A stretch of 64,000 nt of DNA. Origin: Acidobacteriota bacterium. Lineage in GTDB: Bacteria > Acidobacteriota > UBA6911 > RPQK01 > JAJDTT01. Position numbers and translations under genes: made by a program. Below are positions 1-64,000 of this stretch, one piece after another (positions within the stretch are counted from its first letter, which is position 1; every line of letters starts with the position of its first letter). The notes beneath the pieces are model-generated. The model searched no databases and had not been told where the DNA came from. It saw only the letters and a list, made by a program, of their open reading frames with translations. The stretch is taken from positions 2,656,001-2,720,000 of the forward strand of contig OZ242374.1 in NCBI GenBank assembly GCA_965209055.1. Direction: 5' to 3'.

Positions 1-1302
1 AACCGCATCAAGGACTTCATCGCCATGCCCAGGGGCAACATGTACCAGTCTCTTCATACCAGCGTCGTGGGGTCCAACGGGCAGCCGTTCGAAGTCCAGA
101 TCCGGACCTACGAAATGCATCACATAGCGGAAGAGGGAATCGCCGCTCATTGGAAATACAAGGAGGGCAGGCTTAACAACGACGACGAAGACAAACGCTT
201 TACCTGGTTGCGCCAGCTATTGGAGACCTACCGGGAAGGCGACGATCCCAACCAGTTCCTGAGCAACCTCAAGATCGACCTCTACCCGGAAGAGGTCTAC
301 ATCTTCACCCCCAAGGGGGAGGTGGTGACTCTTCCCCGCAGGGCGACGCCGGTGGACTTCGCCTACTACATTCACACCGAGGTGGGAAATCGATGCGTCG
401 GGGCCAAAGTGAGCGGACGCATCGTTCCCCTGAAGTACGAGCTCAGGAACGGAGAGATGGTGGAGATCTCGACCTCGGGAGAGGGGCGCCCCAGCCGGGA
501 CTGGCTCACCTTCGTCAGGACCTCCCGCGCCCGTAACGCGATCCGGCGATGGCTGAATCAGAGGCAGAAGGAGGAGGCGCTGGAGCTGGGCCGCAAGCTG
601 TTGGAGAAGGAATCCCGGAGGCTCGGGCTCAGCCTCAAGAATCTTACGTCCCGTTTGGAGAGAGTGATCGAGGAATTCAAGGCTCCGGACGTCGAGAACC
701 TTCTGATCAGTGTCGGGTACGGCAAGATTCGTGCCCGCCAGGTCGTCCGCCGGCTCGAGCCGGAAAAGGTTCCTCGGCAGAAGCCGGCCGGCGGCATTCC
801 GTTTGGGGGCATCACCCAAAGATCGCCGTCATCCGATTCCGATTCGACCATCCGGGTCAAGGGACACGATGACCTGCTGGTTTTCCGGGCTCGATGCTGC
901 AATCCCATCCAGGGGGAGCCGATTGTGGGTTACATCACGCTGGGGCGGGGTATTTCGGTGCATTCCCGGAATTGTCCCAACGTGGAGAACCTGCTCCTCA
1001 ATCCGGAACGGACGCTCGACGTCCAATGGAGTGACGGCGCCGGAGAGACCCGCTATCCCGTTCGTATTTCCATCTCCACCGAGGATCGTCCGGGGGTGCT
1101 GGCCGACATCACGTCCGCCGTGTCCGAATTGAAGACCAACATCGTCGACGCCCAGGCTCGCACCGTGGAAAGTCAGTTCGGTGAGATCGAGATCACCGTG
1201 GAAGTGCGAGACATGGGCCACTTGAACAAGATACTCCACTTTCTCAAGGGCATCTCCGGCGTGCACGCGGTTGACCGCACCCGGAGTGGGTCCGGGAATT
1301 AG
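1..1302 (+). CDS. spoT: RelA/SpoT (p)ppGpp synthetase/hydrolase, C-terminal part (5' end outside window)
   Basis: Open frame from base 1 ([10 protein letters not shown]..). Contains [23 protein letters not shown] domain ([12 protein letters not shown]), ARCCNPI and C-terminal ACT ([10 protein letters not shown]). Confidence 0.95.
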
Positions 1303-1327
1303 AACTCCGGATGCCTGGGGGATCGCG

Positions 1328-1525
1328 TCAGCGGATGGCGGGCTTCAGAACAAGGCCGTTTTTCAGGCACTTGGCGCAGACGTAGACTCGGCGGGTGGTC
1401 CCGTTGATATTGGCGCGGACCCGCTGCAGATTGAGGCTCCACTTGCGACGGGACCGATTGTGGGCATGGGAAACCTTATTCCCGAATTGAGGCTTTTTAT
1501 CGCAGAACTGACAAACTTTCGCCAT
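1328..1525 (-). CDS. rpmB: 50S ribosomal protein L28
   Basis: MAKVCQFCDKKPQFGNKVSHAHNRSRRKWSLNLQ...VCAKCLK, the Zn-binding (C+) L28 signature. Confidence 0.97.
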   Translation of the reverse strand: MAKVCQFCDKKPQFGNKVSHAHNRSRRKWSLNLQRVRANINGTTRRVYVCAKCLKNGLVLKPAIR

Positions 1526-1755
1526 CGCTGAATCCGCTCGCGAGGAAGAGTTTTACCACTCTGGTCCGAAAGGTGTCAAGCCGCTCATCCGGTCGAAGAA
1601 CCGTCACCAGCTACCGGTAGAATGGCCCGATCCAGGTCAGTCGGTTCGGCGACTCTCCCACTCCGGAGCCAGGTGGCGCCATCCGCCGGTCTTCGTGTCA
1701 CGGTGATTTGCTCGTGGATCCGTTGTGGAGTTCGTTGTAAGGGTTGGAGTCCGAG

Positions 1756-2616
1756 ATGAAGATCGCTGTCATCGGGGCGGGGACCATGGGACGTGGAATT
1801 GCGCATGTCTGTGCGGGCCACGGCCACCAGGTCGCCCTCCAGGATGTCGATTCGGAGACCCTCGGAAACTCCATGGAATGGATCCGGCGTGGTCTGGAGA
1901 AGTCGCTGGAACGGGACTCCGGGGAAATGGGACCCGTCGCGGCGGTGCTGGATCGGATTCGGCCGACGACCGGTTGGGAGAGTACGGCCGGATCGGAGAT
2001 GGTCATCGAGGCCGTCGTGGAGAAATTCGAGCTGAAGCGGGAGGTCTTTCGCAAGCTGGGCGATCTGTGCGATTCCGGAGCCATTCTGGCCAGCAACACC
2101 TCTTCCATCCCCATTACGCGTCTGGCGGCCGTGACGAAACGTCCGGAGCGCGTCATCGGCATGCATTTCATGAATCCGGTCCCCAGGATGAAGCTGGTGG
2201 AAGTGATCCGGGGACTGCAGACGGACCAGGAGACGGTGGATTCTACCGTCGCTCTGGCCAAGCAACTGGGCAAGGTCCCGGTGGAGGTCCGGGACTTCCC
2301 CGGGTTCGTGACCAATCGGATTCTCATGCCCATGATCAATGAGGCGGTCACGGCATTGATGGAAGGGGTGGCCGAGGCGGAAGGCATCGATCGGATCATG
2401 CATTTGGGCATGAATCATCCCATGGGACCCTTGCGGCTGGCCGACCTCATCGGTCTGGACGTCTGCCTGCACGTCATGGAGGTCCTGTTCGATGGTTTCA
2501 AGGATCCCAAGTATCGACCTTGCCCGCTCTTGAGACAGATGGTGGACGCCGGATGGTTGGGCCGAAAGACCGGACGGGGTTTCTATACATACCCGGGTCT
2601 TGGTGAAAGACCCTGA
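1756..2616 (+). CDS. hbd: 3-hydroxybutyryl-CoA dehydrogenase
   Basis: GAGTMG Rossmann motif, [38 protein letters not shown] at 1756. Confidence 0.92.
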
Positions 2617-2675
2617 AAGGAAGGGTGATGAAAGGAAGAGTGATGAAGGGAAAGAGGATGGACGGTCGAGTGATG
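2616..2675 (+). repeat. Four degenerate 15-bp tandem units, each ending in an ATG in frame with recA
   Basis: aaaggaagggtgatg / aaaggaagagtgatg / aagggaaagaggatg / gacggtcgagtgatg read directly. Confidence 0.8.
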
Positions 2676-3698
2676 GACCAGAAACAGAGGCAAAGGGCGA
2701 TCGACATGGCGTTGACCCAGATCGAACGGCAGTTCGGGAAGGGTTCGATCATGAAGCTGGGGGACCGGTCCAGGATGGACATCCCGGTGATCTCTTCCGG
2801 GTCCATATCCCTGGACTCGGCGCTGGGAATCGGCGGCTTTCCCCGAGGGCGGGTGATCGAGATCTACGGACCCGAGTCCAGCGGCAAGACCACCATCGCT
2901 CTTCACGTGATCGCAGAGGCCCAGAAGGCAGGCGGGACGGCGGCATTCATCGACGCGGAACATGCCATGGATCCCAGGTACGCCTCGAATCTGGGCGTGA
3001 AGGTGGACGACCTCCTGGTCTCCCAGCCCGACTTTGGAGAACAGGCCCTGGAAATTGCCGAGGTCCTGGTGAGAAGCGGGGCTCTGGACGTGGTCGTAGT
3101 CGATTCGGTCGCGGCGCTGGTGCCCCGGGCGGAGTTGGAGGGTGAAATGGGCGATCCTCACATGGGCTTGCAGGCCAGGCTCATGTCCCAGGCGCTCCGG
3201 AAGCTCACCGCCATCGTCTCCAAGTCCCGGACCAGCCTGGTTTTCATCAATCAGGTGCGACAGAAAATCGGCGTCATGTTCGGCAACCCCGAGACCACCA
3301 CGGGGGGGCGGGCCCTCAAGTTCTACTCCTCGATCCGCCTGGAAATCCGCCGGATCGCGGCCATCAAGGAAGGGGATCAGAACGTCGGGAACCGGACCCG
3401 GGCCAAAGTCGTGAAGAACAAGTTGGCGCCCCCGTTCCGGCAAGCCGAGTTCGACATCGCCTTCGGTTTGGGAATCTCCAAGGAAGGGGAGCTTCTGGAC
3501 CTCGCCGTGGCCCAGGGGGTCGCCCAGAAGAGCGGCGCCTGGTTCTCCTACGGACGGGAACGTCTCGGCCAGGGCCGCGAGAACGCCAAGCGGTATCTCA
3601 GAGACAACCAGGAGGCGTTTCGCGAAATCGAGCACAAGGTCAAGATCAAGCTGGGCATCATCAAACCCCTGAAAAAGGTGGAATCCGCCGGAAAATAG
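2673..3698 (+). CDS. recA: Recombinase RecA
   Basis: [11 protein letters not shown], Walker [26 protein letters not shown]. Start chosen at the last repeat ATG (MDQKQR); upstream in-frame starts exist. Confidence 0.98.
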
Positions 3699-3720
3699 GA
3701 GCGGAGACTTTCCTGTCCCC
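3696..3720 (+). repeat. REP-like palindrome overlapping the recA stop codon
   Basis: TAGGAGCGGAGACTTTCCTGTCCCC. Related copies lie at 38974-38998 (minus strand) and 14712-14780. Confidence 0.6.
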
Positions 3721-3790
3721 TCCCTCTTCATCCGGGACGGTGGACATTCTCCGCTCCCTGTTCATCAACGCCCACCCCAGACCGAAACCC

Positions 3791-3820
3791 TTGGCGGCTG
3801 AAGGCGGCGGCTGCTAAGAT
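3791..3820 (+). promoter_or_regulatory. Putative sigma70 promoter for tRNA-Gln
   Basis: TTGGCG-N18-TAAGAT just upstream of the tRNA. Confidence 0.4.
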
Positions 3821-3834
3821 CGTTCGGTCCCGGT

Positions 3835-3909
3835 TCGGGGGTCGTCCAATTGGTAGGACAGCGGCCTTTGGAGCCGCCGATCCAGGTTCGAGTCCTGGCC
3901 CCCGAGCCA
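3835..3909 (+). tRNA. tRNA-Gln (anticodon TTG)
   Basis: Acceptor stem TCGGGGG/CCCCCGA, anticodon arm GCGGC-CTTTGGA-GCCGC, T-loop GGTTCGAGTCC, encoded 3' CCA. Confidence 0.97.
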
Positions 3910-3972
3910 TGTCTTCTTCTTGCAGATCAGGCAACGCTTCCGTTACCCGCGGCGGTTCAGACTGAGGACCGG

Positions 3973-4341
3973 TCAGATGCACGCCGCGCAGCGACCAAAG
4001 AGAATCAGCTCGTGGCCGTCGACCTCGAAACCCTCCGGTGCCAGCTCCTCGACTTTGTCCGGACACCTGTCGACGTCGAACACCAGATCGCAAACTCGGC
4101 AGAGGAAGTGGTGGTGATGCGGACGCTCGGCCAGTTCATACCGGAGCCCGGCGCCCGGAAGCTCCACTTCCGACAACCACCCCTCGCCCGTGAGGATCTT
4201 CACGTACCGGTAGACGGTGGCCAGCCCGAGTGACGGCATCATCTGTTGGCCGTGCTTGAGGACCTCTCCGGCCGTGAGGGGGCGCCCGGCATTCATGAAA
4301 ACCCGGCGGATTACTCGGCGCTGTCGGGTGTCTCGTTGCAT
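3973..4341 (-). CDS. Fur-family transcriptional regulator
   Basis: TRQRRVI, SLGLATVYRY helix-turn-helix, HHHHFLCRVC and C-terminal CAAC. Confidence 0.92.
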   Translation of the reverse strand: MQRDTRQRRVIRRVFMNAGRPLTAGEVLKHGQQMMPSLGLATVYRYVKILTGEGWLSEVELPGAGLRYELAERPHHHHFLCRVCDLVFDVDRCPDKVEELAPEGFEVDGHELILFGRCAACI

Positions 4342-4428
4342 CGAGGTTGGCGTTATCGATGGAATCGTTTCGTGACAAACGATATCGACAGGGGGCGAGC
4401 GACCCACCGCTGACGATCGTCGTCACTC

Positions 4429-4851
4429 TCAGCGATCTGCTTGCTCCTCGTCGGCGCATACTGCGCACGCGTCCGCCTGGCAGACACGGGCACTCTGCAA
4501 CAGGGCGGCTGCCAGGATCAGACTGCCGGAAGCCGACGTGACGGTTTCCGGCAGCGGCTCGAGCCAACCGGCGAGGGAGGCTGCCCAGAGTGCTGCCCCT
4601 CCAAGGAAGGTGAGGACCACGGCAGCGTTCCGGCAAGCCGAGCCCAGCGCGAGCATGACCCCGCCGAGAAAGACCGTCCCGAACCACACGGCTCGTTCGA
4701 CACCTTCGGAGAGCGCAAGTGCGGGTGCCGCCGCGACCAGGAACGGCGTGAGTGCGCAGTGCAGGCCACACCAAGCCGCAGCACACGCCGTGAGTCGCGA
4801 GCCGGTCGCCAGATGCGTGTTCGACGGGACTGTTACGAGACTGTTCCTCAT
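4429..4851 (-). CDS. MerC-domain membrane protein
   Basis: Four hydrophobic segments, WCGLHCALTP resembling the MerC CxxHC motif, Cys-rich C-terminus. Confidence 0.75.
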   Translation of the reverse strand: MRNSLVTVPSNTHLATGSRLTACAAAWCGLHCALTPFLVAAAPALALSEGVERAVWFGTVFLGGVMLALGSACRNAAVVLTFLGGAALWAASLAGWLEPLPETVTSASGSLILAAALLQSARVCQADACAVCADEEQADR

Positions 4852-4902
4852 GGTTTCGAGTCGGAGTTAGCGGCGGAAAAGCAACATGTGAATGCCTGAG
4901 CC

Positions 4903-4923
4903 GTAATGATAATTCATTCTCAT
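4903..4923. promoter_or_regulatory. Fur-box-like operator upstream of merC-like/fur genes
   Basis: AT-rich GTAATGATAATTCATTCTCAT, parsed as TGATAAT-TC-ATTCTCA, in a GC-rich background. Confidence 0.6.
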
Positions 4924-5071
4924 CTATTTGTCACGAGTGCGGACCGCGGCGCCTCAGGTCCGCTGCGCGTGATTCCAGCACGGCACGAGTTGAGGACGAG
5001 GCTCATGGGTTCAACAAGCTTGAGTTGATCGAAGATGCCTGATTGATGGCTATGAGGCGCTATGGCTGGGT

Positions 5072-6841
5072 TTAACCGTGGTGGCCCTTGAGCGAGATCT
5101 CTCCGACGAAGCCTCTGACGCCCCGTTTCAGCAGCGAATACGTGTAGAGGCCCGCCAGCAGGATCAGGCAAAGAAGTTCCAGGTTGGCGGGAGCGCCGGC
5201 TGCGGGACCCTCCAGCGCCGTGGCCGGGATCTCGGGCAGGATCGCGTTGGTCAGATATCCCATCGCCACCGCAAGCAGGATGATGGTGACACTGAAACAG
5301 AGGGCGATCCTGCGGCCGTGGAGTTGTGCCAGGACACCGAAGGTGGTCACGTTTGTGGCGGGTCCGGTCAGGAGAAAAGCCAGCGCCGCGCCTGGGGAGA
5401 CTCCCTTGAAAAGGAGGACCGCGACGAACGGGGTGGCGCTGGAGGCGCAGACGTAAGTGGGAAGCCCGAGTATGGCGAACGCCGGGATCTCCAACGCCGC
5501 GGGCAATCGCTGGAGCCAGCTCGTCGGCAGGAACGCCTCCACCACAGCCGCCAAAACCAGGCCGAAGACGATCCAGGGTGCGGTGTGATCGACGGCATCC
5601 CCGAATCCGTTCGAGAGGCCCTGCCGAATTTTCTGACCCAGGGGTAGCGAAGCCGGGCTTCCACAATATTCCTCCGACTCGGTTTGGCTGCCAAGACGCG
5701 GCACCAGGCGTCCCACGATCCATCCCACGAGCAGGGCCACCAAGGCAGCGGCGGCGACGCGAACGATGGTCATTTTTCCCCCCAAGAGGGGGATGGAGAG
5801 AAGGACCGCATCGAGTCCCAACTCCGGTGTCGAGATGAGAAATGCCATGGCCGCCGTAGCGGGAGCACCGCTCCGGACCAGGGTCCGATACAGGGGGACC
5901 ACACCACAGGAGCAGATCGGGAAGGGCAGGCCGACGGCCATTCCCCGCATCGCCTGGTTCCACTGCCGGCCGCGGCGCATCCAGGCGATGGAGGATCGGG
6001 TCAGGAAGGAGCTCATGAATCCCGCAACCAGGTAGGCGATCAGCAGTGCGGGAGCTCCCTTCAGAGCCAGTTGGAAGAAGGTCGAGACGATTCGCTCCCC
6101 GGCGGCCGCGTGAGGCATATGCTCGATCTGAAACAGGGCCGTCAGCAGAACCACTCCCAGCAACGAGCCCGCGCCCGAGACCCATCTCTGCATCCCGGAT
6201 CCGGCAGGGACGAGGTCACCGATCCTGGACCGTGTCAGTTGCAGGGTCGCATGGAGCAGGAATCCCGCCGTGAGCGCCTGGAACCAATCCGCGCTCTGTC
6301 CGTACGGGTCGGCGAGGACTCCAGGTCCCCAAAAGAAGCCCAAGCCGGTGCCGAGCAGGATGGGCGCCAAAGCGCCAGCCGCTACCCAGGAGCCGTACCG
6401 CGGCCGCAACAGCCACCAGACAGTGAGACCCACTGGGAAAAGGGGCGAGACGACAACCGAAGGGAGAAGATTCCAGCCGGATTCGCCACCGTAGTCGTGT
6501 GCGCTGATGACGCCACCGTCCATCGCCGAGTGCAAACAGAGGCCCAGCAAGCCGAGAGCCAAGGCCGTCAGGTGAGCGCGAACCGTCCTCTCAGGATAGA
6601 ACCGCTTGGCCAGGCCGGGAGCCAATATCCCTGCCAGAAAGAAGAAAACGGCCTCCCAGTGGCCTCGGATGAGGATCGGCAGCAGGATGCTCAGGAACAA
6701 CACACCGGGCATGGTTACGAAGATGAACCCATCCAGGAGGATCTGCATCCTCCCGTGGGCTCGCGCCAAATGGCAGATGAACGGTCCCAGGCAGAGACTC
6801 AGCAAGCTGGCCAGCAGCAGTTGACTCTCGCCGGTGCTCAA
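5072..6841 (-). CDS. ArsP/DUF318-type permease with N-terminal ZIP-like membrane domain
   Basis: C-terminal half has PICSCGVVP, AFLISTPELG, PTYVCASSATP and LLTGPATN. N-terminal half has LCLHSAMDG resembling ZIP TM4. Confidence 0.8.
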   Translation of the reverse strand: MSTGESQLLLASLLSLCLGPFICHLARAHGRMQILLDGFIFVTMPGVLFLSILLPILIRGHWEAVFFFLAGILAPGLAKRFYPERTVRAHLTALALGLLGLCLHSAMDGGVISAHDYGGESGWNLLPSVVVSPLFPVGLTVWWLLRPRYGSWVAAGALAPILLGTGLGFFWGPGVLADPYGQSADWFQALTAGFLLHATLQLTRSRIGDLVPAGSGMQRWVSGAGSLLGVVLLTALFQIEHMPHAAAGERIVSTFFQLALKGAPALLIAYLVAGFMSSFLTRSSIAWMRRGRQWNQAMRGMAVGLPFPICSCGVVPLYRTLVRSGAPATAAMAFLISTPELGLDAVLLSIPLLGGKMTIVRVAAAALVALLVGWIVGRLVPRLGSQTESEEYCGSPASLPLGQKIRQGLSNGFGDAVDHTAPWIVFGLVLAAVVEAFLPTSWLQRLPAALEIPAFAILGLPTYVCASSATPFVAVLLFKGVSPGAALAFLLTGPATNVTTFGVLAQLHGRRIALCFSVTIILLAVAMGYLTNAILPEIPATALEGPAAGAPANLELLCLILLAGLYTYSLLKRGVRGFVGEISLKGHHG

Positions 6842-7075
6842 AATTCCCGTCCAGTTCGTGGAAACGACCGATGTTTACCTATCGTCCTGTTGTCAGGAAT
6901 GTGGATTATATCTGGTTGGAGACGGGATACCCACTGGTCCGGGACCAATCTCAGGGTTCCTGCGGCAGGATCGGTAGAGCAGGAATCGAAACTCAATCCA
7001 GAAACCGGAACGTTTCTCGAACCGGAAGAATTAATCGCCCAAAGCTGGTAGTTTCCATCCAGGAGAGCGAAAACG

Positions 7076-8203
7076 ATGCGGCCGCCGTCTCTGTTTCCCA
7101 CCACTGTCGTCGGCAGCCTTCCCCGGCCCCAATGGGTCATGGACCTCTTCGCCCAGGAGATTTCGGGACAGGTCGTTCCGGAGACCTTCCAGTCCCGCCT
7201 CGACAGTGCGGTCCTCTACGCCATCCAGCTCCAGGAAATGGCCGGGGTCGACATCATCAGCGATGGCGAATACCGGCGCGAGAGCTACGTCAAGATCTTC
7301 GCGCAAAGCGTGGGGGGATTCGAGAGGGACCTGCTGGACGGCTCGGCGATTCTGGATGACGGCCAGTTCTACGACAGCCGGGCCCGCCGGGTGGTGACGC
7401 CCTCCCAGGCCGAGTCTCCGCTTCGCTATCCGGCGGTGGTCCGCCCTGTCGAGGCCGGCCGTCCGGTGGTCCTGGACGAAGCCAGGTTCCTGCTGAACCA
7501 CACCTCGCTGCCGGTCAAGGTGACCCTGCCCTCGCCCTACATTCTGGCCCGGCGCCTCTGGCATCCCGATTATTCCCGCGACGCCTATCCGACCCGGCAG
7601 GATTTTCTGAATGACATCATCCCGGTTCTGCGCCGGGAAGTGCGTGAGCTGGAGGCCCTGGGGGTCTATTTCATCCAGTTGGACGATCCGTGGCTCTCGC
7701 TCTTCGTGGACGAAGGCTACCGGAGCCATTTCGAAGCCGTGGAGCGGGAGATCCAAACCAGCATCGACTGCATCAACCAGGTCGTTTCGGACACCCGGCA
7801 GGCCAAGACCGGAGTCCACTTCTGCCGGGCCCATTACAATCGCAGTACCGGGTTCAGAGGAGACTATTCCTATCTCCTCCCCTACCTGAAGGACCTTCGA
7901 GTCGACCAGTTGGTCATGGAATTCGCTCTGCCCAACGCCGGATCTCTGGAGGTTCTGGAGGCGTTTCCGGAACATCTGGAATTGGGACTGGGTTGCGTCG
8001 ACGTCCGGGCCGAGGAAATTCCCCCGCCCGCCCGGATCGTGGAGATGGTGCGCCAGGCGGTCCGCTACGTGGGGCGCGAGAGGATCACTCTGAATCCCGA
8101 TTGCGGCTTCGCTCCCTCCAACACCAACCCGATTCCCGTGGACGAAGCGTACCGCAAGCTCAAGGCCATGGCCGAGGCGGCCCGCCGGCTGAGAGAGGAG
8201 TAA
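7076..8203 (+). CDS. Cobalamin-independent methionine synthase II family protein
   Basis: TTVVGSLPRP, SDGEYRR, IQLDDP, HFC zinc motif, NPDCGF. Confidence 0.9.
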   Translation: MRPPSLFPTTVVGSLPRPQWVMDLFAQEISGQVVPETFQSRLDSAVLYAIQLQEMAGVDIISDGEYRRESYVKIFAQSVGGFERDLLDGSAILDDGQFYDSRARRVVTPSQAESPLRYPAVVRPVEAGRPVVLDEARFLLNHTSLPVKVTLPSPYILARRLWHPDYSRDAYPTRQDFLNDIIPVLRREVRELEALGVYFIQLDDPWLSLFVDEGYRSHFEAVEREIQTSIDCINQVVSDTRQAKTGVHFCRAHYNRSTGFRGDYSYLLPYLKDLRVDQLVMEFALPNAGSLEVLEAFPEHLELGLGCVDVRAEEIPPPARIVEMVRQAVRYVGRERITLNPDCGFAPSNTNPIPVDEAYRKLKAMAEAARRLREE

Positions 8204-8243
8204 TGGAGTTGCCACGGGGTGAAGAGGAGGCCTGTAGCAGGTG

Positions 8244-9569
8244 ATGGAGAAACAACCCCTTCAAACCGGGTCCGGCGCCGGTCGTGGACATCCGGATCGA
8301 AGCGTCGTCATCCACAGTCACCTCCTGGCGGACGGCGTTTCCGGCAGCTCCCGGAGGGGCCGGGCGCTGCTGTTGCGTGAGGGCCGCATCCAAGCCGTAG
8401 GCGCCAGGGAAGAAATCCTGAAGTCGGCGCCACCGGAGACGTCCGTCATCGACCTGGGACGCGCGTGCCTGGCTCCCGGGCTGATCGACAGCCACACGCA
8501 TCTGAGCCTGGCGGGCGACGGCCGCCACTATGCGGATATGTTCTCCGACTCCGACGAGATGATGGTGCTCACAGGCGCCATGAACATGAAAAAGCACCTG
8601 GACGCGGGAATCACCACCATCCGGGAGCACGGCGCCCGAAACCGGGTCGGATTCACTCTCAAGTCGGGACTCGCGCGCGGCTATATCCCGGGTCCCAGGA
8701 TGCTGGTCAGCGGGCGCCCCATCACCTGCACCGGCGGTCATTTCCATATGTGCAACGAGGTGGCCGACGGAGAGGCGGAGATCCGCAGGTCGGTCCGCCG
8801 GTTGGTCCACGAGGGCGCGGACTACATCAAGATCATGGCCTCCGGCGGCGGGACGGTGGGAACCATTCCGGGAGTGGCCACCTATACCGTCGAGGAACTC
8901 CACGCCGCCGCCCACGAGGCCCACCATTTCCATCGGCTGACGGCGGCCCACTGCCGGGCCAAGGAGTCCATGCGCCGGGCCGTGGAGGCGGGCATCGACC
9001 TGATGGAGCACGCCGAGTTCCTGGACCCGGACGACAGAATGCGGTTCGATCCCAAGATCGCCGAGATGATGGCGGAATCGGGCATCTGGATCAGCCCGAC
9101 CCTGCAGACCTGGTGCAATTACCCCCGGGTTCTGGAGCTGAGGCGGAAGCGGGATTCGGGTGCGGCCGCGCCCGGGGAGGAGAGCGAACTGGATCGTCTC
9201 GAGGAGCGAATGGAGCGGCGCCTGGAGGTCATGCGCCGCATGCTGGACTACTGTCTGCGCGAGCGCATCGTTCCCGGGACCGATTCGGGAGTCTTCAACA
9301 TCGCCTTCGGACACCTGGACTACGATCTGCAGATTCTCCACAAGGTCGGATTCACCCCTTCCGAGTGCCTGGCTTCCGCCACTCGAATCTCGGCCGAGGC
9401 CATCGGGCTTCAGGACGAGATCGGCACCATCGAACCGGGAAAACGGGCCGACCTGGTGGCCCTGGATGGTGACCCCAATCAGGACGCGACCGCATTCAGC
9501 CGGGTCGTGGCCGTCTTCCAGGCCGGAAGGCGGGTCTGGATCGGAGGGAAGGACGCTTCCTCTGCATGA
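8244..9569 (+). CDS. Amidohydrolase family protein (prolidase-like subtype)
   Basis: PGLIDSHTH, ITCTGGH, GADYIKIMASGG, AAHC, PGTDSG, GTIEPGKRADL. Confidence 0.9.
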   Translation: MEKQPLQTGSGAGRGHPDRSVVIHSHLLADGVSGSSRRGRALLLREGRIQAVGAREEILKSAPPETSVIDLGRACLAPGLIDSHTHLSLAGDGRHYADMFSDSDEMMVLTGAMNMKKHLDAGITTIREHGARNRVGFTLKSGLARGYIPGPRMLVSGRPITCTGGHFHMCNEVADGEAEIRRSVRRLVHEGADYIKIMASGGGTVGTIPGVATYTVEELHAAAHEAHHFHRLTAAHCRAKESMRRAVEAGIDLMEHAEFLDPDDRMRFDPKIAEMMAESGIWISPTLQTWCNYPRVLELRRKRDSGAAAPGEESELDRLEERMERRLEVMRRMLDYCLRERIVPGTDSGVFNIAFGHLDYDLQILHKVGFTPSECLASATRISAEAIGLQDEIGTIEPGKRADLVALDGDPNQDATAFSRVVAVFQAGRRVWIGGKDASSA

Positions 9570-9895
9570 CGGCCCGAAAAGCATCCGGCGCCTGGCAGGG
9601 GGTCTACGCGCTGGTCCGGAGGATTCCGGAGGGCAAGGTCATGAACTACGGGCAGATCGCCCGCCTGCAGGAGCAGCCCCTGTCGGCGCGCGCCGTTGGC
9701 TGGGCCATGCACTCCTGCCCTCCCGGCATCCCCTGGCATCGGGTAGTCAGCGCCACGGGCGAGTGCTCCACCGATCGGCTCGATTCCCATCCTCAGGGAC
9801 TCCAAAGGGCTTTGCTGGAAGCCGAGGGTGTCCGCTTCGGGTCCTCGGGCCGGGTGGATATGAAACGTTGCCGGTGGAACCCGGAAGAGGGATGA
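9566..9895 (+). CDS. Alkyltransferase-like (ATL/MGMT family) DNA-damage binding protein
   Basis: IPEGKVMNYGQIA, ARAVGWAM, and PWHRV with Trp in place of the catalytic Cys. Confidence 0.9.
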   Translation: MTARKASGAWQGVYALVRRIPEGKVMNYGQIARLQEQPLSARAVGWAMHSCPPGIPWHRVVSATGECSTDRLDSHPQGLQRALLEAEGVRFGSSGRVDMKRCRWNPEEG

Positions 9896-9927
9896 ATTTG
9901 ACCTGTGCCATGGATTCCCGTGTTGGC

Positions 9928-11049
9928 TCAGACCCGGACCCGTGCCCAGTGGACGCTGAGGCGGCGTTCGTTCTCGCCGGCGTAGTAGGCGAGCAGAAGC
10001 AGATCGTCTTCCAACAGGACCGCTGCAGGGTGCCCGAAGGTCCACTTCACCATGTCGTCCCAGAACCCGCTCAGATCCTCCCGATCGCCCATACCCCGCT
10101 CTTTGGGCCCTCCTGAGGCGTAGACGATCATCTCCTCCGACAGATCCCAGGTCCTGCCCCCATCCCGCGACAGCACCAACCGCAGGCTGGCCGGAGGGTG
10201 GCGGTGAACGTAGAAGAGCCCCAGCCGGCCGTCGGGCAACGGCACCGGGACGGCGATCTGCCCCCGGATCCCCGAGGAGAAAGGGGGCTCCCAAGTCAGA
10301 GTCTCCGGGTCTCCCCACGACAAGTGGATCTCCAGGTCCCTCCGTGAGAGGCGGTCGTAGGTCCAGAAGGCGGCCACCGGACTTCCCGTCCGCGGGCAGA
10401 CGGCCTGGCGCTGGTCGTAGAAGAAGAGGCGGTCCGACGGATCTCTGGCCACGTCGATGACCTGATTGAAGATCCCCTCCTCCTCCGCCAGCAGGGCATG
10501 AGCCGAGTGGAGGCTCGGCCCTCCCGGCACTTCCGGTTCCTGCCGTTCGAACGGCACCACCCAACCGCGGCCCGGAACCCGGATCGGGCTTCCGCCAAGC
10601 ACCGGAAAGTTCCACGGCGACGTGTCGAGGACCTCGTATCCGGACCAGGTCGCGCCTCCATCCGTGGAGCGCGCCCGGATGATGCGGCACGGCGCCACGT
10701 GATCTCCCTCGCTGTCGTACAAGGGCCGCACGCCCGACCGGTGAAGCCAGGTGAGAAATGCCAGCAGGGTGCCGTCGGATAGAGGAATGATCTCCGCCGA
10801 CCGCACCTCTCCCGGGACGCCCGTAAAACCGGGACGAAAGCTGTCGGAGACGATCTGCCAATGTCGGCCTCCGTCGGCACTGGAGGCGATCAGGCAGTTG
10901 CCGTCCGCCGACTCCTTGTCGCTTCCGCGGCGGAAGGTGGCCAGCACTCGTCCGGTCGGCAGCCGGCAGAGGGAGGTGAAGCAATGGGACCTCTTGCCTC
11001 CCACCAAATTCTCGGCATCGACGATGGTGCCCCTCTCCACGATTTCCAT
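9928..11049 (-). CDS. Sialidase-like BNR-repeat protein
   Basis: Asp-boxes SADGGRHW, STDGGATW and SRDGGRTW. Start at MEIVERG. Confidence 0.85.
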   Translation of the reverse strand: MEIVERGTIVDAENLVGGKRSHCFTSLCRLPTGRVLATFRRGSDKESADGNCLIASSADGGRHWQIVSDSFRPGFTGVPGEVRSAEIIPLSDGTLLAFLTWLHRSGVRPLYDSEGDHVAPCRIIRARSTDGGATWSGYEVLDTSPWNFPVLGGSPIRVPGRGWVVPFERQEPEVPGGPSLHSAHALLAEEEGIFNQVIDVARDPSDRLFFYDQRQAVCPRTGSPVAAFWTYDRLSRRDLEIHLSWGDPETLTWEPPFSSGIRGQIAVPVPLPDGRLGLFYVHRHPPASLRLVLSRDGGRTWDLSEEMIVYASGGPKERGMGDREDLSGFWDDMVKWTFGHPAAVLLEDDLLLLAYYAGENERRLSVHWARVRV

Positions 11050-11066
11050 GGCGGTCTCCGTGCTCC

Positions 11067-12260
11067 CTACCCGGCGACGCGGTAGATTCGCGCCGCATTC
11101 CCTCCCAGGACCAGACTGCGGTCCTCGTCGGTCATGAACTCGGTGTGGTGGCGGATGGTGTCGATGCACTGCTTGTAGGTGCAGGCTCGCCCCGCCCAGG
11201 GCATGTCGGCTCCCCAGACCATCACCCGGGCCCCGAAGCGCTCGTAGATTCTCCGGATCATCTCCTTGTGCCGCGGGTAGGGGAATTCCGAATCTCTCGC
11301 TCCCCAGACCGCCTCGTTCTCCCAGGCCAGGACGTAGCCGAACTCCAGGTGGAAGTTGCCCAGCTTGAAGAGCTCGAAGAACTCGGTCGGGTTGTCCACG
11401 TGGTTGGGGTCGGAGGGCGGCAGCACGTTGCTGCCCTGGTGAGCGTTCACCACCTGCAGTTCCGGGAACCGGCGACAGACGTTTTCGATCTCTCCGATCT
11501 CCCGGAGGTAGTCCGCCTTGGAGTTGAAGCCGGTGTCCAGAAAGACCGGGATCTTCAAGCGGACGCAGGCCTTCCAGAGGGCGTCGGCGCGGGAGTCGTC
11601 CCGGGGCTGCCCCTTGGGCATGTGGGAGCAGAGTCCACGATATCCGAGCTCTTCGACGGCTCGTTTCAGGGTTTCCAACTCGCCCGCCAAATGCCGGTCG
11701 TCCTTGGTCAGGTCGTAGTCGATGTCGGTGGTACCGATGAAACGGTCGGGCCAGCGGCGAATGCAATCGGCGTAGTAGACTTCCCGACCCCACACCTTGG
11801 CCATGTATCCGGTCTGGATCACTCCCATGTCCACGCCCACGATGTCCATGTGGGCCAACATCTGCTCGGGCTCATGGATGGGGTCGGTCATGGTCTGGGG
11901 CCCGCGGCGGATCCAGCAGTCCTCACCATGTTTCCGCCATCTCCAGATGCCGTATTTTCCCTGTGTGAACCCGACCTCCTCGTCCGGTTCCGGGATGTAC
12001 TTGGGATCGGTGTGGCTGGCGACGAACCTCCCCCAGAGGCTCCGGACGGCGCCCTGCATGATGCGACTGTGTGTATTCGGGTCGTCGTATCCCAGGGCTC
12101 CGGTCTGGTCGGGAAAGACGTGCAGGTGATGGTCGATGACCAGGGAGCGCCTGGGGGTTTCGGGGGAGCAACCCGAGGCCGTCCAGCTTCCGGCGAGACC
12201 GGGGACCGCCAGAGCGGCCGATCCGGTCAGAAAACGGCGTCGATCCAGGTCCTGATTCAT
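11067..12260 (-). CDS. Tat-exported amidohydrolase_2 family protein
   Basis: DRRRFL Tat motif, IDHHLH, WGADMP, VLGGNAARIY. Confidence 0.85.
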   Translation of the reverse strand: MNQDLDRRRFLTGSAALAVPGLAGSWTASGCSPETPRRSLVIDHHLHVFPDQTGALGYDDPNTHSRIMQGAVRSLWGRFVASHTDPKYIPEPDEEVGFTQGKYGIWRWRKHGEDCWIRRGPQTMTDPIHEPEQMLAHMDIVGVDMGVIQTGYMAKVWGREVYYADCIRRWPDRFIGTTDIDYDLTKDDRHLAGELETLKRAVEELGYRGLCSHMPKGQPRDDSRADALWKACVRLKIPVFLDTGFNSKADYLREIGEIENVCRRFPELQVVNAHQGSNVLPPSDPNHVDNPTEFFELFKLGNFHLEFGYVLAWENEAVWGARDSEFPYPRHKEMIRRIYERFGARVMVWGADMPWAGRACTYKQCIDTIRHHTEFMTDEDRSLVLGGNAARIYRVAG

Positions 12261-12387
12261 GGCAGCGGTTCCTCTTGGTTCTTCAGTTTCAGATATCTTG
12301 TGCCCTCGCGGAACGTGACCTATCATGATGGACGGTCGGCCGCAAGCGAGCGTGCCGGGACTCCGAGACGCCAACGGGAGGGAATCC

Positions 12388-13491
12388 ATGGACGCCATCG
12401 ACTACGGCATTTTCATCATGCCCTTTCACCCCGCGGACAAGCCTCGGGCGCAATGCCATGAAGAAGATTTGGAGCTGATCGTTCGGGCCGAGGACCTCGG
12501 GTTCAGCGAGTTCTGGATCGGTGAGCATCACACCATGAAATACGAGAACATCGTGATGCCCGAGATCTTCATCGCCCGGGCCTTGGGGGAGACCAGCCGG
12601 ATTCGGCTGGGCCCGGCTCCGGTCTGTCTCAACCAGCACCATCCGGCCCACGTGGCCTGCCGGCTGGCATTTCTGGATGACCTTTCCAAGGGGCGGCTCA
12701 ATCTCTGCTTCGGCCCGGGCAGCGTGCCGGCGGATCAGATATTGTACGGCGCGGAGCCCAAGAACGCCGCGAAGATGGCGGCCGAAGCCACCGACATCAT
12801 CTTGAAGCTCTGGGAATCGGATCCTCCGTATGAGTACGACGGGGAATTCTGGTCCATCCGCCTCGACGATCACGTCGACGAGGAGACGGGAGTCGGCTTC
12901 ATTCCCAAGCCGTTCCAGCGGCCTCATCCCCCCATCGCGGCGCCGGGCACGAGCCGCAATTCGGGGACCATGAAGGCAGCGGGAAAAAGAGGATTTCAGC
13001 CCTTCGGACATTGCCTGGTGACGTCCAACGTACTGCGGGATTTATGGGAGACCTACGAAGAAGCCGCTCTGGAGGCAGGGCGCACGCCGGACCGGAAGGA
13101 CTTCAAGATCGCGCGATCCATCTTCCTGGCCGACAGCACCAAGGAGGCGCGCGCGCGCGCCCGGACCAATTCGGTAGCCGCCAACTACGAATACATCGGC
13201 GGACTCCTGGACAAGGGACCGGGACGCGCGATGTACAAGCGGGACCTCGACATGAGCGACGCCGATTGCAATCTGGATTTTCTCATGACCGAGCAGATTA
13301 TCGCCGGAGACGTGGACGAAGTGCTGCGCCGCCTGTTGCTCATGGTGGAGGAGACCGGTTCCTTCGGCACCCTGATCCTCATGTGCTACGACTGGGACGA
13401 CAAGGCAAGTTGGCTCCGCAACCTGGAGCTTTTCGCCAAGGAGCTCATGCCTCGGTTGAACCGGGCGGTCGGCGCGCCAGCAGTTGCCTGA
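12388..13491 (+). CDS. Luciferase-like (LLM) flavin-dependent monooxygenase
   Basis: GIFIMPFHP, WIGEHH, IRLGPA, LDDLSKGR, PFQRPHPP, LELFAKELMP. Confidence 0.92.
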   Translation: MDAIDYGIFIMPFHPADKPRAQCHEEDLELIVRAEDLGFSEFWIGEHHTMKYENIVMPEIFIARALGETSRIRLGPAPVCLNQHHPAHVACRLAFLDDLSKGRLNLCFGPGSVPADQILYGAEPKNAAKMAAEATDIILKLWESDPPYEYDGEFWSIRLDDHVDEETGVGFIPKPFQRPHPPIAAPGTSRNSGTMKAAGKRGFQPFGHCLVTSNVLRDLWETYEEAALEAGRTPDRKDFKIARSIFLADSTKEARARARTNSVAANYEYIGGLLDKGPGRAMYKRDLDMSDADCNLDFLMTEQIIAGDVDEVLRRLLLMVEETGSFGTLILMCYDWDDKASWLRNLELFAKELMPRLNRAVGAPAVA

Positions 13492-13536
13492 GCGCCTGAA
13501 TGAGCCCGCCGGGCCTGATCCAAAACCCCTGAAACA

Positions 13537-14715
13537 ATGAAGCTGAATCAGGACGTCATCGATCGTGTGAACCGGGCCGTCCGCCCGGACCGGCTGACGG
13601 AATTGGCTGTCGACCTCATCCGGATCCCCAGCCCTACCCAGCACGCCGCCGCGGTAGCGGACCGTTTGGCGGAGGTTCTGGCGGCCGAAGGTTTCGAAGT
13701 CGGCCGGCCGGAGGCCGCATGGCCCCGGTCCCCGGCCGTGGTCACCCGGTACGAATCGGGGGTTGCGGGACGAACCCTCCAGTTCAACGGCCACCTGGAT
13801 ACGGTGCATCTTCCCTTCGTTCCTCCCCGCATCGAGGACGGAATCCTCTACGGGAGCGGGGCCTCCGACATGAAAGCCGGCGTAGCCGCCATGTGCGAGG
13901 CTCTGCTGGCGGTTCGGGATTCGCACGTCTTGGAGGCCGGAGGAATCCTGCTCACGGCTCACGACCTGCACGAGGCTCCATGGGGCCGGGGCCAGCAGTT
14001 GACGGCGCTGATCGATGAGGGGTATGTGGGAGACGCCGCGCTGTTGCCGGAATACCTCTCCAATATTCTCCCGGTCGTGGGCCGGGGCATGGCCAACGTC
14101 GAGGTGACCCTCAGCCGGGAGGGAACCCCGGTGCATGAGGTTCTGGGGGGCTTGGGGCAGCCTCGGGTCATCGTCGCCGGCGCGGACCTGGTGAACCGGC
14201 TCGAGACCCTCGACCGGAGCTTGACCGGCAGGACGCATCCCCTGGCCGGGCGGGAGAGCGTCTTCGTCGGCAAGGTCGCGGGGGGAGAGATCTACAACCA
14301 GTCGCCCACCGAGTTTCGGCTCGCCGGCACCTGCAGGTGGTTGCCGGGGACGGCCGTTGACCAGGTTCGAAAACGGTTTCTGGAGGCCGTCGACGGGATG
14401 GAGACACCGTCCGGAATCCAGGTTGATGCCCGGTTTCACTACCGGCGGGACGCCTTCGAGATGGACCTGGAGCATCCCCTGGTCGGCGCGTTCGAGGATT
14501 CCTGCCGGGCAGTCATGGGCCGAACATTGCCGCATGGCGCCAAGCCCTTCATCGACGACGGCAATACCCTGGGGGAGCTGGCCGGTATCGAGACCATCAC
14601 CCACGGTCCGCGGGCCACGGGGGCTCACACGACGGGGGAGCAGGTTCCGGTGGATGACCTGATCCGGGTGGCCAAAGTCTACGCCTGCGCCGCGGTTGCG
14701 TTCTGCGCCGGGTAG
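13537..14715 (+). CDS. M20 family metallopeptidase/deacylase (ArgE/DapE-like)
   Basis: FNGHLDTV, GSGASDMKAG, GAHTTGE. Confidence 0.9.
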   Translation: MKLNQDVIDRVNRAVRPDRLTELAVDLIRIPSPTQHAAAVADRLAEVLAAEGFEVGRPEAAWPRSPAVVTRYESGVAGRTLQFNGHLDTVHLPFVPPRIEDGILYGSGASDMKAGVAAMCEALLAVRDSHVLEAGGILLTAHDLHEAPWGRGQQLTALIDEGYVGDAALLPEYLSNILPVVGRGMANVEVTLSREGTPVHEVLGGLGQPRVIVAGADLVNRLETLDRSLTGRTHPLAGRESVFVGKVAGGEIYNQSPTEFRLAGTCRWLPGTAVDQVRKRFLEAVDGMETPSGIQVDARFHYRRDAFEMDLEHPLVGAFEDSCRAVMGRTLPHGAKPFIDDGNTLGELAGIETITHGPRATGAHTTGEQVPVDDLIRVAKVYACAAVAFCAG

Positions 14716-14780
14716 GAGCGGCGGTTTTCTAACCGCCGTATTCGAAATGAGGAACGGGCGACGGGAAGTCGCCCCTCCTT
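14712..14780. repeat. Inverted pair of REP-like palindromes
   Basis: GTAGGAGCGGCGGTTTTCTAACCGCC followed by GGGCGACGGGAAGTCGCCCCTCCTT (rc AAGGAGGGGCGACTTCCCGTCGCCC). Confidence 0.6.
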
Positions 14781-14805
14781 TTTCTTTGATAGAAGAGAGG
14801 CAAGT

Positions 14806-16236
14806 GTGAAAGACAAAGAATCGTACGCATCGCGGGGGTCACAGGAGCCGGAAGTGGCGGCCCGGACCGAATCCATTCCTCCAGAAAGGACGGGAGAGGA
14901 GCAGTTCCTGCGGCAAATCCTGGTGCGGGCTCAGATGAGCGAGTTTGCCGAGGATCCTTTCATCATGTCCCGGGCCAACGGTGTCCATTACTGGGACGTT
15001 CACGGCAAGCGGTATCTGGACGGGATCTCGGGAATCTACGTGGTATCCGTGGGACACTCCAATCCGCGGGTCACGGACGCGATACGCCGCCAGATGGAGG
15101 TGTTGCATTTCTCCCCCACCATGCACGGCAGCAACACTCTCGCCGTCGAGCTGGCCAATCGCCTGGTGGCCGTCGCTCCGGGAGACCTGGAAGCGGTGAA
15201 GTTTTTGAGCGGAGGATCGGAGGCGACCGAAGCGGCCATCACCATGGCTCGCCAGTACCATCGTCTGTCCGGAAACCCGGGCAAGTACAAGATCATCTCC
15301 CGCTACCAATCCTGGCATGGCTCGACTATGGGGTCACTTTCCGCATCGGGACTGACCAGCCGGCGGACCATGAGAGAACCATTGGCCCCGGGGTTCATCC
15401 ACGTCTTTCCCCCCACCTGTTACCGCTGTCCCTTCGGCATGGAGTACCGTGATTGTGGAACTCTATGCGCCAAATTGGTCGGCGACGTGATCGAGAATGA
15501 AGGTCCTGAGACCGTCGCTGCCGTCATCGTGGAGCCCATCGGCCACACCGGGGGCATTATTGAACCGACTGAGGACTACCTGCCCCTGTTGCGGGAAATC
15601 TGCGACCGTCACAACGTCCTTCTCATCTTCGACGAGATCATCACGGGGATGGGTCGAACCGGTCAGATGTTCGCCGCAGATACCTTCGGCGTAGTCCCCG
15701 ATCTCTTATGTGTGGGGAAGGGACTGTCTGGCGGCTACTCTCCATTGTCGGCGCTGCTCTGCCGCCGGCACATCGCCGATACTTTCTGGGGAGACCCGGC
15801 CACAAATCCCGGCTTCGTTGCCGGTCATACGTTCGAGGGGAACCCCATTTCATGCGTGGCCGGATTGGCGACTCTGGCGGAGATCGTAGACCGGGACCTC
15901 TGTGCCAATGCCCGGGAAGTGGGGGACCATCTCCGGCGCGGATTGGAGGGGCTCCGGCGACACGGCATCATCGGCGACATCCGGGGGCGAGGACTCTTCC
16001 TGGGGATTGAGTTCGTCCGGAATCCGGCAACCAAGGAACCCTTCTCCGACCGGATTTCCATCGGGAAGCGTATCGGCAAGAGAGCCCTGGAACATGGTTT
16101 GCTGACCCGGTTCGATCCCAACTGGATCGCACTGGGGCCGCCGCTCATTCTGACTTCCGCGGAGGCCGACCAGATCGTGGCGATCCTGGATCGAAGTATT
16201 GGAGAAATCCTCGACGAGTTGGAGGAGACACAGTGA
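14806..16236 (+). CDS. Class III PLP aminotransferase
   Basis: SGGSEATE, SWHGST, IFDEIITGMGRTG, VGKGLSGGY, GHTFEGNP. Confidence 0.93.
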   Translation: MKDKESYASRGSQEPEVAARTESIPPERTGEEQFLRQILVRAQMSEFAEDPFIMSRANGVHYWDVHGKRYLDGISGIYVVSVGHSNPRVTDAIRRQMEVLHFSPTMHGSNTLAVELANRLVAVAPGDLEAVKFLSGGSEATEAAITMARQYHRLSGNPGKYKIISRYQSWHGSTMGSLSASGLTSRRTMREPLAPGFIHVFPPTCYRCPFGMEYRDCGTLCAKLVGDVIENEGPETVAAVIVEPIGHTGGIIEPTEDYLPLLREICDRHNVLLIFDEIITGMGRTGQMFAADTFGVVPDLLCVGKGLSGGYSPLSALLCRRHIADTFWGDPATNPGFVAGHTFEGNPISCVAGLATLAEIVDRDLCANAREVGDHLRRGLEGLRRHGIIGDIRGRGLFLGIEFVRNPATKEPFSDRISIGKRIGKRALEHGLLTRFDPNWIALGPPLILTSAEADQIVAILDRSIGEILDELEETQ

Positions 16237-17408
16237 CGGACGGAGCCAAAAGCTACGATCTGCTCCTGAAGGGCGGGACCGTGATCGACCCGGCCAATGG
16301 CCGGCGAGGCCTCTTGGACGTGGCGGTGAAGGAGGGGCGGGTGGCGGCCGTGGCCCGCGACCTTCCGGTCCACGGTTCGGCCGAGGTGCTGGACGCGTCC
16401 GGCCTCCTGGTCGTGCCTGGCCTCATCGACCTGCACACGCACGTCTACGAAGGCGTCTCCTTCCTGGGGATCGAGGCGGACGAACTCTGTCCCCGCACCG
16501 GGGTCACCACCGTCGTCGATACCGGGTCCGCCGGCTGGATCAACTACAAGGGTCTGGAACGGTATGTGATTGAGCCCTCCGAGACTCGGATCTTCGGTTA
16601 CGTGAACCTCTCCGGTGTGGGTCTCCCCTCGCGCCGGGGGGAACTGGTTCACCATGACTATCTGGACGCCGGCGAGTGCGCCGAGTGCGTCCTTCGCCAT
16701 CCCGAGACGGCCCTGGGCGTCAAGGTCCGTCTCTACGAGGGAGTGGCCGGAACCATGGACCTCCGGGACGTCCTCAAGGCTTCCCTGGACGCGGCGAAGG
16801 AATGCGGCAAGCCGCTCATGATTCACATCAGCGGGTCGGACGTGACGTTGGAGGACCTGCTTCCGCCCCTTCGAACCGGCGACGTGGTGACCCACTGTTG
16901 CCACGGGATCGGGGCCGCGTCGATCCTGGACGGGGAGGGGCGAATCCTCCCCGTGGTCCGGGACGCCCGGGAGCGCGGGATCCTGTTCGACGTGGGCCAC
17001 GGCGTGGGCAGCTTCGCCTTCCGCATCGCCCGCCGGGCGGTGGCCGAGGGGTTCCTGCCGGACACTATCAGCACCGACATCCACACCCTGTGCATCAACT
17101 ACCCCGTCTACGACCTCCCCACCACCCTGTCCAAGTTTCTGGGCCTGGGCCTCTCACTGGAGGAGGTGATCGAACGGGCCACCATCGAACCGGCCCGGAT
17201 CATCGGCATCGACTCCCATCTGGGACACCTGAGCGTGGGCGCCACTGCCGACATCGCGGTGCTGGAGTTGGAGGAGGGCCGGTTCTCCTTCTTCGACGTG
17301 GAGCACGAGAAGATGGTCGGGCCGGAGAGGCTGGTCTGCAGGGCCACCATCAAGGACGGAAAGGTCTGGTGGCGCGCCGGTGAGGACGATCAGACGGCAG
17401 AAGGGTGA
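16233..17408 (+). CDS. Amidohydrolase/deacetylase (dihydroorotase-like) metallohydrolase
   Basis: PGLIDLHTH, GVTTVVDTGSAG, LMIHI, FDVGHG, TISTDIH. Overlaps the upstream stop (GTGA). Confidence 0.9.
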   Translation: MTDGAKSYDLLLKGGTVIDPANGRRGLLDVAVKEGRVAAVARDLPVHGSAEVLDASGLLVVPGLIDLHTHVYEGVSFLGIEADELCPRTGVTTVVDTGSAGWINYKGLERYVIEPSETRIFGYVNLSGVGLPSRRGELVHHDYLDAGECAECVLRHPETALGVKVRLYEGVAGTMDLRDVLKASLDAAKECGKPLMIHISGSDVTLEDLLPPLRTGDVVTHCCHGIGAASILDGEGRILPVVRDARERGILFDVGHGVGSFAFRIARRAVAEGFLPDTISTDIHTLCINYPVYDLPTTLSKFLGLGLSLEEVIERATIEPARIIGIDSHLGHLSVGATADIAVLELEEGRFSFFDVEHEKMVGPERLVCRATIKDGKVWWRAGEDDQTAEG

Positions 17409-17417
17409 CCTCCCGCT

Positions 17418-18341
17418 TCAAAGAACCCCCAACCCATTGAGATGATCCCGTAGTCTCTCCATCTCCCGGTCGGTCAGGGAATAGTGGGGTTTGCGCCTCC
17501 ACCGGCCGGCGATGCCGTAGATCTCCAGCATGCCGTGCAGTCCCGCGTCGAACCCGCCCTGCAGTTTCGCCAGATAGTCGAACAGCGGCATGTCGCACGT
17601 CTCGATCACCTCTCTGGCCTGAGCCAGGTTCCCCTCCTGAATGGCGGACCAGTAGCGGCGGGCGATCCGGGGACGGAAGCCGATGTAGGTCGACATGTAT
17701 CCGTCGCAGCCGTAAGGGTGCAGATCCAGATGATTCTGCTTGTGGCCGCCGGAGAACACGGCCCAATGCTCGTGCACCAGCAGGCACATGCGCCGTGCGA
17801 ACTGCCCGAGGAAGTCATTCTTGATGGCCACGATCCCCGCGACTCTCTCCACCAGGACCTTCAGGGTCTCGAGCCCGAAGTCGCTCCCCCGGGGGATAAA
17901 GAGATTGGTCACCAACATCACCGGGATCTCCCGGGCCACGGCGCCGTAGTGTTCCACCAGGGTCCGGGTGGTGCAGGAACCGGCCCAGTCGGGCGGGAGC
18001 ACCATCAGGACGTCGGCGCCCACCCCGCGGACATGGCGGGCGAATTCCACCGCACGGCTCGTGGAGTGACGGCGGTCCGCGGCGACCACCAGCGCGCGTC
18101 CGGCGGTCTGCTCGACGGTAACGCGCGTGACCTCAGCGATCTCGGAGTCGCTCAGGATGTGGAAGTGACTGTCCCCTGCCGTCAGGAGCGCGGTGCCGGC
18201 CCCGTTTTGGATATTGCGCTCGATGTGGTTCCTGAGACCGTTGTAATCCACACCGCCATCCCTGTTGAAGGGAGTGCGGATTGATCCGAAAGGCCCCGTC
18301 AGCGCCGCCCGGATCTCCTGCCGAATCAGCTTTGGCTTCAT
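17418..18341 (-). CDS. Dihydrodipicolinate synthase-family aldolase/lyase
   Basis: IRTPFNRDGGVDY, GADVLMVLPP, Schiff-base Lys in AIKND. Confidence 0.85.
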   Translation of the reverse strand: MKPKLIRQEIRAALTGPFGSIRTPFNRDGGVDYNGLRNHIERNIQNGAGTALLTAGDSHFHILSDSEIAEVTRVTVEQTAGRALVVAADRRHSTSRAVEFARHVRGVGADVLMVLPPDWAGSCTTRTLVEHYGAVAREIPVMLVTNLFIPRGSDFGLETLKVLVERVAGIVAIKNDFLGQFARRMCLLVHEHWAVFSGGHKQNHLDLHPYGCDGYMSTYIGFRPRIARRYWSAIQEGNLAQAREVIETCDMPLFDYLAKLQGGFDAGLHGMLEIYGIAGRWRRKPHYSLTDREMERLRDHLNGLGVL

Positions 18342-18449
18342 TACAGCGTCTCCTATTCTGAGGCCGGGTCAGTAGCCGGCGTGCTTGTGGACCAGTCCTT
18401 CCAGCCGTTCTGCCCGGCGAAATCGTCTCAGATTCCCAAAGATCAGGTC

Positions 18450-18584
18450 CAGCCCACTTGGCGCAGACAGCCGAAAGAAAAGGGACAGCCCACTTGGCGG
18501 AAAGCAGCCGAAAGAAAAGGGACAGCCCACTTGGCGAACGCACTCGCGGAACGGAACGGATACGGAACGGAAAAGGGACAGTCT
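18450..18584 (+). repeat. Tandem 36-37 bp repeats containing AAAAGGGACAG (left flank of RAYT unit)
   Basis: cagcccacttggcg at 18450, 18486 and 18523. AAAAGGGACAG occurs three times. Confidence 0.9.
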
Positions 18585-18685
18585 CTATTTCGGTTCGTCC
18601 TTCCCGGTTCTGGATCGTTGTTGTCATCAGGGGCGCGAATCGCCTCCACTGGGAGTCCGATCCCGAAACCCGGAGGACCACGACC

Positions 18686-19645
18686 ATGGCCCGAACTGCC
18701 CGACACAAGAGCTCAGAAGCCGCCTTCTATCACGTCACCAATCGAGTCGTCGGCCGGCCCGGCTGGTTCCCCTTCAGGAATCGCCAGTCCCGTCTCAAAC
18801 TCCTGCACATGATGTTGTTCTACGTGAACGCCTACCGCTGTCGCCTGGCTGCCTACCAGATCATGGACAATCACTTCCACCTCGTCGTCCATTTCGAGAA
18901 GTTCCGCTCCCTGTCCGGTAAGGAGCTGGAGGACCATGCCGGGCAGTTCTATGGACACCGGGCGGAAGAGGTCACTGGCGATTGGACCGACACCCAATGG
19001 AAGTCCTTCAATCGGCGGCTGTTCGACCTGTCGAGACTGATGGCCGACCTGGACGGACATTACGCACGGTGGTTCAACGACACGCATGAGCGGCGAGGTC
19101 ATCTCTGGGGCGATCGTTTCAAGAGTTCCGAACTGCTCGATGAACAGGCCGTCCAGGACGTCATACTCTACGTGGAGCTCAATCCGGTCCGAGCCGGACT
19201 GGTCCAGCGGCCCGGGCAGTGGAAGTGGGGCTCGGCCTGCTGGCGGCTCAACGGCCAGGATCAATATCTGATTCCACTGGGCGAGCTGTTTCCTGAGGAT
19301 CCCGGAGAGGAATTGTACAGCAGTTACCGGGCGCGGCTGTACCATCGAGGCGCGGTTCCCACCCGGGAGAACCAGGCCGCCATCCCCGACTGGATCCTCC
19401 ATCAGGAGGAGCGACGGGGATTCGCCCGCCCCGGCGGATTTCGTCGGCGTCTGCGTTTTCTGACTGACGGGCTGGCCGTGGGGCCGGCGGCGAAGGTGGC
19501 GCAACTGCTGGAGACCTATCGGCGGCAAGGTCGATATCGACGCCGCCGAAACCCCATCCCCCAACTGGGCGGAGCGCTGTATTCCCTGCGGATACATCCA
19601 CACAGATTCCAACGATATCCCAAGACGTCCCGGATTATCTATTAA
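18686..19645 (+). CDS. REP-associated tyrosine (Y1/HUH) transposase, native C-terminus replaced by an insertion
   Basis: FYHVTNR, AYQIMDNHFHL (HUH), GHLWGDRFKS, YVELNPVRAGL, WKWGS. The ORF runs into the inserted element after ..YSLR. Confidence 0.9.
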   Translation: MARTARHKSSEAAFYHVTNRVVGRPGWFPFRNRQSRLKLLHMMLFYVNAYRCRLAAYQIMDNHFHLVVHFEKFRSLSGKELEDHAGQFYGHRAEEVTGDWTDTQWKSFNRRLFDLSRLMADLDGHYARWFNDTHERRGHLWGDRFKSSELLDEQAVQDVILYVELNPVRAGLVQRPGQWKWGSACWRLNGQDQYLIPLGELFPEDPGEELYSSYRARLYHRGAVPTRENQAAIPDWILHQEERRGFARPGGFRRRLRFLTDGLAVGPAAKVAQLLETYRRQGRYRRRRNPIPQLGGALYSLRIHPHRFQRYPKTSRIIY

Positions 19646-19741
19646 GTGGTGTAATTACTGCGAGTTAGATCTAATCTGGACCCGTTTCTCTTGCCCGAGA
19701 CGTCCCTTGATATCCAGCTCCATCCGCTATATTATGTGGTA

Positions 19742-20977
19742 ATGAGTGAAGTAAAGAATACGACCGCTCCAGCCCGGAAAACTAAGCCGAAGGGTCGCCA
19801 TCCTCACAAGGCGCTCTCCGCCGCATTCGTGCGCTCGGCCCCGCCGGGCAGACACTGCGACGGCAATGGCCTCTACCTCTTCGTCCAGCCGAGCGGAGCC
19901 CGGAGCTGGGTCCAACGCCTCGTCATCCGGGGCCGCCGCCGCGACTTCGGACTCGGCAGCGTGGCACTGGTCTCGCTCGCCGAGGCCCGCGAGAAGGCGC
20001 GGGCCAACCGCAAGCTGGCCCGCGAGGGGGGAGATCCGCTGGCCGAAAGACGCCGCGCCTGGAACATGCCGACCTTTGCCGAAGCCGTCAAGCGGGTAGT
20101 GGAGCAGAAGCGGTCCGGCTGGCGCAATCCGAGGGTGGCTCAGGACTGGATGGTGAGCCTGGGGCGCTACGCCTTTCCTCACATCGGGAGGCTGCCGGTC
20201 TCGGAGGTGACGAGTGCCGACGTGATCGGGATTCTGGCTCCGATCTGGCACGAGAAGCCGCCCACCGCCCGGAAGCTGCGCCAGCGCATCCGCGCGGTCC
20301 TGGAGTGGGCCGTGGCGATGGAATTCAGGATCGACAACCCCTGCGACCGCGTCGGGTCGGTTCTCGGAACACAGGACGCCGTGGTGCGGCACATGCGGGC
20401 CTTGCCGCATCGGGAGGTGGCCTCGGCGCTCCGGAAGGTGCGGGCCTCGGACGCGGCGCCCGTGTCCATGCTGGCCTTCGAGTTCCTGGTGCTCACGGCG
20501 GCGAGGTGGGGCGAGGTGCGGTGGGCCGAGTGGTCGGAGATCGATCCGGCGCAAAGGACGTGGACGGTTCCGGCGACGCGCATGAAGTCCAAACGCGAGC
20601 ACCGGGTGCCGCTGTGTGGCCGGGCGAAGGAAATTCTGGCCGAAACACGGACGCTGGAGAATGGAACCGCCCGGCTGGTCTTCACCCGAAGGGGCGGAAA
20701 GCCGCTCGCCGAGGGGGCGCTGCGCCATCTGCTCCGCCGGAACGGGATCCCGGCCGTGCCGCACGGGTTCCGGTCGTCGTTCCGGGACTGGGCCGCCGAG
20801 GAGACGGACCATCCACGCGAGGTGGTCGAGGCGGCGCTGGCGCATGTGGTGAAGAACAAGGTCGAGGCGGCGTACCGGCGCACGGACCTGTTCGAGCGGC
20901 GGCGTGTGCTCATGGAGGACTGGGCGGGCTATCTGGCCGGCGGGAGTCGGCAACTGGTGTCCGGTCGGCGGCGTTGA
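19742..20977 (+). CDS. P4-like tyrosine integrase with arm-DNA-binding domain
   Basis: DGNGLYLFV..GARSW..LAEAREKA arm domain. Catalytic residues R (TAAR), K (MKSK), HGFR, H (LAH) and Y (AYRR) are all present. Confidence 0.95.
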   Translation: MSEVKNTTAPARKTKPKGRHPHKALSAAFVRSAPPGRHCDGNGLYLFVQPSGARSWVQRLVIRGRRRDFGLGSVALVSLAEAREKARANRKLAREGGDPLAERRRAWNMPTFAEAVKRVVEQKRSGWRNPRVAQDWMVSLGRYAFPHIGRLPVSEVTSADVIGILAPIWHEKPPTARKLRQRIRAVLEWAVAMEFRIDNPCDRVGSVLGTQDAVVRHMRALPHREVASALRKVRASDAAPVSMLAFEFLVLTAARWGEVRWAEWSEIDPAQRTWTVPATRMKSKREHRVPLCGRAKEILAETRTLENGTARLVFTRRGGKPLAEGALRHLLRRNGIPAVPHGFRSSFRDWAAEETDHPREVVEAALAHVVKNKVEAAYRRTDLFERRRVLMEDWAGYLAGGSRQLVSGRRR

Positions 20978-21030
20978 GCCGCCGTGGTGGTCCTCCCGGC
21001 CGGCTTCGGGATCTGGCGTTCGAGTTGGCT

Positions 21031-21343
21031 TCCGGGAGGTCGGTTTTGACCGCTGAAAAGTGGCGTGTCGTGGCCGTACGGGAGTGTGAACGGGACATGC
21101 GGGGTGGATTCACAAAAAGCGGTCCCGGCGATTCACAACTCCGCTTCCCCCGATCTTTTTTCCTTTCAGTCAGTTGCGGCCACATTCCCGGCTTCGCCGC
21201 GCCCGCACGGGGAAATCGGAGGTGGATGGGAGCGACCCCCCCTTTTTCCTGCCCGGTGCGGGCGCGGGGGTGTGGCGCCATTCACATTTGCGCCACACCC
21301 CCTGGGGGGGTCGCTCCCATCCAATTGATCCCTGACGGGAAGG
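21031..21343 (+). ncRNA. Structured non-coding unit, copy 1 (candidate ncRNA or ssDNA structure)
   Basis: Perfect 20-bp IR (21223-21242/21304-21323) enclosing two hairpins. Homologous to copies 2 and 3. Expression as RNA is not shown. Confidence 0.5.
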
Positions 21344-21559
21344 TGGAAGAACCGCCCTATGAAGTAGAGAAACGTGGCCCTCGTTCCGGGTGGAGCGGCG
21401 GCAGTGATCTGGCGCACCGGATAGGATCCCTTTCCCGGACTTGGAGACGTTCCCGTGTCGGATCGGATCGCGGTTCACGAGCCGATGCTGCATGCGGTGA
21501 TCCAGGCGGGGGACGATTTGGCTCCAAGCGTCGCCGTCCCTGCCCACTGATTCCTTTCG

Positions 21560-21865
21560 GTGTCCTGGATCCTTGCGCCACGCGGTGGCGAGTCCACAGA
21601 AATGCGGCTGCGCCAGCGACTCCACCAGAATGATATCGCGGCCGTGCGGCACGGGTTCCGGTCGTCGTTCCGGGACCAGGCGGAGGAGGAGACGGACCAT
21701 CCGCGCGAGGTCGTCGAGGCGGCGCTGGCGCAGGTGGCGAAAAACAAAGTCGAGGCGGCGAATCGGCGGACGGACCTGTTCGAGCGCCGGCGTCGGCTCA
21801 TGGAGGACTGGGCGAGCTATCTGGCTGGCGGGAGTCGGCAACCGGCGTCCGTCCGGCTCCGTTGA
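21560..21865 (+). pseudogene. Duplicated 3' fragment of the tyrosine integrase
   Basis: HGFRSSFRDQAEEETDHPREVVEAALAQVAKNKVEAANRRTDLFERRR. The catalytic His and Tyr are changed to Q and N, and there is no N-terminus. Confidence 0.9.
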
Positions 21866-21918
21866 TCCGCCGTGGTCGTCCTCCCGGCAGGTTTCGTAAT
21901 CTGGGGTTCGAGCCGGAT

Positions 21919-22229
21919 TCCGGGAGGTCGATCTTGACCGCTGAAAAGTGGGGTTCCGTGCCGATCGGGGAGTGCACATGAGACAACGGAGGGCATGTGC
22001 ACCATGAGGGCTCTTCGCCGTGCACGGCGACTTTCCTCTAACTTGCTGTCCCCGTTCGGGTTACGGCTCGCCTCGCGGCTCGGCGGTGCCGCTCGGGGAA
22101 AGCGGAGGTGGACGGGAGCGACCCCCCTTTTTTGCCTCCCGGATCGGCAAAGCGGGGCAGGTTGATGCGCACTCTCCGTGCCATCGCCTCGGGGGGTCGC
22201 TCCCGTCCCAATGATCCCTGCCGGGAAGG
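21919..22229 (+). ncRNA. Structured non-coding unit, copy 2 (divergent interior)
   Basis: Perfect 18-bp IR (22110-22127/22191-22208). The interior sequence differs but still folds into two hairpins. Confidence 0.5.
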
Positions 22230-22543
22230 CGTCTGGATCGCCTGAGCGCGTGGCGCTGCGGCACGGAACGGCGCGGTGGGCAAGCCGCCGCGTGCCAGTG
22301 CTCGTACAAGCGTCTGTGGACGGCCCCATGGCTGGACGGAGTGATCTGGCGGATTGAACAGGCAATCTTCTTCCAGAAATGCGGAGTGTGCTGAAAGGGA
22401 CGCGGGCCGATTCGACGGCTATGGCAGCGTCAGGGCCTCGCTGAGACCGGCCATCGAGTGGCGACCAGGGGCGGAAGATCGCGACGCCGGCGTGGAGATC
22501 GACGACGACGTTCGCGACGCTCTCGTGGCGGGCGACACGCTTG

Positions 22544-22853
22544 CCGGGGAGCTCATTTTGACGGGTACAGAGCGCCCCACCGTGTCGATCCGGGAGTGTA
22601 AGGGAGACAAAGGGGGCAACTTACATCATGGGAGTCTGCAAACTTACACACGCGATTTCCCCGATCTCTTTGTCGCTCATGCTGTTACGGCCATGTTTTC
22701 GGCTCCGCCGTGCCCGCACGGGGAAAGCGGAGGTGGAAGGGAGCGACCCCCCCCTTTTTCCTGCCCGGTGCGGGCGCGGGGGTGTGGCGCAATTTACATC
22801 TGCGCCACACCCCCTGGGGGGGTCGCTCCCTTCCAAAATATCCCTGCGGGAAG
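22544..22853 (+). ncRNA. Structured non-coding unit, copy 3
   Basis: Perfect 20-bp IR (22734-22753/22816-22835). 3' mini-hairpin TCCCTGCGGGA at 22841-22851. Confidence 0.5.
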
Positions 22854-23637
22854 CCCCCGGAGAAGAATCCGGAAGACCTGTTAGAACTCTGCCAGGCGTC
22901 CGTTCCCCACACGTGGTGCGTGATCCAGGCATGACCACAGGCGAAACGTGCCAATGGGATCCGCAGGTGCAGGTGGATTTGCGGCGTCCTCTTGGACGAG
23001 GAGGTGGACCGAACCCCGGAAGGTCTGAACTTGGAACGGCAGGTGGAGGTCGGCGTCGGGGTCCGCTCCAGGCCCAGCCCCCGGTCCAGGGCCTGGCCGA
23101 CGAGGCGGTCGGCGCGGGTGGTGGTGGTCCGGCCGTCGAAAGCCAGCTCGACGCCGTGGCGGCGTGCGACGAGGCGGCGGCCGAAGCGCAGGGCGCGGTT
23201 TCTCCGGCCAGCCGGAACAGAGGACGGACCGGGGGAACCTATCCCCCCAGACCCCCCAGTGGCGCCAGAACCCCGGGCGGCTCACCTTGCCGCCAGTGAA
23301 CCTGGCGCTCCTGTTCGTCGCGCGTCCCATGAGAATGGGACCCTCGCGCGGTCTCCTCGGGCTTCCAGCCCGGAGTGAGACGTCGGCCCGTTTCGGAAGT
23401 CCTGGCCCAACGGACCCGTCCGGATCCGAATGTCCGCCCCCAATTCCCGGAGCGCGCAGGCTCTTGAAACCTGGGAGTCGAGGCGAGAAACTCGTCCCTG
23501 GAGTCCACGGACCTCCAATAGGGTCGAATGGAATCCCGTTTAGAAGGTGGGTTGCAATGAGGTAAACCGCTCGGGAGAATAGATCCTAACTATATTAATA
23601 TCAGATACTTACGAGAATTCTTCCGTAGACCCTGCGG

Positions 23638-23667
23638 GAGCAGCGCTCGAACGCCGTCGTCGCGTAA
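23638..23667 (+). pseudogene. Displaced native C-terminus of the RAYT gene (EQRSNAVVA*)
   Basis: In frame with CTG CGG of the duplicated core, ends in TAA. Confidence 0.65.
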
Positions 23668-24038
23668 ACTCGACTGACCGTTGGCCGTCGACCGTCCCGC
23701 GGTGGCGTCGCACTCCCAGGATCACTGGATGCACTCAATAGCTCTATCCCCGGAACGAGGTTCTCGAGTCTGATCCCTTCCGGATCCTCCCCTTCCGGAT
23801 GGTGCGTCGCGAGTCGGAGGTGCCCGAGGATCCATCGGCGCTGGACGACCGGTCCCAAGAGTGGGCCAACTGTCCGAAACCGGACACTTTGTCCCGGAAT
23901 CGGACACTTCGTTGCGGCCTGAAGCAGGATCGGTGCGTGATCGGGTAGTGATCGAGACGCGAGATCATCCTTGACGTCAGGAATCTGACCCAGAACGGCC
24001 TCCTCGCAGCTTCCGTGTGGCTTTCCGCGCAACTCGAG

Positions 24039-24117
24039 CAAATTCCGCAAATTCCGAACTGTCCCTTCCCCCAAATTCCGAACTGTCCCTTCCCCCAATT
24101 CCGAACCGTCCCTTTCC
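24039..24117 (-). repeat. Tandem 24-bp repeats containing CTGTCCCTT (right flank, inverted relative to the 18450 array)
   Basis: caaattccgaactgtcccttcccc twice plus a degenerate third copy. CTGTCCCTT is the reverse complement of AAGGGACAG. Confidence 0.88.
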
Positions 24118-24211
24118 GTCCGCTGCCGTCCTCATTGACGGGAGTCCGGATCGAACCGAAAGGGCCCGTCAGTGCCGAACGAACGGATCTCCTCCCGGGG
24201 CAAGGTTCGCG

Positions 24212-25750
24212 TCATTGTGCAATTCTCCTGTCCCGAAATTCCTTGGCTCCGACCCACGGGGCGCCGACGCGCCGGAAGAAGGTCACTCGCCGCCGGATCT
24301 CCTCTTGCGAAGGACGATCCAGATGGCTGACCAGAACCCCCACAAGGCAGATTCCCGGCATCAGGTAGACGTAGATCCAACGGGCCCAGACGGGGAAGGG
24401 AACAACCGGGTCGGCCAGAACGTTGGCGTAGATCGCGACGGCCAGGCCCAACGTCCAACCCAGTGCGAGGCAGACGCTCGCGGCCCGCCGGCTCGCCTTC
24501 CACCAGAGAAATCCGAAGACGCAAGGGAAGAACATGGCCGCGAAGAGGGTGTTCCCGAAGAGATTGATGACCACCAGCAACTTGCCCAGAAGCGTCGTGC
24601 ACAACAGGAGGGTGATCAGGCCCAGGAGCAGCGTGACCTTGCGGCCCACCCTCAACTGGTCCGCATCGGAGGCGTCTGGCCGGAGCCACCCTTTGTAGAA
24701 GTCCTGCACCACCATGGCCGAAGTGGTGTTCCAGATGCTGGACATGGTGGTCTGGCAGACGGCGAAGAGCATGGCCAGCATCAGTCCGCGGATCCCGGGG
24801 CCCAGGAAAAGGTTCATGGCCCCGCCCACGGCCTGATCCGGATCCTGCAGGCTGGAATGGTGGCTGTGATAGATGAGCGTGGCCACCTGTCCGCAGGCAT
24901 AGAGGAGAGTGGTGGCCAGGGTGGCGATGGCCACAGCGGCGAAGGCGGTCTTCTCGCTGCGGGCGGCGAACATCCGCTGCCCGTACCAGGGCGCCAGCGG
25001 GTAACAGAGGAGGATGACCACGTTCAGGGTGACGATGAAATGGAGGGGTAGAATGGGGTCGGGATCCACGGCCTGGTAGGAATGGAACAGCGGTTCCGGC
25101 GCGGCGAACTGCAGGGCGCTGATGGCCAGTAGCGGCAGTACGACGACCGTGACCACCAGCGACGCCGTGTCGGTGAAGGCCACCGCAATCAGGCCGCCGG
25201 CCCAGGTGAAGATGAGGACAACGGTGCTGATCACCAGGGCGGTCCAGACCAGGGTCCGGTCCGCCGTGATCCAACCCGGGACCAGAGCGCCCGAGGGTGC
25301 GAGTCCCAGCGCCGAGGAGAACGTCTTGCTGGTGGCGATGAGGTAGCCCGAGGAGAAGAGGGTCAGGATCAGGGTGGTGACCAGGCTGACGGCTCGACGC
25401 AGTCCCAAGGAGTACCGGGCCTCGAACATCTCGGCGATGCTCACCGCCTGGAGCCTCTGCCAGCGGCGCGCCACCAGCAGGCCGTAGCTGCCGAGTCCGG
25501 TGATGAAGATCAGGCAGAGCCAGGCGGCCCGGGGCCCGGCCGTGTAGCTGATGCTCCCGAACCAGATCATGGTGGAGGGATTGAACTCGGTCATCACCAG
25601 CGTGCCCACCAGGGCGAACATCCCCAGTTGCCTGCCGGCGACGGTGTAGTCCAGGGAGGTGCGGACGCGGCGCGACACCCAGAGTCCGTAACCCAGGGCG
25701 CCCAGGGCGTAGAGCGCCACGATGCCGAGGTCGACCCAGTTCCCGCTCAT
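24212..25750 (-). CDS. Sodium:solute symporter family transporter
   Basis: About 13 TM segments, DYTVAGRQLG, SIAEMFEARYS, QRMFAARS, VVQDFYK. Confidence 0.9.
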   Translation of the reverse strand: MSGNWVDLGIVALYALGALGYGLWVSRRVRTSLDYTVAGRQLGMFALVGTLVMTEFNPSTMIWFGSISYTAGPRAAWLCLIFITGLGSYGLLVARRWQRLQAVSIAEMFEARYSLGLRRAVSLVTTLILTLFSSGYLIATSKTFSSALGLAPSGALVPGWITADRTLVWTALVISTVVLIFTWAGGLIAVAFTDTASLVVTVVVLPLLAISALQFAAPEPLFHSYQAVDPDPILPLHFIVTLNVVILLCYPLAPWYGQRMFAARSEKTAFAAVAIATLATTLLYACGQVATLIYHSHHSSLQDPDQAVGGAMNLFLGPGIRGLMLAMLFAVCQTTMSSIWNTTSAMVVQDFYKGWLRPDASDADQLRVGRKVTLLLGLITLLLCTTLLGKLLVVINLFGNTLFAAMFFPCVFGFLWWKASRRAASVCLALGWTLGLAVAIYANVLADPVVPFPVWARWIYVYLMPGICLVGVLVSHLDRPSQEEIRRRVTFFRRVGAPWVGAKEFRDRRIAQ

Positions 25751-25756
25751 GACGGG

Positions 25757-26776
25757 CTAGTCTTCCTGAGCCCAGTCGAACACGGCGGCGATGAGATCCT
25801 TGGAGTGCTCCCGGGCCAGTTCGTACGCTTCCTTCATGCGTTCGGGCGGGAAGCGGTGGGTGATCAGGGAATCGAATCGCATGTCCCTGTTGGCCAGGAG
25901 GGTCATGATGTACTGGAGATTCCTCCGAATGTTGAAGCGGAGGTCCGAGGCCGGCGCATCGGTTGAAGGAGCAGAGCCGGAGCCCAGGAGCGTGAGCTGC
26001 TTGGCGTAGAACCACCTGGGGTCCAGCGGATTGAAGTCGGGAGGTTCGTCGAACCTTCCGGGAAAGCCCAGGATGCTGATCCGGCCGCCGGTGCGGGCGA
26101 TGTCCACCGAGAGCCGGTATGCCGGCCAGGGATTCGCGGTGAGGATGACCAAGTCCGTCCCCTCCTCGCCGAAGACACGGGCGAGACAGTCGCCGAGCCC
26201 CGGGTCCCGGTACTCGACGGCGGCATGGGCGCCCATCTTCAGGGCGGCCGCCGACCGTTTGGGCGAATTGGAGATGGCCACTACCTTGGCCCCCATGGCC
26301 CGGGCGAGTCCCACGGTGCACAGTCCGATGATACCCAGGCCCACCACAGCGACGTTTTCTCCCGTCTCGTACTTCGCCTGCCGGATTCCGGCCAGGCCCA
26401 GATGGGTGAGATAGGCCAGCGACGCCTCGTCGGCGGGGACCCCGTCCGGAATCGGAGTCAGCACCTCGTCATCGCTGGCGATGAAGGCGGACTGGTGGTA
26501 GTGGCGCGAGAAGATTCTCTGGCCCGGACGGAATTGGGTGACTGCCGATCCCACCTTGCGAACGACTCCGACGTTGGAGTAACCCACTTGGCGCGGGTAG
26601 TCGGGCGCGTCGGGAACATAGTTGGAGTCGCCCAGGTAGTTGCCCAGATCGGTGCCCGTGGAGAGGGCCGAAACCAGAGTCTCCACGTAGAGTTGGTTCG
26701 GCTCGAGAGCGTCGCTGTCGAGGTCCCGCTCCTCTACTCGAAGGTCCCTGGCGCCGTACAGAATGGCCGCTTTCAT
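25757..26776 (-). CDS. MDR-family (zinc-binding type) dehydrogenase
   Basis: MKAAILYG, STGTD, GYSNVG, VVGLGIIG Rossmann motif, LITHRF. Confidence 0.88.
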   Translation of the reverse strand: MKAAILYGARDLRVEERDLDSDALEPNQLYVETLVSALSTGTDLGNYLGDSNYVPDAPDYPRQVGYSNVGVVRKVGSAVTQFRPGQRIFSRHYHQSAFIASDDEVLTPIPDGVPADEASLAYLTHLGLAGIRQAKYETGENVAVVGLGIIGLCTVGLARAMGAKVVAISNSPKRSAAALKMGAHAAVEYRDPGLGDCLARVFGEEGTDLVILTANPWPAYRLSVDIARTGGRISILGFPGRFDEPPDFNPLDPRWFYAKQLTLLGSGSAPSTDAPASDLRFNIRRNLQYIMTLLANRDMRFDSLITHRFPPERMKEAYELAREHSKDLIAAVFDWAQED

Positions 26777-27001
26777 GCTGCTGTCTCCCTGTGGTTATGA
26801 CTTGATCGGTGATGGTGCCGGTTCGAACAAACTCATACGAGTCCCGAATCCAACAAGGGCGCAGGATATAGCAACCTGGGGGGTGGAACAACCATGCGAG
26901 GCCGCCGGGCGGGACCGTTTCAAGGGGCCCGAGAGCCGTTGTCATGGCGCCGGCAATCGTAGGGAGGCGACGGATATTGCGGCAGGATTCCAGGTTTGGT
27001 C

Positions 27002-27982
27002 CTACTCGTCCAAGTAGTAGCCGGAACCGATCAGGATCGGCAGCCCGTAGCTGACCACGCGCTTGACGAAGACCACCTTCCGCTGCTGGGATCCGGTGGC
27101 AGGATTGCGGGTCCGGAAATAGAGGAAGGATTCACCGAAAGCATCGGCAACGCTCAAGAAATCCCGGTCCGGAATCGAGGTCAACTCCGAACCGCTTCCC
27201 CCCGGTGTCCAAGCGCCCCGGTGGTATGGTTCACCGCTGAAGAGGGTATTCCCGTTCTGGTCCAGCCCGAAAACGTAGATCGAGTCGTGCCTCCAACGCG
27301 GATCGGCCGACAGCGGGACGGAGGCGAAGTACCCCATTGATTCGAGCTGCATGGCCGCACAACGGACGAATTCCCGCAACTTTTCGTCCGAAGGATCGAT
27401 GGTGAGGCCCATGGCGTTCACCTCTTCCCGTTGGCAGGTGCCGGGGAGATCGCGTTGGTAGATCCCGGCTCCGATCGTCGAGGGCACGCCATTCCAATCG
27501 ATCGCCTTGATGTAGGTGGCTTTCGGCTCATCGTTGCCGGAAACCGGATTCAAGTAGGAATAGTAGATCCAGCCTTCGCCGAATTCACTGGCCACACGAT
27601 ACGATTCCCGGAAGAGATTATTGCCGAAGGCATCGATCAACCGGCCCCAATGAGACGGGTCCCCTTCGATCGATGGATCCGGCGGGAAGACAAACGATCG
27701 AACCGCGTCGCTCACGGGAGTGAGTTCCGTAACCCCGATGTAGACTGGACCTGAGCGCCAGCGTTCGTCATTGTGGAAGGCCTCGTAGGCTTCTTCAAAG
27801 CCTCTGTCCCGGACCAGCTCGTAGGCGCACTGGACGAATGCCTCCACGTCATTCGGGGTTCGGACTGCGCTTGCGGCGATGGAGTGATCCGCACAAGATG
27901 GAGTATCGGCAGTTCCAAAACCCTGTGTGGAGACCAACAGGCTGGTGAGAATAAGGAAACAGGTCCGCCAATGGAAAGCCAT
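27002..27982 (-). CDS. Secreted tandem Cache-like domain protein
   Basis: Signal peptide followed by two repeats (FVQCA..RWRSGPVYI..GWIYYSYLNP..K.TYIK..IGAGIY and FVRCA..RWRHDSIYV..YFRTRNPATG..KVVFVK..IGSGYY). Confidence 0.75.
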   Translation of the reverse strand: MAFHWRTCFLILTSLLVSTQGFGTADTPSCADHSIAASAVRTPNDVEAFVQCAYELVRDRGFEEAYEAFHNDERWRSGPVYIGVTELTPVSDAVRSFVFPPDPSIEGDPSHWGRLIDAFGNNLFRESYRVASEFGEGWIYYSYLNPVSGNDEPKATYIKAIDWNGVPSTIGAGIYQRDLPGTCQREEVNAMGLTIDPSDEKLREFVRCAAMQLESMGYFASVPLSADPRWRHDSIYVFGLDQNGNTLFSGEPYHRGAWTPGGSGSELTSIPDRDFLSVADAFGESFLYFRTRNPATGSQQRKVVFVKRVVSYGLPILIGSGYYLDE

Positions 27983-28129
27983 CAGGACATTGTCCCGAGC
28001 CCGGGACGAAGCCGGGTCGCCCGCCGGTGCGACGGGGCGTTGAGAAATCGTCGATTCACAATGAAACGACCCGTTCGAGGCAAAAACACTATACACTTGT
28101 CGCCTAGGCCTTCCCACTGCGCACCGCCC

Positions 28130-28918
28130 ATGACCATTCGCATTCTGCAATTGAGCGATCCTCACCTCCTGTCCGACCCGGACTCACAGCATCGGGATGT
28201 CCCCACCTGGCGATCCTTTCGCCAGGTCCTTCGCCATCTGGATGGCGAGGCCTCCGGCTTTGACTGGGTGATCCTGACCGGGGATCTGGCGCACGATGAG
28301 CAGCGGGAAACCTACCGGCTCCTGAGGCGAACGTTGGAGGAACGAAGCACGCCTTGGCGGATGATCCCCGGGAATCACGACTGCCGGGCGTTCATGCGGG
28401 AGGTGTTCCCCGAAATGGCCGGTTCTGCCGGGGACTCCTTCGGCTTCTGCCTGGACCTGCCGGGCTGGAAGCTTGTGGGGCTGGATTCCCGGCTGCCCGG
28501 TTCCGTCTCCGGACGGGTGGGCCGCCGCCAGTTGGATTGGTTGAGGAAGGAACTGGAGGCGGACTCCGGAGTTCCTGCGATCCTTTTCATCCATCACCCT
28601 CCGGTTCCGGTCGGGTGCCCCTGGTTGGACCGGATCGGCTTGGAGGATGCCGGGCAACTCCGCTCGGTCGTGGGGGCGGCGCCTCAGGTTCAACTGGTCC
28701 TTTGCGGGCATGTCCACCACGAGTTCCGGGGTCGATTGGGTGAGGTGGAGGTTCTGTCCGCCCCCTCCACGGCTTTCCAATTCCTGCCCCAGGGAGAGAT
28801 CCCGGTCTTCGATCCTGCTCCCCCCGGCGCCCGGATCCTGGAACTGGACGGGTCGCGGTGGAGGACCCGTGTCGTCCGCGTTCCCGAATTGATCTGGGTG
28901 CCGAATCCCGACGTCTGA
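28130..28918 (+). CDS. 3',5'-cyclic-nucleotide phosphodiesterase (CpdA/Icc-like)
   Basis: QLSDPH, TGDL, PGNHD, HHPP, CGHVH, APSTAFQF. Confidence 0.88.
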   Translation: MTIRILQLSDPHLLSDPDSQHRDVPTWRSFRQVLRHLDGEASGFDWVILTGDLAHDEQRETYRLLRRTLEERSTPWRMIPGNHDCRAFMREVFPEMAGSAGDSFGFCLDLPGWKLVGLDSRLPGSVSGRVGRRQLDWLRKELEADSGVPAILFIHHPPVPVGCPWLDRIGLEDAGQLRSVVGAAPQVQLVLCGHVHHEFRGRLGEVEVLSAPSTAFQFLPQGEIPVFDPAPPGARILELDGSRWRTRVVRVPELIWVPNPDV

Positions 28919-28942
28919 CCGGAGCCGCGCTTCAAGTCCGGG

Positions 28943-31900
28943 TCAGAATCCCGAGCCCCGCTCCAGAAACAGGAACAGGTCCACCAGGTTCTGCGTGGTC
29001 ATGGCCTCCAGCAGGTCTTCGGGCATGATGGAGATCCGGGAAGTTCGCCGATCGGTAACGAGGTCCTTGGGAATCTCGATTCTCTCTCCGGTGGCGTCGA
29101 TGAGGGTCAACATCTCTTCTGTCTCATCCGCCAGCATTCCGGTCAACGGCTCGCGTCCCTTGGCCTCGACAATGAGCGCCGTGTACTGGTCGGAGATGAC
29201 CTTGGAGGGAAACATGATGGCCTCCAGGATCTCGGAACGGCGAAAGCGCTTGACCGCCGTCGACAGATCGGGTCCGCCGCCCCGGCCCTCGCTGCCGAAC
29301 ACGTGGCAATTGGAACACTTGGCCCGGTGGAATACGGCCCGCCCCCGTTCCGCGCTCCCCCTCTCGTAGGCCCCGGGATCGAATTCCAGGTAGAGGCTCA
29401 ATTCCTCGAAACTCATCTGGGTGAGCCGCGATCGCTCCGGTGGAGGCTCTCCGCTGATGAGCTCCAGAACCCGTTCCGCCCGCTTCCGCGCCAGCTCGGC
29501 CTCCCGCGCCTCGGCCTGGTCCCGCTCCTCCGCCGGAAGCAGGTCCAGAACGTCTTCCCAGAGGCGGGTGATGTAGCCGTGCATGCTGGCCGCACCCGGC
29601 ATCTGCCATCCCCGGTCGAACCACTCGACCAGGGTGTTCCGCTGAGCCCGGTTCCAACCGTGCTTGATGGATCGAAGAGCGTAAACGGTATGGATCTGGT
29701 CCGGCTGGGACTTTTCCGGCTTCAGATCCCGAAGCAGCGCCTCAATGGCGCCCGGCGTCTGCAGGTGCCCCAGGAGAGTTTCCAACTCCCGATTCACCAG
29801 AGAGCTTTCTGTGGGATACAGGTCCAGCAACCGGGAGCCGAGTTGGGAGGCGAATTTCTTGCGTCCCGGTGTTGCCGGCGCCGGGTCGCGCAGCAAGGCC
29901 AGCTGGCAGATTCGCAGGTAGGCCAGTCGGACCTCCTCGGTCATGGGTTCGCGGCTGTATTCCAGGATTTTTTCCTGAATGGCGTTCCAGTCCGGACCCG
30001 GGATTCCAACCCGGATCAAGGCCAGAAGGCCCTCCAGTGCCCCGTGAGGCCGCTCCCGTACGGTGTCGGCCAGAACCCGGGAGGTCCAGAGGAGTGGATC
30101 CATCCGCTCCAGTGTCAGCCTCGCGGCGTGGCGGACGAACCGGCCGGAATGATCCATGAGGCGGACCAGGCTCCGAGCCAGCGCTTCAGGATCCGGAAGA
30201 GGAGAGTCGGCGTTCAATCCGGCCCGCAGGAGGGATTCCGCGGCCCGCCTCGCCACCAGGGGGTCGGAGTCGCCCAAACGCTCATGCAGGCTGGGTGAGA
30301 CCGATTTCAGGGGGTGGGTCCCCAGCAGGAGGACCGCGGCCGCGCGGACCTCCCGATCCTCATCCCTGGAGAGCTGGTCCAGCAGCTCCGGGACGGGCGC
30401 CGGTCCCATGGTCTGAAGCAACTCCAGGGCGCGGACTCGCTGTTCGGAAGGAGAGGCCCGGTCGCGAGCGACTCGGATCAGGTCGCCTTCCCAACGGGTC
30501 CCCAATTCGGACTTGACCCGGGTCAGCGCCAGCTGTCCCCAAGCGGACCGGTGCATGGGCTGGGTCAGGGCCCTGCGGGCGCCGGAGCCGGTGCCGACGG
30601 AGGATGCGGGTGCCGCGTCGCCATGGAGGACCCTGTAGAGCCCGCCGCTGGTGGATCGGCCGCCCGCCGAGAAATAGAGGAGGCCGTCGGGGCTGACGTC
30701 CAGGTCGGTCACATTCAACGGTTCCCCTGTGACGAAGTCCTCGCCGGAGGCGACATACGTCGCCCCGGTCTGCTCCGGAAAGCTGACCCGGATGCGCCCC
30801 CGGGACCAGTCCCCCAGAAAGAGGGCTCCGTGATATTTCGGGGGGTAGGTCCGGTGCTGGTAGAAGGCGATTCCCACGGGTGAGCCGCGTCCCAGACCTT
30901 CGACGGCAGGGAGGGAATCGGGGTAGTAGTCCGGGAACTTGCTGGATCCCGTTCGCCAGCCGTAGTCTCCTCCGGGAACCGCGTGAAGGACCCGGATGGG
31001 ACGGTACCAGGGAAGCCCGAAGTCCCACTCCATGTCCGAATCGAAGGTAAAGATCTCTCCCTGTGGATTCAGAGCGAAGTCGAAGGCGTTCCGGAAACCG
31101 GCGCTGTACTGAGTGACCCGATTGCCGGCGAGATCCAGCCGGTGGATGGTTCCGGCGGGCACCCGGATCGAGTTGGCGTGTCCCCGGGGATCCACGTAGC
31201 GCTCCAGAAGATGGTCCTCCCGGAGCCCCCGGGAGGGAGAGCCCGGGTCGACGGTCGCGTCGGGGTAGGCGTAGTTGCCGTAGAGCAGGTACAGGTCGCC
31301 GTCCATGCCGGTCAGGATGGCGTGCGGCCCGTGCTCTCCGATCCGGCCGCGGCTGCCGGCGATCAGGGTGGTGGAATCGGCCTGGTCGTCGCCATCGTCG
31401 TCGACCAGCCGGTAGAGGCCCGGTCCGTCGGGCCCGTTGGCCTGCACCAGCAGGTCTCCGGCGCCCAGGTAGTGCATCCCGTGCGCTTTTTGCACCCGGT
31501 TCGAGAAGTCCCGGACCCGTTCGAACCGGCCGTCGCCGTCCTCATCCAGCAGGATGTGAATTCCACCGTGCTCACGGGCCACGACCGGCCTGCCCAAGTG
31601 GTCGAAGGCCATATTGACCAGTGAGCCCAGCAATTCGTCGGTGGCCACCTGCTCCACCTGGAAGCCGGCGGCAACCCGGAATCGTTCCTTGTTGCGCCGT
31701 ATCTGGCCGGTCGTCCTGGCCGCCTTGATCCGGATGTCCTTGTACAGGACCCGCATAGGCTGCCCGGTGTGGAGTTGGAGGGCGATGATCCCCGACCTCG
31801 ATCCCTTGGGATCGGTCAGGTCGCAAACCTGGTGGCCGTTGAGGATGAACCGGATCCGGCGTCCCTCGGCGATGATCTCGTACCGGTTCCATCCCGTCAG

Positions 31901-32386
31901 GTCGGCGCGTGAATTGATCGCCGCCTTCTCTTCGGGACTCAGCTTCTTCCAGTAGTCCATGATGCCGCGCTTGCCCTCTTCGTAGAGCATGCCGAAGTAT
32001 TTTTCTTCGGCGATGTCGGCCTGATACCCCTTGACCACGTAGTCGGGGTGCTGCTCGCTCCGGAACTGGATCCCACTGTTTCCCCGGATCAACTTCACCG
32101 AAACCCGCAATGTGAAATCGGTGAAGCTCCGGGTGGTGGAGAGAAAACTGTTGCGCTCGATCGGGTTCTCCTCCGTGGAACCGACGATCACTCCGTTTTC
32201 CACCTTCCAGAGTCGGGGGTCGCCGATCCAGCCGGTCAGATCCCGGCCGTTGAAGAGAGAAACGAATCCCTCTTCGTCCTGCGACGCGCGAATTGGAATG
32301 GAGCACAGGAAAAGCGAGAACAGGAATGCTGCTGCGAGTCGTGAAAGACCCTGTCCCAAGCCGGACGGGCGGCTTCTGAACTTCAT
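28943..32386 (-). CDS. DUF1080 + beta-propeller + HEAT + cytochrome c (PVC-type heme-binding dehydrogenase)
   Basis: SLFNGRDLTGW, NSGIQFR, IALQLH (DUF1080), then GEHGPH, GFRN, DSDMEWD, HEAT-like repeats, CSNCH..GPDLS and SIMPE. Confidence 0.88.
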   Translation of the reverse strand: MKFRSRPSGLGQGLSRLAAAFLFSLFLCSIPIRASQDEEGFVSLFNGRDLTGWIGDPRLWKVENGVIVGSTEENPIERNSFLSTTRSFTDFTLRVSVKLIRGNSGIQFRSEQHPDYVVKGYQADIAEEKYFGMLYEEGKRGIMDYWKKLSPEEKAAINSRADLTGWNRYEIIAEGRRIRFILNGHQVCDLTDPKGSRSGIIALQLHTGQPMRVLYKDIRIKAARTTGQIRRNKERFRVAAGFQVEQVATDELLGSLVNMAFDHLGRPVVAREHGGIHILLDEDGDGRFERVRDFSNRVQKAHGMHYLGAGDLLVQANGPDGPGLYRLVDDDGDDQADSTTLIAGSRGRIGEHGPHAILTGMDGDLYLLYGNYAYPDATVDPGSPSRGLREDHLLERYVDPRGHANSIRVPAGTIHRLDLAGNRVTQYSAGFRNAFDFALNPQGEIFTFDSDMEWDFGLPWYRPIRVLHAVPGGDYGWRTGSSKFPDYYPDSLPAVEGLGRGSPVGIAFYQHRTYPPKYHGALFLGDWSRGRIRVSFPEQTGATYVASGEDFVTGEPLNVTDLDVSPDGLLYFSAGGRSTSGGLYRVLHGDAAPASSVGTGSGARRALTQPMHRSAWGQLALTRVKSELGTRWEGDLIRVARDRASPSEQRVRALELLQTMGPAPVPELLDQLSRDEDREVRAAAVLLLGTHPLKSVSPSLHERLGDSDPLVARRAAESLLRAGLNADSPLPDPEALARSLVRLMDHSGRFVRHAARLTLERMDPLLWTSRVLADTVRERPHGALEGLLALIRVGIPGPDWNAIQEKILEYSREPMTEEVRLAYLRICQLALLRDPAPATPGRKKFASQLGSRLLDLYPTESSLVNRELETLLGHLQTPGAIEALLRDLKPEKSQPDQIHTVYALRSIKHGWNRAQRNTLVEWFDRGWQMPGAASMHGYITRLWEDVLDLLPAEERDQAEAREAELARKRAERVLELISGEPPPERSRLTQMSFEELSLYLEFDPGAYERGSAERGRAVFHRAKCSNCHVFGSEGRGGGPDLSTAVKRFRRSEILEAIMFPSKVISDQYTALIVEAKGREPLTGMLADETEEMLTLIDATGERIEIPKDLVTDRRTSRISIMPEDLLEAMTTQNLVDLFLFLERGSGF

Positions 32387-32565
32387 TCGCCAACCCCCTT
32401 CAGGTTTGTCCGAGTGTGCCATTTTGGTGTCGGAGAGAACTATTGTCACACCCGAACAGACTGTCAACCGAGGACCCGCTCCGATTGACACCGGCTCGGC
32501 CGGTTACTACTTTGGTCCGGCCGATCCGGGTTTCGATAAACCCGGACAACCGGAGGAGAGCCAAG

Positions 32566-33399
32566 ATGATGATTTCCAAATATTTCCAGCCACAGAATCT
32601 CGTTTGGTTGTGCCTGGCAATGTTTCTGGCGGTGAGCTGCAACCCGGCGGTCCAAAATGAGGCTTCCGAGGCGCCGGCGAGCGAAACAGCGGGAGAGGTC
32701 ATGCACGAGTACTACGAACTTCGCGTCTACCGCATCGACAGCCTCGAAAAGCAGGAAGTCGTCAGCCGCTACCTGGAGACCGCGCTGCTTCCCGCGTTGA
32801 ACCGGACGGGCATCGATCGAGTCGGAGTCTTCACATTGCAGGAAGCGGGAGACGACTTCTCCATTTTCACCCTGATCCCCTATCCGACCCTGGACCATAT
32901 GACTCGGCTGAGCGACGTTCTGGATCAGGACGCGGACTACCAGACGGCGGCGTCCGAATACTTTTCCGCATCCATCGACGACCCGGCCTACGGCCGAATC
33001 GAGAGCAAGCTGATGAAGGCCTTCGACAGCATCCCGGTCATGGAGCTGCCGGAGCAGTCGTCCACCGGAGACGCGCGGATTTTCGAGCTTCGGACCTACG
33101 AGAGCCATCACGAGAACGCGGCCTATCGGAAAGTGCAGATGTTCGACGAGGGGGAGACCCAGATTATGCGGGAAGCGGGTCTCGGTCCGGTGTTCTTCGG
33201 AGAAGTCCTGGTGGGCCATGACGTGCCGAACCTGACCTACATCCTGTCGAGCACCGATCGGGAGACGCACAAGAAGAGCTGGGAAGCCTTCCTGGCTCAT
33301 CCGGACTGGGTCAGGATGAAGGCCATGGAGCGCTACAAGGACACGGTCTCCAAGATCACGAACTGGTTTCTGATTCCGACTTCCTATTCGCAGATCTGA
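32566..33399 (+). CDS. NIPSNAP-domain lipoprotein
   Basis: Lipobox LAVSC, YYELRVY, IFELRTYES, PTSYSQI. Confidence 0.85.
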   Translation: MMISKYFQPQNLVWLCLAMFLAVSCNPAVQNEASEAPASETAGEVMHEYYELRVYRIDSLEKQEVVSRYLETALLPALNRTGIDRVGVFTLQEAGDDFSIFTLIPYPTLDHMTRLSDVLDQDADYQTAASEYFSASIDDPAYGRIESKLMKAFDSIPVMELPEQSSTGDARIFELRTYESHHENAAYRKVQMFDEGETQIMREAGLGPVFFGEVLVGHDVPNLTYILSSTDRETHKKSWEAFLAHPDWVRMKAMERYKDTVSKITNWFLIPTSYSQI

Positions 33400-33417
33400 C
33401 CACCGATCGAACGGGCA

Positions 33418-35898
33418 GTGGCAGCCTCCGGGCAGGGTTTGAGAAAAGGACTCCGATACGCGGCGTGGGCCCTGCTGGCCGTGGCGCTCGGGTCGTTCCT
33501 GACCTTCCACCATCTGGCGCGCCGGGCATTGCCCCAACTCGACGGAGTCCGCATTGTAACGGGCCTGCAACAGCCGGTTGAAATCGTACGCGACCGTTGG
33601 GGCGTCCCCCATATTTTCGCCGGCAGTGATACGGACGCCTATTTCGCCCTGGGCTACGTCCACGCCCAGGACCGCCTCTTCCAATTGGACCTGACCCGGC
33701 ACCTCAGCCAGGGACGTCTGGCGGAGCTGGTGGGTGAACCTGGGCTGGATCTGGATCTCCTCTTTCGGACCATCGACCTGCACGGCCCAACGCGCCGGAT
33801 GCTGCAGCGGGCCAGTGCGCCGGTTCGCGCGGCGGCCGGGGCGTATGTCCTCGGCATCAACGCCGCCGTCGCCGATCTGGATGGCGCACTCCCGCTGGAG
33901 TTCGCCCTTTTGCGCCATGAGTTCGAGCGGGCCGAGCCTGACGACTTCGTCGGGTTGATCGGGCTCATGACGTGGGGACTGAACCTCTCGTGGGATATGG
34001 ACCGCCGTTTCGAGCAACTGGCGGCACGCATGGGAGAGGAACGTGCGCGGGAACTTTTCCCCTTCATTCAGGGAGGGTCACCCGCGGTTCATCCGCGGTC
34101 CGGCACGACTGCGACGAAATCGCCGGCCCCGGAAACAGCGCAGGCAGTCGCGTGGCTCGACCGTCTCGGCGAGTTGATTTCGGGCGCTTCGAGTACCCCG
34201 TTTCCTTCACGGCTGTTTCCCATGCTCCATGGAAGTGGAGCCAGCAACAGCTGGGTGGTGTCACCCCGGCGCAGCACGACCGGCCACGCCATTCTGGCCA
34301 ACGATCCTCATTTGGGTTTTACCCTCCCGCCCATTTGGTACCAGGCGCATCTGCATGCTCCCGGATTCGACGTGGCCGGAGTGACGCTGCCCGGCCTGCC
34401 CCTGGTGGTGATCGGGCGAAACCGGGACATCGCCTGGGGTCTCACCAATGTGATGCAGGACGCGGCGGATTTCTTCGTGGAGAAGCTGGACCCGGTGCGG
34501 CCCGGCCGGGTCATGTACCGCGGCGAATGGGTGAAGCTGGAAAAAAGGGTGGAAACGATCCGGATCAAGGGTGGAGAATCGCGGATGCTGGAAGTGCTGT
34601 CCACACCGCACGGCCCGTTGGTCAATCACCTGCTTCCCGAGATTCAGAAGCCCGTCTCCTACCGCTGGACCCTGCAGGCAGCGGACCACGCCAATGAGGC
34701 GGAGGGCTTGTGGCTTCTGAACCGGGCCCGGAACTGGGAGGAGTTCCGCCGGTCCATGGCGTGGTTCGGCGCCGCGGCCCAGAACGTGGTCTACGCCGAC
34801 CGGGAAGGACACATCGGCATGCAGACCGTGGGAGCTTTTCCGCGCCTTGCAGGTCGAAACGACGGGCTCCGGTTCCGCGTAGGCTGGGATGGCAGCGAGG
34901 AGTGGGACGGTTTCCATCCCTTCGAAGAGAATCCGGTCAGTTTCGACCCGCCGCAGGGTTGGCTGGCCTCGGCCAACAATCCTACGGTCGAAGCGCCGGG
35001 ACCCTTCTACATCTCCGCTTATTGGGAGCCGGTGGACCGTATCAGCCGGATCCGGGAGGTTCTGGCCTCTCGGGGAAAACTCTCGGTGGAAGACATGGAA
35101 GGCCTCCAAGGAGATCTCCTGCTGATGTCGGCCCGTGAGATCGTCCCCCTTCTGTTGGAGGCATTCGATTCTTCACCACCCGCTACGGTCCCGGTGGGGA
35201 AGGCTCTCGAACTCATGCGCGGTTGGAACCACACCATGGAGGCCGGCCAAGCCGCTCCGACCCTGTTCGCAGTCTTCCACCGGCAATTGTTCGAGGAGAT
35301 CTTTCGGGACGATCTGGGGAAGGAACTGATCCAGGCGTTTCGGTCCCGCGGCAATCTTCCGGACATCATGGTTCGAACGGTGCTGAAGCGGGGAGCCGGG
35401 CGTTGGTTGGACCGGGCCGAAACGCCACGCGTCGAGGAGCTGCCGGACATTCTCCGGTCCGCCTTTCAGAAGGCCGTTGACCGCGTTTCGACTCGTTGGG
35501 GGCCGGAACCCAAGGATTGGGTCTGGGGAGATGTCCACACCCTGACTCTGCCCCATCCGGTGGGTGCGACCTCCTGGCTGTTGGGTGAGTACTTCAACCT
35601 GGGTCCCTTCCCGGTTCCCGGCTCCAACGCCACAGTCCGGAAGATGGAGTACCGGTCAGACGACTTCCGGGTCGTGTCCGGCGCCTCAGTGCGGCAGATC
35701 ACCGACTTTTCGAAGCCGGACCGAATTCTGTCGACGATCCCCGGCGGCCAGTCGGGAATCCCGGCCTCGCCCCACTACGACGACCTGCCGGACCTCTGGC
35801 TGACCGGGCAGTACCACACGATCCCCATGAACCGGGAAGCGATCCAGGTGAAGCACCGCCTGATCCTTCGTCCCGCGCCGCCGGATGCCCGTGAGTAG
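33418..35898 (+). CDS. Penicillin acylase / AHL-acylase family Ntn-hydrolase
   Basis: RDRWGVPHI, HAQDRLFQ, nucleophile GASNSW, ANDPHL, QNVVYAD, PGGQSG..SPHY. Confidence 0.93.
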   Translation: MAASGQGLRKGLRYAAWALLAVALGSFLTFHHLARRALPQLDGVRIVTGLQQPVEIVRDRWGVPHIFAGSDTDAYFALGYVHAQDRLFQLDLTRHLSQGRLAELVGEPGLDLDLLFRTIDLHGPTRRMLQRASAPVRAAAGAYVLGINAAVADLDGALPLEFALLRHEFERAEPDDFVGLIGLMTWGLNLSWDMDRRFEQLAARMGEERARELFPFIQGGSPAVHPRSGTTATKSPAPETAQAVAWLDRLGELISGASSTPFPSRLFPMLHGSGASNSWVVSPRRSTTGHAILANDPHLGFTLPPIWYQAHLHAPGFDVAGVTLPGLPLVVIGRNRDIAWGLTNVMQDAADFFVEKLDPVRPGRVMYRGEWVKLEKRVETIRIKGGESRMLEVLSTPHGPLVNHLLPEIQKPVSYRWTLQAADHANEAEGLWLLNRARNWEEFRRSMAWFGAAAQNVVYADREGHIGMQTVGAFPRLAGRNDGLRFRVGWDGSEEWDGFHPFEENPVSFDPPQGWLASANNPTVEAPGPFYISAYWEPVDRISRIREVLASRGKLSVEDMEGLQGDLLLMSAREIVPLLLEAFDSSPPATVPVGKALELMRGWNHTMEAGQAAPTLFAVFHRQLFEEIFRDDLGKELIQAFRSRGNLPDIMVRTVLKRGAGRWLDRAETPRVEELPDILRSAFQKAVDRVSTRWGPEPKDWVWGDVHTLTLPHPVGATSWLLGEYFNLGPFPVPGSNATVRKMEYRSDDFRVVSGASVRQITDFSKPDRILSTIPGGQSGIPASPHYDDLPDLWLTGQYHTIPMNREAIQVKHRLILRPAPPDARE

Positions 35899-36000
35899 AT
35901 TCCACCAGTTTCCCCAGAAACTTGAACTTGCCCTGGACGCCATTGCCGCGTTGAATGAATACGCCTATCCTCCGTCGTTGGAAAAGAGGGAAGTTCTGTG

Positions 36001-36042
36001 GCAGGGGCACCCCCTTGCGGGTGCCCTCTCTTGTGGGTGTCC
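36001..36042. repeat. REP-like hairpin
   Basis: GCAG-GGGCACCC-CCTTGC-GGGTGCCC plus a partial second copy (cttgtgggtgtcc). Confidence 0.5.
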
Positions 36043-36066
36043 ACCATCGCTGAAGGCAGCAAAGAC

Positions 36067-36882
36067 ATGAACTTTTCATTTCGATCGTTTGCGTTGGTTT
36101 TCGTTGTGGGATTGGCAATGTCGTCGATCATGGGGAAGAAGCGGGACTACCGGAGCAGTCCGTTTCGGGTAGCGGTGGCATTGGGCGAGAGCACGACCGC
36201 CGGCGGCACGGCGACGACGCCCGAATTGAGCTGGGTCAGCCTGTTGGCCGAACTGATCAACGAGAACCAGATGGAGCCGGTTCGAATGATCAACAACGGC
36301 ATCGGAGCCAACCTGATCTCTCCGCGCAGCCCCACCTATCAGGCGTCCCGACACCCGAGTGCCCTGGAGCGTTACCAGGAGCATGTCATCGCGTACGATC
36401 CCGACTTGGTTCTCGTCTCGTACGGTTTCAACGACGCCCGGGGAGGGACGCCGTTGGGTCAGTTCCTGGAGGACCTTCGCCACATCGTTCTGGAAATCAA
36501 ACGGCAAACCGGGGCGGTCGTAGTGCTGTTGAATGCCTATTTCCTGACCGAGTTCGACGGGCACGCGCCCTACGATCAGGCCGATGTCGCCGTTCTCCAG
36601 GGCTACAACAGCGCTATGAAGCAGTTGGCCGCCGAATGCGACGTCCTCCTGGCCGACGTCTTTGCGGCCGAGGGGCAGGCGCCCTGGATGATCGACACCG
36701 ACGGTGTGCATCCCAACAACCTGGGGCACCGGATCATCGCCAACCGGGTCTTCGAAGTCCTGGCTCAGAATTGCAGCGCCCTCTCCGGCAAGGCCTTCCA
36801 GCAGCGGAAGTCGATGAAGCAGTGGCGTCCGGCGCGTGAGAAGCAGATCCAGCAGGAATTCTTCGAAAAGAGGAAGCCGTAG
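36067..36882 (+). CDS. SGNH/GDSL hydrolase family protein
   Basis: ALGESTT, NNGIGA, YGFND, DGVHPN..GH, with an N-terminal signal. Confidence 0.88.
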   Translation: MNFSFRSFALVFVVGLAMSSIMGKKRDYRSSPFRVAVALGESTTAGGTATTPELSWVSLLAELINENQMEPVRMINNGIGANLISPRSPTYQASRHPSALERYQEHVIAYDPDLVLVSYGFNDARGGTPLGQFLEDLRHIVLEIKRQTGAVVVLLNAYFLTEFDGHAPYDQADVAVLQGYNSAMKQLAAECDVLLADVFAAEGQAPWMIDTDGVHPNNLGHRIIANRVFEVLAQNCSALSGKAFQQRKSMKQWRPAREKQIQQEFFEKRKP

Positions 36883-37165
36883 TTACAGGAGTCCGCGCCG
36901 TAGGAATGATCGTAGCGGGAAAGTGGGGAATCGAGGACAGATTTTCCCGATTTTGAGGTGCATAGTTGTTCTATTCGCCGAGAAATTGGGGAAATAAGGA
37001 CCGGTTCTACCGCTTTCACAGTAGATCAATTTCTGCGGCGCAGGCTCCTATGCCGGCTGTGCATTCATCCAGAACTCGGGGACCTGTCTGAACGACGCGT
37101 TCAGTGCGATCGCCCCGGAGCCGCTCAAGCCGATTTTCTGGAGGCCTCCGCGGGTCACTGGCGTG

Positions 37166-38140
37166 TCAGGACGAGCAGGCGGCAGCCGAAAGCGTATCGA
37201 GTTTTTGCCGCACCGAGTCGTCCAGCGTCCAACCGACTGAACGCAGGCTGTCGTCCAGGTGATCGATCGTGTCCCCGCCGGTGATGGCCACGGTCACTTC
37301 GGGGTGTGAGAGGACCCAGGCGATGGCCAGTTGCGCCGGCGTCCTTCCCAGTTCCTTCGCGAGTTCGATGACGGTCGAGACGACTTCGCCGGAAGGCCCC
37401 TGCATGGCGGCGGAAAACCTTTTTCGGTGGCCCGGCGTCGTCCAGAGGGACCCGGAAGGAGGAGGACGGTCCGGCGAGTAGAGTCCACTGAGGAGGCCAA
37501 CCGCGAGTGGACTGTAGGCCATGACCCCCAAACCCTGGTCCCGGACCAGTCCGAACATCTCCCGCTCCAAATCCCGGTTCAGCAGGTGGTAGGGGTTCTG
37601 TATGCAAATGAAGGGGGCCGCGTTCATTCGATCGGCGAGCCACAAGGCTTTGCAGACCTGCCAGGCGGCGAAGTTGCAGCAGCCTGCGTAGCGCACCTTG
37701 CCCGAACGGACCAGGTCGTCCAGGGCGCGGACCGTCTCCTCGAGAGGCGTGGAATCGTCGAATACGTGAGCCAGGTAGACGTCGATATGATCGGTATCCA
37801 GCCGAGTCAGGGAACGCTCCACCTCGCGCAGGATGTGGTCCCTGGACAGTCCCCGGTCGTTCGGTCCATCGCCGGTGGGGGAGGCCACCTTCGAGGTGAT
37901 GATGACGGCGTCCCGTTTTCCCTTGAGCGCCTTGCCCAGGATGACCTCGGAACGGCCGGCGCTCTCGCGACGGTCCAAAGGGCCGTATACATTGGCGCAA
38001 TCGATCAGAGTGATGCCTTGGTCGATGGCGTGTTCGATGGTCCGCTGCGCCTCCGCCTCGTCCGCCTGGCCCCGGAATCCCAGCCCCAAGGCCAAGCGGC
38101 TGACCTTGATTCCGGCCTTTCCGAAGTTCACGTATTGCAT
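37166..38140 (-). CDS. Aldo/keto reductase
   Basis: DCANVYG, SKV, SLTRLDTDHIDVY, GKVRY, YSPLAVGLLSG, TPAQLAIAW. Confidence 0.93.
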   Translation of the reverse strand: MQYVNFGKAGIKVSRLALGLGFRGQADEAEAQRTIEHAIDQGITLIDCANVYGPLDRRESAGRSEVILGKALKGKRDAVIITSKVASPTGDGPNDRGLSRDHILREVERSLTRLDTDHIDVYLAHVFDDSTPLEETVRALDDLVRSGKVRYAGCCNFAAWQVCKALWLADRMNAAPFICIQNPYHLLNRDLEREMFGLVRDQGLGVMAYSPLAVGLLSGLYSPDRPPPSGSLWTTPGHRKRFSAAMQGPSGEVVSTVIELAKELGRTPAQLAIAWVLSHPEVTVAITGGDTIDHLDDSLRSVGWTLDDSVRQKLDTLSAAACSS

Positions 38141-38287
38141 CAGTTCGGCCCCCCGCGCGCTGGAGGTTCAAGACGGAGCCCAAGTCGTGATTCTACGATA
38201 CTCCTGAGGACCGCTCGAAGCGGATCCGATTCGGACCTTCCCCTTTTTTCCAGCGGGATTCGACCCCTGCAAGCCATCGACGTGGTT

Positions 38288-38935
38288 TTATCCCGGACTC
38301 CCTCGCTGAGCGGTCCTGGTCCCAGATGTCGAGAAGAGGGGAGAGTCCTCCCCGACCTTCTTCTTTTTCTTGCGCCTGTCCTGATCCGGCTGGCGAAAGT
38401 AGGTTCTCGTCTGAACCGAGGCCCTGGAGTGGTTCACAGAGCGCTTGGAGTACGAGGCGGAGTTGACACGCATTCCAAGCGATCTGCCGGCTGCTCCATG
38501 GGTGTCCGTCTGTTTTTGGTCAACACCGGCCGACATGAACAAGAATTCCCACCCGGCCTTCTTTTTCCGGGAGACCAGGGCAAGGCAGCTTTCGTGTGTG
38601 TACTCACGCGAAGCGTTCTCGTAGCCGTCCGTGTCAATCATGACCATGACCCTGTCGCCATTGGAAGCGACAGACTCGGCGTGGGCGATCGACTTGCCGA
38701 TGGCGTCGTACAAGGGCGTCATCGCTCCAGGGCGGTAGTCCTTCTCCTTCATGGGCTTCCACTTCCTGACCGATCCGTGGAAAAACTCGGTCCAGCGTTC
38801 GCTGTCGAACATGAACACTGTGAGTAGAGTCTTCTTGGGCAGTTGGTTCACGTACTCGTTCAGAGAGGTCACGACCCTCCGTTCCTGACCGCTCATGGAA
38901 CCGGTCTCGTCAAGCGTTACAATTGCGTGGTTCAT
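38288..38935 (-). CDS. vWA-domain protein
   Basis: MIDAS-like LDETGSM, TPLYDAIG, TDGYENASREY, GWEFLFM. Confidence 0.88.
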   Translation of the reverse strand: MNHAIVTLDETGSMSGQERRVVTSLNEYVNQLPKKTLLTVFMFDSERWTEFFHGSVRKWKPMKEKDYRPGAMTPLYDAIGKSIAHAESVASNGDRVMVMIDTDGYENASREYTHESCLALVSRKKKAGWEFLFMSAGVDQKQTDTHGAAGRSLGMRVNSASYSKRSVNHSRASVQTRTYFRQPDQDRRKKKKKVGEDSPLFSTSGTRTAQRGSPG

Positions 38936-38973
38936 ATTTCCTCCTTCAGTTTCTTCCTCGTTTTGGGAAAGTG

Positions 38974-38998
38974 GGGGACAGGAATGTCGCTCCTCCTA
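38974..38998 (-). repeat. REP-like palindrome overlapping the ARPP-1 stop codon
   Basis: Reverse complement TAGGAGGAGCGACATTCCTGTCCCC, same family as 3696-3720. Confidence 0.6.
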
Positions 38999-39901
38999 GC
39001 GGCCGTTCCTCATCCAGAAGCTGCCGTGGACGAACATTCCGTCGAGCGTCAACGCTTGGCCGATTCTTTTCTCGTCGCGGACGCGTAGCTCCGTTCCCAG
39101 CCCGACGCCGGAGGCATCCTGCGATTGCATGGCGCCGAAGCGGCGGATTACCCACAGCGCTCGTTCGACCGACGGCGCCTGGGATTCGGGGGGAAGTTCC
39201 AGCAGGTGCGAACCGATCAGGGCTTCCCAGTGCTCCGCCAGTAGATGTCGAGAACCGAAGAGTTCGACGGCCGTCACCCAATGGCCATGGGATACGGCAA
39301 TCCCGCATTGACCAGGAAGCGGCCCAAGTTCCGCCAACTCTTGGGCGGCCTCAGCGCGGCTCGGGTCTCGACGATAGACTCGCCGGTTGCTTTCGGAGGC
39401 GGCCGCCGTGGCAGAGGGCGCTCGGTGAAATCGCATCTCTCGATGGACCTCGTTCCAGACGGCTCCTTGATCTCCGCGGCGAGATCGGCCCTGCTTCATG
39501 GACGAGTGAACGCCCTCCTGACTCCTTCTGCGGACTCGCGGCGAAGAGTGGTGGATGTTGCGGCGGTAGGACCGGGGGGGGCCCCACCGTCCTTCCTCCA
39601 GGCACGACACTGGAATCGGGAGCTCGGTCCTGGGAGGAACCAGCGCAGTGATGTTGACGGCACGGTTCTGTTTGCCTCCCAGGAAGTGTTCTCCCTCCAC
39701 GATCAGAACCGGCGTGTCGGTCGGGTTGACTGCCAACAACGATCCCACCGCCGCGTCGTCCAGCTCACGGATGACCAGCTCAGAGGAGGGCCCCGTTCTG
39801 ATGGTCGGCAGTTCATTTTCCAGCAGATAGATGGGGAAGAATGAAACGCCGAGCCGCGTGATGGGTGCCCCGATCGCGGCGGTGGAAAGGTGTGGAATCA
39901 T
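38996..39901 (-). CDS. ARPP-1 / DUF6569 family protein
   Basis: LIVEGEHFLGGKQNR..IPVSCLEEGRW..DQGAVW..ELFGS motif pattern. Confidence 0.8.
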   Translation of the reverse strand: MIPHLSTAAIGAPITRLGVSFFPIYLLENELPTIRTGPSSELVIRELDDAAVGSLLAVNPTDTPVLIVEGEHFLGGKQNRAVNITALVPPRTELPIPVSCLEEGRWGPPRSYRRNIHHSSPRVRRRSQEGVHSSMKQGRSRRGDQGAVWNEVHREMRFHRAPSATAAASESNRRVYRRDPSRAEAAQELAELGPLPGQCGIAVSHGHWVTAVELFGSRHLLAEHWEALIGSHLLELPPESQAPSVERALWVIRRFGAMQSQDASGVGLGTELRVRDEKRIGQALTLDGMFVHGSFWMRNGR

Positions 39902-39935
39902 ATTGGTGCCCTCCTCTTGTCCTGGTCCAAATTGT

Positions 39936-39978
39936 TATTGTTACAATTACAATATCAGATATTGTAGATTTGTCAAGA
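39936..39978. promoter_or_regulatory. Putative NrtR operators overlapping a leftward sigma70 promoter
   Basis: Perfect TATTGT-N7-ACAATA (39936-39954), degenerate TATTGT-N7-TCAAGA (39960-39978), and minus-strand TTGACA at 39971-39976. Confidence 0.75.
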
Positions 39979-40000
39979 ACTGGATACAATCTTTTTTGAG

Positions 40001-40753
40001 ATGCGGCCGGGTGACCCCCCTCCGTACAACCCCGATGAATTCGACCGTGTGGCCGTCACGGTGGACGTGGTGGTGTTTACGATCCGGAACGACGAACTCC
40101 ATGTGCTCCTGGTGGAACGGGGCCAGGAACCGTTCCTTGGGGCTTGGGCGCTGCCGGGCGGCTTCGTGCGGCCGGACGAAGATCTGATGGCCGCCGCGTT
40201 CCGAGAACTACGAGAGGAGACGAACGTTTCCGTCGGTGGGTCGTATATGGAGCAACTCGGGAGCTACGGAGCGCCTGGGCGCGACCCGCGCATGCGAGTG
40301 ATCACGGTTGCGTATTGGGCTGCTTGCGCCGAGCTCGAGCAGCCGCGGGGCGGGGGTGACGCCGCATTCTCGGACCTGATGCCGGTGGCGAAGATCGAAC
40401 GTGGAGGCATCCGTCTGGCCTTCGACCACGACCGGATCGTGCGGGACGCGGTCGAGCGATTGCGAGCCAAGTTGGAGTACACTGCGCTTGCGACGAAATT
40501 TTGCCGGCCGCAATTCACCATCAGTCAGCTCCGCAGGGTGTACGAGACGATCTGGGGCAGCCGCCTCGATCCGGGTAATTTCCAGCGCAAGATTCGCCAG
40601 AACCCCGCGTTCAGGAGCCTGAAATCAATGCGGTCCCCGCGCGGACTTCGGGGAGGGAGGCCTGCTTCACTCTGGTCCGCGTCCGATGAAGTTCCAAAGG
40701 CCATGTCTCCGATCGCTCGACGCCGCATGCCGCCCGACGACGATCCGGAGTAG
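40001..40753 (+). CDS. nrtR: NrtR-family Nudix/wHTH ADP-ribose-responsive regulator
   Basis: VTVDVVVF, WALPGGFV..ELREET, RDPRMRVI, LAFDH, FTISQL..YE..DPGNFQRK..GGRPA. Confidence 0.88.
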   Translation: MRPGDPPPYNPDEFDRVAVTVDVVVFTIRNDELHVLLVERGQEPFLGAWALPGGFVRPDEDLMAAAFRELREETNVSVGGSYMEQLGSYGAPGRDPRMRVITVAYWAACAELEQPRGGGDAAFSDLMPVAKIERGGIRLAFDHDRIVRDAVERLRAKLEYTALATKFCRPQFTISQLRRVYETIWGSRLDPGNFQRKIRQNPAFRSLKSMRSPRGLRGGRPASLWSASDEVPKAMSPIARRRMPPDDDPE

Positions 40754-40816
40754 GGCCGATCCGCCGGCGGTTTCCGCCCCGGTTTGGTCGTTTTGCGGGA
40801 CGTTCACCATGGACCG

Positions 40817-41710
40817 TCAGCCGTGAACGTCACCGCTCCCGGTTGGCGGCTCTGGCTGGTTCCAGGGCATCGTGATCGTCGGTTTGGGGTCGTGGTGGTC
40901 GCCCCTGGGCGGCTTCGGCGTCGACCCGAATTCCTGGATCCAGCGAACCAGTTGCCGGGCCGATTCCATCACCGCCCGCCGGCCCTTCTCCTTGGTCGCC
41001 AGCGTAGCGTGACCCAGCACGCCGGTGTCGGAATAGCTGGCTGTCCAAGAAGTCACGGGCGCCGGTCCGCCAGCGAGAAGATCGGTCCAGAAGAAGTCGG
41101 ACTCCGCCTTGTTGTATTCGATGTCTCCATCGGCAATCTTGTCGTGCCGGACGTTCCCTTCGTCGAGATACATGTAGGCCGAGGTTTCCAGCTCTCCCGC
41201 GTGAGAGCAGCCGCCCGGAAACTTGCTCTCCCTCCAGGATTTGTAGAACTCCTGGTCGATGGTGATCAGACTCCACCAGGAGAGGGCGCTGCACTCCGCA
41301 TCGGTCTCCAGGTTGATCCGCCGGGACGCCAGATCCAGGTTGGGCCAATTGGAGCCGTGTCCGTTGAGCAGGATGATCTTCTTGAATCCGTGATAGGCGA
41401 GGCTCTTTCCCACGTCCATGACCATGCTGATGAAATGCTCGTAGTGAATGTTGATGGTTCCGGGAAAGTCCATCACGTGCGCCGTGTAGCCGTGGACGAT
41501 GGGCGGCATCACGAGGACCTGGTCGGGAATGAGCCGGGCCGCGTGGTGGGCCACCCCGAGGGGACAGACCACGTCCACATCCAGCGGCAGATGGGGGCCG
41601 TGCTGTTCGATCGATCCGATCGGCACCACGACAACCTTCCTGTCCTTTACGGCCTGGTTGATCTCCGGCCAGGTCCGCTTTTCGTATCGCCAAGGTTCTC
41701 TTGTGGACAT
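40817..41710 (-). CDS. Creatininase family amidohydrolase
   Basis: PIGSIEQHGPHLPLDVD, FPGTI, NGHGSN, HAGELETS, ATKEKG. Confidence 0.92.
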   Translation of the reverse strand: MSTREPWRYEKRTWPEINQAVKDRKVVVVPIGSIEQHGPHLPLDVDVVCPLGVAHHAARLIPDQVLVMPPIVHGYTAHVMDFPGTINIHYEHFISMVMDVGKSLAYHGFKKIILLNGHGSNWPNLDLASRRINLETDAECSALSWWSLITIDQEFYKSWRESKFPGGCSHAGELETSAYMYLDEGNVRHDKIADGDIEYNKAESDFFWTDLLAGGPAPVTSWTASYSDTGVLGHATLATKEKGRRAVMESARQLVRWIQEFGSTPKPPRGDHHDPKPTITMPWNQPEPPTGSGDVHG

Positions 41711-41818
41711 GGGACGACCTCCTTGCTCTTTCAGATAATTCGGGTTCGAAAAACAGTCACGTCGACTCGGAGTCGAGCACACCGGGCATGTCGACGCTCA
41801 CCCGCTCCATCGGCCTCG

Positions 41819-44497
41819 TCAGGGACAGCCGGATTCGTCAATGACACAGGCCCGGGTCGGTCGTCCGGCCTCCTCTCCGGGGAGCCAGATGAACAGTGGC
41901 GCATGCGGTTCCGGGGGAGGCCAAGGTACGGGAATCCTGAGGGTCTGCTCGTGGGATCCGTCCGGAGAGGGGGTGGCGGTACCGGAGACCGGGCAGCCTT
42001 CCCTCTCATTCCAGCCGACTCTGACGATCCGATACAGACGTTCGCCGCTGAGGATACCTTCGTACAGGTTCGTGTCTTCGTTCTCCAATTGACAATCCTG
42101 CTGATCACCCGGACTCTCCCGCGTCATGACGAAACGCTCAATCCGAGGGAGCTGGATGACCTTGCCCAAACTATAGGTGTTCGACATTCCTCGGCTCCCG
42201 TCACTCAATCTCACGGACAGCGAGCAGTTGGGGACCTGCAAGTCTCCGGAGTCGATTGAGAGAAACAATGCATCGTTGTTGGCGAGGTCGAGTGAGGCTG
42301 TCCCTTGACGCTGGCCGGGGCGAAGGGTGAACCGGGCCTGAAACGACTCACCGGCCGGGCCACACCCCAACTCGAGGGATGTTGAGGAGCCCAGGTTCTT
42401 TACTTCGATAGTAAAACTGACAAACACACCCGTCGGGACCTCATCCTCTCCCATCCCCAGCTCGGCACCAGGTGGGAGCAATCGTTCATGACCCTCTATG
42501 CTCGGACGGGGCCCCACGACTTCGATGCATCCTCCCGGGACACTTCGGGGGCCCGTACGGCTTAACAGTTGCAATTGGAATGGCAGACAGTCGCCCTCCT
42601 CGGCGTCGGAGTTTTCGTGCCACGAGACCGTGGCGGTCCTCTTGGACACCGTTCCCGAGGGCCAGCTCTCCAAATCGCAACTTGTCGGGTCTTCGTGGAG
42701 TTTCCAGGTCAACTTGTCGTTGCTGATCCCACAGATCCACTCCAGTCCGGCACCCTCCAGGCTGAGTGTTTCCTCTGCTCCGGATTCGGCGCCAATTCTC
42801 AATGATGGGTCATTGATCTTGGGGGCCGCAGGATAAACGGTCAGGTCGGTGTTGGCAGTTGCCTTGCCGGACGAGGTCATCCTTAGTTGATAGAAACCTG
42901 GGGAAAGCTCGCTGGAATCCAGATCGAAGGCCAATCCTGGTCGCTTGCCGGAGTCCGTATCCCTATCGGACAACTGAAAATGGCGCACTCCGTCTGCCGT
43001 CGATCGCGACTGCCGGGCGGATGAGCCCGGTGATCGTTTCCACGAAACAAGCGGAACTGCCGCTTTCTCCCAACCCATGTCAGGGATCTTGAAGAGCTCC
43101 AGCGAGTCGACGAACTGAAAATCGCTGGCCTCCAACTCAACGCGGACGGGTCCCCACCCTGCAATCAGTGGGTTCTCCGGTTTCAGGCGGACCCTTGCTT
43201 CCCCTGGTTCTGGAGAATGGAGCCGGAACTCGTCCGTCTTCAGATTTTCGGCGTCCCAGTCCCAGGCAGCTTCAAGAACGTAACGTCCATCTTTCGGAAG
43301 CTCCGCAACCCCCGGTTCTCGCTCCCAGTCCAGTTGCAATGAATCCAGCGACGGACGTGAAACCGTAATCTGGTTGAAGGTCTGGTCCGTTTCGACGTTG
43401 ACGAGCTCCCAGCCCTGAGCCCTGTGCAGTTGAGGGACGCTGCGTTCCAAATGCAACATGCCGCCCTGGCCAATCGGAAGGTTCTGGTCGGGTTCAATCT
43501 TCACGGTCTGGGGTTTCTCCACCCGGGTGAGCAATGCCCCGAGATAGACAGTATCGTGAGGTTTGCTGGGAGGGGACAGAGAGTGCAGTGTGATGTTGTC
43601 GGGGTCCTCCTTCCGGAGAAGGACAGGTTCGATGTCGTAGATTTTCTTGAACGGCACCGAAATGTTGGTGGCGAGAGTCGTCAGTCCCTTGATCAACCCG
43701 GCGAAGGGCACACCAACTGATGCCGCGGATCCGGCAATGTTTCCGACGGAACGCGCCACTCTTCGTAAATTGCCGCTTGACTGCGGGTCACGCGGGTCGC
43801 TGGACATCAAAGCCGGGGTCACGGCGCGCATCAACTGGTGCAACCGCAGTATGGCCGGATCTCCCCTGTCGAGACGGCTCGCGTCAAACCGGTACCGGGA
43901 GGCAAATTCGTCCAACAGGGCGACCAGGGGTTCGTCATCTTGAGACTCTTCCCAATGGGCCGCCGCTTTCTTGATGACATCCTCCTCCGCATTCAGATCA
44001 GAGTAGTTGGCAAGTTGAGTGATGAAATGCAGATAATCCGGGTCGTTGAGCGCACTCCTGATTTTATTTTCAAGATCGTCACTCCATTTCTTGTGGCTGA
44101 AAACCAGTCCCAAGATCCGTGCGTCGCCGCTATCGGGAATCTGCCACTCAGGATGAGTGGGCGCTGCGTCAGTGTCATAGACGCCGTTGTGGCCCAGTTC
44201 CACGATCGTGGGGGACACGACGTAGAACGCGAGCCAAGCGTCTTTTCGGTCTTCCTTTTTCTGGTCAATATAACTTTCCAACCTGGCCAGAACGATTTTC
44301 TGGCCTCCCGCCAGTCGATTCACCCTGGTCAGGGGAATCGTTCTCGCGCCGTCCGCGCCCTGCCGATTCTCTGTTTCCACCCTGAGCCGGATTCTGCCGA
44401 GCAGGTTGCTCGCTTGCATTTCCTCTGCGATCGCCTGCTGCCACACGAGCAAAGCCAGAGCCAGGCCTATCCCCAGTGTTTTCTGGCTTCCTGTCAT
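41819..44497 (-). CDS. Large secreted hypothetical protein
   Basis: 892-aa ORF with a signal peptide and a preceding GGAGG RBS. No catalytic motif recognised. Confidence 0.75.
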   Translation of the reverse strand: MTGSQKTLGIGLALALLVWQQAIAEEMQASNLLGRIRLRVETENRQGADGARTIPLTRVNRLAGGQKIVLARLESYIDQKKEDRKDAWLAFYVVSPTIVELGHNGVYDTDAAPTHPEWQIPDSGDARILGLVFSHKKWSDDLENKIRSALNDPDYLHFITQLANYSDLNAEEDVIKKAAAHWEESQDDEPLVALLDEFASRYRFDASRLDRGDPAILRLHQLMRAVTPALMSSDPRDPQSSGNLRRVARSVGNIAGSAASVGVPFAGLIKGLTTLATNISVPFKKIYDIEPVLLRKEDPDNITLHSLSPPSKPHDTVYLGALLTRVEKPQTVKIEPDQNLPIGQGGMLHLERSVPQLHRAQGWELVNVETDQTFNQITVSRPSLDSLQLDWEREPGVAELPKDGRYVLEAAWDWDAENLKTDEFRLHSPEPGEARVRLKPENPLIAGWGPVRVELEASDFQFVDSLELFKIPDMGWEKAAVPLVSWKRSPGSSARQSRSTADGVRHFQLSDRDTDSGKRPGLAFDLDSSELSPGFYQLRMTSSGKATANTDLTVYPAAPKINDPSLRIGAESGAEETLSLEGAGLEWICGISNDKLTWKLHEDPTSCDLESWPSGTVSKRTATVSWHENSDAEEGDCLPFQLQLLSRTGPRSVPGGCIEVVGPRPSIEGHERLLPPGAELGMGEDEVPTGVFVSFTIEVKNLGSSTSLELGCGPAGESFQARFTLRPGQRQGTASLDLANNDALFLSIDSGDLQVPNCSLSVRLSDGSRGMSNTYSLGKVIQLPRIERFVMTRESPGDQQDCQLENEDTNLYEGILSGERLYRIVRVGWNEREGCPVSGTATPSPDGSHEQTLRIPVPWPPPEPHAPLFIWLPGEEAGRPTRACVIDESGCP

Positions 44498-44776
44498 TTC
44501 AACCTCCAGAAATATTCGCCGCTGACGGTCCCGGCTTCGATTCCCCTTTGGGGGCGCGGGTCATGAGCTTCCTCGCGTCGTCCTTCGACTCCGCAGTTTA
44601 CCCCATCGCTGGAGTCCTGTTTGTTGCGGAGAACTGCTATCTTCGGTGACAGGACTCAGACACCGGGGAACGGGTGATCCCATCCTCCCGCAGGGAGCGC
44701 TCGACGAAATTCAGACGTGAAGCAGCGTGCCGCTCCGGTTTTCGTCACGCTCGCGGGACTGAGAAAGAAGATAACC

Positions 44777-46744
44777 GTGTCCGAAACAAGGTTGCTGATC
44801 GACCTGACTCTGCTCGTCGGTATTGCGATCCCCATCGTGGCGCTGGCGCACCGGTTGTCGGCTCCATCCCTGGTGGGTTTCCTGGTGGCCGGAGTCCTGG
44901 TGGGTCCCAGCGGATTCGGACTGATCAGCGCCACACACGAGGTGGAGCTTCTGGCCGAGATCGGCGTCGCCCTCCTGCTCTTCGAAGTGGGACTCGAGCT
45001 TTCCCTCTCCCATGTGCGTCAATGGGCGCGGTCGGTATTCATGGGCGGCGGATTGCAGGTCGGCTGCACGCTGCTTGTAGTGGCGGGCTCGGCCATCGCC
45101 TTCGGCATTCCGCCCGGCCAGGCGATCTTCTACGGCGCCTTGGTCGCGTTGTCTTCCACCGCCATCGTCACCAAGATCTACTCGGAACGGGCCGAACTGG
45201 ACACGGCGCACGGGCGTTCCGTGATCTCCATCCTGCTCTTCCAGGATCTGTGCGTATTGCCGCTCATTCTCGTTCTGCCGCTGCTCACAGGACTGGGAAC
45301 CGCCGATAAGGCTGCAATGGGCGTCGAGTTCCTGCGCGGGCTCGTCATCATCACCGCGCTGCTGATCGGTGGCCGGTTCATCGTCCGCCGGACGCTGGAC
45401 CGAATCGTGGTGTTTCGCGACCGCGACCTGTTTACCTTGTGCGTCGCTTTTTTCTGTATTGGTACCGCCGTGGTCACTGCCTGGGCGGGTTTTTCCATCG
45501 CCATCGGCGCCTTCATCGCCGGCCTGGTCATCTCCGAATCGGAATACGGGTTGCAGGCGCTATCGGACGTCCTCCCCTTTCGGGCCGTGTTCAGCGGAAT
45601 ATTCTTCATCTCGGTCGGAATGCTGCTCGATATTTCCGCCGTGATGACGCAGCTTGGCGTGCTCGTTCCCCTGCTGGCGTTCCTGTTTGCGCTCAAGGTC
45701 GCGCTGGTGGCGGTATCGGTCCTTGCGGTCGGCGGAATGCTCACGACCGCTCTGATCAGTGGCCTCACCCTGGCTCAGGTCGGCGAATTCTCAATACTAC
45801 TCGCCGCGGAGGGGTTGCGCCTGGGGCTCTTTCGGGAAGGCGACTACCAGTTGTTCCTCAGTGCGGCAGTGCTGTCCATGATGGCCACGCCGTTTCTGAT
45901 TCGCTATGCGCGGCGCATCGCCGAACGTATCACGCCGTCCGGCGGGGGATTGCGGGGTGTCGCCGAAACGGCCTCGGGCGGCGCCATGTCCGACCACACC
46001 ATCATCGTCGGCTACGGCGTCGCCGGACGATATCTGGCACGGGTGCTCAATGCGGCGGGGATCACTTGCATCGTCGTCGAGCACGACGCGGATCTCGTCC
46101 GGCGCGCACGCAGGGACGGGATCCCGGCGGCTTTCGGGGACGGTTCCCAACCCGCCGTCCTGGCGCACGTCGGCGCCCGTCACGCCCGGGTCGTCGTCTT
46201 GGCCATATCCTCACCGACCGAGGAAAGCCGCGGGGTCGCGGCGGCGCGCGACCTGAATTCGGAGGCCCGGATCATCGTGCGCACCCGATACACCCGCTCC
46301 ATCGACGAATTGATGTCGCTCGGGGCCACGGACGTGGTGGTCGAGGAGTTTGAAGCCTCCATCGAATTGTTCGCGAAGGCCCTTGAAAGCTACCGGATTC
46401 CCATCAACCGGATCTGGCAGGAAGCCGAGACGGTGCGTACGGAACACTATGGATTGTTGCGGGGTACGGCGCAGCCCGACCTGCGACTCGATTCACTGAA
46501 GCATCTCGGCATTCACGATGCGCTGGAACTGATGGAAATCAGGGATGGCGCGAGGGTCATCGGAACGAGTGCGACGTCATTGAATTTGAGGCGACGCACC
46601 GGCGTCGTGCAGATCGCCGTGGTGAGGGAGGGTCAGCCCATCTACCAGCGCGATTCGGATTTCCACTACAGGGCCGGGGACACGGTTGTCCTGGTGGGCG
46701 ACCGGGAGAGCCTGGATCGGGCCATCGAGTTGTTCCAAGAATAG
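44777..46744 (+). CDS. Cation:proton antiporter (CPA2, KefC-like) with TrkA_N/TrkA_C domains
   Basis: LAEIGVALLLFEVGLE, LSSTAIV, LLFQD, LAQVGEFS, IVGYG and C-terminal TrkA_C. Confidence 0.93.
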   Translation: MSETRLLIDLTLLVGIAIPIVALAHRLSAPSLVGFLVAGVLVGPSGFGLISATHEVELLAEIGVALLLFEVGLELSLSHVRQWARSVFMGGGLQVGCTLLVVAGSAIAFGIPPGQAIFYGALVALSSTAIVTKIYSERAELDTAHGRSVISILLFQDLCVLPLILVLPLLTGLGTADKAAMGVEFLRGLVIITALLIGGRFIVRRTLDRIVVFRDRDLFTLCVAFFCIGTAVVTAWAGFSIAIGAFIAGLVISESEYGLQALSDVLPFRAVFSGIFFISVGMLLDISAVMTQLGVLVPLLAFLFALKVALVAVSVLAVGGMLTTALISGLTLAQVGEFSILLAAEGLRLGLFREGDYQLFLSAAVLSMMATPFLIRYARRIAERITPSGGGLRGVAETASGGAMSDHTIIVGYGVAGRYLARVLNAAGITCIVVEHDADLVRRARRDGIPAAFGDGSQPAVLAHVGARHARVVVLAISSPTEESRGVAAARDLNSEARIIVRTRYTRSIDELMSLGATDVVVEEFEASIELFAKALESYRIPINRIWQEAETVRTEHYGLLRGTAQPDLRLDSLKHLGIHDALELMEIRDGARVIGTSATSLNLRRRTGVVQIAVVREGQPIYQRDSDFHYRAGDTVVLVGDRESLDRAIELFQE

Positions 46745-46815
46745 GAGTCTGCGCCGTAGGCTCCCAGGCGGGGTCCGGCCCGTCAACGTCTCGCCAACGC
46801 GCGGAGAAATAACCG

Positions 46816-47940
46816 ATGAAAATTACCCAAGTCATCTGTCAGGTTCTGCGGATCGAAGCCGTCGAGGCCAAGACGGCCGGCACTCAGGACACGGTGATTA
46901 TCCGTATCCGCACCGACGAGGGCTTGGAGGGGATCGGGGAAGCGGACGCCAGCCCCGAAGTCGTGAAGTCGATCATCGACGCTCCGTTCAGCCACACCAT
47001 CGCCTGTGGCCTGCGGGAGATCCTGATCGGGGAAGATCCCCTCGAGACGGACCGGATCTGGTCCAAAATGTACCGGCGCACCATGTACTACGGCCGCCGA
47101 GGGGTCGTCATCGCCGCCATGGCCGGAGTCGACCTGGCTCTCTGGGACCTCAAGGGAAAGCTCTTCAACCAGCCGGTCTGGCGTCTGCTGGGAGGGCGTC
47201 ACCGCGATCGCATCCCGGCATATGCGTCGATCCTGTTCGGCCGGGACGGATCCGAAACCCGCGAAATCGCCCAACGCTGGCGCGAAGCCGGTTACGGGGC
47301 CATCAAGTTCGGCTGGGAGCCCATGGGAGAGAGCGAGGTCCTGGACATTGAGCTGGTCCGGGGCGGACGGGAGGGGATCGGTGGCGACAACACGCTCCTG
47401 ATCGACGCCGGCTGTGTTTGGGATGCGCGGACCGCGCTGCGCCGGGCCGAGGCGTTCAATGATTACGGGATCGGTTGGCTGGAAGAGCCCCTGGAACAGG
47501 ACGACATCGACGGATACGTCTGGCTTCGGGACCGATCGCCGGTGCTGATCGCGGCGGGAGAAGGGGAGTGCGGCCGAGCCGCCTTCCGGCCCTGGATCGA
47601 CCGGCATGCGCTGGACATCTACCAGGTCGACCTGGCGCGCAACGGGTTCACCGAAGCCGCCTACATTCGACAGCGGGTGGAGGAGATCGGAGCCCGCGTC
47701 TGCAACCACTGTTACAAGACGCCCATCAGCGTGGCGGCCTGCCTGCACTGGATCAGCACCAGCAAGAGCGCCTTCATTTTCGAGGACTGCGTCGAGGATT
47801 CGCCCCTGCGCCACGAGCTGACGCGCGAGAAACTGCAGGCGGTCGACGGCCGAATCGCCGTGCCGGACGGCCCAGGCCTGGGAATCACGCTCAACGAGTG
47901 CTTCGTCGCACGTTTCCTGGTCTCGGAGTCGGGAGGTTGA
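46816..47940 (+). CDS. Mandelate racemase/muconate lactonizing enzyme family protein
   Basis: GVDLALWDLKGK, IKFGW, LIDAG, WLEEP, AGEGE, PDGPGLG. Confidence 0.92.
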   Translation: MKITQVICQVLRIEAVEAKTAGTQDTVIIRIRTDEGLEGIGEADASPEVVKSIIDAPFSHTIACGLREILIGEDPLETDRIWSKMYRRTMYYGRRGVVIAAMAGVDLALWDLKGKLFNQPVWRLLGGRHRDRIPAYASILFGRDGSETREIAQRWREAGYGAIKFGWEPMGESEVLDIELVRGGREGIGGDNTLLIDAGCVWDARTALRRAEAFNDYGIGWLEEPLEQDDIDGYVWLRDRSPVLIAAGEGECGRAAFRPWIDRHALDIYQVDLARNGFTEAAYIRQRVEEIGARVCNHCYKTPISVAACLHWISTSKSAFIFEDCVEDSPLRHELTREKLQAVDGRIAVPDGPGLGITLNECFVARFLVSESGG

Positions 47941-48060
47941 ACTTCGGCATGTCAGCCGGTTGCCGGCGATCTCGCAGGCGGCGGCAACCGCTGTCCAACG
48001 GCATCGATCACGGAGCCCGCATGGCCAGGTTCTATCTGAAGCGGGCGTTTCTGTACGGTT

Positions 48061-49422
48061 TCAGATCAGCTCGTGAACCGGCTGGCCCGTGGTGTCGTCG
48101 ATGGAATTGGCGATCTTGACGGGACGGCCGATGGGGCTCATGTACTCCTTGGTCCAGTCGATGCCGAAGGCCTTGTAGACGGTGGCGTGCACGTCTCCCA
48201 TGGACACCATTCGTTCGGCCACGAAGGCGCCGCGATCGTCGCTGGCTCCCACCACCTTGCCTCCCTCGACACCGCCTCCGCCCAGGATCATGGACCAGCA
48301 ATGGGGCCAGTGGTCCCGTCCCCCCTTGGAGTTGAAGCGAGGCGTCCGTCCGAACTCGCCCATGACCAGAACGAGAGTCGACTCCAGCAGGCCCCGTTCT
48401 TCCAGATCGTCCAGCAGCACGGGAAGGGATCGCTCCAGGCCGGGGACCAGGTTGTCCCGGTGTTTCTTGTCGTTGTCGGCGTGCGTGTCCCAGCCGTTGA
48501 GATCGTGGCCGGCCGCGGTGACGAATCGGCTTCCCGCCTCCACCAGCCGGCGCGACAGCAGCAGGCTCTGTCCGAATCCGGTGCGGCCGTAGGCGTCGCG
48601 GGTCTTCTCCGACTCCTTGGAGAGGTCGAACGCCTCCCGCACCTCGGAGGAGAGGACCATGTTCACGGCCTGCTCGGTGAAGCTGTCCATCTTGAACGCT
48701 TCAGCCATCTCCATCTTCCGGCGGTAGGTGTCGTCCATCAGGGTCAGGAGCGAACGGCGGTCCTCCAGCCGTTGCGGCGAAATGGCCTTGGGCAGGCTCA
48801 GATCCTGCACCTGAAAACCGTCGCTGTTGGGATCGGTGCCCACCACCATGGGATCGTACTTGGCGTCCAGAAACGCCCCCTTGAGGTAGGTTCCCTTGGC
48901 CCCCTGCGTGTAACCAGGGACCGCAATATGTGCCGGCACGTAATTTCTGGGGCCCCGTTCCCGGGTGACGATGGAACCGAAGGAGGGGAACTGCATGGCC
49001 GCCGTGGGCCGGTGTCCGGTGAGGGCGTAGTAGGTCCCCTGTCCGTGGTTGTTCTCCTCGGTGTGCATGGACCGGATGATGGAGACCTTGTCCATGCGCT
49101 TGGCCATGCGGGGAAGGAGCTCGGAGATCTGGATTCCGGGAACGTTGGTGGAGATGGGGTTGAAGCTGCTGCCGGCCTTGGGGTCCCACATGTCGACGTG
49201 GCTCGGTCCCCCGTCCAGCCAGACCAGGATGCACGACTTGGCGGTGGCGTTCGCTTCCACGTCGATGCCGGCTTCCGCGAAAACGCTCTTGGCCTGGAGA
49301 TAGCGGCTGAGGCTGATGCCGAACAGGCTGAGGGCCCCCGTCCGGATGAACTCGCGCCGCTGCAGCAGCGACTCGGTGCAGGTCAGACAGCCGTTCCTTT
49401 GGCCGGGCTTGGGTACGCTCAT
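48061..49422 (-). CDS. DUF1501 domain protein
   Basis: RREF Tat-like motif, WLDGGPSHVDMWDPK, RRLVEAGSRFV, WDTH, MGEFGRTP, GRDHW. Confidence 0.92.
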   Translation of the reverse strand: MSVPKPGQRNGCLTCTESLLQRREFIRTGALSLFGISLSRYLQAKSVFAEAGIDVEANATAKSCILVWLDGGPSHVDMWDPKAGSSFNPISTNVPGIQISELLPRMAKRMDKVSIIRSMHTEENNHGQGTYYALTGHRPTAAMQFPSFGSIVTRERGPRNYVPAHIAVPGYTQGAKGTYLKGAFLDAKYDPMVVGTDPNSDGFQVQDLSLPKAISPQRLEDRRSLLTLMDDTYRRKMEMAEAFKMDSFTEQAVNMVLSSEVREAFDLSKESEKTRDAYGRTGFGQSLLLSRRLVEAGSRFVTAAGHDLNGWDTHADNDKKHRDNLVPGLERSLPVLLDDLEERGLLESTLVLVMGEFGRTPRFNSKGGRDHWPHCWSMILGGGGVEGGKVVGASDDRGAFVAERMVSMGDVHATVYKAFGIDWTKEYMSPIGRPVKIANSIDDTTGQPVHELI

Positions 49423-49472
49423 GAACGGATTTCCTTTTCAGATCTATACCAGATAGTCCCGTCCTTCGGCCA

Positions 49473-52034
49473 TCAATTCGAAGCGAACTCCCGGGACGTG
49501 ATCATGGCCCACATGATGTCCTGCAAGGCCTCTTTCCGTGACTCACCGGTAGCAACCACGCGCTCCAGCCGGGATTGCTCCGTCTCGCCGGGCAATCGGC
49601 TGAACGCCCTCAGGTACAGTTCTTCGATGATCTCCCCATCCGTCCTGCCGGCCTTTACGAGTTGATCGAGCCGGTTGCCGGGATGCGTGATCTTCTCCTG
49701 ATAGGTGGAGCCGACCATGATGTGGAGCGCCTTCTTCAGGCTGGCGTCGTTCTTGCGCTCGGGGATGCTGGCGCGGTTGGGACGGTCGTGGATCTCCAGG
49801 AATGTGGACGAGTAGAGGTCGGGGACCCGGAGGTCAATGGCGCGGGTCCCGGCGGGAGCGACGCCCATCCAGTTGTTCTTGAAGTTCTCGGGGACGCCCG
49901 TGACATTGGAGATGGAGTCCAGGAGAATCTCGGCATCCATGTCCCGGCGCACCCGGCGGGAGTAGTTGGCCACATCGTTCCGGTTGGTGGCGTTGGGAAT
50001 GGCCGAGAGCTGATAGGTGCGGGACTTGGCGATGAGCCGCAGGAGGCGCTTGAGGTCGTAGCCGTTTTCGGCGAAATCCCGGGCCAGCTCGTCCAGCAAC
50101 TCGGGATGCGTCGGAGGATTGGTGGAACGGAAGTCGTCCACCGGGTCGACGATCCCCCGGCCGAACATGTGTCCCCACATCCGGTTCACGATGGTCCGGG
50201 AGAAGTTGGGATGGTCCGTGATCCACTCGGCCAGGGCCAGTCGTGGATCGAATGACTTCTCCTCGGACAACGGCGTCCCGTCGGGAAACACCGGGGAGGC
50301 TTCCTGGCCGGTCCGGGGATGGAGGACCTTGACCGTGTCCTCCGACTCCTCGTAGTCGGGGACGCGGCCGGCCGGGTCCTCGAAGACCACGATGGCGCCC
50401 TCCGAGGTCCACTCGGTCCGGCTCAGCCGCCCGAAGAATGCCGCCAGACCCCAGAACTGGTCCTGAGACCATTCTTCGAAGGGATGATGGTGGCACTGGG
50501 CGCAGTCGAGCCGGTAGCCCAGGAAGACCCGCATCTCCTCGGGCATGCCGTCCTCGGGTTTTGTAACCTCTCCGTTCTGCAGGAAGTGCCGGGAGGGTCC
50601 GTCGTTGCCCTGTGCCGAAATCCGCTCGAAGGCCATCTGGTCGTAGGGCTTGTTCTCGGTCAGGCTGTTGCGGATCCAGGCCCAGTAGACCAGGGAATGG
50701 GCCGGGGTTCCCGTGGAGGAATAGGAAACCCGGTAAAGGTCGCTGAAGCGGAAGGTCCAATAGTCGATGTACTCGGGAGTCTCCAGCAAGGTGTCGATGA
50801 GACGGTCCCGTTTCGCGGGATCGGTGCTGCTCAGAAACTCACGAGTTCGCTCCGGCGGCGGAAGGGTGCCGGTCAGGTCCAGACAGATCCGCCGCAGGAA
50901 CTCTTCGTCGGAAGAGGGGCTCGAGGGGGCGATCCGCAGTTTCCGCAGCTTGGCGAACACGTGCCGGTCGATGAGGTTGTTGTCGGCTACCTGCGGGACC
51001 ATGTGCACTGCATCGGCGATGACGCCGATCCGGGAGTTGGCCACCCTGCCCGGCGCCCGCACCAGCAGGGCCGTTTCTCCCGTGGCGACGGCCTCCACCC
51101 GGCCGGTGGGGGAGATCCGAACCAGTTCGGGGTTGACCGTCTCATAGCGCACCTGGTCTGTCAGGTCCTCGGTTCTCCCATTTCCCAAATGTCCGGTGAC
51201 CAGCAACTGCCGTTGCTGGCCCTTCTCCAGGACCAGATAGGAGGGAAAGATTTCGATTCTCTCGATCCGGAGCTGTTCTTCTTCCCGAACCGGAGCGCCT
51301 TCCCGGACCCAGTCTCGAAGCGCCGCGTAATCGGCGGACTCAGCCGAGAAGCGGCTGCCTCCGCCATGGGGAATCTGGAACGTCGGCTTCTGCAGCAGCA
51401 GGCTCTCTTCCGGATTCTTCGGGTCCACTCGCGGCCGGATCGGTTCGGCGCTCTCGGGCGACAGGACCTGGTAGGTGCCGCCCTCCACGATCCAGCGGTG
51501 GTCTTCCTGGGGATGCCTGGCATCCAGCGAGAGCTTGAAGCCGCCGCGCCCCTTGACTCCGCCGTGACAGGCCGAATCGTTGCAGCCCCGCCGGGTGAGT
51601 ATGCCGCCGATTTCTCTGGAGAAACTGAACGGTCTTGATGCCTGGCTCTCACGCACCTGGATCGAGGCCTGGGAAACCTGACCCTGAAATTCCGCCCTGA
51701 TCGCCGTACCCCCGTTGTTGCGGGGGACGAGCTTCCCTTCGGCGCTCAAATCGGCGACGTCGCGGTCTTTCACCTCCAGGCGGGTGTCGGCGGTGACGTC
51801 CCGCTCCGTTCCGTCGGCGAATGCCGCCACCACCACCAGCCGCTGAGAGGCGCCGGCGCCCCACATTCGGATCTCCTGGGGCATCAGGCGCAACGACAGA
51901 GCTTGAGGCGAGTGAGACGGAGCGGGAGCAGGCGTTCCCGAAAAAAGCAGCGAACCGGTAAGAACCAGGATGATGGCCATCGATGCCCCGGCCGGAGCCC
52001 GGGTCCAGGGTTTCCGCTCGGTCGGCGCCGTCAT
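49473..52034 (-). CDS. DUF1549/DUF1553 (PSCyt2/PSD1) protein with Ig-like domains
   Basis: GCNDSACHG, DEEFLRRICLDLTGTLP, CAQCHHHP, VNRMW..GRGIVDPVDD..NPPTHPELLD. Confidence 0.92.
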   Translation of the reverse strand: MTAPTERKPWTRAPAGASMAIILVLTGSLLFSGTPAPAPSHSPQALSLRLMPQEIRMWGAGASQRLVVVAAFADGTERDVTADTRLEVKDRDVADLSAEGKLVPRNNGGTAIRAEFQGQVSQASIQVRESQASRPFSFSREIGGILTRRGCNDSACHGGVKGRGGFKLSLDARHPQEDHRWIVEGGTYQVLSPESAEPIRPRVDPKNPEESLLLQKPTFQIPHGGGSRFSAESADYAALRDWVREGAPVREEEQLRIERIEIFPSYLVLEKGQQRQLLVTGHLGNGRTEDLTDQVRYETVNPELVRISPTGRVEAVATGETALLVRAPGRVANSRIGVIADAVHMVPQVADNNLIDRHVFAKLRKLRIAPSSPSSDEEFLRRICLDLTGTLPPPERTREFLSSTDPAKRDRLIDTLLETPEYIDYWTFRFSDLYRVSYSSTGTPAHSLVYWAWIRNSLTENKPYDQMAFERISAQGNDGPSRHFLQNGEVTKPEDGMPEEMRVFLGYRLDCAQCHHHPFEEWSQDQFWGLAAFFGRLSRTEWTSEGAIVVFEDPAGRVPDYEESEDTVKVLHPRTGQEASPVFPDGTPLSEEKSFDPRLALAEWITDHPNFSRTIVNRMWGHMFGRGIVDPVDDFRSTNPPTHPELLDELARDFAENGYDLKRLLRLIAKSRTYQLSAIPNATNRNDVANYSRRVRRDMDAEILLDSISNVTGVPENFKNNWMGVAPAGTRAIDLRVPDLYSSTFLEIHDRPNRASIPERKNDASLKKALHIMVGSTYQEKITHPGNRLDQLVKAGRTDGEIIEELYLRAFSRLPGETEQSRLERVVATGESRKEALQDIMWAMITSREFASN

Positions 52035-54013
52035 TGCTCGTACTCCTTCTTGCCTTCGGCCGCCGCCGTACTCTGACCCGTGGCCAGCGTCATGATGGGG
52101 ACCTGTCCCAGCGGAAGCCGGGCGCCGGTCCGGTCGCCCGACGTGGGTTGGGCCCAGAGACGAACGAGCTGAGGCATTTCGGTGGCCGTGGCGTCCGCGT
52201 CCGCCACGAAGGCCATCGTCACTCCCTTTCGAACCGGACGGAATCGAGTGATGTCGCCGATATTGCCGCTTTCCAGGCCCATGGGGAAATAATAGGCGCC
52301 CAGGAGCAGAGAGTCGGTGTAAGGGGCCGGGGTTGCCGGCAGGACCCGGACGCCGCTGGGGAGGTTTTCCGCCGAAACGGCGACGCCTCCCTCGAAACCT
52401 TCCTCCATGTCGCAGACCACGGTGAAGGTCTTGCTCTGTCCCGGCTCCAGGTTCACCCGGTCGGTGGTGGGTCCCAACCTTCGCCCCTTGACTCCCAGGA
52501 CGTATTCCACCCGTCCCACGTGGGGGATCATGGGACGAATCATCAACCGGTAGGCCAGGTCGGATCCTCCCCTTCGGGAGGTCAGGTCCCGGATCTGGAG
52601 CCGGTAGATCCCGTCTTGCTGGAAGGTGAAGACCGTCTTTCGCTCCGTCGATTTGCTGACGTCGTCGCCGTCCCCGCCATATTCGAAGTGGATATTGTTG
52701 AAGACTTCCTCACCCTCCGGGTTCCAGACCCGGATCCAGGGATTGAATTGGGGAGGCGCGGCCTGTGGAGTTTCGACCTCGAAGACCAGGCCCTCTCCGG
52801 CCTTCGCCCGGAATCGATAGCTGTCCACGTCTCCCGGCGGGTCGATGGTCCCCTCCAGGAGCACGGCGGTGGGGACTTCCGGACCCTTCGAGTCGTTGGG
52901 TTCCTGCTCCTGCAATTGGGAGACGACCCGGTCCTGGGCCGCTTCTCGCCGGGACTCCGGCTCCGCCCCGGCGGCTCCTGTCCCAGAGGCAGGCTCGACA
53001 CTTCGAGCCGCCAGCACCTTCAGCCGGTCGGGCTCCAGGGGCTTATGGAACGCACCATGTTGAGCGTACGCCCCCGAGTCCCGCTCCAGCCAGTCGGCCG
53101 GATCGGGATGGGCCGGCTTGCCCATGATCGTGGAAGAGTCGGGAGGTTCGGTGGCGATCCGGAGCAGGTAGACGAAGTCGGGATTTCCCTCACCCAGAAA
53201 GGAACCCATGGACACCACATAGCGGCCGGCCTCTCGGAAGCGGTGCGTCGGCATGGGAAAGACGGCGAACTGAGCGCCCCAGCCCTGCCGCCGCGACTGG
53301 AGCACCGGAACCCAAGAGAGCGGCCTGGATTCCCAGGGCAGCCTGAGGAGTCGGTCCGGGTCGAACCAGCTTCCGGTGGGAGCGTAGAGATTCAACTCCG
53401 CCTCCGCGCTGTAGGGGATATAGATGGGAAAGGAGGTGAAGGTCTGGAAATAGAACTGCTCGCCCTCTTCCGCTTGGAACGAGTACAGGTCGAGCTCCCC
53501 GTTGGCCTTGGTGGTGCCGGCGATGACGACCGGTGGCTGAATCGCCTGCCGATCCTCCGCGTCCCGCTCCAGCACCACGGGCTCGCGGACCACCTGGAAG
53601 TTCAAGGCATTGGACATGCCGCGGGGAGTGACGATCCGAAACCGGTGAAGCCCGACTGCGGCGTCCTCGCTGATCCGGAATTGCAGCCGGGCCCGATGTC
53701 CGGCCAACTCGGTCTGCTTGGCCTGCGCGTCGCGTTCCACCAATTCGTCGGGCGCGGCTTCCTGGATCTCCTCCAGCTTCAGAAACCGGACTTCCACGTC
53801 GTCGCACTCGCACTCGAACCAGGCGGCGTAGGTTCCCTCCATGTGCTGGCCCCGGACCGACACCTCCATCGTGGTGCCCCGTTCTCCCCCCAGCGGGAAG
53901 ACGGAAAGGGTCTTTGGCTCCTTGGGCGCGGCCTTCCCGGAGTCGTCCGCGGCCCGGGAATCAGCCAGGAAAAGCAGCAAACTTGAGGCGATCAGAAGAC
54001 GGATCTTGATCAT
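52031..54013 (-). CDS. Secreted PPC-domain (pre-peptidase C-terminal) protein
   Basis: SVFPLGGERGT, GMSN, EQEPND, GDVDSYRF, GIYRLQIRD..GG. Typical partner of DUF1549/DUF1501. Confidence 0.8.
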   Translation of the reverse strand: MIKIRLLIASSLLLFLADSRAADDSGKAAPKEPKTLSVFPLGGERGTTMEVSVRGQHMEGTYAAWFECECDDVEVRFLKLEEIQEAAPDELVERDAQAKQTELAGHRARLQFRISEDAAVGLHRFRIVTPRGMSNALNFQVVREPVVLERDAEDRQAIQPPVVIAGTTKANGELDLYSFQAEEGEQFYFQTFTSFPIYIPYSAEAELNLYAPTGSWFDPDRLLRLPWESRPLSWVPVLQSRRQGWGAQFAVFPMPTHRFREAGRYVVSMGSFLGEGNPDFVYLLRIATEPPDSSTIMGKPAHPDPADWLERDSGAYAQHGAFHKPLEPDRLKVLAARSVEPASGTGAAGAEPESRREAAQDRVVSQLQEQEPNDSKGPEVPTAVLLEGTIDPPGDVDSYRFRAKAGEGLVFEVETPQAAPPQFNPWIRVWNPEGEEVFNNIHFEYGGDGDDVSKSTERKTVFTFQQDGIYRLQIRDLTSRRGGSDLAYRLMIRPMIPHVGRVEYVLGVKGRRLGPTTDRVNLEPGQSKTFTVVCDMEEGFEGGVAVSAENLPSGVRVLPATPAPYTDSLLLGAYYFPMGLESGNIGDITRFRPVRKGVTMAFVADADATATEMPQLVRLWAQPTSGDRTGARLPLGQVPIMTLATGQSTAAAEGKKEYEQ

Positions 54014-54172
54014 GGCTTCGGGTCTGCAATCGCCAGTCATGCTACCACACGGCACGGCCAGTTTCCGGCGTCCCGCGCCCGGTTTCTGCCGACAGCAAGT
54101 CTCGTAGTAGACTGACGGGGCGGCGAAGTCCGGCAATGCCGAACCCTGGCGCCGCTCGGTTGGAAAGATCCG

Positions 54173-55396
54173 GTGTCCGCATCAGCAGACGGGAGGAATA
54201 AGGCATTGAATTGTCCATCAAGTCCAAGGTTCGCATCTCGATTTCGGTTCGTCCGTATATCGCTACTCGCACTGTTTCCACTCTGGCTCCAGTTCTCCTG
54301 CAGTGAATCGGTCCCGCCCCAAGAGGAGACGAAGCGGAGCCTGGTGGTTCCGCCGCCCGATTTCAAGGTGGCCTTCGTCGGAGACTCGGGCTACGGTCCG
54401 CGGACCGACCGGGTATTGGAGCTGATCCGGCAGGAAGGGGCGCATTTGGTTCTCCACCAGGGAGACCTCGGTTACGACGAGGGCAACCTGGAGGCGCCGG
54501 TCAACTGGCACTCGGGGGTCGAGCGGATTCTGGACGCGGCCGTCGAGGGAGGCCGGTTTCCCTATCTCTACAGCGTCGGCAACCACGACGTGCGGCACTG
54601 GCGCCAGCGGACCCCTCCGGGGTACAGCCGCATTCTCCAGGAACGGGTCGAGGGAACTCCCGGCCTGGAGTGCACGGGGGATCTGGGGGTGAAGTCCACC
54701 TGCACCTACCAGGGACTCTTCCTGGTGCTCTCGGGAGTGGGCTCCATGGGTCAGGGGCACCGGCAGTACCTTTCCGAGGCTCTGGAAGAGGGAGAGGACT
54801 TCCTCTGGAAAATCGCCTCCTGGCACAAGAACCAGCAGGACATGCAGGCGGGCGGAAAACGGGACGACACCGGCTGGGGGGTCTACCGGGACTGCCAGGA
54901 AGCCGGAGCCATCATCGCCACCGGTCACGAGCACTCCTATTCCCGGAGCTACACGCTGACCGATCTGGGCAACGAGGCGGCGGGCCACGGCGCCACCGGT
55001 TCCCCCGAGCGGATGTTTCTGGGAATGGGGAAGACCTTCGTCCTGGTCAGCGGACTCGGGGGCAAGAGCGGACGGGACTACCACTGCGAACAGCACGAGG
55101 ACGACACCTGGTGGGCCTCCATCTTCACCCGGAACTACTGGCTCAGAAACGGTGAAGTCAAGGAGAAGAACTGCTCGACCATGGACCCCGAGAGCAAGCA
55201 ATACGCCCGGACGGTCCAGGAGTACGCGGACGGCGCCCTGTTCATCACCTTCAACCCGGGCGGCCAGACTCATCTGGCCCGCGGCGAGTTCCTGACGGTG
55301 GAGGGAGACCGGATCGACGAGTTCGAGATCGTGAATGAACTGGGTGCGGAGGAGGCCGCAGTCAGCGCGGCCGGCGGCGCCGGAGAGGGCGGATGA
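54173..55396 (+). CDS. Metallophosphoesterase lipoprotein (start uncertain)
   Basis: FVGDSG, HQGDLGY, GNHD, TGHEHSY, with a possible lipobox QFSC. Confidence 0.82.
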   Translation: MSASADGRNKALNCPSSPRFASRFRFVRISLLALFPLWLQFSCSESVPPQEETKRSLVVPPPDFKVAFVGDSGYGPRTDRVLELIRQEGAHLVLHQGDLGYDEGNLEAPVNWHSGVERILDAAVEGGRFPYLYSVGNHDVRHWRQRTPPGYSRILQERVEGTPGLECTGDLGVKSTCTYQGLFLVLSGVGSMGQGHRQYLSEALEEGEDFLWKIASWHKNQQDMQAGGKRDDTGWGVYRDCQEAGAIIATGHEHSYSRSYTLTDLGNEAAGHGATGSPERMFLGMGKTFVLVSGLGGKSGRDYHCEQHEDDTWWASIFTRNYWLRNGEVKEKNCSTMDPESKQYARTVQEYADGALFITFNPGGQTHLARGEFLTVEGDRIDEFEIVNELGAEEAAVSAAGGAGEGG

Positions 55397-56322
55397 AAAG
55401 GCGCGACGCCCTGAAAGTGATGGCGGGTGGCCTGATGGCCGGGGACCTCTGGGGCCGGTCCGGAAGCGGGCGGCTTCAGGCCGCTCCGGACTTCCGACTC
55501 CGTTACATCCTGGCGTCCAGCCTCTATGGAACGTTGAAGCTGAAGGAGATCCTTCCCGAGGTGGCGCGGACAGGTTGCCGCTTCATCGACATCTGGCCCC
55601 GGGGCCATGCCGATCAGCGGGAGCAGATCGAGGAAATGGGTCATGAAGCCTTCGCCCGGCTCCTGCGGCAGCACGGCGTCCAGGTGGGGATCCTGACCCA
55701 CTACGACCTGGGCCCTTTCGGGCTTCAGGAGGAAATGAAGGTCGGCCGCCAGTGGGGGACCCGCATCCTGATCTGCGGCAGCGTCAAGCGGACCGGCGAG
55801 GGTCCGGAATCGCTCGAAGCCGAAATCGACGCGTTCATCGAAAAGATGAAGCCGCACGTGGCTGCCGCCGAGGAGGCCGGGGTGACCATCGGCATCGAGA
55901 ATCACGGCTCGGCCCTGATCCGGAGCCCGGAATCCATTCGCTATCTGGCCGAAAAGTCTCCTTCACCTCGTCTGGGGATCGCTCTCGCTCCGTACCACCT
56001 GCCCCAGGACCCGGAACTCATCGCCGGACTCATCCGGGATCTGGGCCCGAAGATGGTCCACTTCTACGCCTGGGAACATGGCAAGGGCGCCATGAAGAAG
56101 CTCCCCAAGGCAGAGGAAATGGAGCAGTTGCCCGGTTTCGGCAGTCTCGACTTCGTCCCCGTCGTCCGGGCCCTCAAGGAGACCCGTTATGAGGGTTGGA
56201 CCTCCATCTTCATGCACCCGGTCCCCCGGGGGATTCCCATCCTGCCCACCGCCCGGGAGGTCACGGAAGCCGTGAACCGGTCCCGCCGCTATCTGGAGGA
56301 TTGTCTGAAGGCGGTTTCGTGA
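55393..56322 (+). CDS. Tat-exported sugar phosphate isomerase/epimerase (xylose-isomerase-like TIM barrel)
   Basis: MKRRDALK Tat signal, IGIENH, G.GSLDF. Confidence 0.82.
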   Translation: MKRRDALKVMAGGLMAGDLWGRSGSGRLQAAPDFRLRYILASSLYGTLKLKEILPEVARTGCRFIDIWPRGHADQREQIEEMGHEAFARLLRQHGVQVGILTHYDLGPFGLQEEMKVGRQWGTRILICGSVKRTGEGPESLEAEIDAFIEKMKPHVAAAEEAGVTIGIENHGSALIRSPESIRYLAEKSPSPRLGIALAPYHLPQDPELIAGLIRDLGPKMVHFYAWEHGKGAMKKLPKAEEMEQLPGFGSLDFVPVVRALKETRYEGWTSIFMHPVPRGIPILPTAREVTEAVNRSRRYLEDCLKAVS

Positions 56323-56388
56323 GGGGGGGAGCCGATGCCAGCGGGCGTAGGGACGATCCATGGTTGAACTGAAGATTCGAAGATTTAG

Positions 56389-57578
56389 GGAAGGTCTGAT
56401 TAAGTCCTCATATGGGGCGAAACAGACCTTGTATCCCTCCCTTTTTCGGATCCAGACGCTCTAACCTGGGATTTGCAACCCTGAATTGGTCTTGACCAAG
56501 CGATTGCGAGACGGTTTCCCCAGCCTCAAACACAGCCGTGCCGCATTCCGATCAGGCGGTCACACCGGAGCGCTCGGCGATCATCAGATTGGCGAATCCC
56601 ACCAGCAGATAGATCCGTTGGGTGTTTTTCGCCAGCCCGCGGTAGCGCACCTTGGCGTAGCCGAAATGCCGTTTCAGGTACCCGAACACATGTTCTGCCT
56701 TCGCCCGTACCGATGCCTTACGCCGCTCGGCCAACGCCGCCTCACTCTCCGGCGACAGCTGCCAACGCTTCCCGGGCTTCATCATCACCTGCCAATCCAC
56801 CGGCCGATCTCGATTCTCCGACCGCTTCTGCACTCCCTGGTATCCGGAATCCCCCCAAACTTGCGACTCCGAGCCGTGCAGCAATTCGGAGGCCCGCGTC
56901 ACGTCATGCTCGTTGGCCGGAGCCGTCACCACCGTGTGCGCCACCCCCGTCTGGGCGTCCACCCCCAGGTGGGCCTTCATTCCGAAATACCACTGTTTTC
57001 CCTTTTTCGTCTGGTGCATCTCCGGATCCCGCGCCCGATCCTTGTTTTTCGTCGAGGAAGGCGCCGCCAGGATACTCGCGTCCACGATCGTCCCCCGGCT
57101 CAGCCGCAGGCCTTGACGCTGCAGGTGAGAACCGATCTCCTCGAACAGCGCCTCCCCCAGACCATGCTCCTCCAGCCGATGACGGAACTTCAGAATCGTC
57201 GTCTCGTCCGGCAGCGGCCCTGTGAGCTTCAGACCCACGAACCGCCGCACCGACTCCACCTCGTAAAGCAGATCCTCCATCCCCGGATCGCTCAGGTTGT
57301 AAAACAACTGCACGCAGTGGATCCGCAGCATCGCCGAGAGCGGGTAGGGACGCCGGCCCCGTCCCGCTTTCGGGTAAAACGGCTCAATCCGGGCTTCCAA
57401 CTGCTCCCACGGAATCAACCCGTCCATGCGGACCAGAAACTTCTCCCGACGGGTCACCCGCTTCTTGGCGTCGTATTCCAGATCTGCGAACGTCCGTTGC
57501 GACATCGTCTTTCCCCCCACGCAGTGATGATGAAGGGATTATCGTGCAGAACGCTGACTCGACTTAATCAGACCTTCC
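56389..57578 (-). mobile_element. Complete IS5-family insertion sequence (1190 bp)
   Basis: Perfect 18-bp TIRs GGAAGGTCTGATTAAGTC/GACTTAATCAGACCTTCC and TTAG target duplication at 56385-56388 and 57579-57582. Confidence 0.97.
56552..57505 (-). CDS. IS5 family DDE transposase
   Basis: TRREKFL, PDETTILKFR, GTIVDASI, WYFGMKAH, WGDSGY, RAKAEHVF..VRYRGL. Confidence 0.96.
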   Translation of the reverse strand: MSQRTFADLEYDAKKRVTRREKFLVRMDGLIPWEQLEARIEPFYPKAGRGRRPYPLSAMLRIHCVQLFYNLSDPGMEDLLYEVESVRRFVGLKLTGPLPDETTILKFRHRLEEHGLGEALFEEIGSHLQRQGLRLSRGTIVDASILAAPSSTKNKDRARDPEMHQTKKGKQWYFGMKAHLGVDAQTGVAHTVVTAPANEHDVTRASELLHGSESQVWGDSGYQGVQKRSENRDRPVDWQVMMKPGKRWQLSPESEAALAERRKASVRAKAEHVFGYLKRHFGYAKVRYRGLAKNTQRIYLLVGFANLMIAERSGVTA

Positions 57579-57820
57579 TTAGCAATCTGCTTGGTGTCAT
57601 CCTCCCCAAAGAGGTCATTGATCGACTGCGGGTGAAAGAAGGGGAGACACTGTTTCTGACCGAAGCTCCTGACGGAGGCTACCAACTGACGTCCGGCGAT
57701 CCCCCGTGCGAAGAGAAATTGGTGAAAGCGGAAGACATCATCAATCGCTATTGCGGCACGTTGCGGGAATTGGCCAAGTGACAGTAATGCAAGAAGGGGA
57801 CAGTCCGGTGTTCTTCCGAA

Positions 57821-59035
57821 TCACAAAAGCCGGGTGACATTTACTCTGCGTGCGACCGCCCTGACTGCGGACTCATCGAGTTCGACGCCCAGGCCCGGTC
57901 CCGCGGGCACGATGTACTCGGCGCCGTCGACCTGGAGGGGCCGGCGGAGATAGTGGTTGGCAACCGAGAAGACGGCCGGGTTGTACTCGGCGAGCCCGAC
58001 GTTGCTCGCCGCGGCAGCGAACTGCAGGGCCGCGGCAATCTGGGGTCCCATGGCGATGCTGATGTGGGGGACGATCCGGGCGCTGGCGCCGACGTCCCGG
58101 GCAAGGCCGGCCGCTTCGGTGATGCCGCAACGGCCGATGTCAGGCTGCAACCACTGGGCGCAGCCGGATGCCAGGAACGGCGCCAGTTCGTACCGCGTAC
58201 GATAGCACTCGCCCAATGCGATCGGGGTGCGGATTTCAGCCGCCAGATCGGCGTGGTCCTCCGGGAATTCCGGAGCCAGCGGGCACTCGAGCCACAGGGC
58301 TCCGCGATCGTCAAGCTTTCTGCAAAAGCCGCCCGCCGAGTCCCCGTCAAGCCGCCAGAGAGCGTCCACCGCGATGGACACCTCCGGCCCCAAGGCTGCG
58401 CGCAGGCGGTCGATGAGATCGAAGAGTTCTTCTTCCGTGCGGTCGTAGAACAGTTTGAAGATTCGAAATCCCGCGTCCCAGGCTTCCCGGGCCCGCTCGA
58501 CTCGATCCGCGTTCGTTGCGCCCGGGAGCCCCGAGAGGTAGCACGGAATCCTGCTCTTGGGGGCGGAAGACGACAGCAGGTCCGCGACCGAAGTCCCGCG
58601 AGCCTTGCCGGCCAGGTCCCACAGGGCGATGTCGACTCCCGCAATCGCATCGACCATGAAGCCGCCCGTCTGACCGCGAACGCGCATGGTCGAGTACATC
58701 CGATTTCGCAACGATCTCACCGTATCGGGAGAACCGTCGAAATCCTGGCCCTCGACGGCCGGGCGCAGCAATTGATCCATGATCAGGCACACTACATCCG
58801 GAGCGAGCGGGGCCTGGGCGTCTCCCCATCCGGCCAGGCCCGACTCCAGGGTCACCTTGACCAGGGCGGCTTCGAAATTCACCGAATAGAGCGTGCTGCT
58901 GGTTTCCGACCAGCGGTAGTCAAACCCGCTGGCAGCCAGCGCGGCCGGGCTGCCGGCGGTTCCTGTCACCTCCGCGGCGTCACGCGGCAGCCTGACCGAA
59001 AACGCCTCGATTGAAGCGATTCGATCTACCGGCAT
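57821..59035 (-). CDS. Mandelate racemase/enolase-superfamily enzyme
   Basis: AIAGVDIALWDLAGK, FKL, VDA, WLECP, LGE, QPD, GPGLGVE. Confidence 0.9.
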   Translation of the reverse strand: MPVDRIASIEAFSVRLPRDAAEVTGTAGSPAALAASGFDYRWSETSSTLYSVNFEAALVKVTLESGLAGWGDAQAPLAPDVVCLIMDQLLRPAVEGQDFDGSPDTVRSLRNRMYSTMRVRGQTGGFMVDAIAGVDIALWDLAGKARGTSVADLLSSSAPKSRIPCYLSGLPGATNADRVERAREAWDAGFRIFKLFYDRTEEELFDLIDRLRAALGPEVSIAVDALWRLDGDSAGGFCRKLDDRGALWLECPLAPEFPEDHADLAAEIRTPIALGECYRTRYELAPFLASGCAQWLQPDIGRCGITEAAGLARDVGASARIVPHISIAMGPQIAAALQFAAAASNVGLAEYNPAVFSVANHYLRRPLQVDGAEYIVPAGPGLGVELDESAVRAVARRVNVTRLL

Positions 59036-59982
59036 GGCTGACTGTTCGTCCCAACCAATTTTCGCAGAGCCTCAAGCTCGCTCAACCCGTGTTCATCGAG
59101 CGAGCGGGTTGGATGGCGAACCATGGCGTTCTCGACAACACCCGCATGCACGAGATTGTGCTTCATTGCCGAAATGCCCAGTCCGGGCTGCAGTTCATAC
59201 CGGATCAAGGGCAGCGCCCGCTGGAACGCTCTCCATGCCGATTCGAGCTCACCGTTCTCAAGCGCGCTCCAGATCGAGCAGAAGACCGAAATCAGGTCGC
59301 TGCCCGGCATGGTTCCCTGGGATCCCCGCTGCCACTCCTCGATCATGAACTGCCCGTTCAGTCCTCCCAACAACCTCAGCGTGTCACCGGCGGCTTCGAG
59401 CGTCATGGTGATCTTGGGGGCGGTCGGCGGAGCTTCGATCTTCGCGTAGTCCACATGCTCGATTTCGCGCGCCAGGCGTGCGAGCAGCGCCGGAGGCATA
59501 ACGACCTGCGTGAGCAGGGGCGCATCCTGCACCATGATCGGAATCCCCACCGCGTCGCTGATCTCCGAATAGAAGAACATCAGGCCGTCCGCATCCGGGC
59601 GCAAGTAGTACGGCGGCAAGACCATCAAGCCGGCCGCACCGAGCCCCTCCGCTTCTTTGCAGGTTTCCACGGCGGCTTCCGTGCCGGTGGCTCCGACGCC
59701 GGCGATAACCGGGGCCCTGCCGTCCAAATGACGCACCAACGCATCGAGCACCAGCCGCTTCTCTGAAGGGAGGAGAGCGTAGCCCTCGCCGGCGTTGCCG
59801 AAGGCGCCGAAGCCGTCGCGGGCTCCGTGCGCCTGCAGATGGTCAACAAGCCGCAGCAGGCTGGCCACGTCGACCTTGCCGTCGCCCTTGAACGGCGTTA
59901 CGAGGATGGGGATGACCCCTTGGAAATCGTGCTGCACTTTAGACTTCTTCTTACCGGAAGCTGCCCGCCGCTCCTCTACCAC
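59026..59982 (-). CDS. Dihydrodipicolinate synthase-family protein (start uncertain)
   Basis: GVIPILVTPF, GNAGE, LMVLPPYY, IMVQD, YAKIE. Confidence 0.88.
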   Translation of the reverse strand: MVEERRAASGKKKSKVQHDFQGVIPILVTPFKGDGKVDVASLLRLVDHLQAHGARDGFGAFGNAGEGYALLPSEKRLVLDALVRHLDGRAPVIAGVGATGTEAAVETCKEAEGLGAAGLMVLPPYYLRPDADGLMFFYSEISDAVGIPIMVQDAPLLTQVVMPPALLARLAREIEHVDYAKIEAPPTAPKITMTLEAAGDTLRLLGGLNGQFMIEEWQRGSQGTMPGSDLISVFCSIWSALENGELESAWRAFQRALPLIRYELQPGLGISAMKHNLVHAGVVENAMVRHPTRSLDEHGLSELEALRKLVGTNSQPCR

Positions 59983-61163
59983 ATCGACTTCTTGTCCCCC
60001 CACGGGTGACGGAGAAGCTCCTCCTCAACGAGCTCGGTCCCCCATCCGGGACCGGTGGGAATCTTCATGTGGCCGTTGACGACTTCGGGCGCATGGGTCG
60101 TCACATCGTCCCTCCACGGCACGTCGTCGATGTCGGCCTCCATGATGCGGACGTTGGGGAGAACCCCGCAGAGGCTGGCGCTCATGAAAGTGGCCAGATG
60201 GCTGTAGTAGTTGTGAGGAGCGACGTTCAGTTGGTAGGTCTCCGCCAGGTCTCCGATCTTCTTGGCCTGGGAGAATCCGTTCCAGGGCACGTCCACCATG
60301 AATACGTCGGCCGCCCGCAACTCGAAGTAGGGAATGAACTCCCGCATGTAGATCAGGTTCTCCCCGGTGCAGATGGGCGTCGAGGTCGATTCCCTGATGT
60401 CCCGAATGGATTGGGGATCGTACATGTCGATCTCCAGCCAGAGCAGGTCGTAGGGCTCCAGGGCGCGGGCGATCCGGCGGCAGGCTTCCGGTTTGAAGTT
60501 GAAATTGAGGTCCAGGTTGATGTCGATGTGGGGTCCGACGGCCTCTCGAAAAGTCGCGATGATGCTCACGATGTGATCCAGCAACTGTGGAGTGATGGCT
60601 TGGTCCGTAGTGCCGGGACCGCTCGCGAATCCGGGAAAGTAGGCGAACGGATCTTCTCCCGGGAAGATGATGTTCGTTTTCAATGCGGTGTAGCCCTTGG
60701 CCAACACCTCACGGCCCAGGGCGCCCACGTCCGACAGGTTCCGGAGAGGCTCGCACCGAACGTGGCGGTAGTGCGCGGTCCGGGTGGTTCCGCAATGCGA
60801 CCAGTAGAGGCGGACCTCCTCCCTCAAGGGTCCGCCGAAGAGCTCCACCACTGAAATGCCCAAGGCCCGCGCCTTGATGTCCAGGAGCGCCAGCTCGATT
60901 CCGGCGATCCCCTTGGCCGCGATGCCGCCCGGACTCTGGCGGCTGCCTCGGATCATGTCCCAGAACCGCATCTCGAAGGCCCGCGGATCCTGTCCCATGA
61001 GCACCGGCTTCAGGTCGTTGACGACACCCACCACGCCCCACGGATTCTTGCCGTCGCTGCACTCGCCGTAGCCGGTCACCCCCTCGTCGGTCTCGATCTT
61101 GACGAAGACCCAGGGTCTCCAACCGGCGTCCACGACGAAGGTCTTGATCTCGGTGATTTTCAT
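59976..61163 (-). CDS. Mandelate racemase family (galactonate dehydratase-like) enzyme
   Basis: WVFVKIETDEG, ALLDIKAR, LKTN, WLE, TGENL, APHN, PTGPGWG. Confidence 0.9.
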   Translation of the reverse strand: MKITEIKTFVVDAGWRPWVFVKIETDEGVTGYGECSDGKNPWGVVGVVNDLKPVLMGQDPRAFEMRFWDMIRGSRQSPGGIAAKGIAGIELALLDIKARALGISVVELFGGPLREEVRLYWSHCGTTRTAHYRHVRCEPLRNLSDVGALGREVLAKGYTALKTNIIFPGEDPFAYFPGFASGPGTTDQAITPQLLDHIVSIIATFREAVGPHIDINLDLNFNFKPEACRRIARALEPYDLLWLEIDMYDPQSIRDIRESTSTPICTGENLIYMREFIPYFELRAADVFMVDVPWNGFSQAKKIGDLAETYQLNVAPHNYYSHLATFMSASLCGVLPNVRIMEADIDDVPWRDDVTTHAPEVVNGHMKIPTGPGWGTELVEEELLRHPWGDKKSMW

Positions 61164-61304
61164 GGCGCTGCTGCCTCGTCTCTGAAAAGGTTCCGAGAGA
61201 GTATGCCTGAGAATGCTACCCGTGCAAGCCTTACCGAATGGCCCGGCGCGGAGCTGGCACCGTCATATCGACTGCCAACGCCGTGAGTATGAGACCATGG
61301 AGTC

Positions 61305-61559
61305 ATGAAAGCGGCTGTCGAACTTGATGACGCTACCTTCCGAGAAGCCAGTACCCTGGCCGCCGGTCGCGGGATGACGTTGGAGCAGTTTGTCGCTGAC
61401 GCAGTCCAAGAGCAGCTCCGTCGGTACGCCCGTGACGCCAATATTCGAGACAAAGAGTCACCTTGGATGGCCGGTTTCGGCGGGCTGGCCGACCTCAAGA
61501 ACGAAAATCGGTGTGTTCTACGTATGATCGAGGAGGAGTTCGAGGGGCCTGACTCGTAA
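61305..61559 (+). CDS. Small ribbon-helix-helix antitoxin-like protein (VapB-like)
   Basis: MKAAVELDDATFREA..A..GMTL..FV.DAV and a W..GFG.L..IEEEF tail. Followed by an MILDT stub. Confidence 0.65.
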   Translation: MKAAVELDDATFREASTLAAGRGMTLEQFVADAVQEQLRRYARDANIRDKESPWMAGFGGLADLKNENRCVLRMIEEEFEGPDS

Positions 61560-61660
61560 CGATTGCGTGATCCTCGATACGACTTCTTGATTGTCCCCGA
61601 CGCATTTTCAGAGTCGCACCGGGCGTGCTAATCTGGTTTTCACTCATCAGGGGAGATCAC

Positions 61661-62245
61661 ATGGACAAAGTACTCGTCATTGTTGGAGATGCGACGGAGA
61701 CGGTGGATACTCTGTATCCCTATTTCCGCCTCCAGGAGGCCGGCTTCCAGCCCGTCGTCGCGGGGCCCGAGAAGCGCCGCTACAACATGGTCCTGCATGA
61801 GATCGGGCCCAACTGGGACATCACCCGGGAATTCGAGGGCTACAAGATCGACGCGGACATCGCCTTTCGCGACGTGGTGCCGGAAGAGTACCTGGGCATC
61901 TTCTTTTCGGGCGGCCGCGCTCCCGAGTACATTCGTTACGACGAGGACCTGGTGGCCATGACGCGCCACTTCTTCGACGCCAACAAGCCTGTGGGTTGCG
62001 TCTGTCACGGCGTAGAGATTCCCGCCTACGCCGGCTGCGTCAAGGGGCGGAGGATGGCCACCGTTCCCAAGTGCAAGTTCGACCTGGAGGTGTGCGGCGG
62101 CATATTCGTCGACGCCGGTTGCGTGGTGGACGGCAACCTGGTGAGCGGGCGCACGTATCACGACCACGGCCAGTACATGGGGCACTGGATCCGGCTGCTG
62201 ATCGAGGCTCGTGAGGAACAGCTTGTCCAGGCCGCGGCCGGCTGA
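61661..62245 (+). CDS. DJ-1/PfpI family protein
   Basis: GGRAPEYIR, VCHG nucleophile elbow, VVDGNLVSGR. Confidence 0.92.
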   Translation: MDKVLVIVGDATETVDTLYPYFRLQEAGFQPVVAGPEKRRYNMVLHEIGPNWDITREFEGYKIDADIAFRDVVPEEYLGIFFSGGRAPEYIRYDEDLVAMTRHFFDANKPVGCVCHGVEIPAYAGCVKGRRMATVPKCKFDLEVCGGIFVDAGCVVDGNLVSGRTYHDHGQYMGHWIRLLIEAREEQLVQAAAG

Positions 62246-62246
62246 G

Positions 62247-64000
62247 TTGAGACCCCCCCGGAAATCTTTCGCAACTTTGGCGGCGGGCTTCTGCGGCTTG
62301 TTGCTGGGCGTCGCTTGCTCCCCGGTTTCCGATCCCCCGAAATCGCCGTCCTACCCTCTCGTTGTCGGCTTCGAAAGATTTCACCGGAACGGGGATGCCG
62401 AACGGCCCCACGGAGGGGAAGTCCTCCTGGGAGAGCTGGGTTGCACCCATTGCCACGTGGCCGATGAAGCAGTCGCCCAACGGGTCATTCCCCGGCAGGC
62501 TCCCATCCTGGACGGAGTTGGCGGCCGGGTCCGCCTGACTTACCTGAAGGATTTCCTGAGTCGACCCCAGGGCGCCAAACCGGGGACGCCCATGCCCCAT
62601 CCTCTGGCAGGTTGGGCGCCGGAGGATCGGGAAGCGGCGGCCGAAGCCCTGGCCCACTTTCTCGCCTCTTTGGAAAAGCCGGATCCGGCAGAGTCCGCTC
62701 CCGAAGCGAGTCCGCACGAGATCGAGCAAGGAGAGCGGCTTTACCACACGGTCGGGTGCGTCGCCTGCCACACTCCCTTCGTGCCGGCTGGAGCCATGCA
62801 TCAGGCCGGCGGTGGGGGGTTTTCACTGGAGCAAATCCAGATCCCGGCCCCTCAAGTCCCTTCGGTCCCCATCGCGGATCAGGTGTCAAGAACGACCCTT
62901 GAGCCGCTGGCCGGTTTTCTGTTGGATCCCCTGCGGACCCGGCCCGCCGGGAGAATGCCTCCGATGCGGCTCTCCGCTGCCGAGGCACGTGCCATCGCCG
63001 TCTATCTTCTGGCGCAGGGAGGAGTTCTCCCTGATCCCCAACGCACGTCCCCCGAGGCGGAAAAGATCGCAAGGGGCCGGGTCCTGTTCCGGGAACTGCG
63101 TTGCAACGCCTGCCATCGTCTCGAGGGAGAAAAGGCCGCCGCGGCCCCGCTCCCGCGGCTTGAGGAGCTGGACCCCGAAAAACCGGGCGGCTGCCTGGAT
63201 CCGTCCCCTCGCAAGGGAGTGCCCGACTACGAACTGGACCCGGTCCAGAGAGCCGCCCTGGCCGAGGCGCTGGCGGGATTGAAGGGAGAGATTGCCCGGC
63301 TGGAGCCGGAGGCCCAGGTCCGCCGCTACCTGGAGGTCTACAACTGTTTCGCCTGTCACCAGCGGGGCGAACTGGGCGGACCCGAAGCGGGCAGGGCGGC
63401 CTATTTCCTCCCGGTGGAGGAGCTGGACATGGGGAACGAGGGCCGGCTGCCTCCTCCCTTGACCGAAGTGGGCCGCAAGTTGACGCCCCCGTGGTTGAGG
63501 AAGGTCCTGGAGGGTTCGGGCATGGTGCGTCCCTACCTGATGGTCCGGATGCCGGACTACGGCCAGGCCGCCGAAACCCTGGCGGACGCCTTGATCCGGG
63601 CCGACCATGACCTGCAGTTGCCCGTTACGGATGTCTCCGGCACCTTGCACCACCACCGGAACCGCTATGGGCGCCGCCTCATGGGGGCCGACGGTCTCAA
63701 TTGCATCAACTGCCATGGCCTCCGCGGACACCCCTCGATGGGCATGCCAGCCCTGGATCTGGCCGACACCCTCGAACGCCTCCAACCCGACTGGTTCAAG
63801 CGGTATCTCCTGGACCCCGACTCCAGCCGTCCCGGGACCCTGATGCCCACCTTCTTCGAAGGAGGGAAGGGAACGCTGACGGACGTATTGGGTGGAGACG
63901 CGGACAAGCAGATCGAGGCGATTCTCACCTACCTGAAGGAACTGGACCAGACCCGCCTGCCGGTGGGCATGGAGCCGGAAAAGTTCTTCGACCTGGTCCC
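62247..64000 (+). CDS. Multiheme c-type cytochrome lipoprotein (PVC-type), truncated by the window end
   Basis: Not in the ORF track. Frame from TTG 62247 has lipobox GVAC and CxxCH motifs CTHCH, CVACH, CNACH, CFACH and CINCH. Confidence 0.85.
   Translation, partial: MRPPRKSFATLAAGFCGLLLGVACSPVSDPPKSPSYPLVVGFERFHRNGDAERPHGGEVLLGELGCTHCHVADEAVAQRVIPRQAPILDGVGGRVRLTYLKDFLSRPQGAKPGTPMPHPLAGWAPEDREAAAEALAHFLASLEKPDPAESAPEASPHEIEQGERLYHTVGCVACHTPFVPAGAMHQAGGGGFSLEQIQIPAPQVPSVPIADQVSRTTLEPLAGFLLDPLRTRPAGRMPPMRLSAAEARAIAVYLLAQGGVLPDPQRTSPEAEKIARGRVLFRELRCNACHRLEGEKAAAAPLPRLEELDPEKPGGCLDPSPRKGVPDYELDPVQRAALAEALAGLKGEIARLEPEAQVRRYLEVYNCFACHQRGELGGPEAGRAAYFLPVEELDMGNEGRLPPPLTEVGRKLTPPWLRKVLEGSGMVRPYLMVRMPDYGQAAETLADALIRADHDLQLPVTDVSGTLHHHRNRYGRRLMGADGLNCINCHGLRGHPSMGMPALDLADTLERLQPDWFKRYLLDPDSSRPGTLMPTFFEGGKGTLTDVLGGDADKQIEAILTYLKELDQTRLPVGMEPEKFFDLV

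Follow-up and report, generated by a model that had tools for sequence, protein, structure and literature searches.

A conserved palindrome of a high-copy DNA module as the probable landing site of related integrase elements in an Acidobacteriota genome

Tyrosine integrases of the lambda/P4 type are heterobivalent, act on an attP with arm sites, use a short identical overlap and are targeted to tRNA genes, and integrons combine an IntI-type integrase with attC sites that carry a GTTRRRY core. Passages of PMC5704250 describe two kinds of tyrosine-integrase element that settle in other mobile elements. Those of the IME_oriT type are small, occupy a short conserved site of other mobile elements, and allow more than one copy per genome and nesting inside other elements; in the tandem accretion of ICESt1 and CIMEs, att integration beside or inside a resident goes with internal att sites and decayed integrase genes. 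In IS110 elements, according to the portion of PMC11208160 that treats bridge RNAs, a structured non-coding module beside the recombinase gene holds a copy of the target core. The MOBP origins of transfer (RP4, the Ti borders, H. pylori tfs4) have an inverted repeat 5' of the nick site and adjoining conjugation genes, and their nick region follows the consensus (C/T)ATCCTG(C/T) given in a section of PMC3772185.

The locus described here lies in a 64,000-nt stretch of DNA (the window, G000:C1:2656001-2720000) of a 6.08-Mb genome (G000), and it shares features with each of these systems. As in lambda and P4, the integrase has the same domain make-up, its gene lies beside attP with its own promoter, and the identical cores are 8-10 nt long; the targets, however, are loops of small palindromes in multi-copy repeats (a REP-like doublet, the palindrome of a repeated module that we call the unit, and a Y1-like gene), and a single genome has 16 paralogs. 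The small size, the short conserved target in other mobile elements, the multiple copies and the nesting recall the IME_oriT type, whereas the docking site is here carried by the integrase elements themselves in about 70 copies per genome, is a candidate oriT only and occurs in another phylum, the copy in the window sitting in a look-alike site of a transposase-like gene. Internal att sites and a decayed integrase gene likewise recall tandem accretion, but the array junction of the window falls inside the resident integrase gene instead of an att core, and the palindromes belong to a separate structured module. In contrast to both, the att sites of the paralogous integrases are drawn from several small palindromes that belong to multi-copy repeats. 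Judged by these comparisons, the system appears to be neither an integron nor a bridge-RNA system.

A sequence-only reading of the window had observed that the hairpin at the 3' end of the third repeat unit is identical to the insertion site of the element that carries it, and had offered three explanations: that the motif is a preferred attB through which elements insert into one another, that the structured unit specifies the target in the manner of IS110 bridge RNAs, or that the match arose by chance in GC-rich DNA. The motif of copy 3, TCCCTGCGGGA at 22841-22851, does match the empty site at 11 of 11 positions, and the other two copies carry TCCCTGACGGGA (21329-21340, copy 1) and TCCCTGCCGGGA (22215-22226, copy 2), as reported. 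The features of the locus, all on the forward strand, are as follows.

18458..19591, +, Y1_Tnp-like (IS200-like) gene (PF01797, 31.9 bits, cut-off 23), broken 10 codons before its stop and resuming at 23638
19584..19591, +, attL, the 8-nt core CCCTGCGG on the left, at whose last base (19591) the homology to the empty paralog stops
19592..19741, +, left end of the element (P' arm), AT-rich, matching the left ends of five paralogous elements from 19605
19707-19735, +, sigma70-like promoter ahead of int, within the left end
19742..20977, +, P4/CP4-like tyrosine integrase, 411 aa, group 1, with Arm-DNA-bind_3, Phage_int_M and Phage_integrase domains (Pfam)
20978..21343, +, unit 1, with an outer 20-bp stem (21223-21242/21304-21323), an inner hairpin (21266-21302) and the terminal palindrome (21329-21340)
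21344..21604, +, tail past unit 1 (class F), with ~190 nt common to three other units
21605..21865, +, 3' fragment of a second integrase gene (last ~87 codons), remnant of a truncated resident element
21866..22229, +, unit 2, with a variant inner hairpin, an outer stem (22110-22127/22191-22208) and the terminal palindrome (22215-22226)
22230..22559, +, spacer between units 2 and 3, found in 5 of 5 elements of this type
22560..22853, +, unit 3, with an outer stem (22734-22753/22816-22835) and the terminal palindrome (22841-22851)
22854..23629, +, tail and right end (P arm), ~780 nt, the final ~230 nt kept in six elements and ending ..CCGTAGA
23630..23637, +, attR, the 8-nt core CCCTGCGG on the right, followed from 23638 by the rest of the Y1-like gene

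The empty site, previously a reconstruction, is a real sequence that can be seen directly in a paralog of the interrupted Y1_Tnp-like gene. This paralog (G000 4989571-4990864, 97% identity over 998 + 304 nt) joins without a gap the stretches that correspond to 18594-19591 and 23630-23933 of the window, has GCGCTGTATTCCCTGCGGGAGCAGCGCTCG at the site and reads TATTCCCTGCGGGAGCAG across the junction. In the window the left junction is TATTCCCTGCGG/ATACATCC (core 19584-19591) and the right junction is CCGTAGACCCTGCGG/GAGCAG (core 23630-23637), with the slash at the junction. The insertion therefore measures 4,038 nt (~4.04 kb) between 8-nt direct repeats CCCTGCGG, the core being identical at both junctions, present once in the empty paralog and falling within the coding sequence, ten codons short of its stop. 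The copy 3 motif is internal, ~780 nt inside the element, and is not an end of the element; nor is the 11-mer peculiar to copy 3, since it is a family feature of the units of this genome.

The Y1_Tnp-like gene has five paralogs with 76-97% identity, one of which supplies the empty site. In G001, which is a second species of this genus, the left junction is again present, differing at 1 of 20 nt, and the gene sequence upstream of it is similar. No usable empty/filled pair in G000 emerged from the flanks of 11 loci of relatives. A single contig of sequencing run X2 contains the joint of 19583 to 23630, which is explicable by the paralogous empty copy. We also observe three direct repeats of ~30 nt (..gaaagaaaagggacagcccacttggcg..) at 18440-18590 of the window, just upstream of the Y1_Tnp-like gene.

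On the basis of these and the following genome comparisons, we put at roughly 0.7 the probability that the conserved palindrome of a 70-copy DNA module is the landing site of related integrase elements, and that the site match results from ordinary recombination with no guide. The terminal hairpin is a DNA site of short dyad symmetry (TCCC-loop-GGGA, then AGG) at the conserved 3' edge of a palindromic DNA module of ~150-290 nt, the unit, which P4-like integrase elements carry just downstream of int and which also occurs in many cargo segments that lack an integrase. Related integrases would use the palindrome as attB or crossover core, strand exchange within ..CC(C)T-loop-GCGG leaving the inserted element flanked by 7-9-nt direct repeats; the anatomy, the empty site, the nested insertions and the conservation are seen directly, whereas the catalysis by integrases, the exact cleavage positions and any other role of the unit are what we infer. 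The window contains a cargo-less composite of such elements, 4.04 kb long, which would have been inserted by conservative site-specific recombination near the 3' end of the Y1-transposase-like gene, where TATTCCCTGCGGGAG resembles the site. Copy 3 would match the insertion site because both are instances of a core recombined by the integrase family, and the unit would not encode the target. The empty/filled pair with its 8-nt repeat and the recurrence of the left junction in the second species both argue for this reading.

The integrase itself points in the same direction, because it has arm-binding, core-binding and catalytic domains. It scores 51.6 bits for the catalytic domain PF00589 (cut-off 27.1), 65.2 bits for the arm-type DNA-binding domain PF13356 and 81.3 bits for PF22022, the solved CP4-like integrase fragments 3jtz and 2khv match it, and its catalytic residues, picked by eye from the translation, are found in ..ARWGE.., HGFRSSFRDW and ..AAY... 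These matches identify it as a heterobivalent tyrosine integrase with its own DNA-binding domains. The genome encodes 16 full-length integrase paralogs (66-100% identity), each followed by at least one unit. In group 1, formed with its five closest paralogs (78-82% protein identity), the relatives share the left end of the window element from 19605 and its last ~230 nt, and the six elements have the common ends ..CCGTAGA-core-A(C/T)ACA(C/T)CC... Shared ends and repeats are expected of att recombination and thus also support docking by the integrase.

Five of the six group-1 elements have a 10-nt repeat and occupy a REP-like hairpin at its loop; their core is unlike that of the window, and within this group CCCTGCGG is known from one lineage only (G000 and G001). 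Three sibling elements have the left junction ..GGGGGGGT-GGGGACGGCA-ACACACCC.. and the right junction ..CCGTAGA-GGGGACGGCA-GTCCCCCC.., where the core GGGGACGGCA is the 10-nt repeat and corresponds to the loop of the second hairpin in a REP-like doublet, the usual attB of group-1 elements. The doublet, ~70 nt long (GGAGCGGCGACTTTCCTGTCGCCGA..GGGGGGG..TAGGGGGGACGGCAGTCCCCCCTTTACGC), occupies ~20 sites in G000 (e.g. 1094996, 1528547 and 4905075). A 16-nt search for the site gave 26 matches, which by our own reading are 20 intact sites, five group-1 right junctions and one unrelated sequence. Two further group-1 elements measure ~6.7 and ~16.4 kb from their right junctions. The element plan is thus a left end, int, one or more units, 0-13 kb of cargo and a right end, with the units internal. 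We had considered the unit as the right terminus and P arm of the element and rejected this, since the tails past the units are kept for 60-250 nt and the right ends lie elsewhere.

Two other sequences were noticed near integrase genes. The group-2 integrases (G000 68159, 580048, 2485155, 3838758 and 4968550; locus L034) adjoin a conserved sequence of ~130 nt ending ..GCAACGCAGTCCGCCGG/G, which is apparently structured, is also cut by the class E ends described below and has no match in Rfam at E <= 0.1. In the REP-like flank of a composite paralogous to that of the window, there is a run of ~25 G (G000 ~818060-818090), possibly a tract prone to slippage or else an error of the assembly.

The most direct view of the palindrome as a target comes from other groups of integrases. 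Group 3, with five integrase genes, has CCTTCCCGC.AGG at the integrase-proximal end in 5 of 5 cases, which is the 3' half of the unit palindrome plus its tail read on the opposite strand. The conserved far end of group-2 and group-3 elements, the class E terminus, cuts six units (four of the 70 and two degenerate ones) after ..GCGG. Three clean nested insertions split a unit palindrome and are flanked by 7-9-nt direct repeats (TCCTAGCGG, CCTTGCGG and CCTG(T)CGG), the tail beyond them being continuous with intact paralogous units. One of these elements, of ~9.1 kb, lies between ..ATCCTAGCGG/ACTGTTTC.. and ..CTTCCTAGCGG/GAAGGCTCCAATA.., and its tail beyond matches two intact units; the remaining two have the flanking repeats CCTTGCGG and CCTG(T)CGG. 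A 27-kb outer element probably holds one of the nested insertions, which would make it an insertion into the unit of another element. The geometry of the nested junctions is of the att type, with a core that has no inverted repeat beside the integrase-proximal end, and differs from the outcome expected of a relaxase acting at an oriT. The group-3 ends, the three nested insertions and the six units cut at the same position all favour the palindrome as the landing site, and because att-type nested insertions split unit palindromes, elements of the family do insert into each other at the motif.

The first of the three earlier explanations, a preferred attB, is thus borne out across the genome, where nested insertions split units, but not for the tandem array of the window itself. 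The array boundary lies at ~21605, ~260 nt past hairpin 1 and inside the second integrase gene, with only CGG shared, and the three hairpins are all intact, each followed by a tail class that is also found after other units. We conclude from this arrangement that the array was not built by insertion at the palindrome. Units 2 and 3 with their spacer are intrinsic to all five elements of that type, and 21605-22853 of the window is 96% identical to G000 469001-467754. The same composite is present at a second locus (G000 ~814549-818172) with a REP-type core, and must therefore have moved as a whole at least once.

At another locus (L052, G046:C30), an insertion sequence encoding a DDE transposase (PF13701) interrupts an ICE-type unit (1501-1647, - strand) directly past CCCTGCGG. 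The coincidence of this cut with the position of the integrase junctions was discounted as support, since it was made by a DDE insertion sequence. Among copies of the class E ends (e.g. G000 1583519, 571510 and 3848412), a segment of ~335 nt (positions ~190-525) is found in either orientation, a pattern suggestive of an invertible DNA switch.

The units form a family of high copy number. In the 6.08-Mb genome BLAST detects 67 segments that match and a motif scan 70 oriented units, and 66 of the 70 end in TCC(C)-N3-5-(G/A)GGA-A(G/A)(G/C/A), typically TCC(C)-loop-GGGAAGG, with loops of 3-5 nt. The commonest loop, TGC, is present in 27 units and gives the exact 11-mer TCCCTGCGGGA. In other genera, diverged units have a different interior but the identical 3' tail TTTATCCCTGCGGGAAGG. 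This conservation, in 66 of 70 units and across genera, is a further reason to regard the palindrome as the site of docking. A covariance-model search detects the unit in 26 of the 76 genomes of the order, which belong to 10 of its 32 genera, and a BLAST search detects it in 13 of 41 genomes. Rfam 15 gives no match at the gathering score in the window and none at E <= 0.1 for nine units of four loci, the plasmid DNA collection contains nothing similar to the unit, and a full-text literature search, supplementary files aside, returned neither a guided tyrosine integrase nor a description of the unit.

The surroundings of the units vary. About 30 integrase-less segments of 0.85-6 kb in G000 (e.g. 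337529-338652 and 5203721-5207577) have a unit on one side and the hairpin AGGAG-GGGGGACTGTTAGTCCC or variants of it on the other, with cargo genes that lie on the opposite strand from the unit. In the class B tail (nine units, e.g. G000 2975941, 6075309 and 1596851), a small ORF starts ~44 nt past the palindrome, with its start codon in a small hairpin, and reads as a zinc-ribbon-like protein (..YRCPDCGY..).

The outer stem of the unit covaries. Among 24 diverse members, 5 of 19 pairs have changed on both sides (21 cells), for example from G-C to A-U in eight sequences and from G-C to U-A in five. The covariation score is 0.155, compared to 0.059 for shuffled alignments; none of 500 shuffles reaches it, a result that does not amount to a probability since the sequences are related, and slid registers score lower. 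The changes are almost purely Watson-Crick and, because G-U pairs are rare, the unit fits a DNA-level palindrome better than an RNA. Three RNA-seq runs with the same species label have 0 reads on 18500-24000 and hence provide no test of transcription, and the fourth run, X2, with contigs of unstated kind, found again the repeats and the one joint explained by the paralog. A pseudoknot of 21197-21212 with 21252-21267 was dropped after we saw, without a formal count, that its 5' partner forms differing local hairpins among copies. We also observe that a hexamer specific to each unit type is found in three copies upstream and in a fourth copy at the apical loop of the inner hairpin. The repeated words are TTCACA in unit 1 (21087-21140, 21279-21285), TTACA in unit 3 (22590-22650, 22792-22797) and GTGCAC in both unit 2 (21975-22030) and the ICE-type unit, and they may be binding sites for an accessory protein.

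Four observations weigh against the palindrome as the landing site. Five of the six group-1 elements, the group of the window element, use another core; arms of only 4 bp and a loop of 3-5 nt are odd for a recombinase core of fixed spacing; the tandem junction of the window is not at a palindrome; and in G046 a unit is cut at the position of the integrase junctions by a DDE insertion sequence.

In addition, another primary function of the unit is indicated, because ICE-type units also keep the motif without change in genera without demonstrated integrase use. In several genera the unit lies directly upstream of a VirD4-like coupling-protein gene in type IV secretion clusters. It is placed between the gene for a conserved 310-340-aa protein and the VirD4/TraG-like coupling-protein gene in other genera and once in G000 (1832116-1832393), where the cluster also encodes VirB4, VirB6, VirB8, VirB9, VirB10 and VirB11-like proteins, a primase-like protein, ParA and two unassigned ORFs of 536 and 717 aa. 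The 310-340-aa protein, always just upstream of ICE-type units (L032:4400-5329, - strand; L054, L057, L060 and L048-L050), is 50% identical across families and has no family in Pfam or NCBIfam. Its predicted model (mean pLDDT 64) has a winged-helix N-terminus and matches only winged-helix regulators, none at E <= 0.001, and its nearest Atlas clusters are unnamed and mostly from Acidobacteriota. Because a palindromic DNA module adjoins the coupling-protein gene of type IV secretion clusters, the unit is a candidate oriT.

The unit also recalls the nick region of MOBP origins, in that ATCC(C)TG(C) lies no more than ~12 nt 3' of an inverted repeat. Nevertheless, the sequence in most units is (T/G)ATCCCTG(C/G), one C longer than the MOBP consensus, and only a few have ATCCTG (G000 unit ends 1583505 and 3844660; locus L046); no similar plasmid DNA was found, and PF03432, the relaxase family searched, has 0 matches in G000 and in the five other unit-bearing genomes. 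That the unit is an oriT-like module is possible but less likely than not. More doubtful still is that it is moreover a portable transfer-and-docking module: an oriT-like element of a type IV secretion ICE family that integrase elements and cargo segments copied to become mobilisable. Its invariant terminal palindrome would then serve both as nick-like site and as shared landing pad, at which paralogous P4-like integrases insert entire elements or exchange cargo, giving a dispersed, integron-like network with ~70 pads per genome.

An integron-like platform, in which the unit beside int acts as attI/attC and cassettes (tail, genes and unit) are exchanged at the palindrome to build arrays, has the general layout in its favour, with a site beside the integrase gene and structured palindromes between cargo modules. 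Past GGGAAGG there are at least 12 recurrent tail classes and 13 singletons while the unit before is conserved, arrays of 2-3 units are common near integrases, and one sibling has a different 4-kb cargo that begins exactly past the palindrome. We consider such a platform unlikely, however, because neither a circular cassette nor a cassette-sized empty/filled pair was found, the tails are mostly conserved for 60-250 nt beyond the palindrome, and the array junction of the window is away from it. The integrase, with its P4-like domain set and arm-binding domain, is not IntI-like, the core of the unit is TCCC-loop-GGGA without GTTRRRY, the units are at 70 dispersed loci, and the apparent crossover falls in a small palindrome 3' of the big stem.

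Still less probable is that the unit is an oriT with the motif as nic site, and that a conjugative relaxase made the ..GCGG junctions instead of the integrases. The MOBP-like nick region and the position upstream of the VirD4-like gene would fit, and relaxase-mediated integration is known for TrwC, as a passage of PMC3264647 reports. The right junctions of the nested insertions, on the other hand, lack an adjoining inverted repeat, as att-type but not oriT-type junctions do, siblings with identical ends use a core without a nic-like motif, and PF03432 is absent from the six genomes searched.

A coincidence of 11 letters in GC-rich DNA, with no functional link, is highly improbable. The exact 11-mer occurs 41 times in the genome on both strands, compared to 11.1 expected under a first-order Markov model, and the 27 unit ends account for the excess. 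The ~14 copies outside units are near the expected number, and in the 64-kb window alone matches with up to one mismatch are not enriched (six, compared to 3.3 expected), both of which would fit chance; a random insertion, though, would have to find one of these ~14 sites among 12 million positions, paralogous elements use the same class of core repeatedly, and the same junction is found again in G001.

The idea that the unit, as RNA or folded DNA, sets the target of its own integrase through the hairpin, like an IS110 bridge RNA, appeals to the 11-mer of the target in the window element and to the strongly structured unit with compensatory changes, but is the least credible of all and is refuted by the condition that the earlier reading had itself set: the 3 of 3 siblings examined have TCCCTGCGGGA at unit 3 and yet integrate with the unrelated core GGGGACGGCA, so that the att core does not co-vary with the hairpin loop and homologous elements do have att cores unrelated to their own hairpin; the units of these siblings have no internal copy of GGGGACGGCA, the sole partial match (9 nt, at the right end) being a polymorphism that does not follow the core; and the recombinase is of another class than that of IS110, with DNA-binding domains of its own, the covariation is DNA-like, with few G-U pairs, and Rfam gives no match.

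Preferring the palindrome as a landing site removes a tempting wrong reading of this locus, that of a tyrosine integrase guided by RNA or DNA. The comparisons further describe a crowded natural system, a 6-Mb genome in which 16 paralogous integrases interact with ~70 copies of one structured module and in which small palindromes of multi-copy repeats, belonging to three or more classes, act as att sites. The unit family, present in 26 of 76 genomes of the order and with no Rfam counterpart, merits a curated model, since annotators now read it as unique sequence. If the unit is an oriT, the strategy of IMEs that integrate into oriT, so far from streptococci, would extend to another phylum, and the system would point to an unrecognised family of relaxases.
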